A DNA stretch of 64,000 nt from a phage. The position numbers and the translations under genes were made by a program. The notes beneath the pieces are model-generated. The model saw only the letters and a program-made list of their open reading frames with translations, did no database searches and was not told the DNA's origin. Of this stretch, positions 1-64,000 are shown piece by piece. Position 1 is the first letter of the stretch. The number at the start of each line of letters is the position of its first letter. Location of the stretch: the sequence record OZ556245.1, one strand, 5' to 3'.

Positions 1-262
1 CAATAGTGCGCGCGAGCTGAGACCGACGTTGACGAATATGACTTAGAACTGCACTGAATCCTTGTTTAGAACGCTGATTACCTACATAAAATCGTGCAGA
101 TACGCATGAACCATATGAACCATCGAATTCGCTTATTAAAAAGTAAAATCCAGGTTTAGATAAAATATCTTTGTGCGGAGTTCCCAAAAACCATTCACCG
201 CCCTTGATTGTACCAATAACAGTAGCACCTGCATTATTCAGATCAGTAACAGTCATGTATTT
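1..262 (-). CDS. hypothetical protein, N-terminal portion only (ORF runs off the window start)
   Basis: ATG near 262 preceded by GAGG Shine-Dalgarno; open reading frame continues to position 1 on minus strand; not in ORF track because incomplete. Confidence 0.4.
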
Positions 263-324
263 CATATTAATTTCCTCTAATTATTTTCTACTCCAAGGCC
301 GCATGAATACACACGGCCGATAAA

Positions 325-540
325 TTAATCGTCGCAGTCGACGCTCAATTCCCAGAACTCTTCTACGGTATAAGTTTCAGTATCATTTTCAATACAGAAA
401 CGTTCATTACTGTTGTTTGCTAAAGTAGCATTAACTGTCATTTTCTCGCTAGTGCTCTTAAGAGGTGAAATACGAATTAACTGATCACCACTATCTAAGC
501 AAAAAATTTCGCCAACTTTTACATCTTTAAAAATTTTCAT
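325..540 (-). CDS. hypothetical small protein (71 aa)
   Basis: ORF track; GAGGTG SD upstream; packed between neighbors. Confidence 0.5.
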   Translation of the reverse strand: MKIFKDVKVGEIFCLDSGDQLIRISPLKSTSEKMTVNATLANNSNERFCIENDTETYTVEEFWELSVDCDD

Positions 541-548
541 AATTCACC

Positions 549-659
549 TCAGGGAGTATAAAATCCAAATGCAGTTGTTGACCATCCCATCCAATACGGA
601 AAATTTGCACCGACGTAAAACATGAGAATATAAAACCAACCACTCAATAAATTCATCAT
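549..659 (-). CDS. tiny hydrophobic peptide (36 aa)
   Basis: hand-translated; ATG overlaps stop of upstream gene (ATGA); strongly hydrophobic; below ORF-track size cutoff. Confidence 0.3.
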   Translation of the reverse strand: MMNLLSGWFYILMFYVGANFPYWMGWSTTAFGFYTP

Positions 660-853
660 TTTACACCATTCCAAATTGTTTCAACCACAGATTTTAAGCC
701 ATTTTGATGAATGTCCATTCCGACAACTGCCATCAAATAAATTCCAACTACAACTGAACCTAAGGCAAAAATCAGCATGAAAATGAATAAAGCCGGAAAA
801 ATATTATCGAAAAACCATTCAATAAATGTAAAAGCACTGCGTTTACGCTTCAT
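656..853 (-). CDS. small membrane protein (about 65 aa)
   Basis: ORF track 656..874 trimmed to internal ATG with GAGGAAA SD; hydrophobic segment. Confidence 0.45.
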   Translation of the reverse strand: MKRKRSAFTFIEWFFDNIFPALFIFMLIFALGSVVVGIYLMAVVGMDIHQNGLKSVVETIWNGVK

Positions 854-860
854 ATTTTCC

Positions 861-974
861 TCACATAAATCCAAAGTAAGCGTTTAATACATCAATCATT
901 AAAACGATTGGGAATATACTCAAAACTACTAGTATTATAACTACATTCCATATAGCTTTAACAATCTTTTTCAT
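861..974 (-). CDS. small membrane protein (37 aa) downstream of conserved promoter-leader cassette
   Basis: ORF track 861..1070 trimmed: N-terminal part is translation of promoter/leader; true ATG follows GGAGGAACAGAAA leader. Confidence 0.4.
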   Translation of the reverse strand: MKKIVKAIWNVVIILVVLSIFPIVLMIDVLNAYFGFM

Positions 975-1248
975 TTTCTGTTCCTCCGTAGTTGATAGTT
1001 GTATAGTACCACAAAGGAACAGTCTTGTAAACAACTTTTTAAAAATATTCGTAATAAATGTGAATACCAATCACCACTGCCGAAACTTGTGCAACCCACC
1101 ATGCACAAGCAATAAGTACAGAATTCAAAATTTTCATAATAACCTCATTACAAAAGTAAATGTTAAACAAATTAATGGAATACTAACTAACCAAACAAAA
1201 CACCACCACAATGAACTCATAGTTCAATCTCAACGATTTTCATTTTAC

Positions 1249-1455
1249 TCAATAATCCGCTAAAAGATCGACGATTGTATCACGAAGACATTTATTCGCG
1301 ATACGTTTAAGAGCAATTTCAGTTTCTGGAGCATTTTGAATAATCATTGAATTCAATTCAGCTTCAGCAAACTGAAGTTCTTTAACTAATTCAGCTTTAT
1401 ATTTTCCTTGCCCTTTCTTAGCTTTTGCTCGTTTTAATTCAGCTGTAGTAAACAT
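1249..1455 (-). CDS. hypothetical small protein (68 aa)
   Basis: ORF track trimmed from TTG to ATG immediately after conserved leader GGAGAATAAA. Confidence 0.5.
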   Translation of the reverse strand: MFTTAELKRAKAKKGQGKYKAELVKELQFAEAELNSMIIQNAPETEIALKRIANKCLRDTIVDLLADY

Positions 1456-1487
1456 TTTATTCTCCAAATCCGTATCAGTTGATAGTT

Positions 1488-1519
1488 GTATAATACCACA
1501 GTCCTTGTGGTATGTAAAC
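1488..1519 (-). promoter_or_regulatory. early promoter (GTTTAC -35, TGGTATTATAC -10) with conserved leader
   Basis: reverse complement reads GTTTAC-17 nt-TGGTATTAT; copy of repeated promoter-leader cassette. Confidence 0.55.
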
Positions 1520-1536
1520 CATTTTGTGAAAATTTT

Positions 1537-2094
1537 TTAAATGGAAAGATACCATCCGTTGTAGTTGCTTTTTCTTACAACCTTACGAAGGTCTTCTCTA
1601 TCACCGATGAACTTCGGAGTGTACTGGATGACACCTGGATGAATTTCTTTAGTGTTGAATATAATTATACAGTCAGCGACCTGATGATTCAGAATGGGCC
1701 CTAGATTTATTCCAGAACCGTATGGATACTCTCCGCTGCATCCTGTTGTTACAGAAATCCAACGCGAGTCAGTTTGATGTGTCTTAACTTCTACGCGAAG
1801 CCCGCAGTATCTTGGATGCGCCAATACATCCCATGCGTATGTATACGGGTCATTAACATCCTCTTGGCCTTTGTTAACATACCCGCTTAGCCAATCTGCT
1901 ACAAAAAACTCTGCGTACACCGCGATACGACATCTTTCAATAACTTCTGCTTTATCCTGGTTCGGGTTTTGTTTTAAAGAGTATCTTGCTGTATCAGCAA
2001 TTTTGACCTTCATTTCACTAGTCAAGTCACTGTTCGATAGGGTAAATGTCGGAATCTGAAATAGTCTCTGTAAACCCGGATTCGTTTTCTGCAT
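1537..2094 (-). CDS. denB: endonuclease IV-like protein (T4 DenB position and length, 185 aa)
   Basis: position two genes downstream of rIIB and exact T4 DenB length; no catalytic motif verified; 5' end overlaps upstream ORF by 68 nt so start may be an internal Met. Confidence 0.55.
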   Translation of the reverse strand: MQKTNPGLQRLFQIPTFTLSNSDLTSEMKVKIADTARYSLKQNPNQDKAEVIERCRIAVYAEFFVADWLSGYVNKGQEDVNDPYTYAWDVLAHPRYCGLRVEVKTHQTDSRWISVTTGCSGEYPYGSGINLGPILNHQVADCIIIFNTKEIHPGVIQYTPKFIGDREDLRKVVRKSNYNGWYLSI

Positions 2095-2356
2095 TTAGAC
2101 TTTCCTTTTTACCGCTGAGATAAGCGTTATATACTTTAAGAGTGCCGTAATAAATTCGGTCATTTTCATCTAAAGACTCACGGTCAAGTTCATCGAGTTC
2201 CTTTTTATCCATGACTATAACATCATTGCAGTAAAGAAACCCAAGTTTTTCGTGACCAAACTCAAATTTATTGCAGTACACAATATTAGCGTGATGATTT
2301 CCGTGTAGATTAATCTCTTTTATGTCGGAATCACCGATATTCATACAATAAATCAT
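2027..2356 (-). CDS. hypothetical protein (109 aa)
   Basis: ORF track; overlaps denB 5' end. Confidence 0.45.
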   Translation of the reverse strand: MIYCMNIGDSDIKEINLHGNHHANIVYCNKFEFGHEKLGFLYCNDVIVMDKKELDELDRESLDENDRIYYGTLKVYNAYLSGKKESLNAENESGFTETISDSDIYPIEQ

Positions 2357-2374
2357 AATTTTTCCTTAAAACAA

Positions 2375-2392
2375 AAGGGCCGAAGCCCCTTA
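2375..2392 (-). terminator. UUCG-tetraloop hairpin, terminator-like
   Basis: GGGGCUUCGGCCC stem-loop followed by U-rich tract on transcript. Confidence 0.5.
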
Positions 2393-2394
2393 TT

Positions 2395-2589
2395 TTATTT
2401 GAATTGTGCAATTCTTTTTTCTAAACAATCTGCGTAAGATTTCATTGAGATGAATTGTGAAAGCAGTAATTCTTGCTCAACTTCATTAATCATTAGAAAC
2501 TTTGTGCTTTCTAAAAATTTGCTCAGTGCATTAATTTTGAGCATTAATTGATCGTATTCTTCTTTTACTCGTGCTTGATAACCTAACAT
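2395..2589 (-). CDS. hypothetical small helical protein (64 aa)
   Basis: ORF track; SD AAGGAAAA upstream; flanked by UUCG hairpins. Confidence 0.5.
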   Translation of the reverse strand: MLGYQARVKEEYDQLMLKINALSKFLESTKFLMINEVEQELLLSQFISMKSYADCLEKRIAQFK

Positions 2590-2602
2590 AATTTTCCTTA
2601 GT

Positions 2603-2620
2603 TAAGGGCCGAAGCCCTTA
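2603..2620 (-). terminator. UUCG-tetraloop hairpin at rIIB stop
   Basis: AAGGGCUUCGGCCCUU overlapping rIIB stop codon. Confidence 0.45.
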
Positions 2621-3556
2621 TTTAAATTGTTCAGTAACGTCTTCAACTACTTCGTATTGGCAGGTACGCATTTTAGCATCGTTGTAATCAATCGGAATTG
2701 ATACTACATCACGCGGATGCACTTTAACTTTTACAACTCGACTGGTTGAACTGCCAAAGTGACGAATATAAGATTTAGAACACACATGCAGACCACGAGA
2801 ACAAGTTTGTGTATCATCGTCATTCACACGAGTACGTGGCATTTTAACTACTTTACCAGGACTGTTATCAAAAGTATTTGAATGACAGTCAAAGTAATTG
2901 CTGCGAACTACTTTCCAAGCATAGAAGTAGCCATCTTCTGTAATTTCAATATCGTTTGCTACCAAGAAATCAAAGAGTCGAGATACCGCTTTTTGGCTTG
3001 GGTTTTCCAACAGATTTTCCAAGAACGGAAAATAAAATTCAAAGTTTTCGCCTTTTTCCATCGAATCGAGAATACGATCAACTAAACCAGACCGCAATTC
3101 AATATTTTGATAGAACAAGCTTCCACCTTCAATTCGAACATCACCGGAAATATATTTTTCAACGGCGCGACGAACATTAATTTTTTGTGCCGCTTCTTCC
3201 AATTTATCTGCAACAAGCAGATTAAGAATTTCCTGGAAGTTTGAATGAGTATTAGGAGTTGCGTTATAAGTTACACCATCAACAGTAATTGAAATGAATT
3301 TTTTAGATGCATTCCAAATAATGTCAGATTTAGCAACTGGAGCGATAGTTGTATCGCTATTAACTTTAACCGTAATGTCACCGCTAATGGTAACTTTGGA
3401 ACGCTCAGCTTCTTCAGCATTTTTCAAAACACGACGGATTGTGTCAACCGATACACCTTGCCAATCAGCCAATTCCTGTTGGGTGTAATTACCACTTGAA
3501 TACAGTTTGACAATTTCAGCTTGTTCGTTTTTGGTCAGGCATTTAATATTGTACAT
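2618..3556 (-). CDS. rIIB: rIIB protein (membrane-associated rapid-lysis / exclusion protein)
   Basis: 312 aa, same length as T4 rIIB, immediately downstream of rIIA. Confidence 0.85.
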   Translation of the reverse strand: MYNIKCLTKNEQAEIVKLYSSGNYTQQELADWQGVSVDTIRRVLKNAEEAERSKVTISGDITVKVNSDTTIAPVAKSDIIWNASKKFISITVDGVTYNATPNTHSNFQEILNLLVADKLEEAAQKINVRRAVEKYISGDVRIEGGSLFYQNIELRSGLVDRILDSMEKGENFEFYFPFLENLLENPSQKAVSRLFDFLVANDIEITEDGYFYAWKVVRSNYFDCHSNTFDNSPGKVVKMPRTRVNDDDTQTCSRGLHVCSKSYIRHFGSSTSRVVKVKVHPRDVVSIPIDYNDAKMRTCQYEVVEDVTEQFK

Positions 3557-3567
3557 AATTTTCCTTA

Positions 3568-5745
3568 TTAGGCCGCAAGGGCCTTCATAGTTTTAGCGAT
3601 TTGGGAAACTTCATCATCACTTAAAGAGTTGCGATAACCGATGAAGTCGGAAACAATACGGAATTTCTTGGTAAACTCAGCAACCATTTTATCACTGTTT
3701 TTTGAAGCATTATTTGATAATACATCAAAAAGATTAGTTACTGTCCAGATGTCATGACCGATGGTACCTTTTCCACCGTTGAAATATATACCCTGCAATG
3801 AACTAACCATATTACCAAGGCGAGTATATTCTTCAGAAACTTCATCTACACTGAAGTACTTCATCATAAAATCTAACTCAGGATACTTGATAATTTTATC
3901 AATATATCGTTTAGCTGAACTTGAATAACCTACATACTTATCATAATCTACAGCATCAAAAGCATCTACATATAAATCACGTAGAGTTTCAAAAATACAT
4001 TGGCACTGACCGAGTTCTTTTACCTTTTTCTGCAAAAGCGGACGAATAACATAAAATTCATTAATGCCAATAAGATTAGCCATACGAGTCAAAATACTCG
4101 TAGATGGATGACAAAGCGATGTAGTACCATCCATAGAGAAAATATCAGAACGATGCATGTATGCTACATAACCAGTAATTTCATCTGCTTCTGATGTGAG
4201 TGTAAACAGTTCCTCTTTTTCCCAGCGTCCGTCTTTAATTTCAAACTTAAATGCAGTAGCAGCTTTAGGACGAGGAGCTTTACTTTTAACTACCTTCGGA
4301 ATATAACTTTTAACTAAAGCTTCAATTTCTGACAAATAATGAATGTTAACTTCATCACTTTCAAACATCGCAATAATATCAGGAAGTAAATCAATCTGCG
4401 ATTCTACTTCCGGGTTAATAAACAGAAGACGCTCATTATGATGAATATTTAAAGTGTTATTAAATTCACTATCATCTAACGCATGTGCTAATCCACGGAC
4501 AATATTAACACGATTTTTAATATCATCAATAACGATATTAATTTTTGTTGTATTAATACCGAACAGACGATAGCTTGATGCAACGGCTGAAGTTTCATGG
4601 CTTTGCTTAATGCGTTTCAGTCGAGGGTCAAGATTTACTTCATACACAACCCCTGCATTACATAACTTACTATCAGGTTCAAACATGCTCTGCATCTTCT
4701 TATATGACAAATTTTTAGTCGTGAATTTGACTGAATTACTAATCATATAATCTCGAGCAGAATACCCCATCTTCATCAATTCGCGATATGTGTGACGAGG
4801 AGATGTAGATTCTTTAAATCGTTTTACATCTTCATTAAATGCTTGCTCACTAAGTTCTTTAACTCGTTCAATAATATTTTTACGAGTACGATCATCCAGT
4901 GAAAGAGCCTCGCGAGATGGAGCAATATCAAGTGAACCCATTGGAAACTTAATGTAATTCACTTCATTACGAATGCTTAGCCAGTTACGCTCTCTAATAA
5001 CACCATCAATAGGATAAACAATACCGCCATAGATGGCATACAATCCACCACGATCAGGCCAATATCTTTCTGGATTTACGCCATAGTAGTCATCAAAATC
5101 CGGAAAATAATCAATTTCACGGTCAAGACCATTGATGATAGCCAAATCTTTGAATGGCCGCATGATATAAGAAACTTCATAAGCAAAGTTTCTAAAGTCT
5201 TTTTCTTCAACTGGAACTACGATTTCAATACCAGTTTTATCATCTGGGCCCATTTCTTTTACAAATGTAGGTTTAATTTGTGGACCATCGCCATCCATAT
5301 AAGCTACATAACCACGAATTTCGCCTTTATGATACGAAGTAATACTAAACGTATCAGTATAACTAAATGGAGATTTAGAACCTAAACCAAATCCGCCAAT
5401 GAAATCGTTGGATTCGGCTTTAGATGAACTGAAGTATGAATTATACAGACCAGGAGAATTATCATCACCTTGAATATCAAAATCGCTCATACCCGGACCA
5501 AAATCTCGGCAAACAAATCGCGGATCTAATCGTCCTGGAACTTGAATGATAAATTTTTCATGATTTCCATTGAGAGCATGGGCGTCAATCATGTTGGTAA
5601 TCAATTCACGGACTACTGCGCGAATCTTGTTTGTATACAAATCAGATGACAGAATTTTAAATACTTTAGGAGATGCTGTGATGCTAAATGCTTTTGATTT
5701 AGAACCATTACCAAGAATTGTTTCTTTTTCAGTGGTGATAATCAT
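3568..5745 (-). CDS. rIIA: rIIA protein with N-terminal GHKL-type ATPase fold
   Basis: 725 aa as T4 rIIA; Bergerat N-box ELITNMIDA and DFGPGM G1 box near N-terminus. Confidence 0.9.
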
Positions 5746-5755
5746 AATTTCCTCA

Positions 5756-5959
5756 TTAATTCATATTGCGTTTAATAACTTCAGCAACTTCTAGTAGTTC
5801 ATCTTTAGTTGCGGTGTCGGATTGAATTTTATCTCTAATATCCTTAAAGCGGTTTTTAAACTCTTCGGCTTCTCCCATATCGAAAAAGCGTTGAATGATT
5901 CTATATTCTCGATGAACTGCTTTATCAAAAAGTTCTAAATTTACTTTATATGATTTCAT
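5756..5959 (-). CDS. hypothetical small protein (67 aa), rIIA.1 position
   Basis: ORF track; early promoter just upstream. Confidence 0.5.
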
Positions 5960-5984
5960 TTCAATATCCTCATTTGCCCAATTA

Positions 5985-6014
5985 ATTATACCACATCCTT
6001 GTGGTAAAGTAAAC
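5985..6014 (-). promoter_or_regulatory. early promoter between gene 39 and rIIA region
   Basis: GTTTAC - 17 nt - TGGTATAAT on transcribed strand. Confidence 0.6.
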
Positions 6015-7834
6015 TATTGGCTCATCCATTCTTTACGAAGGTCAGCATTATCTCCCATGAGCATTTCAAAAAGCTCTTTCCAGTTCTCAGGAAGTTTAAC
6101 AACATCATATACTGGGTTTTGAATCATCTCACGGTATTCAGATTTTTCCAAAGAGCCAAGTCCCTTAATATAACGGATGCTATGTTTAGGTAGAGCATCT
6201 TTGGCACTCTCATATTCAGCGACTGTATAAAACCATTCTTGTTTTTTACCGACCTGAGCGATGATTACAGGAGTTTTGACGAAGCGAATTCTTCCTTGTT
6301 CAAACAGTTCTGGCCAATTACTAAAAAATCCGAGCAGAGAAGGATAAATGCTTCCTAGACCATCATGGTCGGCATCGGTCATAATTGCAATATTATGATA
6401 ATTCAAGTTTTCAGCCTTTTCACCAAGAACTAATCCAGTGATTGCGCAAATATCAAACAGTTCTTTGTTTTTAAGCATATCAGCATATGACATACCCCAG
6501 CTGTTAAGAACTTTACCGCGTAATGGATAACCACCATGAAGTTCTTTATCACGAACATCAATAAGATATCCGATAGCCGAATCACCCTCAGTCAAGAAAA
6601 GAGTAGTGTCAGCATCTTTACCACAAAGATTCGCTTTAATATGTTTATGAACCTTAGCTTTAGAAGCCTTTTTAGCTGCTTTAGTTTCTGCTGCCTTTTC
6701 TGCAGCCAATTTACGAGCCAAAGCAGCTTCAATAATTGGCATTAAAATTGCTTCATTGTTTAAAATAGCGCGTGAAATCTTTTTAGCATCAAGCTGAATA
6801 TGACTACGAATTTCACCAAATGGAGAAGTCAAACGCTCTTTAGTTTGAGAATCAAATCGCATGTTTTTCATATCACGAACAAACATGACGATAGTCAAAC
6901 ATTCTTTAACACGTGCTTTAGTTACATCAATTTTGAACTTGCGTTTGATTTGTGGAATAAGGTCTTCACAAATATCATCCATAACACAGTCAATGTGATG
7001 ACCACCATTCTTAGTATGAATGTTATTAACGTATGTTAATTGACGAAAACCATCCGGTGAACGACCAACCGCAATAGAACAATTTTCTTGTTCTTGAACA
7101 ATAGCATGCTCATCATATTGGCGTGCGTATTTCTTAAAATTACCCTGAACCTTTTTACCATTAAAGGTAAATTGAATATCAGGATAAACTACTGCAAGTG
7201 TCTGGAGACGATCTAGTGTAATGTCAAGATAAACTTGAGATAGCTCATTAGTTTCAAATGACATAAAATCAGGAATGAAAGTAACACGTGTTCCTTTCCA
7301 TTTTCCAGGAATATCTTCCCATGATTTATTTTCCATGCCATTTGAACAACGAACTACAATATTATTTTGACCGTCGCCAGTTTCACCGATAAACATCACA
7401 GAAAAAATGTTAGTTAAACTAGAACCAACACCGTTCATACCGCCAGTGACGCGTTCTTTGTCATCACCAAAGTTACCACCTGCTTTTGGAATAGTCCAGG
7501 CAGCAACAGGACCAGGAATTTCTTCACCAGTAGGTGTTTTAACCATCGCTTGTGGAATACCACGACCGTTATCTTCAACTGTTACTTGATTGTTTTTGAT
7601 AGTAACATTAATTTTATTCGCGAATTTAAACTTAGTACGAATACCTTCATCTACCGAGTTATCGATAATTTCATCAATAAGCTTAACAAGACCAGGTACA
7701 TACTGAACACTTTCCCATTTACCAAACAGAAAGCGCTCATGCATTTCATTAGCGGAAGAGCCAATGTACATGCCGCTACGCTTTTTGATATGTTCAATAT
7801 CGCTCAGAATTTTAATTTCATTCTTAATCATCAC
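6014..7834 (-). CDS. 39: DNA topoisomerase II ATPase/TOPRIM subunit, single uninterrupted ORF equivalent to T4 gp39 plus gp60
   Basis: 606 aa; GHKL N-box LIDEIIDNSVDEG, G1 box EDNGRGIP, TOPRIM motifs LTEGDSA and MTDADHDG. Confidence 0.9.
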   Translation of the reverse strand: MMIKNEIKILSDIEHIKKRSGMYIGSSANEMHERFLFGKWESVQYVPGLVKLIDEIIDNSVDEGIRTKFKFANKINVTIKNNQVTVEDNGRGIPQAMVKTPTGEEIPGPVAAWTIPKAGGNFGDDKERVTGGMNGVGSSLTNIFSVMFIGETGDGQNNIVVRCSNGMENKSWEDIPGKWKGTRVTFIPDFMSFETNELSQVYLDITLDRLQTLAVVYPDIQFTFNGKKVQGNFKKYARQYDEHAIVQEQENCSIAVGRSPDGFRQLTYVNNIHTKNGGHHIDCVMDDICEDLIPQIKRKFKIDVTKARVKECLTIVMFVRDMKNMRFDSQTKERLTSPFGEIRSHIQLDAKKISRAILNNEAILMPIIEAALARKLAAEKAAETKAAKKASKAKVHKHIKANLCGKDADTTLFLTEGDSAIGYLIDVRDKELHGGYPLRGKVLNSWGMSYADMLKNKELFDICAITGLVLGEKAENLNYHNIAIMTDADHDGLGSIYPSLLGFFSNWPELFEQGRIRFVKTPVIIAQVGKKQEWFYTVAEYESAKDALPKHSIRYIKGLGSLEKSEYREMIQNPVYDVVKLPENWKELFEMLMGDNADLRKEWMSQ

Positions 7835-7858
7835 TTATCCTCGTTTGGTTTCGGGAAT

Positions 7859-7883
7859 ATTATACTCCGGTAATCATAAAGCT
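7859..7883 (-). promoter_or_regulatory. candidate MotA-dependent middle promoter upstream of gene 39
   Basis: GCTTTA MotA-box-like element 12 nt upstream of TATAAT. Confidence 0.45.
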
Positions 7884-7902
7884 AAAGGCCCGAAGGCCTT
7901 TT
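7884..7902 (-). terminator. UUCG-tetraloop hairpin
   Basis: AAAGGCCUUCGGGCCUUU. Confidence 0.5.
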
Positions 7903-8170
7903 ATTTAAAACGGATAGTCGAATCCTTGAAGAATAGACCAGAACACACGGTTCCTTCTACTTTCTGCCCAGTAGGTCCAATAGCACGAAATCCAGTATGT
8001 TGAAAATCATTTTCAGAGCAACCGAACCAGTTGTATCCAGTGATTTCAATATTAGTAAAACCACTTGAAGACAAAACTTTGGTTGCATTATCAGCATCAG
8101 TACATCCTGCTAAAGACACTGCTAATACTAATGCTGCGATAGAACGATTAATATATTTCATAGTTTTCAC
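7901..8170 (-). CDS. small lipoprotein (89 aa)
   Basis: signal peptide with lipobox LAGC. Confidence 0.55.
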   Translation of the reverse strand: MKTMKYINRSIAALVLAVSLAGCTDADNATKVLSSSGFTNIEITGYNWFGCSENDFQHTGFRAIGPTGQKVEGTVCSGLFFKDSTIRFK

Positions 8171-8538
8171 TTAAATTTAATGGCTTGAAGGAGACTAATA
8201 ATTCTCAAGCGACTTCTTTCATCTTTAACTGTAAATGAAAGAGGGTCACCAGATTTCATAGTGATAGTGCATTCAAAATCAAAACCTTCGGGGACTTCTT
8301 CGAATAGGTCAAATTCTTCATCATATATTAGAACATTACTCTGAAAACTGTGAAGAATTTTTCCATCATTTCCAGATGCTGTACTAATCATTGTAACATT
8401 ATGGCCTTTCATATCTTCAACGATAAATTCGCTTGTAGATATTACGGCATTAATAGAACCATTCCTATAAATAGAAGAAAGTAGATATTTCTTTTCTTCA
8501 CCTTCGCGAACACGATATTTCTTACCGATTTTAAACAT
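8167..8538 (-). CDS. hypothetical protein (123 aa)
   Basis: ORF track trimmed from GTG to ATG; translationally coupled to upstream zinc-ribbon ORF. Confidence 0.5.
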   Translation of the reverse strand: MFKIGKKYRVREGEEKKYLLSSIYRNGSINAVISTSEFIVEDMKGHNVTMISTASGNDGKILHSFQSNVLIYDEEFDLFEEVPEGFDFECTITMKSGDPLSFTVKDERSRLRIISLLQAIKFK

Positions 8539-8540
8539 AA

Positions 8541-8717
8541 TCACCCTTTAAGTAAGTCGTAAAAACCACCATTCACATGCTTAGGAGCAGAAGGCCGACG
8601 AGTAGACAGACGATGACATTTAGGGCAAACATCATTTTCTCGTTCAGAAATCTTTTTAATTTTTTCATATTCATGCCCACAATCTTCGGATTGGCATTTA
8701 TAATCATACATTGGCAT
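8541..8717 (-). CDS. FmdB-family-like zinc-ribbon small protein (58 aa)
   Basis: hand-translated MPMYDYKCQSEDCGHEYE...CPKCH; CxxCG...CPxC pattern typical of FmdB zinc ribbon; AAGGAATAATT SD; absent from ORF track (under 60 aa). Confidence 0.5.
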   Translation of the reverse strand: MPMYDYKCQSEDCGHEYEKIKKISERENDVCPKCHRLSTRRPSAPKHVNGGFYDLLKG

Positions 8718-8719
8718 AA

Positions 8720-9139
8720 TTATTCCTTAAAGTGTGCTTTCAACATCTGATACAAGGACCATGCCTGTTCATTATTTTCAATAGTGACTTTCATTACCGG
8801 GAATTCTGTGAAATCTTCTATTTGTTCTTGCTCTTCCTGCTCTTGTTCTTCAGCAGCCTGATATGGATTTTCCACTTCATCAAAGAATTCAGCTTCATTC
8901 GATGAAAGCCAAATAAAATCTTCATCCAAAATATCTTTACCAGAAGATAGTACTAAATTTCCAGCAAATGACATAATTTTAATAGGACGCCCAAGAGCAT
9001 CCACATCTAAAATTTTAAAAGGATGCATACCTAAACGCCGCGCATAGATTCCGTTATCAGTATGGTCTTTAATAAAATTTTCTTGAGCTTGTTTATTTTT
9101 AAATTGATACCATTTATTAACTTCAAATTTAATAGCCAT
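8720..9139 (-). CDS. hypothetical acidic protein (139 aa), goF position
   Basis: ORF track; synteny only. Confidence 0.5.
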
Positions 9140-9354
9140 TAATAAATTTCCTTCCAGTAAGTTGTACCGTCTTCAGTGATTTCACGAAATACACCGTAAA
9201 TTGGTTGTTTATCCCCAACCTTTTCATACACATAAACCGAAGTCAAGTGAGTAAACTTAGCAGTGTGTTCCTTTTGAACTACTACCAAATCTGGATCGAA
9301 TAACACATCTTCAAATTCGTCATTAGTGCAGTTCTGAACAATTTTACGTTTCAT
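9139..9354 (-). CDS. hypothetical small protein (71 aa), cef position
   Basis: ORF track; length equals T4 Cef but sequence not verifiable. Confidence 0.5.
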
Positions 9355-9525
9355 TACAATTTCCTCATTAATTGAACATTGGAGCGATGCGTTTCAGAAG
9401 AGTAGCAGCACCTTTGGCAAATTTTCCATTTTATTCTCCAAGTTATTTTCTGTATCAGTAGTTGATATTGATATAGTACCATAATCAACTACTGATGTAT
9501 ATAGTTTTATGAAAAATTTTAAACT

Positions 9526-10017
9526 TTATGCATAGCGAGCTTTGCTATAGTGTTTAATCCAACTTTCAGGAATGACTTTGTATGTTCCTAAAAATACCAC
9601 ATTGTACAACTTAACGCCATCTTCTACCCATTGATCTGTAATGTATGCACACATAGCGCGAGTACGATGAGGAAGTGGTTGTCCACCTTCAGTAAATTCA
9701 AACTCATAAGGAGCAACGAACTTAATAGCTTGACCGAGTTTCCACTTAAAGTCTACACCTACATGCGAAGTATCAATCGTTTCAATTCCTTTAGCAGGAA
9801 CAGCTTTCAAAAACGCAGATTCAAGAAATTTCGCGCGAACATAACCAAACTGAGGTTTAGACTTTCCATCTTTAGGAATGATACGAACTTTTACTTCAGA
9901 ATCTTCATCTTTAACACCATGCTTAAGCTGAATGCTTACAATTTCGACCAATTTTCCTGCTGCTTTAGAACGGGATTTATCAGATACACGAGCTAATTCA
10001 CCAATATTAATAATCAT
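9526..10017 (-). CDS. hypothetical protein (163 aa), MotB position; paralog of next gene
   Basis: C-terminal motif ITDQWVEDGVKLYNVV shared with 10094..10633. Confidence 0.55.
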   Translation of the reverse strand: MIINIGELARVSDKSRSKAAGKLVEIVSIQLKHGVKDEDSEVKVRIIPKDGKSKPQFGYVRAKFLESAFLKAVPAKGIETIDTSHVGVDFKWKLGQAIKFVAPYEFEFTEGGQPLPHRTRAMCAYITDQWVEDGVKLYNVVFLGTYKVIPESWIKHYSKARYA

Positions 10018-10061
10018 AGTTATCTCTCACTTGTTAAAAAGATTTTATACTCCGCGGGACC

Positions 10062-10091
10062 ATTATACTCTGGTCCCAAGAGTTTGTAAAC
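10062..10091 (-). promoter_or_regulatory. early promoter with palindrome GGGACCA/TGGTCCC flanking the -10
   Basis: GTTTAC - 18 nt - GAGTATAAT; 7-bp inverted repeat around -10. Confidence 0.5.
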
Positions 10092-10093
10092 TA

Positions 10094-10633
10094 TTAATTC
10101 AAAATAGCTACCACCGCACTACGAGGTACTACACTAAAATCACCTGCATGAACAACGTTCAGAAGTTCAACACCATCTTCAATCCACTGGTCTGTTACCC
10201 AACCACAGACCGAAACAAATGGGGTCTTGATAGCTACAGCACAAGTCAAAAGGTCAGTAGGATCGCATTCTTGAAAGAGGATAAGCTCTGCTTCAAAGAC
10301 TATAGTTTTAATTACTTCATCATTATCTAAGCGTTGTGCTCGAATCACATAAGCTTTATTCTTATCATGCCAATTACTTTTTGAAAAACTTTTAACCACA
10401 AACTCGCCTTCACCAAAAACACTAGTCAATGCTTTATAACCCAAACTTAGTTCAGTAGTTTTAATTTCAGTTTCAACCAGTTTGTAGGTTTTGCCGATTT
10501 CAATAGCGGTAGTCATAGTAGGTTCCTTAATTTCTAGTGGTTTAACAGGGCATACATAAGTGCTTACAACATCAAAATCAATCAGTTTAGCTACCGGATT
10601 TGGTGTGTATTCAGGATTATAATTAAATTTCAT
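10094..10633 (-). CDS. hypothetical protein (179 aa), paralog of 9526..10017
   Basis: C-terminal motif VTDQWIEDGVELLNVV. Confidence 0.55.
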   Translation of the reverse strand: MKFNYNPEYTPNPVAKLIDFDVVSTYVCPVKPLEIKEPTMTTAIEIGKTYKLVETEIKTTELSLGYKALTSVFGEGEFVVKSFSKSNWHDKNKAYVIRAQRLDNDEVIKTIVFEAELILFQECDPTDLLTCAVAIKTPFVSVCGWVTDQWIEDGVELLNVVHAGDFSVVPRSAVVAILN

Positions 10634-10635
10634 AA

Positions 10636-11136
10636 TTATCTCATTTCAATAAAATCTATAAGTTCAGCATGGGATTTACGGAACATTACTTGATGTCCGC
10701 CAATGATAACTTGGTCATCTGGCACTTCGTATACAGCAAGATAAAATCCTTTAGAAGATAATTCTTCACGCTCTTCTCGTGTGAACCATCTCATCATATC
10801 ATATTCACTAGCGAAAGCAAAATGATAAAGAGCTATAAACCATCCTGGAATATGATATTCTACTCCAACATAATCTTTCTTGAACTTAGTATTAATTACT
10901 ATATTAGCGTTTTTAACTAATAGTTTATCTTCATGTGGTACAGGAATTCTTTTATTATCATCGCTATGATGCATAAAATTAGGTCTACTATAACCTACAC
11001 GTAATAGCCACTCTTCGCTCCATGAATCTATTATACTCCTGTACGGCGTTATTTGAACACAAAGATTTCGACGTATTGTTATAGCATCTTCATAATCAAG
11101 AATACTAAACGATGATTCAACACGATAAATTTTCAT
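10636..11136 (-). CDS. hypothetical protein (166 aa)
   Basis: ORF track 10636..11175 trimmed: first 13 codons overlap promoter -10; internal ATG has GAGGATAATAAA SD. Confidence 0.5.
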   Translation of the reverse strand: MKIYRVESSFSILDYEDAITIRRNLCVQITPYRSIIDSWSEEWLLRVGYSRPNFMHHSDDNKRIPVPHEDKLLVKNANIVINTKFKKDYVGVEYHIPGWFIALYHFAFASEYDMMRWFTREEREELSSKGFYLAVYEVPDDQVIIGGHQVMFRKSHAELIDFIEMR

Positions 11137-11160
11137 TTTATTATCCTCAGTAGCTATGGT

Positions 11161-11193
11161 GTTATAATACCACAACTAACCGAGGAAGTAAAC
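11161..11193 (-). promoter_or_regulatory. early promoter
   Basis: GTTTAC ... TGGTATTATAAC. Confidence 0.5.
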
Positions 11194-11199
11194 AACTTT

Positions 11200-11883
11200 T
11201 TATCGTTTTGTTGGAAGAGACAGAGGATCGCACTCTTCCTCTGACGGAGCATCTTCAAGACCCATAGCATATCGCAAAGCATACTTCATCATCAGGATGT
11301 CTTTCGCACAGTCATGAATAGAATCATGCGCAACGAATCCGTCTAAAGTTCCCTTTGGAAGAGGACATGTAGTCATATCACGAACAAGCAGAAGTGCTTC
11401 AATTCTGGTACGAATATCACGCTGATTCCAGAATTTACATGGTTCTAACTTAAATGTATCAAGCTCATTCTCAGAAACGCCGTTAAAACGTTGAATATCA
11501 CGAATGAGATCGACTAAAATTGGAAAATCAAACGACATTCCACGGCACCAGCCTTGAGATTTCCAAGGATCAATGTTATGTGCATTGATGTAATCATTAA
11601 ATTTTGCAATACCGTCGATAGTGCTTACATCTTCATCTGATGGCGCAATATTTTTTCGAGCTTCAGGAGATTGATTTTTCCACCATTCGATAGTGCTTTT
11701 AGTAAAAAGACGATGTCCTTTTTGGCTTTTTAAATCAAACTTGATTTTAATGCCGCGTGAAACTAATTCATCAAATGTTTCAACTACTTCTGGGTTAGGA
11801 TCAAAGGCAATAACAGCTAAGTCAATAACAGCTGCTTTTTCACCGCTTCCCATTGTTTCAAAATCTATAATAAAATCAAACAT
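11200..11883 (-). CDS. dexA: exonuclease A (DEDD 3'-5' exonuclease)
   Basis: 227 aa as T4 DexA; N-terminal DFETMG exonuclease motif. Confidence 0.8.
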   Translation of the reverse strand: MFDFIIDFETMGSGEKAAVIDLAVIAFDPNPEVVETFDELVSRGIKIKFDLKSQKGHRLFTKSTIEWWKNQSPEARKNIAPSDEDVSTIDGIAKFNDYINAHNIDPWKSQGWCRGMSFDFPILVDLIRDIQRFNGVSENELDTFKLEPCKFWNQRDIRTRIEALLLVRDMTTCPLPKGTLDGFVAHDSIHDCAKDILMMKYALRYAMGLEDAPSEEECDPLSLPTKR

Positions 11884-12158
11884 TAAATTTTCCTCGCTAA
11901 ATCGCGAATTTGACCTACAGTATAATCTTGGATATAAACTTTATTAACGGGCTCATCAATAAATTTTGCCATAGATTCAATATCTTTTTGTATCTCTTCA
12001 AGACTGTATACTATCTTTAAAGCTTTTTCGCGAATAGTAACATTATCAGGTCCTGGATTTTCTTGAATGACAGCTTTAACATTTGCCATAAGAGATTTAA
12101 ACTGATGCAAACTCAATTCAATCATTAATAACCGCCTTATAAAGATGGCTAATTTCAC
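11883..12158 (-). CDS. hypothetical small protein (91 aa)
   Basis: ORF track. Confidence 0.45.
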   Translation of the reverse strand: MKLAIFIRRLLMIELSLHQFKSLMANVKAVIQENPGPDNVTIREKALKIVYSLEEIQKDIESMAKFIDEPVNKVYIQDYTVGQIRDLARKI

Positions 12159-12378
12159 CTAAAATATAATCACTGATTGTAACAGTTTTCACTTCACCGC
12201 AAAAGAATTCTAACGCAATCAAATCTCGTTCAATTTCTTCCAATTGAAGCATTAACTTGCCTGATTCAATTTTTACATTTGTACGATTTTTACTATAAGC
12301 TATTTCATAAATTTCGCTCACTTTATCTTGAAGCAGATAAAACTGGTCTTTAGTTATTTCCACGAATAGCTTCCTCAA
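12118..12378 (-). CDS. hypothetical small protein (86 aa)
   Basis: ORF track; 3' overlap with neighbor. Confidence 0.45.
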   Translation of the reverse strand: MRKLFVEITKDQFYLLQDKVSEIYEIAYSKNRTNVKIESGKLMLQLEEIERDLIALEFFCGEVKTVTISDYILGEISHLYKAVIND

Positions 12379-12610
12379 ATTTAATTAGTAATTTACAGAC
12401 ACTTTCATCTAGCGTAATTACCGTATCTGTATTACTGTGATATGATTGTTTTTCAATTCGTTTAATTGCTAGTATAGTATCACTTATAAGATTAAGCTTA
12501 TAAAGGAGCTCAGCTCCTGTTACCATAACACTGAGGTTATCTTGCTTATCAGTGTGCTTCTTTATACCATCTATTAGACGATTTAAATATTTTGAATTGA
12601 TGTTAATCAT
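12350..12610 (-). CDS. hypothetical small protein (86 aa)
   Basis: ORF track. Confidence 0.45.
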   Translation of the reverse strand: MININSKYLNRLIDGIKKHTDKQDNLSVMVTGAELLYKLNLISDTILAIKRIEKQSYHSNTDTVITLDESVCKLLIKFEEAIRGNN

Positions 12611-12616
12611 ATATCC

Positions 12617-13936
12617 TCACACATAAAACACATCATAACGACCACGAGTGACACCAACATAAAGAAGCTGCTGAGCCAATTCAGCGTCTGCATAATGAAT
12701 ACAAGGCGTATAGATGAAAGCACGGTCTACAGACATACCCTGCGCTTTATGGAACGTTGATGCAGGAAGTGCTTTCACTTTACTAAACTGTGATTTAGCA
12801 TCCCAAAAATCACTCCACGGAGCTTTTCCACCTTTATTCCAATTTTTATAAGTTTCTGCTGTTTTACCTAAAAATAGGTTAAACTTATACAGCTCTTCAT
12901 CAGATGAAATTATTTTAATCTTTTCACGATAATATTCATCATCGCCGTAAGTTTCTACTGTTAAATCCCAATGACGAATTAGATATTCTCCAGAAACACC
13001 ACGAGCTTTAACAAATGTTGATGTATACTCTGCTTCTATAATACGAACTAATTGTCCGTTATTAAAAATAATTTCTGACACAGGCTTTCCATCAATTTTA
13101 TATGTTTTAATTAATGGTTCCTGCATTACAATAATTTCACCAACGATAAAATCTTTATCAGTTTCAAAAATCTTTTTGCGAATAATGCTATTTAACTTAT
13201 CAACAGATTTATTCGTAAATGCCATTACGCGATTTTCAAACAAATCATCTAGTGATTTTACGATTGAAAAATAATTTACCATAAAATCGCGTAAAGCGGT
13301 ATCACCAGTAAATCCACGTACTCCATGGCCGTCAACAACTTTATCATAAATCCACTTACCGTTGCGAACATCAGTAGCTACATCAATAATAGGAGCATTA
13401 CTGCGTTTAACTTCAGTGAGTTCACACTGATAAAAATCTTTATGTGTAAAGAATGGACTGATATAAGCAGTGTTTTCTCCTGGGTCAACAGGTCTAATTT
13501 GCTTATTATCCCCTATTCCAATTATAGTACACCATGGCGGGATAGTTGAAAGTAGAATTTTGAATAGCTTTCTATCATACATTGACACTTCGTCGCAGAT
13601 TAATACTCTGCATTTAGCTAAATCCGGTACTTCTTTTTGTTCAAAAAGAACGTTTTCTTCATATGTTACTGGGTTAATTTTAAGAATACTGTGAATAGTA
13701 CTCGCTTCTTTCCCTGACAGTTTTGAAAGAATCTTTTTAGCTGCATGTGTAGGAGCTGCTAAAATAATGCCAGTTTCGCCTGTAGATATTAAGGCTTCAA
13801 TGATAAACTTGGTAAGAGTAGTCTTACCAGTACCGGCAGGTCCATTAATAGTCACATGATGTTTCTTTTCTTTGATAGCCCTCATAACAATGTTAAAGGC
13901 ATTTTTCTGACCTTCGGTCAAATCATCAAATGTCAT
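12617..13936 (-). CDS. dda: Dda DNA helicase (SF1B)
   Basis: 439 aa as T4 Dda; Walker A GPAGTGKTT. Confidence 0.85.
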   Translation of the reverse strand: MTFDDLTEGQKNAFNIVMRAIKEKKHHVTINGPAGTGKTTLTKFIIEALISTGETGIILAAPTHAAKKILSKLSGKEASTIHSILKINPVTYEENVLFEQKEVPDLAKCRVLICDEVSMYDRKLFKILLSTIPPWCTIIGIGDNKQIRPVDPGENTAYISPFFTHKDFYQCELTEVKRSNAPIIDVATDVRNGKWIYDKVVDGHGVRGFTGDTALRDFMVNYFSIVKSLDDLFENRVMAFTNKSVDKLNSIIRKKIFETDKDFIVGEIIVMQEPLIKTYKIDGKPVSEIIFNNGQLVRIIEAEYTSTFVKARGVSGEYLIRHWDLTVETYGDDEYYREKIKIISSDEELYKFNLFLGKTAETYKNWNKGGKAPWSDFWDAKSQFSKVKALPASTFHKAQGMSVDRAFIYTPCIHYADAELAQQLLYVGVTRGRYDVFYV

Positions 13937-14244
13937 CGTAAATTCCCTGCAATTGGTATACTAACAATACGCCCAGTATCTAAAATTCGCCGATATAATC
14001 TTTGTGTGTCTACATCAGGCTTAACACGTTTAACTTCTATTTTATTAAACCAAAACTTGCGTGGAGTCTCAACTAATCTCGGAATTCCCATACCTAAAGC
14101 TAGTCGATACTGCTCTTTAAGAGTAGTAAATACTTTATCAGCAATCTCCCTTTCAAAAAATACAGCAGGGCGATGTTCATCAAGCGGAACTGGCGCCGTA
14201 AATCCATCTTTATCTCTATAAACTATCGCATATACATAAAACAT
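13933..14244 (-). CDS. hypothetical protein (103 aa), dda.1 position
   Basis: ORF track. Confidence 0.5.
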   Translation of the reverse strand: MFYVYAIVYRDKDGFTAPVPLDEHRPAVFFEREIADKVFTTLKEQYRLALGMGIPRLVETPRKFWFNKIEVKRVKPDVDTQRLYRRILDTGRIVSIPIAGNLR

Positions 14245-14245
14245 A

Positions 14246-14992
14246 TTATCCTCGGATAAGTTTAAAAATTGAACAATTTAGCGGGTATCCTCTTTTCAGT
14301 TTAAGTTTATCAATAAAAGACAAGTTTTGATACCGCTCTACACCTTGAATAATTTTATCACACATATCATATTGCATTTCTGCTTCTGACAACTTTTTCA
14401 CAGTTTTCCAATCCGAGCCTTTAAGAAGAACGTTCAATTTAACAACTTCAGCGCCTTCTGCTATACGAGAACCATCAATACGAGCTTTGAGTGCTACAAT
14501 CGTTAGCTTAATATCAGAGGTTTGTTTTGATTTAGAAAGCTGAGAAATGTGTTCAATTCTGTTTTCACGTTTTTTCTGTATAGCTTTAATTTGATTATAA
14601 GTCTTTTTGATTTTAGCCCATTTCTTTTCATCTAAATTTAATTTATGAACTTTTTTCGCAGATGAACGACCAATTCGCAAAGCAAATAAATCACGCTTTT
14701 CAATCAACTCTTCTAAAGTATAATCAGAACGAAATGTATTGTACTTTTTCTTTACTGCAATAACATTCCCTTTAATGTATCCAACGTTATTATCAAAACG
14801 TTCTAATGATAATTTCTCTCCTTCAATATGGTTATCAAAAGGTTCTCCCGAGTAAGCGCAAACTTTCTGATCTAAAATGTTCTTAATGTAATTGAAGTCT
14901 AAGTTAAAATCTTTAGAACGTCTTTTGGCAGATGCCTGAGTGTGCTCTAGACGACGTGTAATTTTACGAATTTGATTTTTAGACAGTTTCAT
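14246..14992 (-). CDS. basic protein at T4 srd position (248 aa) carrying an HNH-like motif
   Basis: synteny between dda and modA; lysine-rich; segment LERFDNNVGYIKGNVIAV resembles HNH_3 endonuclease motif. Confidence 0.5.
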   Translation of the reverse strand: MKLSKNQIRKITRRLEHTQASAKRRSKDFNLDFNYIKNILDQKVCAYSGEPFDNHIEGEKLSLERFDNNVGYIKGNVIAVKKKYNTFRSDYTLEELIEKRDLFALRIGRSSAKKVHKLNLDEKKWAKIKKTYNQIKAIQKKRENRIEHISQLSKSKQTSDIKLTIVALKARIDGSRIAEGAEVVKLNVLLKGSDWKTVKKLSEAEMQYDMCDKIIQGVERYQNLSFIDKLKLKRGYPLNCSIFKLIRG

Positions 14993-15024
14993 ATTTTTCT
15001 CACGGACGGGTTAACTACTTATAC

Positions 15025-15052
15025 TATAACATTTTTACTTCAGTTTGTAAAC
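15025..15052 (-). promoter_or_regulatory. early promoter upstream of srd-position gene
   Basis: GTTTAC - 17 nt - TTATAGTAT. Confidence 0.45.
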
Positions 15053-15108
15053 AACTTTATGAAAAATGCTTTAAAACTTTCGTGGTATAATGAATCTAAG
15101 TCCTTCCA

Positions 15109-15711
15109 TTATAGATTAAATCCTTCAAAATCAAGAGTATAGATAGTGTATGTTGAATACTTTTTATACTCGTATCTATCCGCAATTCTAAATACACTTC
15201 CAGCTGGTATCATTACTTCTTGTTCATCTGAAACTAATTCCATATTACGATAGCGATGGCTATCTGGAAACTTAAAACTTGGACTATATTCTTTACAGCG
15301 TAGAGCTTTTATAGCATACTCCTGGAAATTAAACACCATAGGAGCTTTGAATTCAAAAATAACTTGTGTATTGTATTCTAATCCAGAAGCAAAATGTAGA
15401 GCTATATTTTTATCATATGAAGCTGATACTACTTTATCAAATGTAATAATATCAATTCCTTGATTTAACACCTGTTTAGTCTCAACTGGAACACCTCTCC
15501 AAAGAGGTTTATCGTTTGGTTCCAAACGAGATTTGATTATTTCATTTAACCAAGAATGATCGTCTGGTTTATTAGTAATACAATGAATTAAAAGTTCAAT
15601 TTCAGATAAATTAAATCCTTCGGAAAGTAATTCTTCACGAATAGAAGCACGCACCGATGCATCCATTGATTTGATTTTAAAATCTTTTAATTGCATTGCT
15701 GAATATTTCAT
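15109..15711 (-). CDS. modA: ADP-ribosyltransferase ModA
   Basis: 200 aa as T4 ModA; R-S-E ART motif elements (WRGVP, SAS, EQEVMIP). Confidence 0.8.
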   Translation of the reverse strand: MKYSAMQLKDFKIKSMDASVRASIREELLSEGFNLSEIELLIHCITNKPDDHSWLNEIIKSRLEPNDKPLWRGVPVETKQVLNQGIDIITFDKVVSASYDKNIALHFASGLEYNTQVIFEFKAPMVFNFQEYAIKALRCKEYSPSFKFPDSHRYRNMELVSDEQEVMIPAGSVFRIADRYEYKKYSTYTIYTLDFEGFNL

Positions 15712-16343
15712 TCAACTACCTCAATATCATACACTTTAAATGTTCCAAATGAATCATGTAATTTTTCTTTTGAAATAGAAGTTATTTTATACTTTCCAAT
15801 TGGAATCATCCATTCTTGTTCACGTACAATCATCATTAAGTTATCAGTACGTTCTGAATCTAATCCATCAGTATCTTCATATGTATACTTAAACTCAGTA
15901 TTAGGAGAAGAAAGTATAATATCGCTGATATGGTCAGAATAATTAAAAGCTTTATCAGTTTTTAAGCGAAATATTATTTCAGTGGAATATTCAACATAAG
16001 AAAAATCACAAGCTGTGTGCAAACTAGTAGTAAATGAATCTACTCTGTTCGTTGAAAACACTTCTCCGATTTGTAAATCTTTAATGAGTTCTTTTGTCGA
16101 TTTTGATATACCACGATATAGCTGATAAGGCGATTTAGTTAAATGCTTTTTAACGATTTTATTCAACTGCTGATGAAGAGCTTCATTCTTTTTGGCTTCC
16201 ATACATTGCCAAAGAATTGACTGTTCAAAGTCAGTAAATTTTTCACAGACCTTTTTATACATATCATATTGAAAATCGACACTTTCAGCTTTTATAGATA
16301 ACTGTTCAACATCTGCGAGATTAATAATCATGATAGCCTCCAT
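15708..16343 (-). CDS. modB: ADP-ribosyltransferase ModB
   Basis: 211 aa; ART motif elements (YRGIS, STS, EQEWMIP); adjacent paralog of modA. Confidence 0.75.
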   Translation of the reverse strand: MEAIMIINLADVEQLSIKAESVDFQYDMYKKVCEKFTDFEQSILWQCMEAKKNEALHQQLNKIVKKHLTKSPYQLYRGISKSTKELIKDLQIGEVFSTNRVDSFTTSLHTACDFSYVEYSTEIIFRLKTDKAFNYSDHISDIILSSPNTEFKYTYEDTDGLDSERTDNLMMIVREQEWMIPIGKYKITSISKEKLHDSFGTFKVYDIEVVE

Positions 16344-16398
16344 ATACTTCAGAAGCTATCATATCATTGTTAGGAAGGAAAGTAAACAACTTTTTGAA

Positions 16399-16581
16399 TT
16401 ATTTTGCCCAGGGAGCCCAAGGCGGAGGGTCAAGATGGTATGAAGCTAGTTCTTCTAGAAGAGCATCTGGGGCTTCAATTCCATAATTCTGTAATACTAT
16501 ACGGTACTCTTTCTTATAATCACTAGAATCATTCTGGATATTCGTAGAATGATTATCTTCTAACATCTCAAATAAATCCAT
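16399..16581 (-). CDS. hypothetical small protein (60 aa)
   Basis: ORF track. Confidence 0.4.
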   Translation of the reverse strand: MDLFEMLEDNHSTNIQNDSSDYKKEYRIVLQNYGIEAPDALLEELASYHLDPPPWAPWAK

Positions 16582-16589
16582 ATTAATTC

Positions 16590-17072
16590 CTAGCGATAAA
16601 AACCAAAATAACGATTAGCTTCAATAATCTTTCTTTCTTCTTCAGATATTCTCCAGCGTAGTCCAACATCAAAATGAGCCCAGACCATCTTAACAAATGC
16701 ATTTATATCTTTAATATCTTCAATAATGAATGTTTTACTTTTAGAAGGTTGACCTGCTAAATTAAGTGCTAATTTAACTTTATCGTCTTCAAACAGGGCA
16801 AAAAGACCATATTCATGAGCTCTTTTATAGCCTTTAATAGTTAAAGCTTCAGAAGAAGAAAACGGTGAATCAGTATTCTGTAAAATATCTTCAGTATGCT
16901 TTATAATTAGAATAACATTTTCTGGATATTTTCTTTCTTTTATATCTTTAATTAAAAGATCCGGATTTTCTGCTAAAGGAATAATTAATGAGCATTTTTT
17001 ATCAAGTGCATTTACTGATTTACCTTCTTTAGACATAAATTCTATTGAATAATGTTTTGCTACTTCAATCAT
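16590..17072 (-). CDS. hypothetical protein (160 aa)
   Basis: ORF track; start overlaps stop of upstream small ORF. Confidence 0.5.
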
Positions 17073-17229
17073 GTGATTTCCTTTTGCCTACTAATGGACC
17101 GTCAGGAATTTTGTTTTCCTGGATATATTTCTCATTTTCTTCCATCATTTTACTGCCAATTTTAAGAAGCAAATCCATTGCTTCATTTGCTTTAGCTTTA
17201 GCCTCTTCTAATGTCATATCTCTGTTCAT
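17065..17229 (-). CDS. small hypothetical protein (about 54 aa)
   Basis: hand-translated [19 protein letters not shown]...; ATGA overlap with upstream stop; missing from track. Confidence 0.35.
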
Positions 17230-17429
17230 GATTTATCCCCATAGATATCTCTCATCAATTTAAGCGCTGAGCGTTCTAATTTCTTTTCTTTCTCAGCACT
17301 AATCATTGATTTCATCAATTCTTCTGATTCGTTCTGCATTTCTTTATTTACCTGTTCAACCCAACCATCGTCAATGTACATTGAGTTTGGTCTATTGAAC
17401 CATTCAAGCATCTTCTTCAGAACTTTCAC
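17226..17429 (-). CDS. hypothetical small protein (67 aa)
   Basis: ORF track. Confidence 0.45.
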
Positions 17430-17901
17430 TTGTTTTACCTAAAACAATAGTAGGAGCATCGTCAAATTCATGAATTTTTAGCAATTTTGGATTTAAATTA
17501 TTCCATACATAATAAATGAAGTATGATAAAGCATCTTCACTCGCAATTATAAATTTATTTCCTTTATCTATTTTCCAGTCATATACTGAATCATATGAAT
17601 ATAATGGCAATGGTTTATTGTTATAATATGATTCAGCAACATCAATATAGTTAGATTTAGTAAATGCTTGAATTGACATAAATGGAGAATTTCGTACAGT
17701 TTCAATAATTCCGATCTTTTTAAGTTTTATTTCAACATCTTCTGGAACTGGCATTGAAATAAAATCTTCTACTAGATACATGTTATTATCATATCTTTTA
17801 TCAATTATTACTGCTACTGTAATTGGAATATCTTTAGCAAATGCCATGCTATCACTGCTAATATACATTTCAAACAAAATTGCTTCCATAATTTTCCTCA
17901 A
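17404..17901 (-). CDS. hypothetical protein (165 aa)
   Basis: ORF track. Confidence 0.5.
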
Positions 17902-18236
17902 TCACAAGATGTAGATGAACAACTAGAATCACAAGAACTTCCACATGAATCGCCCGTCCACACATGAACAGGAACATTAGTATCATATGAATCAGAACTA
18001 GACTGTGTATTCTGCGTATTAGATGATGTAGGTGTTGACCAACGCCAAGGATTTTTATAATATTCCTGGGCTTCTTCATAAGTCATAGTAACTGCTTCTA
18101 CTGTTCCATCTCCCATATAAACATATTCAACTACAGTTAAAGGAAGGTAGTCATTTGAAATAGGAACTACACCTTCTCCGGGAGTCGTAGAGAAAAAATC
18201 CGTAAAGAAACTTTTAAACCAATTAAAGATAAACAT
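17898..18236 (-). CDS. hypothetical protein with Cys/Ser-rich C-terminal tail (112 aa)
   Basis: ORF track; tail [17 protein letters not shown]. Confidence 0.45.
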
Positions 18237-18448
18237 TACAAAAAGCCTCTTTGAAATTCGACTCTTTGAAATCCACCCCAGTCAGTGTATCGCATTTCAG
18301 CATTGAACTCGACTGAACCATCTGCATGCATCATGAATGAATGCGTGACGATATCACAATCCCAGCTTTTCATACCCCATTTATCAGAGATAGCTTTATC
18401 AAGAACCTTCTGGAGGTCTTCATTTGGTTTAATCCAGCGATTTAACAT
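18236..18448 (-). CDS. hypothetical small protein (70 aa)
   Basis: ORF track; early promoter upstream. Confidence 0.45.
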   Translation of the reverse strand: MLNRWIKPNEDLQKVLDKAISDKWGMKSWDCDIVTHSFMMHADGSVEFNAEMRYTDWGGFQRVEFQRGFL

Positions 18449-18474
18449 AGTGCTCTCCTCTATAAGATAATTTT

Positions 18475-18504
18475 ATTATACCATACTTGTTTTGGAAAGT
18501 AAAC
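18475..18504 (-). promoter_or_regulatory. early promoter
   Basis: GTTTAC ... TGGTATAAT immediately after soc terminator. Confidence 0.55.
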
Positions 18505-18520
18505 CGGTAAAATGAAAAAA

Positions 18521-18540
18521 GGACTCCCGGAGGAGTCCTT
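18521..18540 (-). terminator. intrinsic terminator after soc
   Basis: GGACUCCUCCGGGAGUCC hairpin followed by UUUUUUCAUUUU. Confidence 0.65.
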
Positions 18541-18546
18541 GAATTA

Positions 18547-18792
18547 TTAACCACCAGTTACTTTCCACAAATCTTCGTTTGCAGTAATCCATGCATCACG
18601 TTGATTTTCTTCGTATACAGTAGTATATGCTGCTTTTTCTGAAGGGAATGTCTGGTAATGAGCACCAGAAATTTTGTGAACGTCAGAATAAAGAGGGAAA
18701 GCTACAGAAATTTCCTTTCCTTCAATTTTCTTATTTCCATCTAATTTTTGCTCAAATGTTTTAATATTAACATAACCGCGAGTACTAGCCAT
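18547..18792 (-). CDS. soc: small outer capsid protein Soc
   Basis: 81 aa; late promoter TATAAATA about 30 nt upstream; strong hairpin terminator downstream. Confidence 0.85.
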   Translation of the reverse strand: MASTRGYVNIKTFEQKLDGNKKIEGKEISVAFPLYSDVHKISGAHYQTFPSEKAAYTTVYEENQRDAWITANEDLWKVTGG

Positions 18793-18808
18793 GTAATTCT
18801 CCTTTTAT

Positions 18809-19018
18809 TTAAATTACATGACTATTTATAATAAATTCTTGCGGAACGTTAAAATACCCAATTTTAGTTAATATAACAACATCACCGTTAATAATTACCG
18901 GAGAATAATCGGCTGGAGCATTAAACTTCCAATGAGCTCTAATATTATATCCATCAGAACCAAATGCTCGACTAGCCGGTTTCCCGGCTTTTTGCCATGC
19001 ATAAAAATCAAATTTCAT
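18809..19018 (-). CDS. hypothetical small protein (69 aa)
   Basis: ORF track. Confidence 0.45.
   Translation of the reverse strand: MKFDFYAWQKAGKPASRAFGSDGYNIRAHWKFNAPADYSPVIINGDVVILTKIGYFNVPQEFIINSHVI
18823..18830 (-). promoter_or_regulatory. late promoter for soc (TATAAATA)
   Basis: TATAAATA on transcribed strand about 30 nt upstream of soc ATG. Confidence 0.55.
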
Positions 19019-19215
19019 TTTGAATGCTCTATAATTAATTTTAAGGCTTCTTCATGCACCTTACCTAATTGTATATGTCCAGTTTTAATTGTGTAAGCTT
19101 TGTGGAGCTGATTAGATAAGAGCTCACATACGAGCTCTTTGTCATAATTTTTAAATAGCTGGTCAATACGTTTCTTGTGGGCTTTCTTAAGCTGGCGTTT
19201 ATTTAAACGAGCCAT
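19015..19215 (-). CDS. hypothetical small basic protein (66 aa)
   Basis: ORF track. Confidence 0.45.
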   Translation of the reverse strand: MARLNKRQLKKAHKKRIDQLFKNYDKELVCELLSNQLHKAYTIKTGHIQLGKVHEEALKLIIEHSK

Positions 19216-19733
19216 TAATAACCTCGGTCTTGACGAGCGAAGTTTTCAGCATTTTTCAGATAATAAAGTTTAAAGATTTCTTCAGCCGTAAGACCGAGAC
19301 CTTGGAACATGTTCAGAACGAAATGAAGAATATCAATCATTTCGAATTTAATTTCCAACTGGTCTTGTGGAGACAAATCAGTAATCAGAGTTTCACGTCG
19401 TTCACCATGCTGAGCTTTCCAAGGCTTCCATACAGCAGATGCATCTTTTTCACCATTGCTCATACCACCAAGAGAAGTCAATAGTTCGCGGAATTCATCA
19501 TCAATATAATCTTTCTGATTACGCAGCCAATCAACAACTTCACCCGCAGTAGCCAAATCATCAGGATGACGGTTATATTCAGGTTTATCTTTAGCTAAAC
19601 GAACCTGCAGAGATTTCTGCATATCAAGCATAACCTGCAGCGGGTCTTTTTCATCACCGAGAATATCCCAGTATTCATTTTGAGCTTTATCAGCGCCTTC
19701 AATCAGTTGTGAACATTCATTAAAGTATGCCAT
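19215..19733 (-). CDS. 56: dCTP pyrophosphatase (dCTPase/dUTPase, MazG-like)
   Basis: ORF track 19215..19826 trimmed to internal ATG (MAYFNECSQ...) with AAGGAAAAATA SD, giving about 172 aa as T4 gp56. Confidence 0.8.
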   Translation of the reverse strand: MAYFNECSQLIEGADKAQNEYWDILGDEKDPLQVMLDMQKSLQVRLAKDKPEYNRHPDDLATAGEVVDWLRNQKDYIDDEFRELLTSLGGMSNGEKDASAVWKPWKAQHGERRETLITDLSPQDQLEIKFEMIDILHFVLNMFQGLGLTAEEIFKLYYLKNAENFARQDRGY

Positions 19734-19804
19734 TATTTTTCCTTTCAATTCATGGGTTAGTAGATTAATTATACAATAAATATATAAAGCAATAAGGAGG
19801 ATAT

Positions 19805-19900
19805 ATGGTACAAAAATTAATGGCACTTGTCGATGCCATAAAAGGTAATAAAAAACGTATAGCTTTTACTATTTCTGTTATGATAGGAATTTTACTCTGA
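19805..19900 (+). CDS. candidate plus-strand micro-ORF (31 codons, TGA stop)
   Basis: AAGGAGG SD 4 nt before ATG; lies in the only sizeable gap between minus-strand genes 56 and 61; followed in frame by 34 hydrophobic codons. Confidence 0.25.
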   Translation: MVQKLMALVDAIKGNKKRIAFTISVMIGILL

Positions 19901-20001
19901 AATTTTGTTTTATCACCAATTGCTATTGCTCATGGTGTTAATATTCCGGTAATTACTCTTGATACATTCGTAGATTTAGCATTTGCTTTGGTTGGGTTAA
20001 T

Positions 20002-21030
20002 TTAAATCTTAGCATATTTAGATAGCCGCATTTTAGCCATCAACCCTTGGGCAATATTATTTTTCATATATTCCATAATTTGTTTAGGGGTTGCACCTTC
20101 CTTTCTAATCATATCATTAACATCTTTTGATTTCCAGGGAGATTTGTCCCAAAACATAACCCTTTCTCCTGCATCAACTAATTTAGTCATTCGTTTAATA
20201 GTGTCAGGATGACGAGGTTCATTATCTAAAACCCATACACGTCTATCTTTAAATGGAACAATTTCTAGGTCTAATTGACCACCCGTAATAGCTATACCAT
20301 TTTCAATAAAAAGTGAATCTATAGGTCCTTCTAGAACATATACATCACCATCTTTGACTCGTTCGACTCCATAGATTTTTGTTGCCTCAGGATAAGCTTT
20401 GATGGTGATATATTTTTGAGGAGCATCTTTCTTTAATGCACGTCCTTGAAAAGACTCGGCTTTTCCGTTAGCATTATAAATTGGAATAACAAGACGAGGC
20501 TCAGGTATTTCCTTTTTATATGTTCCTGGCGCTATGCTATTAACTAATTTAGGCCATTCGGTTGTAAACCAAAGATATTTCCATTTATTCTTTGGAATAC
20601 AACGAGCTTTTACATATTTTATAATTGGATGGTCTTCCGCCAGTTTATCTAATCTAATGCATGACGGAAGAGATTTAATTATTTTCTTCTCAGGTTGTTT
20701 AGGAAGTTCTTTAGGTTTTTCTACTGGACGACTTTTACCTTTTTCTTTTCTTATTTCAAAGATATACTCACGATATAAATCAGGTTCAAACTCCTTTAAA
20801 TATATTCCGATTGGTGCATGATAGTTGCAGTTATAACAATGAATATTTCCTTCATTATTATCACCATAATACCATCCACGGGCTTTATTTTGGTCGGTTT
20901 TTGAATCTCCACAAACAGGGCATCTAAACCGTAATTTAAAAGTTGAACTATTATTTACTTGTGTGAATTTAGGTAAATGAGCTAATGCACGGTATGCAAA
21001 CTCATTATCAATCCAAGGTATTGATGACAT
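20002..21030 (-). CDS. 61: DNA primase gp61
   Basis: 342 aa as T4 gp61; N-terminal zinc ribbon CPVCG...CYNC. Confidence 0.9.
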   Translation of the reverse strand: MSSIPWIDNEFAYRALAHLPKFTQVNNSSTFKLRFRCPVCGDSKTDQNKARGWYYGDNNEGNIHCYNCNYHAPIGIYLKEFEPDLYREYIFEIRKEKGKSRPVEKPKELPKQPEKKIIKSLPSCIRLDKLAEDHPIIKYVKARCIPKNKWKYLWFTTEWPKLVNSIAPGTYKKEIPEPRLVIPIYNANGKAESFQGRALKKDAPQKYITIKAYPEATKIYGVERVKDGDVYVLEGPIDSLFIENGIAITGGQLDLEIVPFKDRRVWVLDNEPRHPDTIKRMTKLVDAGERVMFWDKSPWKSKDVNDMIRKEGATPKQIMEYMKNNIAQGLMAKMRLSKYAKI

Positions 21031-21032
21031 TT

Positions 21033-21197
21033 TTACTCTTCTTTTTCTTTAGATTCCTCTTTTTTCTTTTTAGGAATCTGTTCAGGACCTTTATTTACTA
21101 CAGCGCCTGATGTTGTTCCAGTGGAGATATTTTCAGGATTACCACCTGAATCTCCAGCTACCATATCTTCTTTAATAAATTCTTTATATGTTTTCAT
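21033..21197 (-). CDS. small Lys/Glu-rich protein (54 aa)
   Basis: hand-translated MKTYKEFIKEDMVAGDSGGNPEN...; GAGGTTAAT SD; absent from track. Confidence 0.35.
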   Translation of the reverse strand: MKTYKEFIKEDMVAGDSGGNPENISTGTTSGAVVNKGPEQIPKKKKEESKEKEE

Positions 21198-21198
21198 A

Positions 21199-21555
21199 TT
21201 AACCTCTATTCATAAAAGCATTAAAAATTTGGTCATCAATCGATGGAACAGCAACCTTTTCGGCATCATTTAGCAAATCATTAATTTCATCAGATAGCAT
21301 AACGCATGTACCTTTATTTCCTGTAATTGTTACTGCACAATTACGAACGTTTTCTTTATCAAATTTTAGGTTAATATTTTCGTAGTGAAAATCCTTTAAT
21401 GCCGAATATATTTTTAAAATGAAATTGTCTTTTACTGCAATAAACCCAACTTCACTATTAAAACGTGGTTCATGGAAACTGTAATAAACCTTTTCATCTA
21501 TAAAATCGTATGAAATTTTTTCCATTTTTAAATATGAAAATTCAGAACTGTACAT
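21199..21555 (-). CDS. hypothetical protein (118 aa), T4 61.1/61.2 position
   Basis: ORF track; synteny. Confidence 0.5.
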   Translation of the reverse strand: MYSSEFSYLKMEKISYDFIDEKVYYSFHEPRFNSEVGFIAVKDNFILKIYSALKDFHYENINLKFDKENVRNCAVTITGNKGTCVMLSDEINDLLNDAEKVAVPSIDDQIFNAFMNRG

Positions 21556-21567
21556 ACTAACCTCTAA

Positions 21568-21861
21568 TTACTCACCTACCACTTCAGCGATGATATTTTT
21601 ATTATTAAAGTTTTTATCGCAATACAGAACATAATTATACTGCATTACACCGCCAGACTTAAGCTGTTTTTGCACTTCAGCTTTCATTTCAGGACGATCA
21701 CGCTCAACGATATTCATAATATCTGCTTCAATTTGAGTTTCAACTTCAGTCTGATCTGCAGTCATAGACCATTCACACAAATCTTTGTCATAACCCGCCA
21801 TAGCAGGCTGAGCAGCGCAAGAAGATAAAGCAAAAATTGTAGCAAAGATAAATTTTTTCAT
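21568..21861 (-). CDS. sp: periplasmic protein Spackle-like (superinfection exclusion)
   Basis: 97 aa with cleavable signal peptide, at T4 sp (61.3) position. Confidence 0.6.
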   Translation of the reverse strand: MKKFIFATIFALSSCAAQPAMAGYDKDLCEWSMTADQTEVETQIEADIMNIVERDRPEMKAEVQKQLKSGGVMQYNYVLYCDKNFNNKNIIAEVVGE

Positions 21862-21919
21862 GATAATCTCCTCAGTAGTTTATGTTTATAGTATCTCAAT
21901 TTCCAATAAAAGTAAACAG

Positions 21920-22177
21920 CTATTTTAAAACTTCTGCATAATCACATGTTACAAACTGTTTCTCTAACTTGGCGATTTTACGAAAGTATCTTTTGCATTG
22001 ACGAATCTGTCGCTTCGTAGGGCGCACAGCAAACTTAATAAATTCCACTCGACCAAATGGAGGACTTTCTTCTGCTGGAATATCTAATACCAATTCCCAC
22101 GTATCTACAATAAGTGCTTTGAATTGAGTATTTTTCCTGACATTATACGGAGTAGGTTTAAATAAAACAATATGCAT
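21920..22177 (-). CDS. hypothetical basic protein (about 85 aa), T4 61.4 position
   Basis: ORF track 21920..22219 trimmed to internal ATG to remove overlap with dmd. Confidence 0.45.
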   Translation of the reverse strand: MHIVLFKPTPYNVRKNTQFKALIVDTWELVLDIPAEESPPFGRVEFIKFAVRPTKRQIRQCKRYFRKIAKLEKQFVTCDYAEVLK

Positions 22178-22178
22178 A

Positions 22179-22361
22179 TTATCCTCGGCAATCCACTTCA
22201 CATACTTTCTTGTCATCAATGAAAGCTTTAACTAATGCTTTATTAACTTCAGCGTATTGATTAGTAGCCCATTGAACGTCATCTTTCATCATTGTGATTT
22301 CTTTAGTAAACATGCTTTCGTTCTTAAACCACCCCATAAAAACTACCTTTACCAATTCCAT
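22179..22361 (-). CDS. dmd: Dmd-like small protein (60 aa)
   Basis: 60 aa as T4 Dmd, immediately downstream of gene 41 with own early promoter. Confidence 0.55.
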   Translation of the reverse strand: MELVKVVFMGWFKNESMFTKEITMMKDDVQWATNQYAEVNKALVKAFIDDKKVCEVDCRG

Positions 22362-22390
22362 AACAATCTCCTCATTTAACCAACAAGACT

Positions 22391-22420
22391 ACTATACCAT
22401 AGTCTTGTTGGCTTGTAAAC
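22391..22420 (-). promoter_or_regulatory. early promoter upstream of dmd
   Basis: GTTTAC ... TATGGTATAGT. Confidence 0.5.
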
Positions 22421-23847
22421 TAAAATTTTAATTCATTTGCCAAAGCATCTAACTGAGCTCGAGCAGATTCGTTTCTTTGATAGCGATTCTGTTCAGCCTG
22501 AATCTGCTGTGAACCTGCTACTTCGTTCACTTCAGTTGGAGTAGAATCTTGTTCAATTTCTACCCATTTCTGATTTCCTTTTTGAACACCCATCAAAAAC
22601 TTATTCCATTTATTCTTATCACCGTATCGTGATTTGATTTGCTTAATGAGTTGTTGTTCAGCAGCTGCTAACTCCTCGGTTTCAATGACCGCAAGCATAA
22701 AATCGGCTGTTGCTGGAAGACCGGCAGATTCTGCGATATCGCTCATGTTAACATCAGAAGAATCCCAAGCTTGTTTACCAACCTGTGCTGCAGTCCAAAG
22801 AACAGTTTCAGTTTCAACAGCCAGAGCACGCAATTCCTCTGCGATAGCTTTAACAGTTGTGTAACTATTTTCTGAGTAAACTCTGATGCGGCAAGATTTA
22901 CAAATACCCAGATAGTCAACAATAATGATTGTTGGAACAAAATTCTTCTTGAGCTTCAATTCATTCAAGAGAGACCTGAATGTATTAGCGTCTGCTCCAC
23001 CAGTAGGATACTGTTTAACGATTAAACGGCCGAGAGTAGATTTCTCACGCCATTTTTCCATTTTTCCTTTATACTCAGCGTAAGAAATATGCCCATCATC
23101 AATGTCATCAAGAGAAACATCAAGCATATTAGCGTCAATACGCTTAGCACAGACTTCTTCTGCCATTTCCATGGAAATGTAAAGAACATTATGTCCGAGC
23201 TGCAAATAATCTGCTGCCAATGAACACAGACCTAATGACTTACCGACGTTAACACCAGCCATTAAAACGTTCAGTGTTCCAGTTTCAGCTCCGCCTTTAG
23301 TAATTTTATTTAGAATTTTGAGTTTAAATGGAACCTTACGAGCTTTATTCATATAAGATAGCCAACGTGCTTCGTAGTCATCTATCCAATCATGACCAAC
23401 GTAACTATCAAATGAAATTGATAATGCTTGGCGCATGATGTCAGGAATAGCACCTACATCTGGCATTTTCTTATTTCGTTTTTCTGGAGGAAGCTCAGCA
23501 TTAGTTTGAATTTCAATTATTTTAGACGTAGCATTAAACATCGCCCTTTGCTGAACATATTTTTCTGTTTCTTTTACTAACCAGCTGTGGTCTTCCGGAG
23601 AATCGGCTAGTTTTGAAATAAGTGTTTTTACACCAGAATATTCTGTTTCAGTAAATGAACTATTTTCTAATGCAACATTTAACGCATTAATAGATGGAAC
23701 GCTATGGTATTCATTAACATGAGATTTAATTAATTTGAATGTATTTTTAGCTGGACCACTTTCAAAATATTCTGAATCCATATATGGCCAAACTTTTGAA
23801 AAATAAGCTTGATCAAATATGAGATGGGAAAGAATAATTTCTACCAC
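22420..23847 (-). CDS. 41: replicative DNA helicase gp41 (DnaB-like)
   Basis: 475 aa as T4 gp41; Walker A GVNVGKS. Confidence 0.9.
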   Translation of the reverse strand: MVEIILSHLIFDQAYFSKVWPYMDSEYFESGPAKNTFKLIKSHVNEYHSVPSINALNVALENSSFTETEYSGVKTLISKLADSPEDHSWLVKETEKYVQQRAMFNATSKIIEIQTNAELPPEKRNKKMPDVGAIPDIMRQALSISFDSYVGHDWIDDYEARWLSYMNKARKVPFKLKILNKITKGGAETGTLNVLMAGVNVGKSLGLCSLAADYLQLGHNVLYISMEMAEEVCAKRIDANMLDVSLDDIDDGHISYAEYKGKMEKWREKSTLGRLIVKQYPTGGADANTFRSLLNELKLKKNFVPTIIIVDYLGICKSCRIRVYSENSYTTVKAIAEELRALAVETETVLWTAAQVGKQAWDSSDVNMSDIAESAGLPATADFMLAVIETEELAAAEQQLIKQIKSRYGDKNKWNKFLMGVQKGNQKWVEIEQDSTPTEVNEVAGSQQIQAEQNRYQRNESARAQLDALANELKF

Positions 23848-23856
23848 ACTTACTCC

Positions 23857-24219
23857 TTAAAAGAATTTAAATTTTTTCTTTGACCTTTTATTAAATGCAT
23901 CTTGTAGTTGCATTGTAATACATTTTTCTACATGAGGAGCTAACTCAGCTTTTCTTTCTTGGTCAAGAACAGCAAAGTCCATTACGACTTTTCCATCAAC
24001 CCAATCTAATTTTGTCACATACACAATGTGTGTAGAACCATCTTCTAGTTTAATGACAATCTCCTGGATAACATTTTCCATGGCAGATTTAATTATCTTA
24101 AGAGATTCATTAAAAAGACGTTCTTTTCTTTCTTCTTCCCCCTCCGAAGAGGGGGATTCATCGATAATTTCTAGATCTAAATCTAAATCATCTTTATTCA
24201 TTAAATTCTTCCATATCAC
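23857..24219 (-). CDS. hypothetical acidic protein (about 120 aa), T4 gene 40 position
   Basis: ORF track; 5' end overlaps uvsX 3' end so start probably internal. Confidence 0.5.
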   Translation of the reverse strand: MIWKNLMNKDDLDLDLEIIDESPSSEGEEERKERLFNESLKIIKSAMENVIQEIVIKLEDGSTHIVYVTKLDWVDGKVVMDFAVLDQERKAELAPHVEKCITMQLQDAFNKRSKKKFKFF

Positions 24220-25375
24220 TTAACTGATCTAGGTCAGTTTCTAAATCAGCTGCTGATTTACTTTTGCTTTCTGGAGATTTAAATTTTTCAACCTTTGAGT
24301 TAATCAATTCATCAACTTCAGCTTCAACAATTTCATTACTATCAATAGCACCTAACTGATAAGCACGTTTAATAGCGTCTCGGAATGGTTGATGCTTAAA
24401 TAAAGGACCCCAGAATGTAGTGCAGTTGGTATCTTTTGCACGCCAAGATTTTTCTTCTCGAATCATCTCGCCAGTTTCTTCGTCAAGAAATTCACGAGCA
24501 TACCAGCCATTTTTAGGTTTTACCACAAATCCTAATTCAAGAGCCATATCTAACAATCCAGAATAAGGATCGATACCACCGTCAAATTTAACATCAATAA
24601 AGAATTTACTTTTTTCTTTAACGGTACGAGATTTTTCTACATTTAGAACAAATTGATACCCCTGAAGATCAGAACCATCTTTAATCTGGCGCTTACCGAT
24701 AATGAATACAGTATCAGCCGAATACATTACGCCTGTACCACCTGTCATCACGGTTTTACTGAACATTTCAATTGTTTCAATTGTATGGTTAACCGCAACG
24801 CATGGAATGTTTTTAATACTAAAATAAGGAGTAACAATACGGAATAATGACTTCAGTGATTTAGCACGAGTCATATCTGCCACAGATTTTTCATTCAAGG
24901 CATCTTCCGTTTCTTTCTTAGAAGCCATATTACCGATTGAGTCGATGAATACAATAACTTTTTCACCACGCTCAATAGCTTCAAGCTGATTCACCATATC
25001 AATTTTCAGCTGTTCAACTGACTGAATTGGTGTATGAATTACTCGTTCCGGGTCAACTCCCATGGATCGCAAATAAGCTGGAGTAATACCAAATTCGCTA
25101 TCATAAAATAGACATACCGCGTCAGGATATTTGTTCAAATACGCCGCAACCATAGTCAAAGACATATTTGATTTAAAGTGTTTAGAAGGACCTGCAAAAA
25201 TGGTTAAACCAGACTGCATTCCACCATCAATCGCACCTGAAATAGCGATATTAAGCATTGGGATTTTTGTACGGATTACATCCTTTTCATTAAAGAATTT
25301 AGATGTAGTCAGTTCAGCAGTCATTTTAGAAGTGGAAGCTTTAATCAAACGGGATTTTAAATCTGCAATAGACAT
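24194..25375 (-). CDS. uvsX: UvsX recombinase (RecA/Rad51 family)
   Basis: 393 aa; Walker A GPSKHFKS; acidic C-terminal tail. Confidence 0.9.
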   Translation of the reverse strand: MSIADLKSRLIKASTSKMTAELTTSKFFNEKDVIRTKIPMLNIAISGAIDGGMQSGLTIFAGPSKHFKSNMSLTMVAAYLNKYPDAVCLFYDSEFGITPAYLRSMGVDPERVIHTPIQSVEQLKIDMVNQLEAIERGEKVIVFIDSIGNMASKKETEDALNEKSVADMTRAKSLKSLFRIVTPYFSIKNIPCVAVNHTIETIEMFSKTVMTGGTGVMYSADTVFIIGKRQIKDGSDLQGYQFVLNVEKSRTVKEKSKFFIDVKFDGGIDPYSGLLDMALELGFVVKPKNGWYAREFLDEETGEMIREEKSWRAKDTNCTTFWGPLFKHQPFRDAIKRAYQLGAIDSNEIVEAEVDELINSKVEKFKSPESKSKSAADLETDLDQLSDMEEFNE

Positions 25376-25452
25376 TCATTTTTTCCATAGGCATCATTAT
25401 ATTTTCCTCACTGGTTAAAGATAGAGTAATTATAACACAATAAATTTAGGCA

Positions 25453-26301
25453 TTAATCAACTGCTATTGGATGAATAGCATTAAACTTATGAAACGCTTC
25501 TGATTTTTCTTTGCGCGAAACACACATGCGAAGAACCTTTAATGGCTCGTCTTCTTCACCCAACGATTTTCTCTTTTCAATATTCGATGTTTTCCAACGA
25601 GCTTGCTCTGGAAACTCTCTATTGATTTGCTCAAGAGCTCTATTATGTTTTGAATTACTACGAATTGAACTACATCCGCCAGGAGCCTGTGCTTTTCCAG
25701 ACACAACTAGATATTTGAACAGGGCCAAATGCGGATAACCTTGATTAATTAAATTGAGAAATGCATACATATCTTCGCATAAATCAATTTTTCCATACCC
25801 AATTTGTTCTGTCGTGAGTTTTCCGAGGTCATACCAAGTATTCGTGAATCCATATGAATTTTCACGATAATTACCCCAAGATGAAGTAATTTTAAAAATT
25901 GGTAAACGAGCATGACCATGATAATACCCACAATCCATGGCATCTTCAACGTATTGAATCAATTCATAGAACTGTTCACGAGTTAACTGATTAATTTTAT
26001 CTACGCAGCGACGATCATCTTTCTTTCGCATTGAACTCATACGAATAGTAGTATCATCATCAATCATCCAAATTCGTTGACCTGCATACATATCAGTAAT
26101 TGCTTTACGAGTACCAGCAATTCCATTAACATCATCAGGAATAGTTATAATTTTGGCTCTAGACCCGTAAGCGTCATAATAAGCTTTTTCTTCGTGTTCA
26201 CGTACTACAATATGCGGTTCATAATCAGATGGAAACATATCAAGGGCAGAAACTGCCCCTACGCGTTGATAGCTTGGAATTACGAATTGAATCATTTCCA
26301 C
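25453..26301 (-). CDS. DXD-motif glycosyltransferase at the beta-gt locus (candidate hmC-glucose modifying enzyme)
   Basis: 282 aa; WMIDDDTT DXD motif; sits between uvsX and gene 42 where T4 has beta-glucosyltransferase (351 aa). Confidence 0.6.
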   Translation of the reverse strand: MEMIQFVIPSYQRVGAVSALDMFPSDYEPHIVVREHEEKAYYDAYGSRAKIITIPDDVNGIAGTRKAITDMYAGQRIWMIDDDTTIRMSSMRKKDDRRCVDKINQLTREQFYELIQYVEDAMDCGYYHGHARLPIFKITSSWGNYRENSYGFTNTWYDLGKLTTEQIGYGKIDLCEDMYAFLNLINQGYPHLALFKYLVVSGKAQAPGGCSSIRSNSKHNRALEQINREFPEQARWKTSNIEKRKSLGEEDEPLKVLRMCVSRKEKSEAFHKFNAIHPIAVD

Positions 26302-27032
26302 TCACCGTTATAATCTTTTTTCGCAATATGAGTTTCGCCAGTTTTCCACCAATGGTCAACCAAATAAAAATGACGGGAATACACATGAAGGCTTCCGACA
26401 TTCCATATAATGGAACCTGCTTTATACTGACGAGTTGAATCACCTGCATTCAAATCAGATACTAATTTATCTAGTACGTATTTTTGCCATGCATAATCAT
26501 TACGGAATCCGAAGACCACGTCATTTGAACGCATGCTTACTACTGCATTGACTTTCTTATCACGAATCAGGTACTGTACTGTATTCGTACACATGAAATC
26601 TGACATACCGTCTTTATTGTAGTCAAACTGCATGGATGGACGAGTATAAATCATGATACCACGTCGAGAATCAGGATTTTGACCAAGTTCAGCTAAACAC
26701 ATATCATACTGGGCATAGTTATCTTCTGACCAGATGGCCCAACCATAATTCGAGTTAATTTCGCCTTTAGAAGATGCTACCTGCTGCCAAATCTTCGGTG
26801 TTTCACCCGGAATATCTTTAACAAACAAACTTTTAGATTTATACCATTCAAGTTCATGTTGAATGTATTCATCATTAAGAGCGCCAAAAATAAACGGTTC
26901 ATCTGCTACAAATGATGCACCAATAATTTCAATAGTTTTAACACCAGTTTTATCAACTACGAAATCTTTTTCCTTTAATGCAAGCCCCAAATGAAGACGG
27001 ATTTCTTCAACTGTCATAGAGTCACTAATCAT
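26292..27032 (-). CDS. 42: dCMP hydroxymethylase
   Basis: 246 aa as T4 gp42; position between glycosyltransferase and imm. Confidence 0.85.
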   Translation of the reverse strand: MISDSMTVEEIRLHLGLALKEKDFVVDKTGVKTIEIIGASFVADEPFIFGALNDEYIQHELEWYKSKSLFVKDIPGETPKIWQQVASSKGEINSNYGWAIWSEDNYAQYDMCLAELGQNPDSRRGIMIYTRPSMQFDYNKDGMSDFMCTNTVQYLIRDKKVNAVVSMRSNDVVFGFRNDYAWQKYVLDKLVSDLNAGDSTRQYKAGSIIWNVGSLHVYSRHFYLVDHWWKTGETHIAKKDYNGEWK

Positions 27033-27039
27033 TTAAACC

Positions 27040-27189
27040 TCAATTGATACATTCATATTTAACTTGTAACAGTAATAAACCCCAACCTATAATAAGTGTC
27101 GGAATCATAAGAGGAACTGTTACGCTATAGTATATACTTATTATAATCATCAAGATTAAAAGCAATACTGCTAAAATTTTGCTTTTCAT
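27040..27189 (-). CDS. small membrane protein (about 49 aa)
   Basis: hand-translated MKSKILAVLLLILMIII...; ATGA overlap with imm stop; missing from track. Confidence 0.35.
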   Translation of the reverse strand: MKSKILAVLLLILMIIISIYYSVTVPLMIPTLIIGWGLLLLQVKYECIN

Positions 27190-27437
27190 TCCTTCTCTCT
27201 GATGATAATTACTTGGTTTTGCTGTGCAGATTTTTTAGTTTCACCCGCAATTGACCAAATAAATGTAATAAACCAACCAATGATTGACCAGTTAAACAGT
27301 AAAGATGTGAAAAAGATTCCTACTGTCGATTTTGACCCACGCATCAAGGCGATGAACCACGGAAGCATGTATATAATAATAGCCAACACGCCTGAAACTA
27401 AAACCATAAAAATTGAACCTGCTACTAAAGTTTCCAT
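27186..27437 (-). CDS. imm: immunity (superinfection exclusion) membrane protein Imm
   Basis: 83 aa, two hydrophobic helices, next to gene 42. Confidence 0.8.
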   Translation of the reverse strand: METLVAGSIFMVLVSGVLAIIIYMLPWFIALMRGSKSTVGIFFTSLLFNWSIIGWFITFIWSIAGETKKSAQQNQVIIIREKE

Positions 27438-27444
27438 GTTTTCC

Positions 27445-27825
27445 TCACTTAGTCAAATTTTTTACGCATGAATTATAAGAATTCACTACATACTCCATTG
27501 GAGCATTTTTACCAGTACGCCATTGGTAATTATTAGCCCAATTAGCCCAAAGTTCGGCGCAGTAGTTTTCAATTTTTTCTTCGCGTGTAATTACATCCGA
27601 ATTACGATATGCTTGGGCAGATTCATCTGGACGAATAGCTTCATCAAAATTCGCCTGCATTTGTTCTACTGTCTGTTTTGGAGCTTCTTTATAACACTTG
27701 ACGTTAGGATTATAAAATTTGCTTGAACAGTTTACAATTTTTCCTACATCAGACTGATTTACTACCGGTCCTTGAGCTACACAGCCAGTAAGACCTAATG
27801 CAATAACCAAAATAGCAATTTTCAT
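27445..27825 (-). CDS. lipoprotein (126 aa)
   Basis: signal peptide with lipobox LTGC. Confidence 0.55.
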   Translation of the reverse strand: MKIAILVIALGLTGCVAQGPVVNQSDVGKIVNCSSKFYNPNVKCYKEAPKQTVEQMQANFDEAIRPDESAQAYRNSDVITREEKIENYCAELWANWANNYQWRTGKNAPMEYVVNSYNSCVKNLTK

Positions 27826-27835
27826 AATAATTTCC

Positions 27836-28093
27836 TCAAATACAAGTAGTAATTACTCCAGTAGTGCTTACACAGGTATTACCTAATTGAACACCAAGCG
27901 TTCCATTAGTATTCATATGAAGATTATCATCAATTTTTGTTGATACTTTACCATTCATGTGAATAACAGTATTAGATTCAATCACATTCTGAGTGTCATT
28001 TTCAATATCAATAAATGGAACAGCTGCTAATGCAACTAGAACAACTGCTAATGCAACTAAACACGCTGCTAAACAACCATAAACAATTTTCAT
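27836..28093 (-). CDS. small secreted/membrane-anchored protein (85 aa)
   Basis: ORF track 27836..28282 trimmed to ATG after conserved leader; N-terminal hydrophobic segment. Confidence 0.5.
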   Translation of the reverse strand: MKIVYGCLAACLVALAVVLVALAAVPFIDIENDTQNVIESNTVIHMNGKVSTKIDDNLHMNTNGTLGVQLGNTCVSTTGVITTCI

Positions 28094-28123
28094 TTTATTC
28101 TCCAAATCCGTATCAGTTGATAG

Positions 28124-28157
28124 TTGTATAGTACCACGGAAGAACAGGGATGTAAAT
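28124..28157 (-). promoter_or_regulatory. early promoter with conserved leader (cassette copy)
   Basis: ATTTAC ... GGTACTATAC followed by leader ACAACTATCAACTGATACGGATTTGGAGAAT. Confidence 0.5.
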
Positions 28158-28243
28158 AGTTTTGTGAAAAAATTTTTAATGAATTTACAGGACCTAGAAT
28201 CATCTATTTTTATTAAGTATAGATTTATATTACTTGTATGAAA

Positions 28244-28262
28244 AAGGGACCCGGAGGTCCCT
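28244..28262 (-). terminator. intrinsic terminator after gene 43
   Basis: AGGGACCUCCGGGUCCCU hairpin followed by UUUUUCAU. Confidence 0.6.
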
Positions 28263-28274
28263 AGATTTATTCTA

Positions 28275-30971
28275 TCAGCCAAACAGGAAGTCTAACGAAG
28301 CTTTTTCTTCATAGTCCATACCCGCCGATTCACACATGCCCGCAAGCGGTTTAACAAACGATTTTTGGAACAAAGTTGAGTAGTCAATCCAAGACAGTAC
28401 ATCAGAACGAATTTCTTTTGGAAGTTCTGTGCCTGATGGCCAAGCAATGCACTTGTCACCAAATGGATTTCCTTCACGTAATGGAAGAACCATTACCTTA
28501 TTTCCATCCAAAATTGGAGCTACACCTAAACCGCTAACAGCTCGACGATAAGTTAGCACACCACGAATATGGAACGGACATTTAAATCCTGGCCAACCTT
28601 TATCATCATATTTCGCTATATCGTTCGCAGTTTTTACTTCAGCAATAACTTTATAGTCAAGTTGACGATATTCTTTCTCAAAGTTCTTGTAGTATTCTTG
28701 GACAGACTCTTCGCCTTCCTGAAGAATACGACGAATACTTTCTTCGAGAGCTTCTTGTACTGCTTTTGGTGTTGAACTCTGCTGAGTTTCCATACCCATG
28801 ATTTTTAGATGTGGTTCAGCAAATCGCTTATCTTCCATATCATAAACGTTCAGAGCATAACGTTTTTTCGCTTTCCAAAATCCACCAACACCCTTTGAAC
28901 CAAGCGGAGGACAAGAAATAGCTTCACGGTCCATATGCATCAGATGCTCGCGGTTATTCATATAATCACATAACTCACGATATGCAACATCAATCATAGG
29001 TTCCATCTTTTTCTTACCAAACTGATTCATGAATTCAACTAAATCATTTTGTTCTTTAAAGCGATCAAGACCTACTTTTTCAATTACTTTATCTACACAA
29101 ACATATACCGAATCAGTATCACCTGCTGCGATGAAATCTTCACCATTAGTTCCACACACTTTATTTAGATATTCATTAATTTTGCGAGCAATCCACTGAA
29201 TACCGACTTGACCGAAAATTGTGATAGCAGTAGCATTTCGCAAATCATAGTAACGGAAATGAATATTACCAAGAGCGCCATAAAGACTGTTAATAAGAAT
29301 TTTACGGTTCAGCTGATTTGTGTTAGCAAGTGTAGCAGCTTTTTCACATTCTTCAATCAGACTGTTAAGAACAGATTCGGTGTAATTCGATAATTCGTTT
29401 AAGAAATCATCACTGAACTTAACATATCGTTCAACTTCTGGTTTAGTTGAGCAAGACCCTGCACCTTTCATAATAATCTTTTTAATAGATTCGGCATTCA
29501 TTTCTTCCGCGAACATTTTCTTTTTCCAATCTTTACGCTGGAAAAATACTTTAGCGATTTCCTTTGGAATGATACCTTCTTGGTGCTTATCATACATCCA
29601 TCCATTCGGAGAGCAAGAATATTCATCACTTGGCTTAGGAGCTGTTCCTGCGATATATTCATGAATTGGATGAACTTTAAACTGCCCGCGAATAGTCTCA
29701 GGACTAATGTTAACCTGACGAATAATGCTAGGATACAGAGACGTCAAGTCAAAACTCATAATGTATCGACGAGCAATCGGTTTAGGTTCAAACACAAATG
29801 CACCTGGAAAACTCTGTTTAACGTGCGAACCTTGTTGAGGAATAACCTTATGTTCACCTTTCAGTGAGTTAAAAATAATAGCGTCCCAAGTTTTAATAGG
29901 ACTCATTACACCAGAAAAAGGCATTTTAGCGTAATAAGACATACTTAAAACTAGATCGATAAACCCACGAATTTTATCAATTGCTTGAACTGATTCTACG
30001 TCAATGATGTTATAACTAATGTATCGTTGATGATTAGTCTCACGAAGTTTATTAATAGGACCATCGTACGGCAATTTACCTTTTTTGGTTTCATGTTGAG
30101 CAACTGATTCCAAAGAGAACGATGGCAAATTAGTAAATGCGAATTTCTTGTACAAATCTAAATAATCAAGAATAGATACGCCATCAATAGAATAAATTTC
30201 TTTACTACCGTACATATTTTGAATTAGTTTAGATTTTACTCGACCGATTGGAGAGAAGCGTTTCATACTACGTTCACCGAGAACCATTTTAACACGATTC
30301 ATGATATACGGAACGTCAAATCCCTCAATATTCCAACCAGTAAAAATAGCAGGTCGTTTCTGTTCCCAGAGATTGATATATTCCATGAGCATATCACGCT
30401 CATTATCGAATGGCATATAAATTACTCGGTCAAGAATTTCTTGAGGAACTTCATCACCACCTTCACAGTCAAGCTTAGCAGCTAACTTTGCATCCCATTT
30501 TGATACTGAACCGTACATTGAATTCAACAAATCAAAGACGTAAAAACGATCATCAATTGAATCATAATGAGTGATAGCATCAATTTCATATTCTGCTTTC
30601 ATTGGGTCAGGAAATTTATCACCAGTAACCTCAATGTCGCAGTTAGCTACACGAACAAATTTTCGGTCATAAACAATTTCTGAACCATATGTATCACTGA
30701 TATAAGCGAGTTTAAAATCGTTCATACCGAGAGCTTCGAGACCGATGTCTTCCATTCGCTTCATCCAGTCTCGTGCATCTTTCATTGATGGAAATTTTTG
30801 AGGAGCACAATTTTTACCATAAATGTCTTTGTATTTTGACTCTTCCTTACAATGCCTAAACATAGTCGGAAGATATTCTACTTCACGGGTACGTTCCTTT
30901 CCATTTTCATCAATATAACGTTCAACAATATTATTTCCGACTGTTTCGATAGAGATATAAAATTCTTTCAT
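28275..30971 (-). CDS. 43: DNA polymerase gp43 (family B, with 3'-5' exonuclease)
   Basis: 898 aa as T4 gp43; exo motif CDIEV; polymerase motif AAGDTDSVY. Confidence 0.95.
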   Translation of the reverse strand: MKEFYISIETVGNNIVERYIDENGKERTREVEYLPTMFRHCKEESKYKDIYGKNCAPQKFPSMKDARDWMKRMEDIGLEALGMNDFKLAYISDTYGSEIVYDRKFVRVANCDIEVTGDKFPDPMKAEYEIDAITHYDSIDDRFYVFDLLNSMYGSVSKWDAKLAAKLDCEGGDEVPQEILDRVIYMPFDNERDMLMEYINLWEQKRPAIFTGWNIEGFDVPYIMNRVKMVLGERSMKRFSPIGRVKSKLIQNMYGSKEIYSIDGVSILDYLDLYKKFAFTNLPSFSLESVAQHETKKGKLPYDGPINKLRETNHQRYISYNIIDVESVQAIDKIRGFIDLVLSMSYYAKMPFSGVMSPIKTWDAIIFNSLKGEHKVIPQQGSHVKQSFPGAFVFEPKPIARRYIMSFDLTSLYPSIIRQVNISPETIRGQFKVHPIHEYIAGTAPKPSDEYSCSPNGWMYDKHQEGIIPKEIAKVFFQRKDWKKKMFAEEMNAESIKKIIMKGAGSCSTKPEVERYVKFSDDFLNELSNYTESVLNSLIEECEKAATLANTNQLNRKILINSLYGALGNIHFRYYDLRNATAITIFGQVGIQWIARKINEYLNKVCGTNGEDFIAAGDTDSVYVCVDKVIEKVGLDRFKEQNDLVEFMNQFGKKKMEPMIDVAYRELCDYMNNREHLMHMDREAISCPPLGSKGVGGFWKAKKRYALNVYDMEDKRFAEPHLKIMGMETQQSSTPKAVQEALEESIRRILQEGEESVQEYYKNFEKEYRQLDYKVIAEVKTANDIAKYDDKGWPGFKCPFHIRGVLTYRRAVSGLGVAPILDGNKVMVLPLREGNPFGDKCIAWPSGTELPKEIRSDVLSWIDYSTLFQKSFVKPLAGMCESAGMDYEEKASLDFLFG

Positions 30972-31008
30972 AGATATTCCTTAGTTTATAGCCCGAGTTA
31001 TTAGGCTC
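30972..31008 (-). promoter_or_regulatory. candidate gp43 translational operator (hairpin plus SD upstream of gene 43)
   Basis: AGCCUAAUAACUCGGGCU hairpin directly 5' of AAGGAA SD and ATG of gene 43. Confidence 0.45.
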
Positions 31009-31028
31009 TTGATATATTATACTCCAAA

Positions 31029-31046
31029 TAAGGGGCCGAAGCCCCT
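31029..31046 (-). terminator. UUCG-tetraloop hairpin after regA
   Basis: AAGGGGCUUCGGCCCCUU. Confidence 0.55.
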
Positions 31047-31049
31047 TGC

Positions 31050-31418
31050 TTAATTACCAATCGTATATTTTGGAACGAGTTTCCATTCATGTTTTTGTTT
31101 AAAAGAAATAACTCGGAAGTTATTGGTTAAATCTTTCATAAAAGTTCTTTGACCAGGAACGATTTCAATCAGTCCCCAATCTTCTAACAGCCACGCAATC
31201 GAATCACGACGAACTTCATCTTCTTCTGTCATTTCAACCTGACGGCCATCCATACGAAGCATTTCTTTAAAATGAACGATATAGTATAGTCCTTTTTTCT
31301 GAAGAATATGACAGGACTGATACAGAACTTTATCTTTATTATTAGCAATTCCCATACGAGTCAAGGTTTCTTTTACTTTCAGAAAATCTTCAGGTTTTTT
31401 AAGAGTAATTTCAATCAT
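31050..31418 (-). CDS. regA: translational repressor RegA
   Basis: 122 aa; between gene 62 and gene 43. Confidence 0.85.
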   Translation of the reverse strand: MIEITLKKPEDFLKVKETLTRMGIANNKDKVLYQSCHILQKKGLYYIVHFKEMLRMDGRQVEMTEEDEVRRDSIAWLLEDWGLIEIVPGQRTFMKDLTNNFRVISFKQKHEWKLVPKYTIGN

Positions 31419-31419
31419 T

Positions 31420-31983
31420 TTACCATTCCAATGCTAGTTTTTTGAATTGTTTCTGTTCTTTTACATTCTTAGTCACTTCTTTTAAAAAATCATCCGTGAC
31501 TAAACCTTTTAGTTCTTTTAATACTAAAGGAAGTTTTCCATTTTTAGCAAGAATTGATTTATAGTTAATTGCATCATTTGTATTAACTTGATACCGCTTA
31601 GCAAGTAACTTAATAATCAATACTTCAGTAGAATCTTCAACCAGTTTTGCCCATTTACCATATCTTTTACCACGAGGAACAGCAGCCATTAGATAATTAA
31701 AATGAGCTTCATCGCTTAAACCTGATCCAATTAAATTCATAGCATATACAGCTGGCATGCACTCAGGAAATTGTGATAATGCATTCTCAACCATGTATTT
31801 TGAATAATCTTTTTGAGCAATAGAGCATTTAGTTTTATTATTAATAGCTCCAATTATTTCAAAAAATTCATTTTCAGCTTTTTCCTTAAAAGAATCAGCA
31901 GCAGATTGGACAGCTGTCCAATCTTTTGAATACCAAGCAACTTGATGCTCGTTTAATTGAATATCATCTTCAAATAAGCTCAT
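31420..31983 (-). CDS. 62: clamp loader small subunit gp62
   Basis: 187 aa; translationally coupled to gene 44. Confidence 0.85.
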
Positions 31984-31984
31984 A

Positions 31985-32959
31985 TCACTTCCACTGCATT
32001 TCGCATGCTAATTGAATGAAAAGATATGCTAAATGTAATTCCGTATTAGCCGCAATTCCATGATACTGGTTATTTTCACCAACAATTTCATACATACGAA
32101 TAATACTTTGCGGAGTTACGCGTGTATAGATTTCTTCGGCAAGTTTACCTACGAACCACGAATAATCAGCTGCATATTTTGGTGCTAAAGCTCTGAGCTG
32201 TTTAACATCTTTATTTTTGAGAGACTCAAGAACATCATCAATAGCACCACGATCGTTAGTAACCAGTGATAAAATACCAGCATCCAAAACACCTTTAGAT
32301 GAATAACTATCGAGCTCGCCGATAGTTTTACGAAAATCAGGAAAATTCTTTTTAACCAAAGCTGCTACAACTTTCATATCAGCTATAGCAATTCCTTCAT
32401 GCTTGCAGATTTCAGTCAATCGACGAATCATCTGCTTCATCATTTCAATTTTATCTTCATCGGTCGGTTGACCGAATGTAATAACACGACAGCGTGACTG
32501 AAGCGGTTTAATAATACCATCAATATTGTTAGCAGTAATAATAATACTGCAGTTTGAACTATAAGCTTCCATAAAGGAACGAAGATGTCGCTGAGACTCT
32601 GCTAACCCTGAGCGGTCAAATTCATCAATAACGATTACTTTTTGACGACCATCAAATGAAGCTGCACTAGCAAAATTAGTCAAAGGACCACGAACGAAAT
32701 CAATTTTACAATCTGATCCATTCACAAACATCATATCAGCATTTACATCATGACACAATGCTTTTGCTACAGTTGTTTTACCTGTTCCTGGAGAAGGAGA
32801 ATGAAGAATAATATGTGGAATCTTACCTTTACTTGTAATAGATTTAAAGGTTTCTTTATCAAAGGCGGGAAGAATACATTCATCGATAGTAGATGGACGA
32901 TATTTTTGTTCAAGAATGTGTTCTTTTTCATTTACAGTAATCATAATTTCCTCATTCAA
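31985..32959 (-). CDS. 44: clamp loader ATPase gp44 (AAA+)
   Basis: Walker A GTGKTT; SRC motif LQSRCRV. Confidence 0.9.
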
Positions 32960-32974
32960 GTTTTAGTGTAAATT

Positions 32975-32992
32975 TAAGGGCCGAAGCCCTTT
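32975..32992 (-). terminator. UUCG-tetraloop hairpin between genes 45 and 44
   Basis: AAGGGCUUCGGCCCUU. Confidence 0.5.
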
Positions 32993-32993
32993 A

Positions 32994-33680
32994 TTAAAAG
33001 TCGTGGGTAGAATCAGCTTCAAGAGCTACTACATAATTCGCGTGTTCACCTTCAAATTTAGCAGCACCTTGTTTACCTTTTGCCCAGAGCAGAAGTTTAT
33101 AATTTCCTGGTTGCATTTTCATATTTGCCATATTGATAATGAAATTAAATGTATTTTCACCATCATAATCACCAAGAGTCAAAGAATATTTAACACGGGT
33201 CAAAGCAGAATCTTCTACTTTATTAAAACCGTTAATTACGATTTTTCCTTCTTTTACTGTGATAGCAATTGTATCAATCTGCAGACCACGAGATACACGC
33301 AACAGCTGTTGAAGGTCTTCAGCTTTAATTTCAGTAACAACAGATGCTACCGGGAATGGAATTGGTTTATTAGGAGCAACTACTGTACTTGGATCGGCTG
33401 CTGGCCAAAAAATTGTTGAACGAGCATCAGCAATTTTAATATTTCCATCTTCTGACTGGGAAATTTCTGCATCGTCATTAACTAGGGACAGAATACCGAG
33501 AAAACCGTTCAAATCGTAAATTGCTACATCAAAATCAATAGTGTCAGAAATATTTGCTTCCGCATAAGTTGTACCATTAACTGCGCGAGTCATAATAAAT
33601 TGACCAGATTTAAGCATAATACCAGAGTTAATAGTAGCGAAATTTTTAAGCAGAGCAGTAGTATCTTTAGACAGTTTCAT
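32994..33680 (-). CDS. 45: sliding clamp gp45
   Basis: 228 aa as T4 gp45; upstream of 44/62. Confidence 0.9.
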   Translation of the reverse strand: MKLSKDTTALLKNFATINSGIMLKSGQFIMTRAVNGTTYAEANISDTIDFDVAIYDLNGFLGILSLVNDDAEISQSEDGNIKIADARSTIFWPAADPSTVVAPNKPIPFPVASVVTEIKAEDLQQLLRVSRGLQIDTIAITVKEGKIVINGFNKVEDSALTRVKYSLTLGDYDGENTFNFIINMANMKMQPGNYKLLLWAKGKQGAAKFEGEHANYVVALEADSTHDF

Positions 33681-33735
33681 GTAATTTCCTTCAATTCAAA
33701 TGAGATTTAATTTTATAACTAATTTAATAAAGCAA

Positions 33736-34125
33736 TTAACGATTAAAATCGGCAGCAATTGTTTCCGCAACAATTTGAGCAGCGACAATTAGGCGTTCAT
33801 CTGCATTACCACAATAATCGTCTTCAAGGCGTTCACCGCATGAAGTCATAATAAATTTAGCACCAGCATTTAAAGATTCTGTCGTATGTTTGCGCATTAG
33901 TTCAATCCATTTATTACTTACTTCGCGATCGATAGCTTCATAATACGCATGACGAGCAGGTGCAGATTTAATTTTGCTCTGAATAACTTCCATCGCGTTA
34001 TCAGAAAGAGACAAAACCCATGCTCGACGAATTTTATTTTGGTTTTGTGGATTTGAATCAGAACGCACGTGTTTTGGCTGAATATCTTTTACATCAACAG
34101 TATAATTCACAGTAATTTTAGTCAT
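33736..34125 (-). CDS. rpbA: RNA polymerase-binding protein RpbA
   Basis: 129 aa; between gene 46 and gene 45. Confidence 0.7.
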
Positions 34126-34134
34126 AATACACCT

Positions 34135-34323
34135 TTAGTCATAATAATCAGTAACAGTCCAAGCTTCATTTCTGTTGGACATTATTTTCGTATATTCTGC
34201 TTTAAATGCATTCTTAAGCATAGATTCAGTAACTATATGCTCTTCATTAGAAAAATTATTTCTCAGAATATATCGTTTTATTTCAGGAATAGTTAATAGA
34301 TGCTGTCCAGTTGAATATTCCAT
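34135..34323 (-). CDS. hypothetical small protein (62 aa)
   Basis: ORF track. Confidence 0.45.
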   Translation of the reverse strand: MEYSTGQHLLTIPEIKRYILRNNFSNEEHIVTESMLKNAFKAEYTKIMSNRNEAWTVTDYYD

Positions 34324-34378
34324 GTTTTTCCTCCATAGAGATTATACTCTAATAAATTAAAGCATAATCTCTTATAAA

Positions 34379-36061
34379 TTAAACCATTACAGTAAATCGA
34401 CCAACTTTCTTCATTTGAAGATGCTGACCATATTCTTGTGGGTCATGGTCTTTATGTGAAATTATAAAAACATTAGTATTTTTCATTGAATTTATAATAT
34501 TAGCTACACCTTTAATACCTTCGGCATCAAATGACCCATCAAACACTTCATCGAGTATTAATGTACTAATACTAACACCAGATACAATAGAAGCAATATC
34601 ACGCCAAGTAAATAAAAGAGCAATATCAATTCGTGCTTTTTCACCTTCACTAAATGAAGCATAACTAAAATCTTCACGACCACGGGATTTAATTGTCTCA
34701 TTAAATTCTTCATCTAATGTAAACACATAATCCGCTTCCATTATTTTAAGATAATGGTTAATCTGCTTATTAAATAATGGAATGTACTTTTTAATAATAG
34801 CACCTTTAATACCAGAATCTTTGAGCATATCAGTCAAAATTCCTCTGTGGTATTTTTCCATTACCAAATTAGTTTTTGTCTTAACAATTTTATCAAGTTC
34901 TTCTTGAAGCAGTGCTATTTCATCAGCATGGTCAATAAACTCAGATGATGCTTTTTCTATAGCTGCTTTAACTTTTTTAGCTTTATCTACCGTCGTGATT
35001 AGAGATTGCTTTTTATTGCGAATATCATTCGCCAACGTCTGCTGGGTTTTAATATTATCTCTGTATTCATCAACAAGAACTTTTAAATTATCACGATGTG
35101 TTGAAAGCTGTTCAAACGAATGTGTGCATTCAGAAACTTTATCTTTAATTTTAGAAACAACTTTATCACCGGAACTTAATTGTGACAAACAGGTTGGACA
35201 TAATCCACCTTCGTGATACATATTAATGACTTTATTATACGAGTCAATTTTTGATTTAATTAAAAATGCTTCTTGACCGATTTTATTAAATGCATCAGTC
35301 GGGTCTTCATCCAAAACAATATTAACTAATCTTTCATTAGCTTCTTCTATTTCCGATTTTAACGTTCTAGCTTCTTTTGCCAAATCATCATACATATTCT
35401 GCAGACGAGTAAGGTTATCACCGGTTAATTTTTTCTGGCGTTCAACGTTATCATTATATATTTTAATTTGCTGGATAATACTATCTTTTTTAACATCAAG
35501 CACTTGGTTTTGTGAATTTAATTCACGTATTAGTGCTTTATTAAGCTTATCCATTTCAGCTAATGTTCCTACCTCGAGCAAGTCTTCGACGAGTTTTCTT
35601 CTTGCAGGAGTGGATAGGCCCATAAAAGGGGTATATCCAGCCGTGCCGAGTACGACGATTTGTTTGAAACTGGCATATGACATTCCGATAAGCTGTTCAA
35701 ATTCTGCTTGGAAATCTTTACTGCTGGCAGATTCATTAAGACGTGTACCGTTAACGGTGATTTCGAAAACATTCGGTTTTTGTCCTCTTTTGATATAGTA
35801 CTTTTTCTCATCATATTCCATCCACAGTTCAACTAAAAGTTCTTTCTTATTTGTGCTGTTTATTAATTGACCTTTCTTTACATCACGAAATGGCTTGCCA
35901 AAAAGCCCAAATGTGATGGCTTCTAACATAGTAGACTTACCACCGCCATTTCGTCCAGTAATAAGAGTTTTTTGAACCTTATCTAGTTGAATGTCAATAG
36001 GATTTCCACCTACTGACATTATATTTTGATACCTAACTCGGTTTAGTTTAAAATTCTTCAC
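34379..36061 (-). CDS. 46: recombination/repair ATPase gp46 (Rad50/SbcC-like)
   Basis: 560 aa; N-terminal Walker A GRNGGGKST; zinc hook CPTC; C-terminal LILDEVFDG. Confidence 0.9.
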   Translation of the reverse strand: MKNFKLNRVRYQNIMSVGGNPIDIQLDKVQKTLITGRNGGGKSTMLEAITFGLFGKPFRDVKKGQLINSTNKKELLVELWMEYDEKKYYIKRGQKPNVFEITVNGTRLNESASSKDFQAEFEQLIGMSYASFKQIVVLGTAGYTPFMGLSTPARRKLVEDLLEVGTLAEMDKLNKALIRELNSQNQVLDVKKDSIIQQIKIYNDNVERQKKLTGDNLTRLQNMYDDLAKEARTLKSEIEEANERLVNIVLDEDPTDAFNKIGQEAFLIKSKIDSYNKVINMYHEGGLCPTCLSQLSSGDKVVSKIKDKVSECTHSFEQLSTHRDNLKVLVDEYRDNIKTQQTLANDIRNKKQSLITTVDKAKKVKAAIEKASSEFIDHADEIALLQEELDKIVKTKTNLVMEKYHRGILTDMLKDSGIKGAIIKKYIPLFNKQINHYLKIMEADYVFTLDEEFNETIKSRGREDFSYASFSEGEKARIDIALLFTWRDIASIVSGVSISTLILDEVFDGSFDAEGIKGVANIINSMKNTNVFIISHKDHDPQEYGQHLQMKKVGRFTVMV

Positions 36062-36321
36062 AAAAGATTCCTTTTAATGTATCTTTTAGACCATTCTATC
36101 ATATCATCATAATCTAAAAAGTATTCATCAAATTCAGCCATGCAAACAACACCTTGCGCTGCTTTTGATGTGATATAAATTATTCCAACATATCTAGAAT
36201 CTTCTTCGGTGTAATCAATATTTGCTACGAATTCATCGTTAATGTCAAATGTCGAAAACTTCACAGTATGCATCCTTAATACAAGATACAGCCATATCTT
36301 GTAATGATTTAGGTGTGTCAT
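36058..36321 (-). CDS. hypothetical small protein (87 aa)
   Basis: ORF track; overlaps neighbor, start may be internal. Confidence 0.4.
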   Translation of the reverse strand: MTHLNHYKIWLYLVLRMHTVKFSTFDINDEFVANIDYTEEDSRYVGIIYITSKAAQGVVCMAEFDEYFLDYDDMIEWSKRYIKRNLL

Positions 36322-36508
36322 TATCTAAAATGTTGAAGTTAAAAGATACAGCCCAGTCAGTGCAGACCGTAACCTTTTTAATACAATTATCTTCAACCTC
36401 TAGCGGTTCAAACCAATATTCAATAATTTCTTTATGCCCAATATCATCTTTTACTTCGCATTCAAAATGCTGACTCATCATAACATTTTTAAATTCATCA
36501 AAAGTCAT
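36245..36508 (-). CDS. hypothetical small protein (87 aa)
   Basis: ORF track. Confidence 0.45.
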   Translation of the reverse strand: MTFDEFKNVMMSQHFECEVKDDIGHKEIIEYWFEPLEVEDNCIKKVTVCTDWAVSFNFNILDNDTPKSLQDMAVSCIKDAYCEVFDI

Positions 36509-37524
36509 TGTGTTGCCTCTACATATAACTGGTTTGCATATTGAATAAGTGCTTCGCGATCAGAATCAGTGATGTCTGGAATTGCATTAATGTATTCTTC
36601 CATTAACGTCTGAAGTGATTGAACTTCAACTTCTTCACTATCATCTGACTCGACAGAGTTATCAATCTTTGACACAACTCGTAATGAATGCACAACTTTT
36701 TCTAGTTCAGATTCGAACTTCGTTAGATTTTTGTCTACTTCAGTTACTATAACACGCACTGATAGATTTGTAAAATCTTTATAGTCAATTTTTCCCTTAA
36801 ATGGATATTGAATTCGACGATGCCAGGTAGTGTTGTTTGGAATAAATTCCATTCGTTCTGTTTCTGTATCAAACATCCAGAACCCACGAGGGTCATTCTC
36901 GTCACCCGCAGTTAGTGTCCATGGTGTCCCAATATATCTGACGTTAGCAGCCTCAGAGATAGTATGGAAGTGACCAGACCACACCTCTTTATAAGTCTTA
37001 AGGAAATCAGGTTCAAGACCGTGAGATTTCATTCCTTTATAAAAATAAAATCCATTCAGTTCCCAGTGACCAACACAAAAAGAAGCAGATGAAGTTTTAA
37101 TATGTTCAAGAATTTCACCAGTATTTTCTTCACACATCCAAGGAATTAAATCAATCAAACATCCGTCAAAATCTACTGTAGTAGGCTTATCATATACTTT
37201 AACATTAGGATATTTAGCCAAAAGCTCAGTAGAAGCATTTGGAGTTAAAGTATTTTTAAAGTGCATATCATGGTTTCCTACGACAGTATGTAGGGTAATA
37301 CCAGCATCATCAAGCATTTGAACTATTTCACGAGCGAACTCCATAGTTTTATGCGTAATTGCTTTTCGCACATCAAAAATATCGCCGTATTGAATCCATG
37401 TAGTAATTCCGTTTTTCTTAGAATATTCTATTGCTTGTTTAATTCCATCCAACTGAATGGATTGAACCCATTCATCGTCGGCTTTAACACCTAAATGCCA
37501 ATCACCTAAATTTAAAATTTTCAT
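36505..37524 (-). CDS. 47: recombination nuclease gp47 (Mre11/SbcD-like phosphoesterase)
   Basis: 339 aa; motifs GDWHLG and GNHD. Confidence 0.9.
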   Translation of the reverse strand: MKILNLGDWHLGVKADDEWVQSIQLDGIKQAIEYSKKNGITTWIQYGDIFDVRKAITHKTMEFAREIVQMLDDAGITLHTVVGNHDMHFKNTLTPNASTELLAKYPNVKVYDKPTTVDFDGCLIDLIPWMCEENTGEILEHIKTSSASFCVGHWELNGFYFYKGMKSHGLEPDFLKTYKEVWSGHFHTISEAANVRYIGTPWTLTAGDENDPRGFWMFDTETERMEFIPNNTTWHRRIQYPFKGKIDYKDFTNLSVRVIVTEVDKNLTKFESELEKVVHSLRVVSKIDNSVESDDSEEVEVQSLQTLMEEYINAIPDITDSDREALIQYANQLYVEATQ

Positions 37525-37659
37525 ATATCAAGAACCGTCATTGAAATGCAAAATAAAATTATTGAAATAAATCCATCTGGAGTGCTAAAGAACCCAATCC
37601 AACATGCTCTAGTGAATAGATAAAACGCGAGAAAAAGTACCACATATCCAAGAAATATC

Positions 37660-37684
37660 ATTATATCAAACTCCGTATAAAGCT
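37660..37684 (-). promoter_or_regulatory. candidate MotA-dependent middle promoter upstream of gene 47
   Basis: GCTTTA - 12 nt - TATAAT immediately after UUCG hairpin. Confidence 0.45.
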
Positions 37685-37702
37685 AAAGGGCCGAAGCCCT
37701 TT
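37685..37702 (-). terminator. UUCG-tetraloop hairpin after alpha-gt
   Basis: AAAGGGCUUCGGCCCUUU. Confidence 0.55.
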
Positions 37703-38903
37703 ATTTTGTAATAATGTCAAACTGTTCTTTAAAGCAGAAGCTTGAATCTTGATGCTGATACAAAAATTCATAAGCTTTTTCGCGTTCACGGTCATAAAGA
37801 GCTCGGTCAGATGACAGTTCTTTAATACGTTCAAATGTTGATTCCATGTCATTTTCATCAAACCAAACGATACCGCTATCATGAGAAATTAACGGAGTAT
37901 TATCAACACGGAATTTTAAATTTTCGCCAGTAGATTTCCAAAATACCGGAATTGTTCCACACGCACCAAGCTCGAGATGAGTATATTCTAAAGAACGTTG
38001 TAGATATTTTTTATCCAACTTACTCAGCTGATAACCAAATCCGGATTTACTCATGCGTTCAAGCATTTCGCTATTTACATAACGGTCGAGAATTTGCGTC
38101 GGCAAATTAGGAGCAATTTTAATTTGGTCTACTTGATGAAGACGATAATATTCGTATGGAATTCCTTTTTCTTTAATAGGAATGAACGCTGGAGAACGTT
38201 CCAGACCTTCCATAATAGTACTTAATCCCGCAGGTTTAAGATGTTTTTCGTGAAAATCAAACATCTGATAAAAACCTTTCCATGTAGTCGTACGACCGAT
38301 CCAACGGTTGACATTCATATTAATTTCAGAAACATCTTTCCAGTAGGTTGATCGAACCTTCGCAATATCCATAGGAGGCTGAAAGTTGTATACAGTCGGT
38401 GCTTCTTCAATATCATCAAACAGAGAAACTGTTTCTGGATACCATTCTTTCATCAAAACTTTATTAAAATCGCCATTATCAGAATGACTAAAAATAACAT
38501 CAGCTCGACGAACAGTTTCTTCTAATCCCAAATTTCGGCGCAAAGAAAGAGAAGAATGGTCATGTTGATAAACTACAACACGAACCGAAGGTTTAATGTT
38601 ATCAATAATTTTTTTATAGTTATTAATAGTGTCTTCTTCGACTGAAGTAGCAGGAACTGAATTGATAATTAGAATATCACAATCATTTACCAGCTTAAGT
38701 GTTTTATCGTATTCTTTTGCCAATAAAACCGGAATTGAAAATGATTTATAATCATGCGCACAATTACGGGTAAATGATTTATCTTTAGCATAAACCAAAG
38801 TTACTTCATGACCATTTTTAATAAACCAATCACGTTGCTCGAGAGAAAATTTAGTTACGCCGCAACCTTCAAGACCTCGAGCCATAAAAATGCATACTTT
38901 CAT
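37701..38903 (-). CDS. agt: DNA alpha-glucosyltransferase
   Basis: 400 aa as T4 alpha-gt; between gene 47 and gene 55. Confidence 0.8.
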   Translation of the reverse strand: MKVCIFMARGLEGCGVTKFSLEQRDWFIKNGHEVTLVYAKDKSFTRNCAHDYKSFSIPVLLAKEYDKTLKLVNDCDILIINSVPATSVEEDTINNYKKIIDNIKPSVRVVVYQHDHSSLSLRRNLGLEETVRRADVIFSHSDNGDFNKVLMKEWYPETVSLFDDIEEAPTVYNFQPPMDIAKVRSTYWKDVSEINMNVNRWIGRTTTWKGFYQMFDFHEKHLKPAGLSTIMEGLERSPAFIPIKEKGIPYEYYRLHQVDQIKIAPNLPTQILDRYVNSEMLERMSKSGFGYQLSKLDKKYLQRSLEYTHLELGACGTIPVFWKSTGENLKFRVDNTPLISHDSGIVWFDENDMESTFERIKELSSDRALYDREREKAYEFLYQHQDSSFCFKEQFDIITK

Positions 38904-38927
38904 TTAATATCCTCATTGTTTTGGTTT

Positions 38928-38951
38928 ATTTTACCAAAAATTTATAAAGCA
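38928..38951 (-). promoter_or_regulatory. candidate MotA-dependent middle promoter upstream of alpha-gt
   Basis: TTGCTTTA MotA box about 11 nt upstream of TAAAAT. Confidence 0.45.
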
Positions 38952-38952
38952 A

Positions 38953-38972
38953 TATAGGAGCCGAAGCTCCTA
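38953..38972 (-). terminator. UUCG-tetraloop hairpin upstream of alpha-gt
   Basis: AUAGGAGCUUCGGCUCCUAU. Confidence 0.45.
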
Positions 38973-39143
38973 TCCGCATAATACACCATACAGAGGCTCA
39001 TTAGAGCTTCTAAATTTTATACGCTTATATGTTATAGTTCCTTCTGCTTTAGCTTTATCATGAGACTCTTTAAAGCGTCTCATCATTTCTGCTTTAGAGG
39101 AACGAATTTTATTATAATCTATTTCAGAAGTCTGGGTGTTCAT
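38970..39143 (-). CDS. small basic protein (about 57 aa)
   Basis: hand-translated MNTQTSEIDYNKIRSSKAEMMRRF...; ATG follows stop of upstream ORF; not in track. Confidence 0.3.
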   Translation of the reverse strand: MNTQTSEIDYNKIRSSKAEMMRRFKESHDKAKAEGTITYKRIKFRSSNEPLYGVLCG

Positions 39144-39146
39144 CTT

Positions 39147-39353
39147 TCACAGTTGCCACCATTTTTTGACTTGATAGGAATCAACCCACACTTTCATATT
39201 AGGGTCTGCTCTTACAATAGGAGGATTAACTTCTTTAATTGAACTATCATGGTATTCTTTTTCAGAAATTTTCACACAAAGATGACCGTTCAAAGATTCA
39301 GTAAATCCTGCATTAATTTTAAGACGCTTGAATTTTACGTTTGTAAGCATCAA
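39147..39353 (-). CDS. hypothetical small protein (68 aa)
   Basis: ORF track. Confidence 0.45.
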   Translation of the reverse strand: MMLTNVKFKRLKINAGFTESLNGHLCVKISEKEYHDSSIKEVNPPIVRADPNMKVWVDSYQVKKWWQL

Positions 39354-39636
39354 TCATATCCTCAATCTGCGATCTAGTAGTCTTCCAAAGAATACTAATG
39401 AGTTCATCGTTATATGGCTGTTTTAGAATATCCCGACTTTTCTTGATAGCATATTCGTATTGAGCAAAATTATTGTTTTCAGCTGCAATCTGAGCGTGCT
39501 TATAAAGACGGTTCAGTTCGCGTTTGTTTTTAGACAATAACTTATTTGCTTTTCTTTCTGCTTCAAGACGGTTCTTTTCTTCAATAGAAGAAATAAGCTT
39601 TTCCACTTCATCATTAATTTCGGGTTTATCAGTCAT
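39319..39636 (-). CDS. hypothetical coiled-coil protein (105 aa)
   Basis: ORF track. Confidence 0.45.
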   Translation of the reverse strand: MTDKPEINDEVEKLISSIEEKNRLEAERKANKLLSKNKRELNRLYKHAQIAAENNNFAQYEYAIKKSRDILKQPYNDELISILWKTTRSQIEDMIDAYKRKIQAS

Positions 39637-39637
39637 A

Positions 39638-39856
39638 TTATTTCTCTAATATAAAATAAAAATCATCATCTGTTAAATGATACCGATAGTTTAATTCTAC
39701 ACCATTAGATTTAAAAGCGGTATCATACGGATTTTCTGGATCAATATCAATGTCAAGAGCTAAAACTTCCCTGAGATACATTTTAAGTAAATAGGGAATA
39801 GCTTCAACTTCAGGTATTTCTTCCAAGAATCCGGAGAGGTTAATCGTTAGCCTCAT
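39638..39856 (-). CDS. hypothetical small protein (72 aa)
   Basis: ORF track. Confidence 0.45.
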
Positions 39857-40403
39857 ATAAAAAATCCAAACTAGGAGAATCGTCTACAACACTTTTCTTT
39901 TCAGCCCCCGGTGTTCTATAGGTTGATTCTTCGTAATGCGTCATTTTATCGTAGATGTCTTGAATAAAAGTTTCATCTACTAACGCAACCATATCGTCGT
40001 CACGACTGTCATAGACATTGTGAACGAAGTAACTGTATTTCTTTGCAACTTCCTTACGTTCTTTTTTAATACGTTGGACGAATGCATTAAAACAAGCTTG
40101 AGTTATATATGCATGCGGGTTTTTATATTTCGTTTCATCAAAATTATGAAGCCCCTTAATAGAAGCTTCTATACCATCTGCAATCATTTCTTGTTTCCAG
40201 GATTGGGTGTATCCTGAAAAGTTGAAACGTTTAGATAAGCCTTCTGCAATAAGCATAATGGCTAATCCGATAGTATCATTCTGACGAACTACTTTATTTG
40301 GGTCTTTATTATTTGCTAATTCTGTTTTCCAATCAATAATAGCTTGTAAAAGCTCTTTATTGTTTACGTAATTATATTTAGGCTTAGTTTCTGACATTTT
40401 CAC
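39840..40403 (-). CDS. 55: late-transcription sigma factor gp55
   Basis: 187 aa; position between nrdH region and alpha-gt. Confidence 0.8.
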
Positions 40404-40475
40404 CTCTTAGCTCAATTCATAGATCTATTATATCATAATATTTGAAGATCTATCTTAAAGCATAGAGGATATCAG

Positions 40476-40745
40476 TTATCTAAGTAAGCAGTATGCTTGG
40501 AACACTTTCTCCATCATCTTTTTAAATTCATGAATATCTATGTAATGACTAGTTAAATCAGCGTGATATAAAAAGTCTAAAAACTTTTCATGCGTGCTAA
40601 CATATTCGCTTTCATTTAATTCAGAAACATGGCTTTCCCAATATCCAACACCAGTCTTATTTGGGAAAAATGAAATTTTCATGTATTGATCAACATAGAA
40701 AATGCCATAATTTTCAATAGTAATAGAAATATTAATAAATTTCAT
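40476..40745 (-). CDS. hypothetical protein (89 aa)
   Basis: ORF track. Confidence 0.45.
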   Translation of the reverse strand: MKFINISITIENYGIFYVDQYMKISFFPNKTGVGYWESHVSELNESEYVSTHEKFLDFLYHADLTSHYIDIHEFKKMMEKVFQAYCLLR

Positions 40746-40963
40746 GCATTCATCAACTTAGCCGCTTCAAGAGCTGCATCTAGTGAATCAAACTGGTCAA
40801 CATATTCAATCAATTCGCCGTAATTAGCGTATAACCACCATTGGCTAAATTCATACTCAAGGATGAATCCATTTCCTTCAATTTGAGTTAAACCAATGCC
40901 ATTTGTATTTACTTCATATCCGGCAAGACGTAAATCGTTAATAAGAGCTTCGTTCATATTCAT
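40742..40963 (-). CDS. hypothetical protein (73 aa)
   Basis: ORF track. Confidence 0.45.
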   Translation of the reverse strand: MNMNEALINDLRLAGYEVNTNGIGLTQIEGNGFILEYEFSQWWLYANYGELIEYVDQFDSLDAALEAAKLMNA

Positions 40964-41286
40964 ACCTTAGCAATTTTCAGGTCAGCAAATTTTTTCTTGC
41001 GTTGATTTTTCATACGACGAATAGTTTTATCGGAAATTTCATGCTTTTGATAAGCTTTAGATTCTACACCAAAAGCTTTAACATCAAATTCTGACAAGAT
41101 ATATTGAACCAACAATTCGCGGACAGTATTGCGTCCAATCTTCTGATCGTTTTGTTTCATCGTCTGATGAAGCTCTTTTTCCCATTTATCCAAAATTTGA
41201 GGAGTTACAATATCGCCTTTTTCTAGCAAAGAAACCACTTTATCATATGCGTAAGAATTGATGGCGTTTTTAATTTGAATAGTCAT
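40960..41286 (-). CDS. hypothetical protein (108 aa)
   Basis: ORF track. Confidence 0.45.
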   Translation of the reverse strand: MTIQIKNAINSYAYDKVVSLLEKGDIVTPQILDKWEKELHQTMKQNDQKIGRNTVRELLVQYILSEFDVKAFGVESKAYQKHEISDKTIRRMKNQRKKKFADLKIAKV

Positions 41287-41323
41287 ACATTATCCTCAAT
41301 TGCGTTAAAATTTTATTATCCAA

Positions 41324-41341
41324 AAAGGGCCGAAGCCCTTA
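41324..41341 (-). terminator. UUCG-tetraloop hairpin
   Basis: AAGGGCUUCGGCCCUU. Confidence 0.5.
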
Positions 41342-41539
41342 GCTAAACTGTTTGGCGCCCTTCCAGCCTTCGTACATCATTGCGGCTGATATTAATATTG
41401 CTCCTGAGCAACTTGAATATTTGTGATTCCAAAACCAGTTTAGAAAAACTTCGTCATCAATACCTTGAGCTATCATATTTTCAAAGAACTGACGACGAGC
41501 TTCAGCAATTCGTTGCGATAATTTAGATTCAGGATTCAT
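41339..41539 (-). CDS. hypothetical protein (66 aa)
   Basis: ORF track. Confidence 0.45.
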   Translation of the reverse strand: MNPESKLSQRIAEARRQFFENMIAQGIDDEVFLNWFWNHKYSSCSGAILISAAMMYEGWKGAKQFS

Positions 41540-41671
41540 TTAAATTTTCCAGTTACCATTTTCATCAATAAATTTAATCCAGTCATTTACTGACCACTTG
41601 GTCGTATCGCCTTTTGGAGCAACATTTAAAGTGTATAATCCTTGTTTAAAAAGCATGCGTTTGATATTCAT
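41540..41671 (-). CDS. hypothetical small protein (43 aa)
   Basis: ORF track 41540..41755 trimmed to internal ATG with GGAAAAT SD after upstream stop. Confidence 0.35.
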   Translation of the reverse strand: MNIKRMLFKQGLYTLNVAPKGDTTKWSVNDWIKFIDENGNWKI

Positions 41672-41678
41672 ATTTTCC

Positions 41679-41972
41679 TCAGCTGTAACGATAGCACTCG
41701 TTTGATTTACGCTTAGCAACTCGTTGAGAAGTATTGTAATCAAAATCATCGTCAATGTAAACTGATTTTTTCAACTTTCTTACTTCACCACGTAATTGGC
41801 GATTTAACTCATCTTTAACTTCTGAATCAATGCCTTTCATTCTACGCCATTTATCAGAGCGAAAAATGTTTTCGACCATATCTTTATGACTTACACCATC
41901 AGGAGCTTTACGCTTTCCAAAATAGTCATAATCACGCACTTTTAAATCTTTACGACGATACGTTTTACCCAT
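41679..41972 (-). CDS. hypothetical basic protein (97 aa)
   Basis: ORF track 41679..42017 trimmed to first ATG. Confidence 0.45.
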   Translation of the reverse strand: MGKTYRRKDLKVRDYDYFGKRKAPDGVSHKDMVENIFRSDKWRRMKGIDSEVKDELNRQLRGEVRKLKKSVYIDDDFDYNTSQRVAKRKSNECYRYS

Positions 41973-42147
41973 GGAGTTTAATTTCCTTAGCAACTGAACT
42001 AAATACAGCACGATCACAAATCATCTGTTTATGTAACTTGAGTATAAGATAATAAACTTCAAAGCCGTTTACATAAGTAACACGAACAACATTACCATTA
42101 ATAAAATAATACTGTCCCTTTTTAATTTCTTTATCAACCACAACCAT
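41965..42147 (-). CDS. hypothetical small protein (60 aa)
   Basis: ORF track; early promoter upstream. Confidence 0.45.
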   Translation of the reverse strand: MVVVDKEIKKGQYYFINGNVVRVTYVNGFEVYYLILKLHKQMICDRAVFSSVAKEIKLHG

Positions 42148-42175
42148 ATCAATTCCTCAAAGGCAATTCATGTGT

Positions 42176-42207
42176 TAATAATACCACAGTTTGAACTTCT
42201 TGTAAAC
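42176..42207 (-). promoter_or_regulatory. early promoter
   Basis: GTTTAC ... TGTGGTATTAT. Confidence 0.5.
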
Positions 42208-42284
42208 AACTTTGTGAAAATTATTTTAGGGAATGATAAGAAGGGAACGATAGTTAGAATGGTAATATACAGAATGTGAGAAAG

Positions 42285-42303
42285 AAAGGCCCAGAGGGCC
42301 CAT
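42285..42303 (-). terminator. hairpin terminator after nrdH
   Basis: GGGCCCUCUGGGCC hairpin followed by U-rich tract. Confidence 0.5.
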
Positions 42304-42304
42304 C

Positions 42305-42613
42305 TTAGTCTTCTATGATATCTCTATCATATCCAAGTGAAATGAGAGTTTCTTTGAACTGTTTAATGTTCTTTTGTCTAGAATCATTAATGAAAATGAC
42401 TGGATACCGAATGTTAAGAGATGTGAATCCAGCACGTTTAGCAAGAGATACAATCAGTGGACGATCATACTCAATCTTACCATTATTTGTAAGAACTTTA
42501 TAGAAAGTAAAAGGAGCATTGAGCTCCTTTAAAAGTTTTGTAACTGATTGACATCCAGGACAACGACCTACTTCATCTGGAATTCCATAGACTTCAATCT
42601 TGTTCTGTTTCAC
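42305..42613 (-). CDS. nrdH: glutaredoxin-like protein NrdH
   Basis: 102 aa; CPGC redox motif; adjacent to nrdG/nrdD. Confidence 0.8.
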   Translation of the reverse strand: MKQNKIEVYGIPDEVGRCPGCQSVTKLLKELNAPFTFYKVLTNNGKIEYDRPLIVSLAKRAGFTSLNIRYPVIFINDSRQKNIKQFKETLISLGYDRDIIED

Positions 42614-42615
42614 AA

Positions 42616-42828
42616 CTATTCCTTACTAAGAGCAGCATTCAGTTTATTAGTAATTTTATCCAGACGCTCATTGAACTCGCTAGAAGACAGTCCTTTTTCT
42701 GGAGAAATCAAACTAATCACGAAAAATATAGCAATAAAAGGAATAAGAAAAATAGCACCAACTGCCATAAACAAAAAGAACGTTACAGTTGTAAGAAAAT
42801 CAGCTAAACCTTTACGAAATTTATACAT
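42616..42828 (-). CDS. small membrane protein (70 aa)
   Basis: two hydrophobic segments. Confidence 0.5.
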   Translation of the reverse strand: MYKFRKGLADFLTTVTFFLFMAVGAIFLIPFIAIFFVISLISPEKGLSSSEFNERLDKITNKLNAALSKE

Positions 42829-42943
42829 ATTTTATCCTTAATTGATTAACCAAGCATTGATAAGCACTAAACTATATTGTGAATAAAATTCTGGACCAAA
42901 ATGAAAAATCATATCATTTATAGTGTCCATAATATAATTCAAT

Positions 42944-43414
42944 TTAATCATGTTTCCACACCCCATCGGTATTTGACCAAAGTCGCTGATTATCTGATCC
43001 TCGCCACAGCTTTTTGGTCGGAAGATTTTTCTCATACTTCCCATCAATAATAACATCAACATATTTAAGCATTTCTAGTTGTTTAATATCCTCAAACTTA
43101 TATCCTGTCCACAACCAAATGCTTTTATTTGGATAAAGATTTTTTACTGTTTGAACAATGCAATGAATAACATCTCGGTTATCAGGATAGAGAGGGTCTC
43201 CTCCAGTTATAGTCAATCCTTCTATATAATCATTATTCAAACATTCAATTAATTGTTCCAGTGTTTCACCAGTGAATGGAACGCCATTTCTAGCATTCCA
43301 TGTTGATTTATTATAACACCCTTCGCATTTATGCAAACAACCTGTAACGAAAAGAACGACCCTGCATCCAGGGCCATTCACAAAATCACAAGGATAAAAT
43401 CTATCATAATTCAT
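42944..43414 (-). CDS. nrdG: anaerobic ribonucleotide reductase activating protein NrdG (radical SAM)
   Basis: 156 aa; CLHKCEGC radical-SAM cysteine motif. Confidence 0.85.
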   Translation of the reverse strand: MNYDRFYPCDFVNGPGCRVVLFVTGCLHKCEGCYNKSTWNARNGVPFTGETLEQLIECLNNDYIEGLTITGGDPLYPDNRDVIHCIVQTVKNLYPNKSIWLWTGYKFEDIKQLEMLKYVDVIIDGKYEKNLPTKKLWRGSDNQRLWSNTDGVWKHD

Positions 43415-45228
43415 CGGTGTTTAACCCTATGCATGATTTCTTTATTTTTTCCAAGATTAAATCCGCGTTCATTCGGATTTCCCAAATAACCACAAGTTCT
43501 TCTTATTGTGTTCATCTTTTTAGGATCAGTTTCTCCACAAATAGAACAAACAAACCCGTTTTCAGTAGGAGTCATTTCATGGGTACTTCCGCATGTAAAA
43601 CATTTATCTACTGGCATATTAACACCAAAATAATCTAAATGTTGTGCAGCATAATCCCATACAGCCTCAAGACCTTTTAGGTTATTTTTCATATCAGGAA
43701 GTTCAACATAAGAAATGTGACCACCTGTCGCAATGAAATGATATGGGGCTTCGCGAGAAATCTTTTCAAACGGAGTAATATTTTCTTCTACTGAAACATG
43801 GAAACTATTAGTGTACCAGCCTTTATCAGTAACATCCTTTACACTTCCATATTTCTCAGTATCAAGTTTACAGAAGCGATAGCACAGGTTTTCAGCAGGA
43901 GTAGAATACAAGCTAAAAGCAAAACCGGTTCTTTCAGTCCACTGCTTAAGACGAGCATTCATTTTAGTTAAAATTTCCTGTCCAATATCACGACCGACAA
44001 GAATATTCAATTCGTGAATACCAATGTATCCTAAGGACACTGAACTTCTACCGTTTTTAAATAACTCAATTATGTCGTCATCAGGTTTAAGACGAACCCC
44101 AAATGCACCTTCTTGGTAAAGAATAGGAGCAACAGTCGCTTTAACTCCTTTTAAGGAACTAATTCTACACATCAAAGCTTCAAAACACAAATCCATTCGT
44201 TCATTGAACAATTCAGCAAATTTCTGTTCATTGAACTGTGTTCCAATATAAGAATCTAACGCAATGCGAGGAAGATTCAGTGTTACAACGCCAAGATTAT
44301 TACGTCCATCAAGAATTTCATTACCAGTCGAATCTTTCCATACGCTCAAGAAACTACGGCAACCCATTGGAGAAACAGGAATAGATGAGCCGGTGATAAC
44401 TTTATTGTTCTTAGCTGAAATAATATCAGGATACATTCTTTTGCTTGCACACTCTAAAGCAAGCTGCTTAATATCATAGTTCGGATCGTCCTTATAAAGA
44501 TTAACACCTTCTTCAACGAACATAACAAGTTTAGGGAAAATAGGAGTTATCCCATCACGGCCAAGGCCTTTAATACGATTTTTCAGAATTGCTTTCTGAA
44601 TCATTCGTTCAGTCCAGTCAGTTCCCGTACCAAATGTAATTGTTACAAAAGGCGTTTGTCCGTTTGAACTAAAGAGAGTATTTACTTCATATTCATAAGC
44701 TTGGAATGCATCGTATACGTCTTTTTCTGTTTTAGATTGGGCATAATTCAATGCATCGGCGATTTGCCATTTTTCTGCATCCTCAATATGTTTTGCATAG
44801 GTGCGTTTAACATAAGGAGAAAGTACTTTATCTACATTCGCAAAAGTCGTTCCGCCATATTGATGAGAAGCAACCTGCGCAGTAATTTGTGCCATAATTG
44901 CAGTAGCAACGCCGATTGATTTAGGAGTTTCAATCTGCGCATTACCGAGCTTAAATCCGTTCTCAAGCATTCCTTTTAAATCTACTAAACAGCAATTAGT
45001 AAATGGAAGAGCAGGGGAATAATCAATATCGTGGAAATGGATAATTCCGCTTTCATGCGCTTTCATAATAAAAGACGGGACCATATTTTTGGCAATGTGT
45101 TTAGACACAATACCAGCCATAAGGTCCCGTTGAGTTGGAAAAACACGAGAATCTTTATTAGCATTCTCGTTTAAAAGGTCTTTATTAGTTTTATGAATCA
45201 ATCCTTCAATTTCTTTTTCAATTGTCAT
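43411..45228 (-). CDS. nrdD: anaerobic ribonucleoside-triphosphate reductase NrdD, uninterrupted
   Basis: 605 aa; C-terminal glycyl-radical motif RRTCGY and zinc ribbon CFTCG...CSICG. Confidence 0.9.
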   Translation of the reverse strand: MTIEKEIEGLIHKTNKDLLNENANKDSRVFPTQRDLMAGIVSKHIAKNMVPSFIMKAHESGIIHFHDIDYSPALPFTNCCLVDLKGMLENGFKLGNAQIETPKSIGVATAIMAQITAQVASHQYGGTTFANVDKVLSPYVKRTYAKHIEDAEKWQIADALNYAQSKTEKDVYDAFQAYEYEVNTLFSSNGQTPFVTITFGTGTDWTERMIQKAILKNRIKGLGRDGITPIFPKLVMFVEEGVNLYKDDPNYDIKQLALECASKRMYPDIISAKNNKVITGSSIPVSPMGCRSFLSVWKDSTGNEILDGRNNLGVVTLNLPRIALDSYIGTQFNEQKFAELFNERMDLCFEALMCRISSLKGVKATVAPILYQEGAFGVRLKPDDDIIELFKNGRSSVSLGYIGIHELNILVGRDIGQEILTKMNARLKQWTERTGFAFSLYSTPAENLCYRFCKLDTEKYGSVKDVTDKGWYTNSFHVSVEENITPFEKISREAPYHFIATGGHISYVELPDMKNNLKGLEAVWDYAAQHLDYFGVNMPVDKCFTCGSTHEMTPTENGFVCSICGETDPKKMNTIRRTCGYLGNPNERGFNLGKNKEIMHRVKHR

Positions 45229-45698
45229 TTTAAACTCTTTCTAAGCTGCTTCTTAAATGAAGCTATTAATTGTGTTTTAGTGTCAGATTCATTATATTCA
45301 AATCCTCTTTGAAGCATCTCAGCCATCATTTCCTCTTTTCCCAAACGAGAAAATTCCTTTGATTTATCTCCAACGAAGTTAGGGTGAATATTATTTTGGG
45401 TGTAATCGGATTTTAAATAAGTAAGTAAATTTTCTAACCATTCAAGATAATCAACGCCTTGCCCCTTTAAGCCAGAACGATTAAATTTGTGTTTCATTTG
45501 ACCTTCCGCTGCATTGCAAAGATTACAGAGCAATCCACGTACCTTTCCTGCTTTTGGTCCATTTAATTCATGGTCATGGTCAAGGTGATTAGCTTGAACA
45601 TCAGGATTTAGTTCTCGTTGGCAAATTAAGCATTTACCGTTTTGTGCGTTATAAAATTTCTGTTTTTCTTCTTTATATAATTTGCCAGTCAATAACAT
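45225..45698 (-). CDS. 49: endonuclease VII (Holliday junction resolvase)
   Basis: 157 aa as T4 gp49; Cys/His zinc-binding cluster CLICQ...HLDHDHE...CNLCN. Confidence 0.85.
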   Translation of the reverse strand: MLLTGKLYKEEKQKFYNAQNGKCLICQRELNPDVQANHLDHDHELNGPKAGKVRGLLCNLCNAAEGQMKHKFNRSGLKGQGVDYLEWLENLLTYLKSDYTQNNIHPNFVGDKSKEFSRLGKEEMMAEMLQRGFEYNESDTKTQLIASFKKQLRKSLK

Positions 45699-45739
45699 AA
45701 TAAACCCTTACCTTAAATAGATAAGGGTATTTATTATTT

Positions 45740-46225
45740 TCAAGTATTGTAAAACATTTGATGCAATCGCTTATATTGCCGAATCTTTTGGTCAGAAAAA
45801 GAAATTTGAGTTTCAAGCCATTCAATATATTCTGCTGCAGCTTGCATCAAATTTCCTTCATAACCATCATTATTTTCTTGTGCAGCTAATTTAGCTAATG
45901 CATATGAAATACGTTCACCTTGAAAAGCGGCTTTAGGTTTATGAAGAGCTTGATCAACTCGTTCTACAACTTCTTCAATTTCGCCATTTTCCGCTGATTC
46001 AGTATTCCACAAGCACCAATACGTAATTGGCTTATCATAGATGTTAATAATCTTTCCATCAGAAAGTTCAATTTCAATAATTCCAGTATCAGGTTCTATA
46101 TCATCTTCGCATTCTTTTGCAAGTTCACGAACTTTAAAGACAGTACCTGCACTAAGTTCCGGCCAGTAATTACACAGCCCTTTATCAGCACGATTAATTC
46201 TAAACCACTTATCTACTGCAATCAT
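45740..46225 (-). CDS. hypothetical protein at T4 pin position (about 161 aa)
   Basis: ORF track 45740..46243 trimmed from TTG to first ATG; synteny only. Confidence 0.45.
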   Translation of the reverse strand: MIAVDKWFRINRADKGLCNYWPELSAGTVFKVRELAKECEDDIEPDTGIIEIELSDGKIINIYDKPITYWCLWNTESAENGEIEEVVERVDQALHKPKAAFQGERISYALAKLAAQENNDGYEGNLMQAAAEYIEWLETQISFSDQKIRQYKRLHQMFYNT

Positions 46226-46348
46226 GTCCCATCTCCATATCAATTAAGTCGTTTATCGTCGGTTCATTATATACTGTTTCTTCATCAGTGTAAACCGGTT
46301 CTTCCGGCTCTGGCTCTACTGTTTCCCATCTAGCCGCCCACCAAGGTT

Positions 46349-46669
46349 TTATAGCGTAATCCATTCTCGTACTGTCTGAGTTACTACACGTTCACGGGGC
46401 TCGACTAGTTCAACAGTCGGAACTGCATAATACCAGTCAGAATGGTAAGAACCTGAGCGAGTTTCATTTACAGACACATGAACGTTATGTTTTGGACTAA
46501 AATAAACACACTGACGATAATGGCATTTACCATCTTGTACCCAATCTTCTATTTCGATAGGTTTAAGATAATCCGAAAAATCGAAATCATAATTTTCTGA
46601 AAATGCATCATGGTCTTCGATGATTTCACTCAGAACTGCATCAACATCTAATTTATTTTCAATAGTCAT
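46349..46669 (-). CDS. hypothetical acidic protein (106 aa)
   Basis: ORF track. Confidence 0.45.
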   Translation of the reverse strand: MTIENKLDVDAVLSEIIEDHDAFSENYDFDFSDYLKPIEIEDWVQDGKCHYRQCVYFSPKHNVHVSVNETRSGSYHSDWYYAVPTVELVEPRERVVTQTVREWITL

Positions 46670-46679
46670 TTTTCACCAA

Positions 46680-46889
46680 TTAATTTCGCAATTTATTAAG
46701 TTCTTCATAATCAATCCAGGATTCTAGTCCTGATGGCAAATCAGATTCAATTTCCCAAAGAAGTTCTTCAATTTTCTGAAGACGATCTAATTCTTCAGCA
46801 GGAATAGTAACCATTGACGGAGTTCTTGATACGCTAATATCGTAAATCATATTTACCCCAGTTTGACCATACAATCGCCATATTTCCAT
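46680..46889 (-). CDS. hypothetical small protein (69 aa)
   Basis: ORF track. Confidence 0.45.
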   Translation of the reverse strand: MEIWRLYGQTGVNMIYDISVSRTPSMVTIPAEELDRLQKIEELLWEIESDLPSGLESWIDYEELNKLRN

Positions 46890-47068
46890 TTAGAAATAGA
46901 CTTTTCACCATTAGAATAATAAACTTCAAGTTTAGCACGATTATTTTTAATTTGAATAACCTTTGCTGTCATCAAAGTTCCATACCCATAATAAACTGCA
47001 ACCTCATCACCTACATATACCGCGCTTCCGCGGTAGTCATGGATATAATCAGTTCCTTCGAGCATCAT
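46853..47068 (-). CDS. hypothetical small protein (71 aa)
   Basis: ORF track. Confidence 0.45.
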   Translation of the reverse strand: MMLEGTDYIHDYRGSAVYVGDEVAVYYGYGTLMTAKVIQIKNNRAKLEVYYSNGEKSISKWKYGDCMVKLG

Positions 47069-47328
47069 TTAAAGTATTCCCGCAATTGGTCAAATCCACC
47101 AATATGACTTCCATCAGGAGCAAATACTTGCGGCATTGTCAAACCAATTTGAGTATCACGACCTAGTTTCGTCAGAAGCTCAGCGATTTTCTCATCATCA
47201 AAAACACCTTTTTCCGGCATAATGTTGATAAATTCAAACGGCTGTTTCTTCACAGTCAAAAGACGTTTTGCATTATCACAATACACGCATTTATGGATAC
47301 TGCTATCATAACCATATACTTTAAACAT
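47065..47328 (-). CDS. nrdC: phage thioredoxin/glutaredoxin NrdC
   Basis: 87 aa; CVYC active site. Confidence 0.85.
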
Positions 47329-47572
47329 AATATTCCTTAATTCCTAGTACTTGTTTAAAAGTCTCGTCGTAATCAAGACTTTGGCCCGTTTGTTCTTTAT
47401 GTTTGTATATAATATCACTTACTTCTGATAGCATATTTTTATATGAACGAGTTAAAGCAGATTTAAGCACGCTGTATCTATCAGGAAATTTACCATGTTC
47501 ATAATAATAAGCTATTGCTAATTCACGGACTGCCTTTTCAGCAGTCTCCATATATTCTTTACGCTTTGTCAT
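47321..47572 (-). CDS. hypothetical protein (83 aa)
   Basis: ORF track. Confidence 0.45.
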
Positions 47573-47876
47573 TTTCTTCTCGGTTAAATCGGTGTTTGCA
47601 ATGACGGCATTTATAACGAAGATTACTAGTCTGCCAATGGACTAATTGAACCTGTTCAGTACCGCATTCAGGACAATTAGGAACGCTTTTAGAAGCCCTT
47701 TCGCGACGTTCAACCATAGCCATAATGGCATCCCAAGCTGGAGGTTTAAAATCTAAATCATCGCAACCATGAATCTTTCCACACATTTCCAGATCGTCTT
47801 CTTCACCAGCCATAATAATTTTAATTAGACTGGAATTACTTGAAGCTGCAATATCTTCTAATAAGCGCTTTTTCAT
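47559..47876 (-). CDS. zinc-ribbon protein (105 aa)
   Basis: CPECG...CRHCKH motif. Confidence 0.5.
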
Positions 47877-48802
47877 TTCAATACCTCAATAGCATTACGT
47901 AAACCATTTGCTTTTGCATTAAGAGCTTTTAACAATTTGGTGTGTTCGGCAATCTGGGCTTCAACTTCAATTAAACGAGCATTGAGATATTCACGTTCTT
48001 CGCTCAGGTTATCAACCTTTTCTACTTTAGGTTCTTTTACAGCTGTCTTATATGTATTAGGGTTCTTCAGTTTAATTAGAATGCGTGAACTGTATAACAT
48101 TGAACCATTATCTTCGGTTTCGTCATACATTTCTACTACGTCCATGATTTTTAACATCATGCGGAGTTTATAAGACAACGAACGAATAGTTTTGTTGTGC
48201 TTATTAATTTCTCTAGAGTTCATGGTGCCGAGATTACGTGAGTAATAATAAGGAACCTGGATATTAATTAGCACTGATGAACCACCTGGCTTATGTGTTA
48301 CTTCATCAGCAATAACCCAGTCCTTAACATGAACTGTATTTGTACGGTCATCACCAGCAGTAAATAGTTTGCGAGCATGCTTAAAAAGCATATTCACTTG
48401 GGTATTGAATTGACAAGCAAATTTATCAGCAAATTTAGTTTCAGGAATGGTAGATAACCAATCAGCCAAATGGGTCTTTTTAACATCGTTAACAATAGTA
48501 AATTCAACCAAATCGGTTATAGATGTCGTAGATTTAATGAAGCTCGGCTTCATAAAGTTTTTAATGTTATCGCGAGCTACAGTAGAAGATAACATACGAG
48601 AACGTTTAAACCATTCAAGCAAATTGCCTAACGAATGAGAATAAGCGTTTTGAGTATCTTTACAGATATGATTTTCCTGGCCAACATATTGAAGGAAATC
48701 ACGAAGAATATTATTGATTACTGCTCTGTGTCCGATATTATAATTACGGTGTTTAGTAATAAGGCTGTCAAAATAATCAATATAATGTTTACGAGTTTTC
48801 AT
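47873..48802 (-). CDS. hypothetical protein with C-terminal coiled coil (309 aa)
   Basis: ORF track; heptad-like C-terminal 45 aa. Confidence 0.55.
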   Translation of the reverse strand: MKTRKHYIDYFDSLITKHRNYNIGHRAVINNILRDFLQYVGQENHICKDTQNAYSHSLGNLLEWFKRSRMLSSTVARDNIKNFMKPSFIKSTTSITDLVEFTIVNDVKKTHLADWLSTIPETKFADKFACQFNTQVNMLFKHARKLFTAGDDRTNTVHVKDWVIADEVTHKPGGSSVLINIQVPYYYSRNLGTMNSREINKHNKTIRSLSYKLRMMLKIMDVVEMYDETEDNGSMLYSSRILIKLKNPNTYKTAVKEPKVEKVDNLSEEREYLNARLIEVEAQIAEHTKLLKALNAKANGLRNAIEVLK

Positions 48803-48854
48803 GTTCTTCTCACTTGGTTAATGATTTATACTCCGAGCCATCCTTGGCTTTAAA

Positions 48855-49856
48855 TTACTTAATTAACTGTAAAGCTTGTTCAAGACGATCCAGGCGATTA
48901 ACAGATTCTTCCCAAATCCTTTTAGCTTGCTCATATTCTTTCTGCGCTTTATTAGAAATTTCTAGAACTTCTTTATAAGCTTTTTCTAATGCAATAACTT
49001 CTGGACGAATTTCTACCGGTTCAGGTGAATCGTCAAGACATTCCATTAGTTTCTCAAGGGTAGTTTCTTCTTTAGGAGTATTCACAATTTCTTCACATTT
49101 TTGTTGATAAATTTCTTTATCAGTCGGTGAGTACGCACACTTTACTTCACGGAGACTAACTACAATTTTATATCCTTCCCAACCGCATATATTCTTAAAA
49201 GGATAAGTATGAATATTTTCTACTGTTTCCATACAAAGTAATGCGGTCTCTAACTGACGAGTTATATCGCTAGCAATTGAGAAAAATTTATTAATGTTCT
49301 TTTGATTAGCTTCTGGTGTAAAAAATTCATAATTCACAAAAATAGCTGCTTTATTTTTATCAAGTTCATATTCTTTTATGATAATCATATCAGAAGCCCA
49401 AGGATGAATTTGACGATAATCGCCATAGCATAATTTAGAAGCTGATTTTAGAATTTGCTTTTTGAAAAGTCTGAAATTACTAATCCAACGACGAGTAAAA
49501 ATATTCTCAGGGTCTTCTTTATTATTAAGATGATATGAATTAACATCACCGAACCAATTATATCCTACTACATCTTTAGTTCGTTTAATTTCTTTCCCAA
49601 ATTTACCGAGAATATCTTGGTTAACTAAATATGAAAGAAGACGAGAACCTTTGAAGGTTTCCTTAATATCATCTTTATATTCGCGACTAGAAATTTTATG
49701 AACTTCATGAATAAATTTGTTGGAAGAGACAATACTTGCATCAGTATTATTGAGCCATTGATTGATAATGGAAATAACACTATTCTGACTAGACACAGGT
49801 TTAACTTTATCATCAATAACGCTATTGAATGATTTGATATATTCGTTACGAGTCAT
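48855..49856 (-). CDS. hypothetical protein with C-terminal coiled coil (about 333 aa)
   Basis: ORF track 48855..49907 trimmed: first 17 codons are promoter sequence; ATG with GAGGAG SD. Confidence 0.55.
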   Translation of the reverse strand: MTRNEYIKSFNSVIDDKVKPVSSQNSVISIINQWLNNTDASIVSSNKFIHEVHKISSREYKDDIKETFKGSRLLSYLVNQDILGKFGKEIKRTKDVVGYNWFGDVNSYHLNNKEDPENIFTRRWISNFRLFKKQILKSASKLCYGDYRQIHPWASDMIIIKEYELDKNKAAIFVNYEFFTPEANQKNINKFFSIASDITRQLETALLCMETVENIHTYPFKNICGWEGYKIVVSLREVKCAYSPTDKEIYQQKCEEIVNTPKEETTLEKLMECLDDSPEPVEIRPEVIALEKAYKEVLEISNKAQKEYEQAKRIWEESVNRLDRLEQALQLIK

Positions 49857-49885
49857 ATTAATCTCCTCAGTAGAAAGTAAGAACA

Positions 49886-49914
49886 TTATACCACATCCTT
49901 GTGGCAAAGTAAAC
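49886..49914 (-). promoter_or_regulatory. early promoter
   Basis: GTTTAC - 17 nt - TGGTATAAT. Confidence 0.55.
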
Positions 49915-50936
49915 TAGTTTAGTGCATTTAGTGCATTGTTCAGTTTAGAACGTTGCTTCGTAAGATTTTTGACTTTTTCTTGAGCTTTTTCTAGCATCTT
50001 TTCAGCTTCTAACACTTCATTAGTTGCTTTAACGAGTTCATCATCTACTGCCTTGATAGACTTCTCAATCGCATCCGCATGCCATTTTTCAACAGGTTTA
50101 AGACTCGGATTTTCAACAGGAAGAAAATTCACTTTATTGAATTTCCATGCATCTTTATTACTTGAACTATACATCCAAAATTTAGGATCGTTTGATGAGT
50201 AATTGGATAAATTTAAGTTATCTTGCACTTCCTGCTTTTTCTCTTGTGGGACTTCGTCCTTTCTCAAAAAATCGTATTTAAATGAAACGATCATATCAAG
50301 TTCATACGTTGTTGTATGTTCCCAATTTCGCTCAAAATGAGGTAAAATCTTAGACTGAACAGCGGCAACAACATCCATATACTTAAATGCTTCTGTCAAC
50401 TGTGATTTAAGGCATTCGCAAATTGAAAGAGAATTTTTTGTATTAGGTTTAAAGCTAATTCGCGCAGTTCTGTTATTTTCTTTTAATGGTCTTACTTCCA
50501 TCTGAAGAGTATAATCATCAAATTTCAGATTCTTTAAGTTAATATCAGAACCTTTTAATCGACTCGCAATTGATAAAATTTGTTTTAATTGTTTACGGAA
50601 TAGAGCAATAAATCTCCATTCAATACGATAATGATTTGGATTGAAAAATCCAGATGATAAATCGACCTTACTTTGACCAACGCCTTGAACAAATAGAGGA
50701 TTTTTATAATCAATAGTTTTACAGAAATCGGTGAGCTGCTCACGAGCAGTCATTTGTGTAATATATCCTGCTTGGTTAAAATTGCGCACCCATTCACTGC
50801 TGTTCAGATGTTTAAAGGCATGAATGGAACAATTAACTTTACCAAGGTCTAAATTATTTTCACACAAAAACGTCATAGCATCACGAGTATAGCTGGCATT
50901 ACGAACCATATCTTCAATTTGAGAACGAGTTTTCAT
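49914..50936 (-). CDS. hypothetical protein with C-terminal coiled coil (340 aa)
   Basis: ORF track. Confidence 0.55.
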   Translation of the reverse strand: MKTRSQIEDMVRNASYTRDAMTFLCENNLDLGKVNCSIHAFKHLNSSEWVRNFNQAGYITQMTAREQLTDFCKTIDYKNPLFVQGVGQSKVDLSSGFFNPNHYRIEWRFIALFRKQLKQILSIASRLKGSDINLKNLKFDDYTLQMEVRPLKENNRTARISFKPNTKNSLSICECLKSQLTEAFKYMDVVAAVQSKILPHFERNWEHTTTYELDMIVSFKYDFLRKDEVPQEKKQEVQDNLNLSNYSSNDPKFWMYSSSNKDAWKFNKVNFLPVENPSLKPVEKWHADAIEKSIKAVDDELVKATNEVLEAEKMLEKAQEKVKNLTKQRSKLNNALNALN

Positions 50937-50944
50937 GGTGTTCC

Positions 50945-51856
50945 TTAAGATTTAAGTAAATCGACAATTTTAATTAACTTTTCACGCTCAGATTTAGCTT
51001 TACTACTCAGTCCAGATAGTCTGAAAATTTCATCATCATATTGTTGAATAGAAATATTCAGCTCTTCAATTTGCTTATTAAAATAATCAATTTGTTCAGA
51101 ATGTTTTTCGTTACTACGAACTGGTACAGGTTTCGTAGGCAATGTAGTTGAACTGGATTCATCCGGGCGGTAAATTAAAATACAACTTGAACCAATAGGG
51201 CATTTTGCACCAGATGAATATTCTAATGTTCCAGATTCTTTTAAAACTTCAAAAGCTAAACAGAGATGATGCCCCATATTAATATAATCTGTAGAGCGAG
51301 CTCTGATGTAATAATCATCGCCACGAATACTAAATTTAAAGCATTTAAGGTCTTCTGTATTATTGGTCTTAAAAATCATTTGTTTATCTAGACCTTTAGC
51401 TAATCGAGCGCCTAATGCTAATAATCGTCTTTGATTTTCCCACAAATCCGCAATCATTTGATCGAATGATAATTTTGGCATCAGTCGACCATAAAGGTCA
51501 TATCCTTTATTATAATTACGAAGGATTTCATTCGCGTTAATACGAGACAATGCTCCAATTTTATTAAGGGCTTTCATAATGCGATTAGATAAACTCATTC
51601 CAGATCCGTTTGTTCGCTGCAAATGTTTTTCTAATCCAAATCCAATATCAACTTTAAACTTATCTAAAATTTCTGCATGAACATCTCTGTCGATAACATT
51701 CAAATCCAAAGTTGAGTTAAATCTATGAAAAAATTTATCTGGCTCTGCACTGCGAAATACAGTCCATTCATTCATCATTTTTTTATTAACTAAAGATTTA
51801 ATTACTGCATTGACATTATTAATTACTACTGACATATTTTCCTCACTCAATTTCAA
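50945..51856 (-). CDS. hypothetical protein with C-terminal coiled coil (303 aa)
   Basis: ORF track. Confidence 0.55.
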   Translation of the reverse strand: MKLSEENMSVVINNVNAVIKSLVNKKMMNEWTVFRSAEPDKFFHRFNSTLDLNVIDRDVHAEILDKFKVDIGFGLEKHLQRTNGSGMSLSNRIMKALNKIGALSRINANEILRNYNKGYDLYGRLMPKLSFDQMIADLWENQRRLLALGARLAKGLDKQMIFKTNNTEDLKCFKFSIRGDDYYIRARSTDYINMGHHLCLAFEVLKESGTLEYSSGAKCPIGSSCILIYRPDESSSTTLPTKPVPVRSNEKHSEQIDYFNKQIEELNISIQQYDDEIFRLSGLSSKAKSEREKLIKIVDLLKS

Positions 51857-52250
51857 TTTTACTAAATATACAGAATAAGATGGAACAGACTATATAAGCA
51901 CCACACACAGATTGAACTAATACCATTCCAAAGAACCAAACAATATTATCAAACAATGTCTGTTTTACGTCGAAAGGACGTAAACTTACAGTAATATTAT
52001 CACCTTTTTCTATTGAAGAATACATCTCTGGGGAAATATATTCACTAAATCTATAACCGTCTTTTAGTTCATATACGGCAATAAACGATAAACTAGACCC
52101 TTTTCCTTGTGTTCCTGTAATGGTATTAACTACAGTAACATCATAATCTTTATAATGCATATAATCATTAATTGCGTAATAACCATATGCAATTACTACA
52201 CATAAACAACATATCAATAAATTCAATCTTTTAATTATCAACTGTTTCAT
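51843..52250 (-). CDS. membrane protein (135 aa)
   Basis: two predicted transmembrane segments. Confidence 0.5.
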   Translation of the reverse strand: MKQLIIKRLNLLICCLCVVIAYGYYAINDYMHYKDYDVTVVNTITGTQGKGSSLSFIAVYELKDGYRFSEYISPEMYSSIEKGDNITVSLRPFDVKQTLFDNIVWFFGMVLVQSVCGAYIVCSILFCIFSKIEIE

Positions 52251-52305
52251 AATAATCTCAATTAAAAGGGCTTAGAACCATTATACCATCCTTGGTATAA
52301 AGCGG

Positions 52306-52833
52306 TTATGCGAGTACCGTCTTTAACCGTTCTTCAAACTTCCGAAGAGTATTTTGGCGTTCAGCTCTTTGCTTTTTGTAAGTTTCAATACGCTCTGAAA
52401 TGAGAGAGTATCGTTCATTTACTGATTCTTTCATAAAATCAGGAATTTCACGAGAAGCTTTAATCTCGTCAAATTTATCAATAACAGCCTGCTCTTCAGC
52501 AATTAAGTTATCATACATTAAAATATCTTTCTTGATGAACTCAATATCTTCTTGAGTTACACGAGATAATTTAGATGCTTTATCCTTTTTGTACTGTTCG
52601 TTAGTATCACGAGACCAGTGTAATGTACGATTTTTATTCGTATTTTTGTAAATTTCTACAATACCGATCTCATCGATAATAACGATCCAATTCCAACGGG
52701 ATTTGTAAATTTGTCCTCCATCAACAGTGATTTCACCTCCAATTGAGATGTCATTAAAGAACTTGCTTTGCGCTTCAGATTTAAATTTACCATCGTTGTA
52801 ATTTACCAAGTTGAAAATATCTTTAGCGTTCAT
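52306..52833 (-). CDS. hypothetical protein with C-terminal coiled coil (175 aa)
   Basis: ORF track; directly follows conserved promoter-leader cassette. Confidence 0.55.
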   Translation of the reverse strand: MNAKDIFNLVNYNDGKFKSEAQSKFFNDISIGGEITVDGGQIYKSRWNWIVIIDEIGIVEIYKNTNKNRTLHWSRDTNEQYKKDKASKLSRVTQEDIEFIKKDILMYDNLIAEEQAVIDKFDEIKASREIPDFMKESVNERYSLISERIETYKKQRAERQNTLRKFEERLKTVLA

Positions 52834-52859
52834 TTTGTGTTCCTCCGTAGTTGATAGTT

Positions 52860-52891
52860 GTATAGTACCACAGAGGAACAGTCTTGTAAAC
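52860..52891 (-). promoter_or_regulatory. early promoter with conserved leader (cassette copy)
   Basis: near-identical to cassette at 1000..1032. Confidence 0.5.
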
Positions 52892-52893
52892 CA

Positions 52894-53208
52894 CTAAAAG
52901 AAACTTCTTTCACATTTTTTTCCACTGAACCATGCACTTACCGCTTTCTTGGTCTCAGGAGCAGTGTTATCCATAAACCATTCAAAGGCAGCCTTTTTAT
53001 GATTCTGGAGGGCTTCTCGGGCTTTAATCTGCTCACGGTCTATTAACACTAACATATGAGCCTTTCTTGTCACCATGGGCTTCTTATGATTTTTTGAATA
53101 CTCCCAGTCATTTGTCCATCGCATTGTCGTTGCGAACTGAAATACTGCTTCTTTAATTTTAGTTTCGTAAATTTCACGAGCCTTTGAGTATAACATCACT
53201 ACCTCCAT
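52894..53208 (-). CDS. hypothetical protein (104 aa)
   Basis: ORF track. Confidence 0.45.
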   Translation of the reverse strand: MEVVMLYSKAREIYETKIKEAVFQFATTMRWTNDWEYSKNHKKPMVTRKAHMLVLIDREQIKAREALQNHKKAAFEWFMDNTAPETKKAVSAWFSGKKCERSFF

Positions 53209-53297
53209 TCACCAGTTTAATTCTAGTCATCTTTTTAATGGCAGTCCATATAATCTATTTCTGAACTGCCTTTTTGTCATAGAAGTCCTCTTATGAA

Positions 53298-54284
53298 TTA
53301 TTTCAGAAGAGTAACCTCAGCAATTTCTTCCCAACCGTTTTTGTCGGTCATAATAAAGTCAGCAAGATAAAGAGCAGTACGCAGTGAAACATTGCGTAAA
53401 CGATTAACATTAACTTTCATCCATGATAATGCTTTATAAGTTTCTTCATCAGAAAGACCGCGCTTTTGCATCATGTCAGTTGAAAGAATAACATCTTCAA
53501 CCCTGACCATAATTTCTTCATTAGTGTGAACACCCAAATCTAAATAAACCGAGCGGGACACTAATGCTTGTAAATGTGGAGCAAGTTTAGTACCACGGTC
53601 TAATTCGCGGTCAATGTCAACGTTTGTGATAAAAACAATCGTTCCTTTAAATTCAAACTCACGCTCAATGCCTTTTTCTTCTAAGTAAGAAGACGCAGTG
53701 CTCCAGCAGACTTTACGGGTCTCTCCAGTGTCCAGAGCGGCTTTTAGAAGATTAAGAATATCCATATCAGAGAAAACATCCACATCATCAATCAAAAGGA
53801 CAGAATTCTCTTCACGATTATTCCAAAGCTGCTCATAAAGACCAATACCAGAGATTTTACCATTAATGCTTTTATATTCAATGTATCCAATATCATTTGC
53901 TTTATTCAAAGCTTTATCTAAAGAATACGTTTTACCAATACCTGCTGCGCCAGAGATAATTAATGAACGAATATTTCCATTAATAATACCATTCGTCATC
54001 ATTCCCATAACATTAAATCTTTTATTAATGCGGGTTTTCATATCTTCATATGATTCTTTAACTTCTTCAACTTTTACACCATCATATGAAATATCTGATT
54101 TGTAAACCCAAACACCGCGACGCTTACCGTCAATTTCAACAAAAACTTTACCATCTCCTTGTGCATCTACCGGAGCATTATCTGGGAACCATTCGCCTAA
54201 GAGCTCAAAAGTTCCAGAGATTTCTTTACCGAAGTAGATACCCTTATTGATAGTTACAGTTTTCATTTTATTCTCCAATTTCAC
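53298..54284 (-). CDS. AAA+ family ATPase (328 aa)
   Basis: Walker A GAAGIGKT, Walker B VLLIDDVD, sensor-1-like FITN. Confidence 0.65.
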   Translation of the reverse strand: MKLENKMKTVTINKGIYFGKEISGTFELLGEWFPDNAPVDAQGDGKVFVEIDGKRRGVWVYKSDISYDGVKVEEVKESYEDMKTRINKRFNVMGMMTNGIINGNIRSLIISGAAGIGKTYSLDKALNKANDIGYIEYKSINGKISGIGLYEQLWNNREENSVLLIDDVDVFSDMDILNLLKAALDTGETRKVCWSTASSYLEEKGIEREFEFKGTIVFITNVDIDRELDRGTKLAPHLQALVSRSVYLDLGVHTNEEIMVRVEDVILSTDMMQKRGLSDEETYKALSWMKVNVNRLRNVSLRTALYLADFIMTDKNGWEEIAEVTLLK

Positions 54285-54335
54285 ATTTGTTTTGATAGGG
54301 TAATAGTATCACACTACTACCCTACTGTAAACAAT

Positions 54336-54599
54336 TTATTTTAATGTTTGCCAAATTTTTACTGCTTCGCGACGAGATACTTCTACAGCTCCAAGTTCTA
54401 CGGCTTTTTGGCGTCGGCGAGCATGTAAGTCATAATGTTTAATGCGTTTATCTTGAAACCAAGAACGTTTCATTCCTATTGCTTCTGCCATTTTATGAAG
54501 CTCTTCAATATCTCCATCAGTGAACATATGACAATTTTTAGTTGGATGACCGCGAAGTTTCCATCCATGATTCATTAAAACATCTACGTAAACTGTCAT
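54336..54599 (-). CDS. DUF4031-like small protein (87 aa)
   Basis: MTVYVD...CHMFTDGDIEELHKMAEAIGMKRSWFQ...HYDL pattern; translationally coupled to upstream 49-aa ORF. Confidence 0.5.
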   Translation of the reverse strand: MTVYVDVLMNHGWKLRGHPTKNCHMFTDGDIEELHKMAEAIGMKRSWFQDKRIKHYDLHARRRQKAVELGAVEVSRREAVKIWQTLK

Positions 54600-54745
54600 T
54601 GATTCTGCTCCAAATATGTTTCTATAATTTTCTGAGCGAGATAAACTGCGTTATCTTCAGTTGCATCTTCTAAGAAATTTTCAAAATAAACTGAAATTTC
54701 TTCTGTGTCAATCAACTTTTTTACTTCAATTAACGTAGTTTTCAT
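54596..54745 (-). CDS. small acidic protein (49 aa)
   Basis: hand-translated MKTTLIEVKKLIDTEEISVYFENFLEDATEDNAVYLAQKIIETYLEQNQ; ATG directly after conserved leader GGGGAATAAA; stop overlaps next ATG. Confidence 0.4.
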   Translation of the reverse strand: MKTTLIEVKKLIDTEEISVYFENFLEDATEDNAVYLAQKIIETYLEQNQ

Positions 54746-54777
54746 TTTATTCCCCAAATCCGTATCAGTTGATAGTT

Positions 54778-54809
54778 GTATAGTACCATAAAGCTTTATG
54801 CTTGTAAAC
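54778..54809 (-). promoter_or_regulatory. early promoter with conserved leader (cassette copy)
   Basis: GTTTAC ... GGTACTATAC plus leader ending GGGGAATAAA. Confidence 0.5.
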
Positions 54810-54839
54810 CGTTTTGTGAAAAAATTTTGAAATAAAAAA

Positions 54840-54860
54840 GGGAGCCCGAAGGCTCCCTAT
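54840..54860 (-). terminator. UUCG-tetraloop hairpin after nucleotidyltransferase gene
   Basis: AGGGAGCCUUCGGGCUCCCUUUUUU. Confidence 0.6.
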
Positions 54861-55873
54861 CATTTATAATAACTTCGATGGTTTTCAAGATAAACCCTCT
54901 CAAGGAAGTCATCCCAAAAACACATGTCTACTTTTTGCTGCATACCGTTCTTAGAAGCTTCAATGGATGCTGCTTCTACTTGATCGACCACATCTTCCAA
55001 AAACTCTTGAACAGTTTTAAATGGATGTTTACCCAACTTCACGTCGAGAATAAATGGAGCGTCTTGAAGTGGATAGACTAAGTCACCAGTTTTGTAAATT
55101 TCCAATAGTTGGAGTCCACCACGGCAAGCATGACTCAGAGCTTTCCAGTCAATGCCCTCATTAGCTTCGGCCTTACGAGCGCGTTCGCCGTATTCAGCAT
55201 CAAGTTTATTCAAAGATTGCTTAAGCTCGATAAGAGAAAGCGTTGTTTGATATTTACGACCCAACACGGTGTAGAACGTTTGTGGGCCTGTTTTCTCATG
55301 ATTATGGAATACCCATTCACAGAATTCGTTCTCTGGAAGACGATGCTTAATATCTTCAACTTTAGTTCGACGCTGCTTAATGGAACCGTCTTCTTGGTAA
55401 TCAACCCATTGCTCAGGGATTTGATTAACTACTTTCAATACATCACGTAATGCGGCCAAACGAGAACCCTTAACACCGTATTTAGAAGCTTGCTTGCGAA
55501 CATATCCTAAATAGGATTTCATGTTAGTCGTATAAAAACGAGAACGATTGTCTTGAATAAACTTCCATACATCAGGCAAATCAGATTTAACCACTAGTTC
55601 CGGTGGAGTGTGGAGCATATCCAATGCTACAGTTTCACCATCTGCAGCTAATTTAAAGAAATACTTAAGACTATATAGTTCATGGTCAATATCATCTTTA
55701 GTGTTTTTAGATGATGTGTTGTTAGTGTTTTTACTCATATGCTCTTTAACATTTCCGATAAGAATATCGCGAGCAGGAGGAACAAAGATTTCTTTAAAAT
55801 CTACATCAGATTCTGGAGTAGAAGTTCCATAAAGATGACTACCAAAATAGCTTTTCATTACTGTTTTCATCAT
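54860..55873 (-). CDS. Pol-beta-superfamily nucleotidyltransferase (337 aa)
   Basis: N-terminal GS-x10-SDVD nucleotidyltransferase signature (GSHLYGTSTPESDVDF). Confidence 0.55.
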   Translation of the reverse strand: MMKTVMKSYFGSHLYGTSTPESDVDFKEIFVPPARDILIGNVKEHMSKNTNNTSSKNTKDDIDHELYSLKYFFKLAADGETVALDMLHTPPELVVKSDLPDVWKFIQDNRSRFYTTNMKSYLGYVRKQASKYGVKGSRLAALRDVLKVVNQIPEQWVDYQEDGSIKQRRTKVEDIKHRLPENEFCEWVFHNHEKTGPQTFYTVLGRKYQTTLSLIELKQSLNKLDAEYGERARKAEANEGIDWKALSHACRGGLQLLEIYKTGDLVYPLQDAPFILDVKLGKHPFKTVQEFLEDVVDQVEAASIEASKNGMQQKVDMCFWDDFLERVYLENHRSYYK

Positions 55874-56355
55874 TCAGCCTTATATTCAATAACAGGACAT
55901 ACTTTAGCTTTACGCGCTTTTAAAAATTCGACGATAATAGATTTCTTGGGTTGAATAGGCTCAAGTCCATTTTTGATTCGTTCTTCGTTTTGTACAATGA
56001 GCTCAATTTCTTTATTGAGCTTTCGGTCGTTATATTTGTCTAACAACCAGGAAGGACCAATTACCGCCCCGACAGCAATAAGAACCATGACCGATAATGC
56101 TAAAATGCCTATACCAATTGAAGCCGGAACTAATGTCCATAGGCTACTAAAGACAAAGAATTTAATTAAAATTTCTTGGCCAATTATTGCGGTACCCGCT
56201 AAAGTTGCAAATCCAACAATTGAAACAGCTAATACCGGGAGAAACGTTTTCCAAAAATAAGCACATAACGTTTTTGGACGATTCCATGTGCTGTTAAATG
56301 CCGAGTAAATTTTATAGTGCCAAGAGTTTTCATTAATAACCATAATTATAATCAT
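55870..56355 (-). CDS. integral membrane protein (161 aa)
   Basis: multiple hydrophobic helices. Confidence 0.5.
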   Translation of the reverse strand: MIIIMVINENSWHYKIYSAFNSTWNRPKTLCAYFWKTFLPVLAVSIVGFATLAGTAIIGQEILIKFFVFSSLWTLVPASIGIGILALSVMVLIAVGAVIGPSWLLDKYNDRKLNKEIELIVQNEERIKNGLEPIQPKKSIIVEFLKARKAKVCPVIEYKAE

Positions 56356-56873
56356 CCTTTCATTGAAGGTGTAACAGTTGTTAAATACTTAATCATAGCT
56401 TCAGCTTCTGATTTTGATAATGAAATTTCTCCATTGTTTTGACGAATAGAAATAAAATCCGGATGACGGTCACCACCAGCTTTTAAAACACACATATAAG
56501 TATCAGTTTCATCTTCAATATCTGAAATGATTGAAGCAGTTCCACATGAATGTGGTTTTTGATAAATCAATGCAGCTTTTCTTCCACCGTTTGACTGTTC
56601 ATAAACTTTTAACACATCAAACAAATCACTTCTTTTGTCAATAGCTAAGATGTTGTTTTCATCTTCAATGTTAAATCCTTCGGATACTTCATAAAGTGTC
56701 ACCCATAAATCACCTATATCAATAACAGCGTTCACTTTTCCATGACTTTCAAGAGCATGACAAATTTTCTTGATTTCATCATAACTCATTTTAATAATAT
56801 CATCTCCTTGAATAAGAAAGATGTCATTTTTAAATTCAACACGAATTAAACCGCTTTCACTTGAAATAAACAT
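56352..56873 (-). CDS. hypothetical protein (173 aa), paralog of next gene
   Basis: C-terminal SKSEAEAMIKYLTTVTPSM matches TKDEAIALKTYLDSVIPTM in 56880..57443. Confidence 0.5.
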   Translation of the reverse strand: MFISSESGLIRVEFKNDIFLIQGDDIIKMSYDEIKKICHALESHGKVNAVIDIGDLWVTLYEVSEGFNIEDENNILAIDKRSDLFDVLKVYEQSNGGRKAALIYQKPHSCGTASIISDIEDETDTYMCVLKAGGDRHPDFISIRQNNGEISLSKSEAEAMIKYLTTVTPSMKG

Positions 56874-56879
56874 ATTTCC

Positions 56880-57443
56880 TCACTTTGAAATCATAGTTGG
56901 AATGACAGAATCGAGATAAGTCTTTAGCGCAATAGCTTCGTCTTTGGTAAATGTGACAATATGTGAACGAAAATCATCAATTTGACGAATAGTTAAGACA
57001 TCTCCATCTTCATAGCATTTTGACACATTTAAAACAGTTTCATCATTTTGATCGCACTGATCGCAAGCGTTAGTAATAATAGCATTGCAATTTTTGAGCC
57101 ATTTTAAACTATGTTTTCTTTCATTAGAATAATAAAAATATTTAATCTTATCTATAAAACTATCCCAATGGATAACTGATAAACACATTGACTCACTTTT
57201 AATATTAAATCCTGGACATGAAGAATAAAAATGAATTTTGTGCTCATCATTGATGCTTACTATTTTATCAGTATAAGGATATTCAATTTGGGTTAAATGA
57301 ATGATTTCGCTAGGAGTAAAATATAGCATATCATCTTCTTGTGTCAAGCGATACATGTTATTTACTTTTTCTATAGCCAATTCACCAAAAAGCGGACTAA
57401 CTTCTAATACTAATCGTTTCATATTAATCCTTTTTACTGACAT
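56880..57443 (-). CDS. hypothetical Cys-rich protein (187 aa), paralog of previous gene
   Basis: shared C-terminal motif. Confidence 0.5.
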   Translation of the reverse strand: MSVKRINMKRLVLEVSPLFGELAIEKVNNMYRLTQEDDMLYFTPSEIIHLTQIEYPYTDKIVSINDEHKIHFYSSCPGFNIKSESMCLSVIHWDSFIDKIKYFYYSNERKHSLKWLKNCNAIITNACDQCDQNDETVLNVSKCYEDGDVLTIRQIDDFRSHIVTFTKDEAIALKTYLDSVIPTMISK

Positions 57444-57702
57444 AAATTTGTTCTAAAATTTTAGAGTATTCCTTTGTATCAGATTTACGCACAATCGATA
57501 CGCTATAAGGCATACTATCAGTGTCTTTTATAAAGCGTTCCAAATGACACTCTAACAAAATTTCTGGATTATAAATCGTGTACATCAAATTACCTGTTGC
57601 TCCACGATATTGGCAGATTTCTACTGATTGAGCATCATTCCACAATTTTGTTAAGACTAAATCACCTACTTCTAATTTCGGAAAGCTCACATTATTCACC
57701 AA
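57424..57702 (-). CDS. hypothetical protein (92 aa)
   Basis: ORF track. Confidence 0.45.
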   Translation of the reverse strand: MVNNVSFPKLEVGDLVLTKLWNDAQSVEICQYRGATGNLMYTIYNPEILLECHLERFIKDTDSMPYSVSIVRKSDTKEYSKILEQIYVSKKD

Positions 57703-57877
57703 TTAAAGTTTCAATATAAGAATCAAGATTTACTTTAGCTTCTTCCATAAGAGTTTTGTATTTAATCTTGTTAGCATATCCAGAGAAAGCTGATTCATCA
57801 ATAACTGTTGATGTATGAACAGCTTTACTATACATCTCAATTAATTCTCTTAATTTAAAAGCCTGCTCACTTGTCAT
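57692..57877 (-). CDS. small helical protein, S/T-x-EQ family (61 aa)
   Basis: N-terminus MTSEQAFKLRELIE; early promoter upstream. Confidence 0.45.
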   Translation of the reverse strand: MTSEQAFKLRELIEMYSKAVHTSTVIDESAFSGYANKIKYKTLMEEAKVNLDSYIETLIGE

Positions 57878-58006
57878 TACATACTCCTTTGAATAATATC
57901 AATAATGTTATTCACCAAATTATACGTAAACATTGGGTAATTATATTGAATCATCACATACACAACAAACAAAACTTTCATTCTCTTCTCCTTGGCAGTT
58001 GACAAG

Positions 58007-58039
58007 ATTACTATACCATAACCTTGCCAACTTGTAAAC
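58007..58039 (-). promoter_or_regulatory. early promoter
   Basis: GTTTAC ... TGGTATAGT. Confidence 0.5.
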
Positions 58040-58041
58040 CA

Positions 58042-58215
58042 TTAAATGACGTTTTCAATAAAATTCTGAAGCTTTGTGTGAGCATCAACCATGATTTTCA
58101 TTTCTTCCTTTGCGAAAGCTGTACCTCTTTCCCGAGCAGAATACTCATAGTCAGAAACTGCATTAGCATATTCTTCAATTAGCTTCATTAAAAACATCTG
58201 CTTTTCAGTTTTCAT
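58042..58215 (-). CDS. small helical protein, S/T-x-EQ-like family (57 aa)
   Basis: hand-translated MKTEKQMFLMKLIEEYANAV...; not in track. Confidence 0.35.
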   Translation of the reverse strand: MKTEKQMFLMKLIEEYANAVSDYEYSARERGTAFAKEEMKIMVDAHTKLQNFIENVI

Positions 58216-58399
58216 TATTCCACCTAATCATTTCAAGATATTGAACTAACTTAGCTTTGGATTTATCCAAATCCTTTTTAGTTGCTTCTATACCATCGTA
58301 TGAGTATCCTTCACAATGCTCAACTGCTAATTGGTATGAATCTATTTCAATATCACGTGCTAATTTAATGATTTTTTCAAACTGTTCACTTGTCAGCAT
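58205..58399 (-). CDS. small helical protein, S/T-x-EQ family (64 aa)
   Basis: N-terminus MLTSEQFEKIIKLARDI. Confidence 0.45.
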   Translation of the reverse strand: MLTSEQFEKIIKLARDIEIDSYQLAVEHCEGYSYDGIEATKKDLDKSKAKLVQYLEMIRWNNEN

Positions 58400-58401
58400 A
58401 C

Positions 58402-58605
58402 TTAAACTCTCGTATTATGATCGATAATTTCATCAAGAAACATATCTAAAGCTTCTACAGCATTATTAACTTTAGCTTCAAATTTTTCAATACCTTTATT
58501 TGCAATGCCTGCCGAAAACCAAGCAAAGTCACTAAGTTCCTCATCTGCTTTGCGAATTAAAGCTACCAATTCTTTAATTTTATCTGCTTGTTCAATTCTA
58601 GTCAT
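58402..58605 (-). CDS. small helical protein, S/T-x-EQ-like family (67 aa)
   Basis: ORF track 58402..58641 trimmed to internal ATG ([14 protein letters not shown]). Confidence 0.45.
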   Translation of the reverse strand: MTRIEQADKIKELVALIRKADEELSDFAWFSAGIANKGIEKFEAKVNNAVEALDMFLDEIIDHNTRV

Positions 58606-58838
58606 TATTCCACCACATATGAAAGAGAGAATATTGCACACGCCATATGAGTTGCAGCTTCATCACACATATCATAACGTTTCTTAAGAAGTTCTACAAG
58701 TTCTTCACTAGTAACTTCATCCATGTCGACGAAAAAATCACCATTAATGATGACGTAGATATTTCCTTCTTGATTGAGTGCTTCAATTTTCATGATGTTC
58801 TCCTCTTTATCCGATGGTTGTATAGTATCACGGCTCAA
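58605..58838 (-). CDS. hypothetical small protein (77 aa)
   Basis: ORF track; early promoter upstream. Confidence 0.45.
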
Positions 58839-58866
58839 ATTGAAAGTAAACTGGTAAAATGAAAAA

Positions 58867-58884
58867 AGTCTCCCGAAGGAGACT
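58867..58884 (-). terminator. UUCG-tetraloop hairpin
   Basis: AGUCUCCUUCGGGAGACUUUUUUC. Confidence 0.6.
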
Positions 58885-58888
58885 AATG

Positions 58889-59275
58889 TTATTCGAGGGA
58901 AAGAAGATATTTGCTCTGGTAAAACATCCCAGTAATATCATCTATCGTGCTTTGAATGGCTGGAGGCATTTCTTTATAAATGCTGTTAGATTGGTCTAGT
59001 ATGTGATCAATCATTTTAATTGTATCGGTAGGAAGTTTACTGGCATCTGGAATAGAAGGCGTGTATTTTCTACCAGAATACCCCAAATATTGCTCACCAA
59101 ATTTATCAATCAAATCTGGCAATTCAGAGAAAATAAAATCGTATGCTTTGTGTCTAGCATAACTTTTAGTTTCAAAATGTGCAGAATGAAAATAAGCTTG
59201 TGCAGCCATTAATAAACCTAAGTATTCATCTGCCTTTGAAGGTTTTCCACTTTGTGAAAAGTCGCTGAATTTCAT
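58889..59275 (-). CDS. hypothetical protein (128 aa), rI.-1 position
   Basis: ORF track; synteny. Confidence 0.5.
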
Positions 59276-59565
59276 TCAGTCTCCAATTTAATGTTCATAA
59301 TTCTAGCGTATGATTGTGCCATCTCCGCGCCTCGCTCTATACATTCAAAATCGGAAGAGCACGGGTCATTTTTATAAGTCGTTCGCATAAAACTATAGAA
59401 CTGTTCAGATGATTCTACGCTTTTATTTTCAAAAAGCATATAAACGTGTCTAATACCAGATTCCATAAATTTATCAAAATGAGGATCGACATTCGCTTCA
59501 ATTGGTGGAGATAAAGCAAACGCTAATCCTAGCATGGCAAATAGTGCCGTTGCTTTTAAGGCCAT
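59272..59565 (-). CDS. rI: lysis-inhibition regulator rI (periplasmic antiholin)
   Basis: 97 aa with N-terminal signal/SAR segment, next to tk. Confidence 0.75.
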   Translation of the reverse strand: MALKATALFAMLGLAFALSPPIEANVDPHFDKFMESGIRHVYMLFENKSVESSEQFYSFMRTTYKNDPCSSDFECIERGAEMAQSYARIMNIKLETE

Positions 59566-59577
59566 AAAGGCCTCCTA

Positions 59578-59790
59578 TCATTTTTGTCCTGTATTTACTT
59601 TATGCCGATGCACGGCCTTAACTTTATCAAGGTATTTTTCAAAATTTCGCAATCTAGTATAGTCTGCCGGAGATTGGTTGAGTGATACTTCTCGACGCAA
59701 AGCTGAAATGATATTTCCAACTTCCCTACGAATTTCATCTAATTGAAGAACAGTAAGATTGCGAAGTTGCTTTTCAGTTAATTGTAGCAT
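59578..59790 (-). CDS. hypothetical protein (70 aa)
   Basis: ORF track. Confidence 0.45.
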
Positions 59791-59832
59791 ATATACCCCT
59801 TTAGTTAGATAAACCTATTTATAACTTTTGCA

Positions 59833-60414
59833 CTAACCAAGCTTTTTAGTTAATTCATTCCAATGTTTTCTACACAAAGAAACATAAATTTCATCACCAA
59901 TACAGATTTGATTACCTTCTTTAACTGGCGTTCCATCTTCCATTAATCGAGCTGTCATAATAGCTTTTTTACCACAATGACAAACTGCTTTTAGTTCAAT
60001 AAGTTTATCTGCAATCGCCAAAAGTTCTTTAGAACCTTCAAATAATTTTCCAGCGAAATCAGTCCTTAGTCCATAAGCCATAACAGGAACATTATATGTA
60101 TCAACAATTCGGCTTAATTGATGCACCTGTTCAGTTTTTAAAAACTGGGCTTCATCTACAAATACACAATGAATATCCTTTTGTGCTTCAGCCCATTTAT
60201 AGAACTCAAAAATATCCATATCATCCGTAATAATATTCGCTTCCTGCTTAATTCCAATGCGAGAAACGACTTCACAGACAGAATCACGAGTATCAATAGC
60301 AGGCTTAAGAACTAATACACCCATTCCGCGTTCTTTATAATTATGCGCAGCAGTCAAAAGAGAAGCAGATTTTCCAGCATTCATTGCTGCGTAAGTAAAA
60401 ATTAAACTCGCCAT
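59833..60414 (-). CDS. tk: thymidine kinase
   Basis: 193 aa; P-loop AAMNAGKSASLL; C-terminal Cys cluster. Confidence 0.9.
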   Translation of the reverse strand: MASLIFTYAAMNAGKSASLLTAAHNYKERGMGVLVLKPAIDTRDSVCEVVSRIGIKQEANIITDDMDIFEFYKWAEAQKDIHCVFVDEAQFLKTEQVHQLSRIVDTYNVPVMAYGLRTDFAGKLFEGSKELLAIADKLIELKAVCHCGKKAIMTARLMEDGTPVKEGNQICIGDEIYVSLCRKHWNELTKKLG

Positions 60415-60415
60415 C

Positions 60416-60604
60416 TTAGTCCTTAGTTAAATTTTCTAAATATGTTTCTAAATCATTTTCAGCTTTATCGATAGATTTTACTAATTCGTAATATGTTTCA
60501 GCATCTCCATAATCTGAAGCCGCTTCAAAAGATAAATCTCGTTCTAAACTAACAATTTCGCTGATTAAAAATCGTATTTCATTCTTTTGTTCGCGAGTAA
60601 TCAT
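60416..60604 (-). CDS. small helical protein, S/T-x-EQ family (62 aa)
   Basis: N-terminus MITREQKNEIRFLISEI. Confidence 0.45.
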   Translation of the reverse strand: MITREQKNEIRFLISEIVSLERDLSFEAASDYGDAETYYELVKSIDKAENDLETYLENLTKD

Positions 60605-60786
60605 AAGGAATTTATATAATCAATAAGTTCTTGTTCTTTATCGTCGAAATCTTTACACAGTTCTTCGTATTCATCGGTATTAAAAGGACCGCATTCATCA
60701 CAAACTTTTTCTAATTCATTGTTTTTATCCATAACTTCATGAATAAGAGAAAACAGCCTGTCTTTCTGTTCTTTGCTTAGGCTCAT
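60601..60786 (-). CDS. small helical protein, S/T-x-EQ family (61 aa)
   Basis: N-terminus MSLSKEQKDRLFSLIHEV. Confidence 0.45.
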   Translation of the reverse strand: MSLSKEQKDRLFSLIHEVMDKNNELEKVCDECGPFNTDEYEELCKDFDDKEQELIDYINSL

Positions 60787-60955
60787 AGTATGTCAATCCC
60801 CAAAAGTTTTAAAATGACTCGTTTCTGATTCATAACCGCTACGATTGAATGACCGTTGGGGTCTTTTTGACCTGATCCAATTATAAATCCTTTTTGCGCA
60901 GAAAGTTCAATCAAAACATCAAGTTCACGTAATAATTGATATTTTAAATCATCAT

Positions 60956-61183
60956 TCATTTTGGTTTACCTTCTTTAACGAAATCGGGATAAGGATAAAA
61001 TCCTGAATAAAATCCTTCACCTTTATGATTGATGCATCCTTTATTAGAACAGTAGCACCAATAATCGAAATCACAAGCCATTTCATCATTACATAAAGCA
61101 AAAACAACCGGCCATTCACACTTTTCGCAGTGGGCATTTTTAAGAATACTAGTTTGGCTCATAACCATGTAACCTTTAAGCAA
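60956..61183 (-). CDS. Cys-rich small protein (75 aa)
   Basis: eight Cys in CEKCEW...CNDEMACDFDYWCYCSNKGC. Confidence 0.45.
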   Translation of the reverse strand: MLKGYMVMSQTSILKNAHCEKCEWPVVFALCNDEMACDFDYWCYCSNKGCINHKGEGFYSGFYPYPDFVKEGKPK

Positions 61184-61371
61184 TATTCTTCTACGTGCTG
61201 TTTACGACCTTTCTTATCAATAAAGGTATATTCAACGAATGTTCCAACATAGTCTTTATTTACATCATGTGGACTATTAATTGGGCATTTAGTACGGCAA
61301 ATGCGTTCCCATTGACGAATAATTTCCACTTTGTTTTTAGGATCAAATGGATGCGGGTAATGTACTTTCAT
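61159..61371 (-). CDS. hypothetical protein (70 aa)
   Basis: ORF track. Confidence 0.45.
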   Translation of the reverse strand: MKVHYPHPFDPKNKVEIIRQWERICRTKCPINSPHDVNKDYVGTFVEYTFIDKKGRKQHVEEYCLKVTWL

Positions 61372-61822
61372 AATCCACCACTATTAAATCAATATCAGGA
61401 GTAAACATGTCGATTAATTTAGAAACCTTATCCCAATCGCCGCCAGCAATACCGCAACCGATGCGTGGAATGTAAATTACTGGTTTAAACAAAAGGGTTT
61501 CTGCCTGTAGATTTAATTCTATCATGCAGTTTACTAAAGCACCATAATCAAGATTAGGACCCGGTTCGTATTGCGTATACAAATTATAGCACATACTAAA
61601 TCCTGTAGGATTATGTTTAAAAACAATAGACATATCGCCTAATTTATCACGAGAACCGTACTCGGTAGTGGTTTTATCTATTTCTAAAATTTTGGGATAG
61701 GCTCTTGCTAATTGACCTGCTACGCCAGAGCCCATTGTGTGGAAGCAATTACACCCGTGCGCAATAATATTACCTTGAAGAAATAGGGCGACAATATCGC
61801 CCTTGATATATTTTACAATCAT
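61343..61822 (-). CDS. macro-domain protein (ADP-ribose binding/processing fold)
   Basis: KGDIVAL...HGCNCFHTMGSGVAGQL...IPRIGCGIAGGDW matches macro-domain GDI, Gly-rich loop and second Gly loop. Confidence 0.6.
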   Translation of the reverse strand: MIVKYIKGDIVALFLQGNIIAHGCNCFHTMGSGVAGQLARAYPKILEIDKTTTEYGSRDKLGDMSIVFKHNPTGFSMCYNLYTQYEPGPNLDYGALVNCMIELNLQAETLLFKPVIYIPRIGCGIAGGDWDKVSKLIDMFTPDIDLIVVDYESTLPASI

Positions 61823-62166
61823 CTAGTACTCAATCCTCGATTATAAGAATCTACTAAACGGTCAACCATTGAATGACAAGCGGCTTTATCTTTCTCCTCC
61901 GCAACTGAACATTCTAAGGTATTCCACTTTTTAGCATATCGTTTTAACAATGTATCATTTTTGTATCTGCTTGATTTATCTCTTTCTCCGCCTTTATATG
62001 CATATATTAATTTCTGCGCAAATTCAGCTTGGCATGCTTTATTTTTCCCACAATAATCCGCGGCAGTACGGTTTACATACTCTCTAATTTCAGTATATGA
62101 TGTATCTGCTAACGCAGAAGCAGAAAATGAAATTAATCCTATACATAAAACCAAAATTTTAGTCAT
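61819..62166 (-). CDS. secreted small protein (115 aa)
   Basis: N-terminal signal peptide MTKILVLCIGLISFSASALA. Confidence 0.5.
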   Translation of the reverse strand: MTKILVLCIGLISFSASALADTSYTEIREYVNRTAADYCGKNKACQAEFAQKLIYAYKGGERDKSSRYKNDTLLKRYAKKWNTLECSVAEEKDKAACHSMVDRLVDSYNRGLSTR

Positions 62167-62704
62167 TTACTATTTCCAAAAGTTTATTATTTTTAAGGTA
62201 ATTAGCCTTTTCTAGGACTTCAGAAGCATATTTAGAACCTGCTTTAACATTCCATCCCGAATTATAAGAGGATATCGCCTTTCTTATATCGCCCTTATGT
62301 ATATTTAACCAATAAGAAAGTTCAATGTACGCCCAGGAAGCTGAATTGGACCGTTTATTCAACATTCTTTTTATTTCAGCATCGGTCATATTATAACCAA
62401 GTTCCTTAACTCTTGCTCGCATAGTAGGCAAATAATTTTGGAACATTCCATAGGCATGATGCTTTGGTTTAGATTTTAAATTAACTCCGCCAGAGCTTTC
62501 TTGCCATAAAATGGCTGCCATTATATGACCTAATCCACTCTTGTGGATATTTTTGTGCGTTTTATATTTTCCATCCTTAGAAAACTGTTCCCCGAATTGA
62601 TACGCGTAACGCATGTTATCGAGTTGGACATTACTGAAAGTATGCTCGGAGCTATGTGCCATCATTGAAATGGCCAATAGACCAGCGAGTAGTGCTTTTC
62701 TCAT
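62159..62704 (-). CDS. periplasmic lytic transglycosylase-like protein (SLT domain)
   Basis: signal peptide; catalytic-type motif ILWQESSGG and AYGMFQ. Confidence 0.6.
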   Translation of the reverse strand: MRKALLAGLLAISMMAHSSEHTFSNVQLDNMRYAYQFGEQFSKDGKYKTHKNIHKSGLGHIMAAILWQESSGGVNLKSKPKHHAYGMFQNYLPTMRARVKELGYNMTDAEIKRMLNKRSNSASWAYIELSYWLNIHKGDIRKAISSYNSGWNVKAGSKYASEVLEKANYLKNNKLLEIVND

Positions 62705-62711
62705 GCTTACC

Positions 62712-63173
62712 TCATTGAGTTTTAATTACTGCTTTAGAAGCCTTTCCTGGTAAACGACGACTGTTAATAATTGCCATCCTGCATTGAAGCGACGGGTCTT
62801 TGAACTTCGCATTAGGTTTACAAACTGTAAATCCAAGCCAAAGATTTCCATCTGTAATTTCTAAACGTCCAGGACGGTATTCAACCCCATCAATAAAATC
62901 CTCATCAATGTCAGGACGCGGAGGCATACTCAGGAATTCATTAACTTCTAAAACATGGTCTTTTATTTTGTGGAATAATTCAAAAACATATGTCTCATCA
63001 ATCTCCCGTTGAATTGCACGATCAAGAAGATGCTGAGAATATTTTAGATGAAACGATGAGACCCCTGCTGCTTTTGATGCCTCACGAATCTCATTGTTAA
63101 TTTGACGAAACTCCGACTCAAAGTGACGACGAAGCTTATTTCGACGGATAAAAACTTCTGTGTTGATAGTCAT
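62712..63173 (-). CDS. regB: RegB endoribonuclease
   Basis: 153 aa as T4 RegB; own early promoter immediately upstream. Confidence 0.75.
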   Translation of the reverse strand: MTINTEVFIRRNKLRRHFESEFRQINNEIREASKAAGVSSFHLKYSQHLLDRAIQREIDETYVFELFHKIKDHVLEVNEFLSMPPRPDIDEDFIDGVEYRPGRLEITDGNLWLGFTVCKPNAKFKDPSLQCRMAIINSRRLPGKASKAVIKTQ

Positions 63174-63201
63174 GTTATTCTCCTCTTAACTGATAGAAAA
63201 A

Positions 63202-63231
63202 TTATACCACAGTCAAGAGGAAAAGTAAACA
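63202..63231 (-). promoter_or_regulatory. early promoter upstream of regB
   Basis: GTTTAC - 17 nt - TGGTATAAT. Confidence 0.55.
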
Positions 63232-63232
63232 G

Positions 63233-63553
63233 TTATTCTTTAAATTTAATCAATTTATTCATAGACTTTGAAACTTCTGCACGGACCTCATGTAGGTTTT
63301 TAAGCTGTTCAAGACGTTGCTCATAGTAAGCAATTTCATCTTCTTCAAGACAGTCCTGTGAATCTTCTTTAAGATAACGTGCATAGTCCTGGAAAGCTTT
63401 ACGGACTACTTCTTGGAAGTCATCAAGACTTTGAATTTTCTTAGGAGCAACAGATACACGACGAGGGGCAGTATAATACTCATAACCAAACCCTGCGCTT
63501 AATTGAGCCATTAATATTTTTCCTCTGGTTGGAATACCGCGCGACAAGCCCAC
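63233..63553 (-). CDS. hypothetical protein (106 aa)
   Basis: ORF track. Confidence 0.45.
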
Positions 63554-63813
63554 ATACTAGCTTCTTTGAGTTTCGTTTTAGCAATAGTTAGCTGATCAAG
63601 GCTTTCAGCATAATTCTTTGCGAATTCGTAGTCTTCGCAATTATCTAGTGCTTCCCAGAATTCATCGTATAAAGCGTCAAAGATAAGTCCTAAACGAACT
63701 TCAGCGTCTTTAATAGCATTCACTTTATCGATTTTCTCTTCAGTGTGCGGCTTATAACCTTTAATATCTTCAATCATATTTGACTTCCTCACCCGTTCCC
63801 AAATCATATTCAA
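63511..63813 (-). CDS. hypothetical helical protein (about 100 aa)
   Basis: ORF track; start may be internal. Confidence 0.45.
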
Positions 63814-63991
63814 CTAAACGAATAGGTTCATGAATGCCATATCCTTGAACAGAAATTTCTGTCGTAGGATAAATTCCATTAATATCACCCATGTTCCACG
63901 CTTCATTAAATTGCTGTTCGCCTGAATTACTAAACCATTCGGCAAAAGCATTTAACACATCTTCAGAACCTTCAATAATCATCTTTGCCAT
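63770..63991 (-). CDS. hypothetical acidic protein (73 aa)
   Basis: ORF track. Confidence 0.45.
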   Translation of the reverse strand: MAKMIIEGSEDVLNAFAEWFSNSGEQQFNEAWNMGDINGIYPTTEISVQGYGIHEPIRLVEYDLGTGEEVKYD

Positions 63992-64000
63992 TACAAGCTC

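Follow-up and report, generated by a model that had tools for sequence, protein, structure and literature searches.

The vs.1-vs gene pair of a T4-type phage: a predicted exported SLT-type lytic transglycosylase and a small signal-peptide protein

Two overlapping genes between tk.4 and regB

The window analysed here, a stretch of 64,000 nucleotides of phage DNA (sequence record OZ556245.1), is 98.6% identical to Tequatrovirus genomes. The phage is of the T4 type, a Tequatrovirus, and the interval 61819-62704, which the ORF listing resolves into exactly two minus-strand ORFs (Table 1), holds the gene pair vs.1 and vs of T4. The Vs.1 protein is 100% identical to that of T4, and Vs, encoded at the same genomic position, keeps 113 of the 115 residues of T4 Vs (differences S19L and D59G), being the same gene product as the 'tau' factor with two substitutions; it also matches phrog_1256 (E=1.1e-38). 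As in T4, the genes run tk ... tk.4, vs, vs.1, regB. The stop of vs.1 and the start of vs overlap, which suggests translational coupling of both genes, and the Shine-Dalgarno sequence of vs is weak (GGAAA). Some plus-strand ORFs of 31-46 aa lie wholly within vs.1/vs, two well-supported minus-strand genes, and an Rfam scan of positions 59000-64000 reported no structured RNAs.

The names of these T4 genes, the published SLT similarity and the valyl-tRNA synthetase label of Vs had all been missed by the initial annotation. The SLT similarity of T4 vs.1 was in print in 2003 and 2006 (PMC1524935) and figures in many GenBank records; both the identity of vs.1/vs and this similarity are already known, and the finding itself is an ordinary one. 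In the searchable literature, no paper on Vs.1 function, enzyme assay, localisation or phenotype of a non-polar vs.1 mutant was found.

Table 1. Coordinates of the genes and sequence features of the vs.1-vs locus in the window
Feature	Position	Strand	Details
Early-type sigma-70 promoter, 5' of regB	63201..63229	-	TTTACT-17-TATAAT with upstream TG, 10/12 matches
vs.1 CDS	62159..62704	-	181-aa precursor; predicted periplasmic GH23/SLT-type lytic transglycosylase
Vs.1 signal peptide	62651..62704	-	residues 1-18, predicted cleavage AHS↓SE
Glu69 codon (GAA)	62498..62500	-	predicted catalytic acid of WQESSGG; invariant in three alignments
vs.1 stop/vs start overlap	62159..62166	-	8 nt, AAATGACTAA, read from sequence
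vs CDS	61819..62166	-	115-aa precursor; labelled valyl-tRNA synthetase modifier
Vs signal peptide	62107..62166	-	residues 1-20, predicted cleavage ALA↓DT

The early-type promoter found 5' of regB is the likely start of a regB-vs.1-vs transcript, and the three genes would most likely be co-transcribed from this early host-type element. A search for MotA boxes from regB to tk.4 detected no middle promoter between regB and vs, the sole relaxed match (61541) falling inside tk.4. Published T4 omics data (PMC9697503 supplement) record both proteins and place vs and vs.1 in the class 'early RNA, middle protein'. Promoter and RNA class together bear out the early-region assignment that had initially been given to the pair.

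Motifs, fold and enzyme class of Vs.1

The SLT catalytic-type motif that had been noticed in the larger protein is indeed present, as ESSGG (residues 69-73) and AYGMFQ (84-89), and a third SLT motif, SYNSGW, follows at residues 146-151. Pfam SLT (PF01464) matches Vs.1 with E=1.4e-5 and 25.1 bits, a score that exceeds the gathering threshold (21.3) modestly, and the same profile recognizes 56 of 64 Vs.1 homologues at E<=0.01. The family alignments show E69, G86, Q89, N90, Y147, N148, G150 and Y159 as invariant. More broadly, E69-S70 is invariant or nearly so across the 64 sequences of the family and the distant homologues of Aeromonas, Felixounavirus and Kuttervirus phages, and within the family alignments G86-M-F88-Q89, S146-Y147-N148-x-G150 and Y159 vary as little. 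The putative catalytic Glu69 is invariant in every alignment; with the SLT profile match, this means that neither of the findings named at the outset as refuting the SLT assignment was obtained. Glu128, a second invariant acid in the 64-sequence alignment, tempers the single-acid reading given below.

The AF2 model of Vs.1 (pLDDT 88.8, pTM 0.82) shows a lysozyme-like alpha-helical fold that superposes on solved lytic transglycosylases, with 13-21% identity in the structural alignments. A sequence search of the PDB with Vs.1 gave nothing at E<=1, the profile of 64 sequences retrieved only weak g-type lysozyme matches from the PDB (none at E<0.6), and NCBIfam holds no model for either Vs.1 or Vs. 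The family 1 lytic transglycosylases (GH23, PF01464) include Slt70, MltC and MltE of E. coli, MltF, Slt and MltD of P. aeruginosa, and EtgA. Vs.1 is like them in its ES motif, in G-[LM]-[MF]-Q and [AS]-Y-N-x-G, in an apparently single conserved active-site acid and in its predicted Sec export to the periplasm, and its small single-domain size recalls the 'specialised' small enzymes MltE and EtgA. It differs from them in being very divergent, encoded by a virulent phage and early, and in residues 25-58, which add an N-terminal helix and loop kept only inside the phage family.

On the other hand, GH23 also holds hydrolases (goose-type lysozymes and a GH23 chitinase) that match Vs.1 structurally equally well, so the choice between transglycosylase and hydrolase chemistry is a matter of motif reasoning alone. 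Goose-type lysozymes share with Vs.1 a C-terminal Y-x-x-x-V-x-x-A-x-Y-x-K motif and, in a weak alignment, place the catalytic Glu of their RES motif opposite Glu69. Their aspartates Asp86 and Asp97 (GD...MQVD) stand in that weak alignment (E=1.7) opposite non-acidic residues of the Vs.1 family (Lys/Pro and a Tyr that never varies), and Vs.1 thus seems to lack a water-activating base. The term 'muramidase', used initially for this protein, is imprecise for a predicted enzyme whose apparently single conserved active-site acid is that of lytic transglycosylases. Vs.1 is best read as a predicted early-made, exported, single-acid lytic transglycosylase.

More than 2,000 genome records of phages, spread over Straboviridae, Ackermannviridae and Felixounavirus, contain a Vs.1 homologue, and the family is kept in large virulent myoviruses infecting Gram-negative hosts. 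Other phage-encoded enzymes that cleave peptidoglycan, such as T7 gp16, phiKZ gp144 and phi6 P5, have a GH23-like fold in common with Vs.1; these three, as well as T4 gp5 and e, act either as parts of the virion or as late endolysins released by holins, unlike Vs.1, which has its own signal peptide, is early and is non-essential. The e and gp5 lysozymes of T4 fall into a different family, GH24, and Vs.1 is not known as a structural protein of the T4 virion.

Signal peptides and the compartment of Vs

Both proteins had been described at the outset as adjacent signal-peptide products, and the analysis upholds that description: on rule-based inspection, each N-terminus opens with positive charge, continues with a hydrophobic core free of charged residues and ends in a small-x-small cleavage site. 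Vs.1 begins with MRK, followed by ALLAGLLAISMMA and AHS↓SE, and Vs with MTK followed by ILVLCIGLISFSASALA and a predicted cut before DT, which would leave SEHTFSNVQLDNMR (Vs.1) and DTSYTEIR (Vs) as mature N-termini. The three-part organization is kept in 75/77 Vs.1 homologues (the other two resemble truncated gene calls), in distant ones from Aeromonas, Felixounavirus and Kuttervirus phages, and in 8/8 Vs homologues, where the segment keeps its character while its sequence drifts in all full-length members. Of the 182 ORFs in the window that start with ATG and reach 50 aa, a crude rule-based scan flagged only 12, among them the known exported Spackle (Pfam T4_Spackle) and the ORF 59272-59565, which comparison with the T4 record places at the rI position. 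We infer that Vs.1 and Vs are Sec-exported periplasmic proteins, with predicted mature forms of about 163 aa (~18.8 kDa) and 95 aa (11.0 kDa), respectively.

Sec-dependent export recalls SAR endolysins, and SLT-fold lysins do exist in other phages, phiKZ gp144 and phi6 P5 being among the structural matches of Vs.1. A lysis enzyme of this type in an accessory or reserve role, exported early, held inactive and acting at the end of the infection, would however be expected to carry an uncleaved, weakly hydrophobic N-terminal domain of ~20 residues and to be expressed late with a (pin)holin. Vs.1 has instead a short core of ~13 residues followed by a good AHS↓S cleavage site, its RNA is early, and no holin gene adjoins it. 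Moreover, gene e of T4 is nearly indispensable even with vs.1 present, and vs.1 is itself non-essential, which makes a lysis enzyme of this kind quite improbable.

Vs offers fewer landmarks. No Pfam match was obtained with a local copy of the database, a PDB sequence search gave nothing at E<=10, and the low-confidence AF2 model (four helices, pLDDT 59) found no meaningful match with Foldseek (best E=0.9, probability <=0.25). A word-index search recovered six relatives, and an exhaustive search of 1.84 billion representatives with a profile yielded only eight, which looked like small phage-type proteins of one kind (45-119 aa); the family appears to be confined to T4-like phages. Among the homologues, Cys39, Cys45, Cys86 and Cys97 are invariant, forming two pairs that flank two predicted helix-turn-helix loops and that probably staple the protein through two disulfides. 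In phages with hosts from Escherichia to Acinetobacter, vs lies directly 3' of vs.1; the pair is kept in Tevenvirinae, Krischvirus and an Acinetobacter phage, and in Acinetobacter phages vs still adjoins vs.1 where the other neighbours differ.

The label of the gene places Vs elsewhere, as a cytoplasmic 10-kDa factor that binds valyl-tRNA synthetase (ValRS), whose adjacency to vs.1 would be incidental and whose N-terminus would be unused, or used in part, for export. The purified factor is reportedly of ~10 kDa, and the papers of Muller and Marchin are said to describe in-vivo effects on valS-ts hosts. Such a factor is backed by the early biochemical and genetic work on T4 of Muller and Marchin (1975/1977), as cited in PMC8076793, and the general synteny of T4-like genomes makes the adjacency of vs and vs.1 weak evidence. 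A role in amino acid metabolism or tRNA charging would also fit the phenotype of vs mutants in minimal medium (see below). However, a canonical cleavable signal peptide persists in every full-length homologue despite sequence drift, the four invariant cysteines around predicted loops are like those of disulfide-stapled exported proteins, and vs remains directly 3' of the exported vs.1 even among different neighbours in Acinetobacter phages. These features fit poorly with a cytoplasmic target and with the activity behind the gene name. In addition, His-tagged full-length Vs is insoluble in the E. coli cytoplasm, and the mature 11.0 kDa agrees with the size of the purified factor, which suggests that this factor was processed. 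We regard a cytoplasmic Vs as doubtful, though still a credible reading.

Fitness cost and role in the infection

In published T4 transposon data, vs.1 and vs are both classed as non-essential with reduced read counts, and 46 of the 52 TA sites of vs.1 were hit. The endolysin gene e barely tolerates insertions (mean of 2.5 reads), which indicates that Vs.1 is probably not the lysis enzyme and agrees with the original suggestion of a function other than lysis. In LB competition, mean reads were 22.6 for vs.1 and 26.6 for vs, against 178.6 for regB, 289.6 for tk.4 and 652 for vs.3, that is, roughly tenfold below the flanking genes. On the clinical E. coli strain of the HIDEN-SEQ preprint, vs.1 was significantly depleted (log2FC -1.20, adjusted p 0.015), and in M9Glc vs was the most depleted gene of T4 (log2FC -2.19), in line with the plaque impairment of the vs deletion, which is specific to minimal medium. 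Polarity on vs could account for the lower reads of vs.1.

The same data bear on whether Vs may be a periplasmic antidote or inhibitor of Vs.1, like Spackle on gp5 lysozyme or Ivy/PliG on lysozyme-like enzymes. Vs is small, helical, cysteine-paired and exported, its gene overlaps and follows that of an exported lysozyme-fold enzyme, and the pair is kept across several T4-like genera. Spackle (sp; 21568-21861 in the window) is likewise small, early and predicted helical, with a signal peptide and cysteines. Nevertheless, if Vs only neutralised Vs.1, the loss of vs.1 should be free, whereas both genes are about equally depleted (22.6/26.6 against 180-650), and insertions in sp are neutral where those in vs are costly. 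Vs.1-like enzymes of Aeromonas, Felixounavirus and Kuttervirus phages lack a Vs neighbour, and Vs has neither a meaningful fold match nor sequence similarity to the Spackle of the window (BLASTP E=4.3). A mere antidote was marked down on the transposon data, and we deem it improbable.

Vs.1, with or without Vs, might instead take part in superinfection exclusion or in resistance to lysis from without, by altering the peptidoglycan met by incoming tails. It shares time and place (early, periplasmic) with the exclusion protein Spackle, it is kept in large virulent myoviruses whose hosts are Gram-negative, and the Vs.1-like gene of Felixounavirus lies directly 3' of rIIA-rIIB. However, cut glycan strands would, if anything, make penetration easier, and imm and sp already explain exclusion in T4. 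Insertions in these two genes are neutral in the competition assays where those in vs.1 and vs are depleted, which implies that the cost of losing vs.1 arises without any exclusion phenotype. We regard a part in exclusion as very improbable.

The reading that we favour, and consider probable, is that of an exported Vs.1 lytic transglycosylase that remodels the sacculus rather than lysing the cell, with Vs co-encoded and exported. The 181-aa precursor would enter the Sec pathway and lose its first 18 residues to signal peptidase I, releasing a soluble periplasmic enzyme with a lysozyme-like GH23/SLT fold. On the model of the family 1 lytic transglycosylases, Glu69, as the apparently only conserved active-site acid, would protonate the MurNAc-beta-1,4-GlcNAc bond and then aid the attack of the MurNAc C6 hydroxyl on C1, producing 1,6-anhydro-MurNAc ends without water. 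Vs.1 would appear from early to mid infection, and its timing, its dispensability in the laboratory and its distinctness from the endolysin (e) and the tail lysozyme (gp5) make sacculus remodelling its most likely role. Vs would likewise be exported and cleaved, yielding a helical protein of ~11 kDa with probably two disulfides. A further step, in which Vs is an exported, disulfide-stapled periplasmic protein that acts together with Vs.1 in the envelope, both forming a two-gene T4-like module, is offered as a speculative and rather unlikely extension.

What keeps the pair of some interest is the predicted early export of a glycan-strand-cutting enzyme by large virulent phages, together with a Vs sequence at odds with the compartment that its functional label, sixty years old, suggests. 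If Vs is periplasmic, the fitness defect of vs mutants in minimal medium would be an envelope phenotype, and the link with ValRS would be secondary, a consequence of cell disruption, or the result of a locus mis-assigned to the vs ORF. Since vs matters most among T4 genes in minimal medium, the site of Vs action is needed for reading this phenotype.

The vs.1-vs locus and its transcription

The segment at 61819-62704, which the initial annotation had described as an adjacent pair of early-region genes for signal-peptide proteins, consists of exactly two minus-strand ORFs, vs.1 and vs, whose 8-nt overlap places the vs.1 stop codon over the vs start codon. At the nucleotide level, identity to Tequatrovirus genomes is 98.6%, and the genes follow the T4 order (tk, tk.1 to tk.4, vs, vs.1, regB, vs.3 onward), with a Vs.1 that is 100% identical to the T4 protein and a Vs that differs from it by two substitutions, S19L and D59G. 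The pair is flanked by the genes of the endoribonuclease RegB and of the macro-domain protein Tk.4, the start of the latter being overlapped by the vs stop codon in an ATGA arrangement. The Tk.4 ORF, directly downstream of vs, matches Pfam Macro (E=3.7e-8), and T4 tk.4, renamed adfM, counters the DarTG2 defence system (2025 preprint 10.1101/2025.11.20.689424). Mislabels are widespread in public records, where Vs.1 appears as 'endoribonuclease' or 'RegB' (e.g. KP869104, OX001802, CAKLQD020000001) and Vs is often named 'valyl-tRNA synthetase', as though it were the enzyme itself.

The early-region assignment agrees with a strong early-type promoter upstream of regB (TTTACT-17-TATAAT with an upstream TG), with no MotA-box promoter intervening between it and vs, and with published omics on T4, which place the two genes in the class 'early RNA, middle protein' and detected both proteins (PMC9697503 supplement). 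In front of regB, the Shine-Dalgarno region (GAGGAG) contains the RegB cleavage motif GGAG; the vs.1 ribosome-binding site is GAGG, with no GGAG. Located 16 nt past the vs stop codon, inside tk.4 at its 5' end, is a GC-rich hairpin with a perfect 8-bp stem (GGGCGAUAUUGUCGCCC) and, after it, a U-rich stretch. The folding energy of the 56-nt RNA is -14.3 kcal/mol (z=-2.95 relative to shuffled sequences); T4, Sf21 and JS98 keep the hairpin, a Kanagawavirus does not. Such an element might act as a partial terminator, or stabilise the RNA, at the end of a regB-vs.1-vs unit.

Coordinates of the vs.1-vs locus, of other ORFs flagged in the signal-peptide scan and of related ORFs in other phage records
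Feature	Position	Strand	Remarks
vs.1	62159-62704	-	ORF, 181 aa
vs	61819-62166	-	ORF, 115 aa
tk.4	61343-61822	-	Pfam Macro
Hairpin	61785-61803	both	
regB Shine-Dalgarno region	63174-63203	-	
Early-type promoter	63229-63201		
Spackle	21568-21861	-	Pfam T4_Spackle; signal-peptide-like N-terminus
ORF at rI position	59272-59565	-	signal-peptide-like N-terminus
ORF with lipobox-like LAGC or LTGC	7901-8161	-	lipoprotein-like N-terminus
ORF with lipobox-like LAGC or LTGC	27445-27825	-	lipoprotein-like N-terminus; DUF5481 match
Small ORF	27836-28093	-	strongly hydrophobic
Small ORF	51843-52250	-	strongly hydrophobic
Vs.1-like gene, Felixounavirus HY02	L003:2501-3049		
Third ORF, Klebsiella Jiaodavirus	L009:2363-2755		130-141 aa (range of both third ORFs)
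Third ORF, Acinetobacter T4-like phage	L010:2288-2713		130-141 aa (range of both third ORFs)

Vs.1 as a predicted lytic transglycosylase

The two SLT-type motifs first noticed in the pair are both present in Vs.1 (ESSGG, residues 69-73; AYGMFQ, residues 84-89), together with a third, SYNSGW, at residues 146-151. The protein matches Pfam SLT (PF01464) at 25.1 bits, above the curated cut-off of 21.3 bits; of the 64 family members scanned, 56 match this profile at E<=0.01. The predicted catalytic residue, Glu69, never varies in the alignments, which extend to homologues about 30% identical from Aeromonas, Felixounavirus and Kuttervirus phages, and the same holds for G86, Q89, N90, Y147, N148, G150 and Y159. 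A confident AlphaFold model built from a 64-sequence alignment (pLDDT 88.8, pTM 0.82) resembles MltF (structural score 12.2), Pseudomonas aeruginosa Slt (11.8), MltC (11.0), Slt70 (10.7), EtgA (10.4) and MltE (9.9), in agreement with Foldseek. In sequence, motifs and fold Vs.1 has the features of the SLT/GH23 family, within which it is phage-specific and very divergent.

GH23 enzymes that are not transglycosylases give similar scores, namely a Ralstonia chitinase (11.6) and a goose-type lysozyme (11.0). In the only profile alignment obtained with a goose-type lysozyme, a weak one, the catalytic Glu of the latter falls on Glu69, and the two aspartates of the hydrolase (GD...MQVD) are replaced in Vs.1 by Lys/Pro and an invariant Tyr. 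Since lytic transglycosylases are characterised by a single acid in the active site, the chemistry of Vs.1 is inferred to be that of this class; a second acid, Glu128, is likewise invariant. The predicted enzyme would act as MltE and EtgA do, two small periplasmic lytic transglycosylases. A signal peptide of its own and expression early in infection set it apart from the virion and late lysins of other phages. Vs.1 does not show the features of a SAR endolysin. The initial finding was correct, yet the SLT similarity was already known, having been published by Nolan et al. 2006 (PMC1524935), citing the 2003 T4 genome review, and being stated in many GenBank annotations. The functions first suggested for the enzyme, peptidoglycan remodelling or exclusion, are hypothetical.

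Predicted export and conservation of the pair

Both proteins begin, as first proposed, with a predicted three-part signal peptide: MRK, ALLAGLLAISMMA and AHS before the cleavage point and SE after it in Vs.1, and MTK and ILVLCIGLISFSASALA before DT in Vs. This architecture is kept in 75 of 77 Vs.1 homologues and in all 8 Vs homologues while the residues drift, a pattern typical of signal peptides, and export of both is strongly predicted. A crude rule-based scan of the window flagged such N-termini in 12 of the 182 ORFs of >=50 aa, among them the Pfam-confirmed Spackle and the ORF at the rI position.

More than 2,000 phage records contain a Vs.1 homologue. The distribution of Vs at first seemed narrow (6 to 8 relatives, 796 phage records). 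Divergent copies, with identity down to about 29%, are nevertheless encoded directly downstream of vs.1 in Dhakavirus, Kanagawavirus, Krischvirus, Jiaodavirus and an Acinetobacter T4-like phage, so the pair is conserved across the several T4-like genera inspected. These copies have a signal peptide, four invariant cysteines (C-x5-C ... C-x8-10-C) and a C-terminus with GL (GLSS[KR] in most, GLLDR in the Acinetobacter phage), and tblastn with the Jiaodavirus form retrieved 411 further records. No Vs neighbour accompanies the Vs.1-like gene of Aeromonas phage phiAS4, Felixounavirus HY02 or Kuttervirus SJ3; in HY02, an Escherichia phage, the gene lies immediately downstream of rIIA-rIIB, and its product retains the signal peptide and the catalytic Glu. 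In the Klebsiella Jiaodavirus and Acinetobacter T4-like records, vs.1 and vs are followed by a third ORF with a signal peptide (…NAWE / …AAAWEQ), two conserved cysteines and no Pfam match, making a three-gene cluster of predicted exported proteins; the window has no such third ORF.

Fitness effects and the identity of Vs

Transposon sequencing of T4 classed both genes as 'non-essential', with 46 of 52 TA sites hit in vs.1 and 30 of 32 in vs, and gave almost no reads for the endolysin gene e (HIDEN-SEQ, 10.1101/2025.11.20.689424). Vs.1 is therefore probably not the lysis enzyme, in line with the early proposal of a muramidase acting elsewhere than in lysis. Despite this class, mean reads in the LB competition control (HIDEN-SEQ supplement) were about tenfold lower for vs.1 (22.6) and vs (26.6) than for every flanking gene (regB, 178.6; tk.4, 289.6; vs.3, 652). 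In minimal medium, vs was the most depleted gene (log2FC -2.19, adjusted p 0) and its clean deletion impaired plaques, vs.1 reaching -0.87, not significant after correction; on one clinical strain, vs.1 was significantly depleted (log2FC -1.20, adjusted p 0.015; 10.1101/2025.11.20.689424). The main text searched discusses vs alone and does not mention 'vs.1'. The vs.1 effect may be direct, or it may arise from polarity on vs, to which vs.1 appears to be translationally coupled. That Vs merely inhibits Vs.1, as an antidote would, is disfavoured because insertions in vs.1 and in vs are about equally costly; Vs has, moreover, no similarity to Spackle, the T4 periplasmic inhibitor of gp5 lysozyme, and no usable fold match.

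In several respects Vs resembles an exported protein. Its mass after predicted cleavage, 11.0 kDa, matches the size of the purified valyl-tRNA synthetase-modifying factor, about 10 kDa. It carries a predicted cleavable signal peptide, its gene is tightly linked to that of a predicted exported enzyme, and its four invariant cysteines sit at both helix-turn-helix loops of a four-helix model of low confidence. Full-length Vs was insoluble in the E. coli cytoplasm. By annotation, however, Vs is a valyl-tRNA synthetase modifier, from 1970s biochemistry as cited in PMC8076793, and no discussion of this conflict was found in the literature searched. The one point here worth following is that the exported-protein features of Vs do not fit its name.

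What the first reader, a model, noticed from the sequence alone, without database searches (positions are those of the whole stretch)
63233..63991. Small helical proteins downstream of regB at the T4 vs.3 to vs.5 positions
By synteny these ORFs occupy the interval where T4 encodes Vs.4, reported as a cyclic-oligonucleotide sponge (Acb2). The ORF at 63511..63813 is a candidate homolog, but I cannot verify sequence identity from memory.
Basis: inference. Interest (0 to 1): 0.4.

Follow-up and report, generated by a model that had tools for sequence, protein, structure and literature searches.

The report
T4-type immune-signal sponge genes vs.4 and vs.3
This stretch of a T4-like phage genome holds near-identical copies of two already characterised T4 genes whose small proteins soak up bacterial immune alarm molecules (Vs.4/Acb2 against CBASS, Vs.3/TadIV-1 against type IV Thoeris), plus a conserved small gene (vs.5) of unknown function, so the finding is correct but ordinary.

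Summary
The window is a Tequatrovirus (T4-like) genome, about 97-98% identical in DNA to hundreds of sequenced phages. The interval 63233..63991 holds three tightly packed minus-strand genes, in order of transcription.

- **vs.5** (63770..63991, 73 aa): function unknown.
- **vs.4** (63511..63777, 88 aa): 98% identical to T4 Vs.4, the crystallised cGAMP sponge Acb2 (PDB 7UQ2). It matches Pfam Acb2_Tad1_hairpin at E = 3.9e-20. Every published ligand-contact and hexamer-interface residue is unchanged.
- **vs.3** (63233..63511, 92 aa): 97% identical to T4 Vs.3. A 2026 paper showed this protein to be TadIV-1, an N7-cADPR sponge that blocks type IV Thoeris.

Three corrections apply:
- The real vs.4 start is the ATG at 63777, not the TTG at 63813.
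- The genes lie upstream of regB in the direction of transcription, not downstream.
- Vs.5 is a mixed helix/strand protein, not a helical one.

Vs.5 is conserved in about 990 phage records but resembles no solved structure. The 58-aa Vs.5 of the T4 RefSeq record comes from a missing base in that record.

Novelty: already known. Interest: low.

The parts
63770..63991 (-). vs.5: a 73-aa acidic protein (pI about 4.05) of unknown function. Its start overlaps the vs.6 stop by 1 nt (TAATG), and its last 8 nt overlap the start of vs.4.
63511..63777 (-). vs.4 = acb2: an 88-aa cyclic-dinucleotide sponge (anti-CBASS). It starts at ATG 63777, preceded by GGTGAGGAAGTCAAAT. Its TAA stop shares one base with the vs.3 ATG.
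   Evidence: 98% identical to T4 Vs.4. 7UQ2 E = 4.8e-55. PF24729 E = 3.9e-20. phrog_717, the family Jenson et al. used for Vs.4 homologues. Model pLDDT 87.7 with helices 13-46 and 50-81; TM 0.77 to 7UQ2 and 0.74 to Acb2 8H2X. The identical protein occurs in 8 phage records, for example PBM-1.
63233..63511 (-). vs.3 = tadIV-1: a 92-aa N7-cADPR sponge (anti-type IV Thoeris), long form with the N-terminal flexible ligand-binding segment. It starts at ATG 63511, preceded by CAGAGGAAAAATATTA.
   Evidence: 97% identical to T4 Vs.3; the differences are N38K, T64E and R89K. E = 4.1e-38 to PDB 9WIW, which is UPEC07 TadIV-1 (PMC13243611). phrog_2037 E = 5e-40. R17, R18 and K24 are present.
63201..63229 (-). 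Sigma-70-type promoter-like site (TTTACT, 17 nt, TATAAT, with TG before the -10) in the 59-nt gap between vs.3 and regB. It is positioned as an own early promoter for regB and marks the end of the close-packed vs.5-vs.4-vs.3 run.
   Evidence: 10 of 12 consensus matches. The number of such sites in the region is no higher than in shuffles, so this is a consensus match only. The assignment as the regB early promoter rests on my own knowledge of T4.
Its own Shine-Dalgarno sequence contains the RegB target GGAG.
   Evidence: Pfam REGB_T4 E = 1.4e-68. GGAG at 63183 within AAGAGGAGAATAACATG.
63991..64000 (-). The 3' end of vs.6 (a GrcA-like glycyl-radical cofactor gene), cut off by the end of the window.
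   Evidence: The T4 and phage 107 annotations place vs.6 immediately upstream with a 1-nt overlap. DNA alignment.

Best explanation
The interval is the vs.5-vs.4-vs.3 segment of a T4-like early gene block. It is read on the minus strand towards regB, with overlapping stop and start codons that suggest coupled translation.

**vs.4** encodes Acb2. Inferred from near identity to T4 Vs.4: the two-helix hairpin protein assembles into a hexamer. It holds three cyclic dinucleotides (3'3'-cGAMP and relatives) in pockets formed between pairs of subunits by Y8, H11, K23, R79 and F82. It sequesters the signal without degrading it. This keeps CBASS effectors such as CapV off. It also makes the phage detectable by the Panoptes decoy system. 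Like T4 Acb2, it should not bind cyclic trinucleotides, because it has D61 where PaMx33 Acb2 has R67.

**vs.3** encodes TadIV-1. Inferred from near identity to T4 Vs.3: it forms a dimer that binds N7-cADPR, the signal made by the TIR protein of type IV Thoeris. Binding uses its flexible N-terminal segment (R17, R18, K24) against helix 1 of the partner subunit. This prevents activation of the caspase-like effector.

**vs.5** encodes a conserved 73-aa acidic alpha/beta protein whose role is unknown.

Shown here: gene identities, intact reading frames, conservation of the functional residues, and the Vs.4 fold. Inferred: ligand binding, oligomeric state and the anti-defence phenotypes.
For: - **Vs.4 identity:** 86 of 88 residues identical to T4 Vs.4; E = 4.8e-55 to 7UQ2; PF24729 at 72 bits against a cut-off of 27; fold TM 0.77 to 7UQ2.
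- **Vs.4 functional residues:** Jenson et al. (PMC10097602) list cGAMP contacts Y8, H11, K23, R79, F82 and S74. They list hexamer-interface residues L29, F33, A66, A73 and A77, and the helix cap T12. All are unchanged in the window. Most are invariant or nearly so across 43 homologues.
- **Vs.4 substitutions:** G17D and C50Y fall in variable columns, and the same protein exists in 8 phage records.
- **Ligand range:** T4 Acb2 binds cyclic dinucleotides but not cA3, with D61 and T68 at the trinucleotide site (PMC10312549). The window keeps D61 and T68.
- **Panoptes:** T4 escapers of Panoptes map to acb2/vs.4 (PMC12657218).
- **Vs.3 identity:** 89 of 92 residues identical to T4 Vs.3; E = 4.1e-38 to 9WIW.
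- **Vs.3 function:** T4 Vs.3 = TadIV-1 was shown by deletion, complementation, SPR (KD about 216 nM) and mutagenesis of R17, R18 and K24. Only long homologues of about 90 aa are active (PMC13243611). The window's protein is 92 aa and has R17, R18 and K24.
- **Operon layout:** 1-nt and 8-nt overlaps and GAGGAA Shine-Dalgarno sequences; T4 synteny.
Against: - No binding or phage assay was done on this particular protein pair, so function rests on 97-98% identity to tested proteins.
- The effect of G17D and C50Y in Vs.4, and of N38K, T64E and R89K in Vs.3, has not been measured.
- Expression level matters. T2 encodes a functional TadIV-1 yet is sensitive to type IV Thoeris.
- Nothing here indicates what Vs.5 does.
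Confidence: 0.93

Rival explanations
1. The true vs.4 product is the longer 100-aa protein from the TTG at 63813. This would add a 12-residue N-terminal extension that could alter the ligand pocket, which uses Y8.
For: An open frame with a TTG start exists at 63813.
Against: - T4, T4T and phage 107 all annotate the 88-aa product.
- The crystallised and assayed protein is residues 1-88.
- A GAGGAAG Shine-Dalgarno sequence lies 6 nt before ATG 63777.
- Full-length homologues are mostly 87-95 aa, and their alignment starts at this M.
- The extension would overlap vs.5 by 44 nt.
Confidence: 0.03
2. The window's Vs.4 or Vs.3 is a functionally drifted copy: it has lost sponge activity or changed ligand specificity because of its substitutions relative to T4.
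For: - There are two substitutions in Vs.4 and three in Vs.3.
- Single substitutions can inactivate Vs.4, for example T12I, S74N and A77I.
- Acb2 homologues elsewhere have shifted to binding 3'cADPR (PMC12393519).
Against: - None of the substituted positions is a reported contact, interface or essential residue.
- Vs.4 positions 17 and 50 are variable across the family.
- The same Vs.4 sequence occurs in 8 independent phage records.
- All long TadIV-1 homologues tested were active, including ones about 70% identical.
Confidence: 0.04
3. Vs.5 is a third counter-defence factor, so that vs.5-vs.4-vs.3 forms a small anti-defence cassette. It could act as a sponge or as an inhibitor of a defence system not yet tested.
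For: - Vs.5 is small, acidic, early-expressed, and sits directly beside two sponges, with overlapping reading frames.
- The vs.5-acb2 adjacency is kept in other genera: Winklervirus and Gaprivervirus.
- It is conserved in about 990 phage records.
- It has no known fold or function.
Against: - Adjacency in a dense T4 early region is weak evidence.
- In Klebsiella phage Roth80, vs.6 separates it from acb2, and it is the N-terminal part of a 163-aa protein.
- Expressed singly, none of the Part I genes other than vs.3 (Vs.4 to Vs.8) impaired type IV Thoeris.
- No oligomer or pocket prediction could be made here.
Confidence: 0.15

Closest known systems
T4 Vs.4 / Acb2 (PDB 7UQ2; Jenson et al. 2023, PMC10097602; Pfam PF24729; PHROG 717)
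   Same: Same gene at the same locus. It has 88 aa with 86 identical, the same start and stop arrangement, all cGAMP-contact and hexamer-interface residues, and the same D61/T68 trinucleotide-site state.
   Different: It carries G17D and C50Y, both in variable positions. This exact variant is already in public phage genomes.
PaMx33 Acb2 (PDB 8H2J, 8H2X, 8IXZ; Huiting et al. 2023; Cao et al., PMC10312549)
   Same: Same family and fold: phmmer E = 0.002 and TM 0.74. The equivalents of Y11 and K26 are present as Y8 and K23.
   Different: Only about 24% identical. PaMx33 Acb2 also binds cyclic trinucleotides through R67 and T74. The T4-type protein has D61 at that position and does not bind cA3.
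T4 Vs.3 / TadIV-1 (UPEC07 homologue, PDB 9WIW; Chen et al. 2026, PMC13243611)
   Same: Same gene at the same locus. It has 92 aa with 89 identical and is the long form with the N-terminal loop. R17, R18 and K24 are present. It is 71% identical to the crystallised UPEC07-type protein.
   Different: It carries N38K, T64E and R89K relative to T4. It lacks the 9-residue loop insertion of the UPEC07 form.
T4T Vs.5 (HM137666, 73 aa; phrog_1986)
   Same: Same 73-aa gene with the same 8-nt overlap on vs.4.
   Different: The T4 RefSeq record (NC_000866) annotates a 58-aa frameshifted product because one C is missing there. No function is known for any member.

Membership tests
Acb2 (anti-CBASS 2 sponge; Pfam PF24729 Acb2_Tad1_hairpin) | Significant sequence match to the family model and to structurally solved members | tested here: met
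   PF24729 E = 3.9e-20, 72.2 bits against a cut-off of 27. 7UQ2 E = 4.8e-55; 8IXZ and 8H2J E about 0.002.
Acb2 (anti-CBASS 2 sponge; Pfam PF24729 Acb2_Tad1_hairpin) | Protein of about 90 aa folding as a long two-helix hairpin | tested here: met
   AF2 model with pLDDT 87.7 and helices 13-46 and 50-81. Foldseek TM 0.77 to 7UQ2 and 0.74 to 8H2X.
Acb2 (anti-CBASS 2 sponge; Pfam PF24729 Acb2_Tad1_hairpin) | Cyclic-dinucleotide pocket residues: T4 Y8, H11, K23, R79, F82 and S74 (PaMx33 Y11 and K26) | tested here: met
   All are identical to T4 and invariant in 43 homologues. The residue list comes from PMC10097602.
Acb2 (anti-CBASS 2 sponge; Pfam PF24729 Acb2_Tad1_hairpin) | Hexamer formation (interface residues L29, F33, A66, A73, A77) | not testable with these tools
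   The interface residues are all conserved. The oligomeric state itself could not be computed or measured here.
Acb2 (anti-CBASS 2 sponge; Pfam PF24729 Acb2_Tad1_hairpin) | Binds and sequesters 3'3'-cGAMP without cleaving it, and inhibits CBASS | not testable with these tools
   Shown for T4 Vs.4 (KD about 30 nM). Inferred here from 98% identity.
Acb2 subgroup with a second, cyclic-trinucleotide pocket (PaMx33 type) | R67 and T74 equivalents lining the cA3 pocket | tested here: not met
   The window has D61 and T68, as in T4 Acb2, which does not bind cA3 even as the D61R mutant. It is therefore a dinucleotide-only Acb2.
[quoted passage not shown] | Sequence homology to T4 Vs.3 and UPEC07 TadIV-1 | tested here: met
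   97% identical to T4 Vs.3. E = 4.1e-38 to 9WIW. 71% identical to the 101-aa form.
[quoted passage not shown] | Long form (over 80 aa) carrying the N-terminal flexible segment needed for activity | tested here: met
   The protein is 92 aa, and residues 1-25 align with the T4 N-terminus. Short homologues of about 70 aa are inactive.
[quoted passage not shown] | Ligand-binding residues R17, R18 and K24 (T4 numbering) | tested here: met
   All are present in the window protein. Their role was shown by mutagenesis.
[quoted passage not shown] | Dimer of two-helix protomers that binds N7-cADPR | not testable with these tools
   Structure and SPR data exist for homologues only.
RegB endoribonuclease (a label attached to Vs.3 and Vs.4 in many database records) | Match to Pfam REGB_T4 | tested here: not met
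   Only the true regB (62712..63173) matches REGB_T4. Vs.3 gives a sub-threshold Tex_N match, and Vs.4 matches only Acb2_Tad1_hairpin.

The most novel reading that the evidence does not exclude
Vs.5, the conserved 73-aa acidic alpha/beta protein translated immediately before Acb2, is a third and still unrecognised counter-defence factor. In that case vs.5-vs.4-vs.3 would be a compact anti-immune-signalling cassette of T-even phages.
Probability: 0.12. Interest if true: 0.5.

Novelty: already known. Interest (0 to 1): 0.12.

Why it matters
It matters little as a discovery. Both sponge genes are published, experimentally characterised T4 genes, and the window's copies are 97-98% identical to them.

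The practical value is in annotation:
- This phage can be expected to resist cGAMP-type CBASS with weak signal output and type IV Thoeris, and to be sensed by Panoptes.
- Many public records label these genes 'hypothetical' or, wrongly, 'endoribonuclease'.
- The T4 RefSeq Vs.5 is a frameshift artefact.

The one open item is Vs.5. It is widespread, has a fold with no known relative, and sits next to two sponges.

Tried and rejected
- **Vs.5 profile search of 1.84 billion representatives**: few true relatives, all short phage-type proteins. It also returned multi-stretch matches to FG-GAP repeat proteins. I regard these as motif or composition matches, not homology.
- **Vs.5 fusion:** one 118-aa fusion of the Vs.5 N-terminal half to a PG_binding_1 domain. 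It is a single cluster and too thin to build on.
- **Literature on vs.5:** searches for vs.5 together with vs.6 or regB returned nothing.
- **RNA elements:** an Rfam scan of 62600..64000 found nothing credible.
- **Terminators:** the scan found none in the interval.
- **Longer ORFs:** the TTG and GTG-initiated ORFs were considered and rejected as the real products.
- **'Endoribonuclease' label:** it is attached to Vs.3 and Vs.4 in GenBank and in PDB 9WIW. I checked it and rejected it.

Full report
**What the window is.** The 1.3 kb around the finding matches 522 phage records by megablast. Of these, 450 are 95-99% identical, and nearly all are Tequatrovirus (T4-like) phages of Escherichia, Shigella and Yersinia. 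Gene order and even coordinates track the T4 reference with an offset of about 433 bp. All genes in this part of the window are on the minus strand.

**The observation.** ORF listing shows three minus-strand ORFs filling 63233..63991. Comparison with the annotated T4, T4T and phage 107 records and protein alignments gives these genes:
- vs.5: 63770..63991, 73 aa.
- vs.4: 63511..63777, 88 aa.
- vs.3: 63233..63511, 92 aa.

The longer mechanical ORFs are over-extensions. Each accepted ATG is preceded by a GAGGAA Shine-Dalgarno sequence. The crystallised T4 protein is residues 1-88, and full-length homologues are mostly 87-95 aa.

The genes are tightly packed:
- The vs.6 stop and the vs.5 start share one base (TAATG).
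- vs.5 overlaps vs.4 by 8 nt.
- The vs.4 stop and the vs.3 start share one base.

A 59-nt gap follows, holding a promoter-like TTTACT-17-TATAAT site. After it comes regB (62712..63173; Pfam REGB_T4 E = 1.4e-68). In the direction of transcription the three genes are therefore upstream of regB.

These are real genes, not chance ORFs. tblastn finds them in 656 (vs.3), 1233 (vs.4) and 988 (vs.5) phage records.

**Vs.4 is Acb2.**
- The window protein differs from T4 Vs.4 at two positions, G17D and C50Y.
- It matches the crystallised Vs.4-cGAMP complex 7UQ2 at E = 4.8e-55 and Pseudomonas phage PaMx33 Acb2 (8IXZ, 8H2J) at E about 0.002.
- It matches Pfam PF24729 (Acb2/Tad1 hairpin) at E = 3.9e-20, well above the gathering score. 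It also matches PHROG 717, the family Jenson et al. used to list Vs.4 homologues.
- An AlphaFold model built on 43 homologues has pLDDT 87.7 and is a two-helix hairpin. It superposes on 7UQ2 with TM 0.77 and on Acb2 8H2X with TM 0.74.

Jenson et al. (PMC10097602) showed the following for T4 Vs.4:
- It binds 3'3'-cGAMP with a KD of about 30 nM.
- It forms a hexamer holding three cGAMP molecules.
- The contacts are Y8 and F82 (stacking) plus Y8, H11, K23 and R79 (polar).
- Mutations at Y8, F82, L29, A66, A73, A77, T12 and S74 destroy the ability to block CapV.

Every one of these residues is unchanged in the window. They are invariant or nearly so in the family alignment, whereas positions 17 and 50 vary. 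The exact window sequence already occurs in 8 phage records.

T4 Acb2 binds cyclic dinucleotides but not cA3 or cAAG, because it has D61 where PaMx33 has R67 (PMC10312549). The window keeps D61 and T68, so the same dinucleotide-only spectrum is expected. T4 Acb2 also binds the decoy 2'3'-c-di-AMP and thereby triggers the Panoptes system, and T4 escapers of Panoptes map to acb2/vs.4 (PMC12657218).

**Vs.3 is TadIV-1.**
- It is 97% identical to T4 Vs.3; the differences are N38K, T64E and R89K.
- It matches PDB 9WIW at E = 4.1e-38.
- 9WIW comes from Chen et al. 2026 (PMC13243611).

That paper reports the following:
- It identified T4 vs.3 by a T4 x T6 mating screen as the gene that lets T4 escape type IV Thoeris.
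- Deletion sensitises T4, and complementation restores plating.
- The protein sequesters N7-cADPR without degrading it (KD about 216 nM).
- It is a dimer of two-helix protomers.
- Binding depends on the flexible N-terminal segment. Short homologues of about 70 aa and the deletion of residues 2-32 are inactive.
- R17, R18 and K24 of the T4 protein are important.

The window protein is the long 92-aa form and has R17, R18 and K24. The equivalents of UPEC07 K57, E58 and H83 are also present (K48, E49 and H74, read from the alignment).

The name 'Endoribonuclease' on 9WIW, and 'RegB domain' on many GenBank entries for Vs.3 and Vs.4, is a propagated error. Pfam REGB_T4 matches only the true regB.

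**Vs.5.**
- The 73-aa frame is conserved at full length in 987 phage records, down to about 41% identity in Klebsiella, Enterobacter and Erwinia phages.
- The T4 RefSeq record annotates a 58-aa Vs.5 that diverges after residue 17. DNA alignment shows that NC_000866 lacks one C that is present in the window, phage 107, T4T and T4 'wild'. T4T annotates the 73-aa product. The RefSeq form is therefore a frameshift artefact or a stock-specific lesion.
- An AlphaFold model built on 29 sequences has pLDDT 84.8. It shows an N-terminal extended segment, a helix at 10-33 and strands at 44-49 and 58-63, so it is not a helical protein.
- The profile search of 1.84 billion representatives found only a handful of short phage-type relatives sharing the motif W-F/M-S-x-S/Q-G-E-Q. 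The remaining hits were repeat-protein matches that I consider spurious.
- Vs.5 sits directly before Acb2 in Winklervirus and Gaprivervirus phages. In Klebsiella phage Roth80 it is the N-terminal part of a 163-aa protein and is separated from Acb2 by vs.6. Vs.3 is absent from two of these three loci.
- In Chen et al., each of Vs.3 to Vs.8 was expressed singly, and only vs.3 impaired type IV Thoeris.
- Its function remains unknown. A counter-defence role is a guess based on position only.

**Verdict.** The Acb2 interpretation is supported by sequence, residue-level and fold tests. The locus holds two adjacent, already published immune-signal sponges in near-identical form, so nothing here is new. 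The residual interest lies in Vs.5 and in the annotation corrections.

Noticed in passing
window 63770..63991; L002 (T4 NC_000866) 5382..5558: The T4 RefSeq Vs.5 (58 aa) results from a single missing C near codon 18. The window, phage 107, T4T (HM137666) and T4 'wild' (KJ477684) all have the extra base and an intact 73-aa frame that is conserved across about 990 phages.
   Followed up: yes
window 63233..63777; PDB 9WIW; many GenBank records: Vs.3 and Vs.4 are often labelled 'endoribonuclease' or 'RegB domain-containing protein', including the molecule name of PDB 9WIW. Pfam REGB_T4 matches neither, so this looks like annotation spill-over from the neighbouring regB.
   Followed up: yes
window 60783..61183 (minus strand): The window has two small genes that the T4 reference lacks between tk.2 and tk.3. 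One is a 58-aa ORF (phrog_3452). The other is a 75-aa Cys-rich ORF matching Pfam PF23895 Phage_zn_bind (E = 4e-29). Phage 107 has both. This indel accounts for most of the coordinate offset from T4.
   Followed up: partly
window 63183 (minus strand), regB Shine-Dalgarno: Of the five gene starts examined (vs.5, vs.4, vs.3, regB, vs.1), only regB's own Shine-Dalgarno sequence contains the RegB target GGAG (AAGAGGAGAATAACATG). The two other GGAG in 62600..64000 lie inside the regB coding sequence. The vs.4 and vs.3 sites use GAGGAA and would not be RegB targets.
   Followed up: no
window 61343..61822 and 62159..62704 (minus strand): The Tk.4 homologue carries a Macro domain (E = 3.7e-08). Vs.1 carries an SLT lytic-transglycosylase domain (E = 1.4e-05). 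The N-terminus of Vs.1 (MRKALLAGLLAISMMAHS...) looks to me like a signal peptide, which I did not test.
   Followed up: no
proteins P0158, P0163, P0174 and P0159: The Vs.5 family profile (positions 17-46, motif WFSxxGEQxFxEAW) gives multi-stretch matches to FG-GAP repeat proteins with secretion tails. It also matches one 118-aa protein that fuses the Vs.5 N-terminal half to a PG_binding_1 domain. The FG-GAP matches are probably motif-level similarity, and the fusion is unexplained.
   Followed up: partly
L003 (Klebsiella phage Roth80) 1801..2292: In Klebsiella T4-like phages the Vs.5 domain is the N-terminal part of a 163-aa protein (phrog_17468). The vs.6 gene lies between it and Acb2, and regB is annotated there as two split ORFs.
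   Followed up: no
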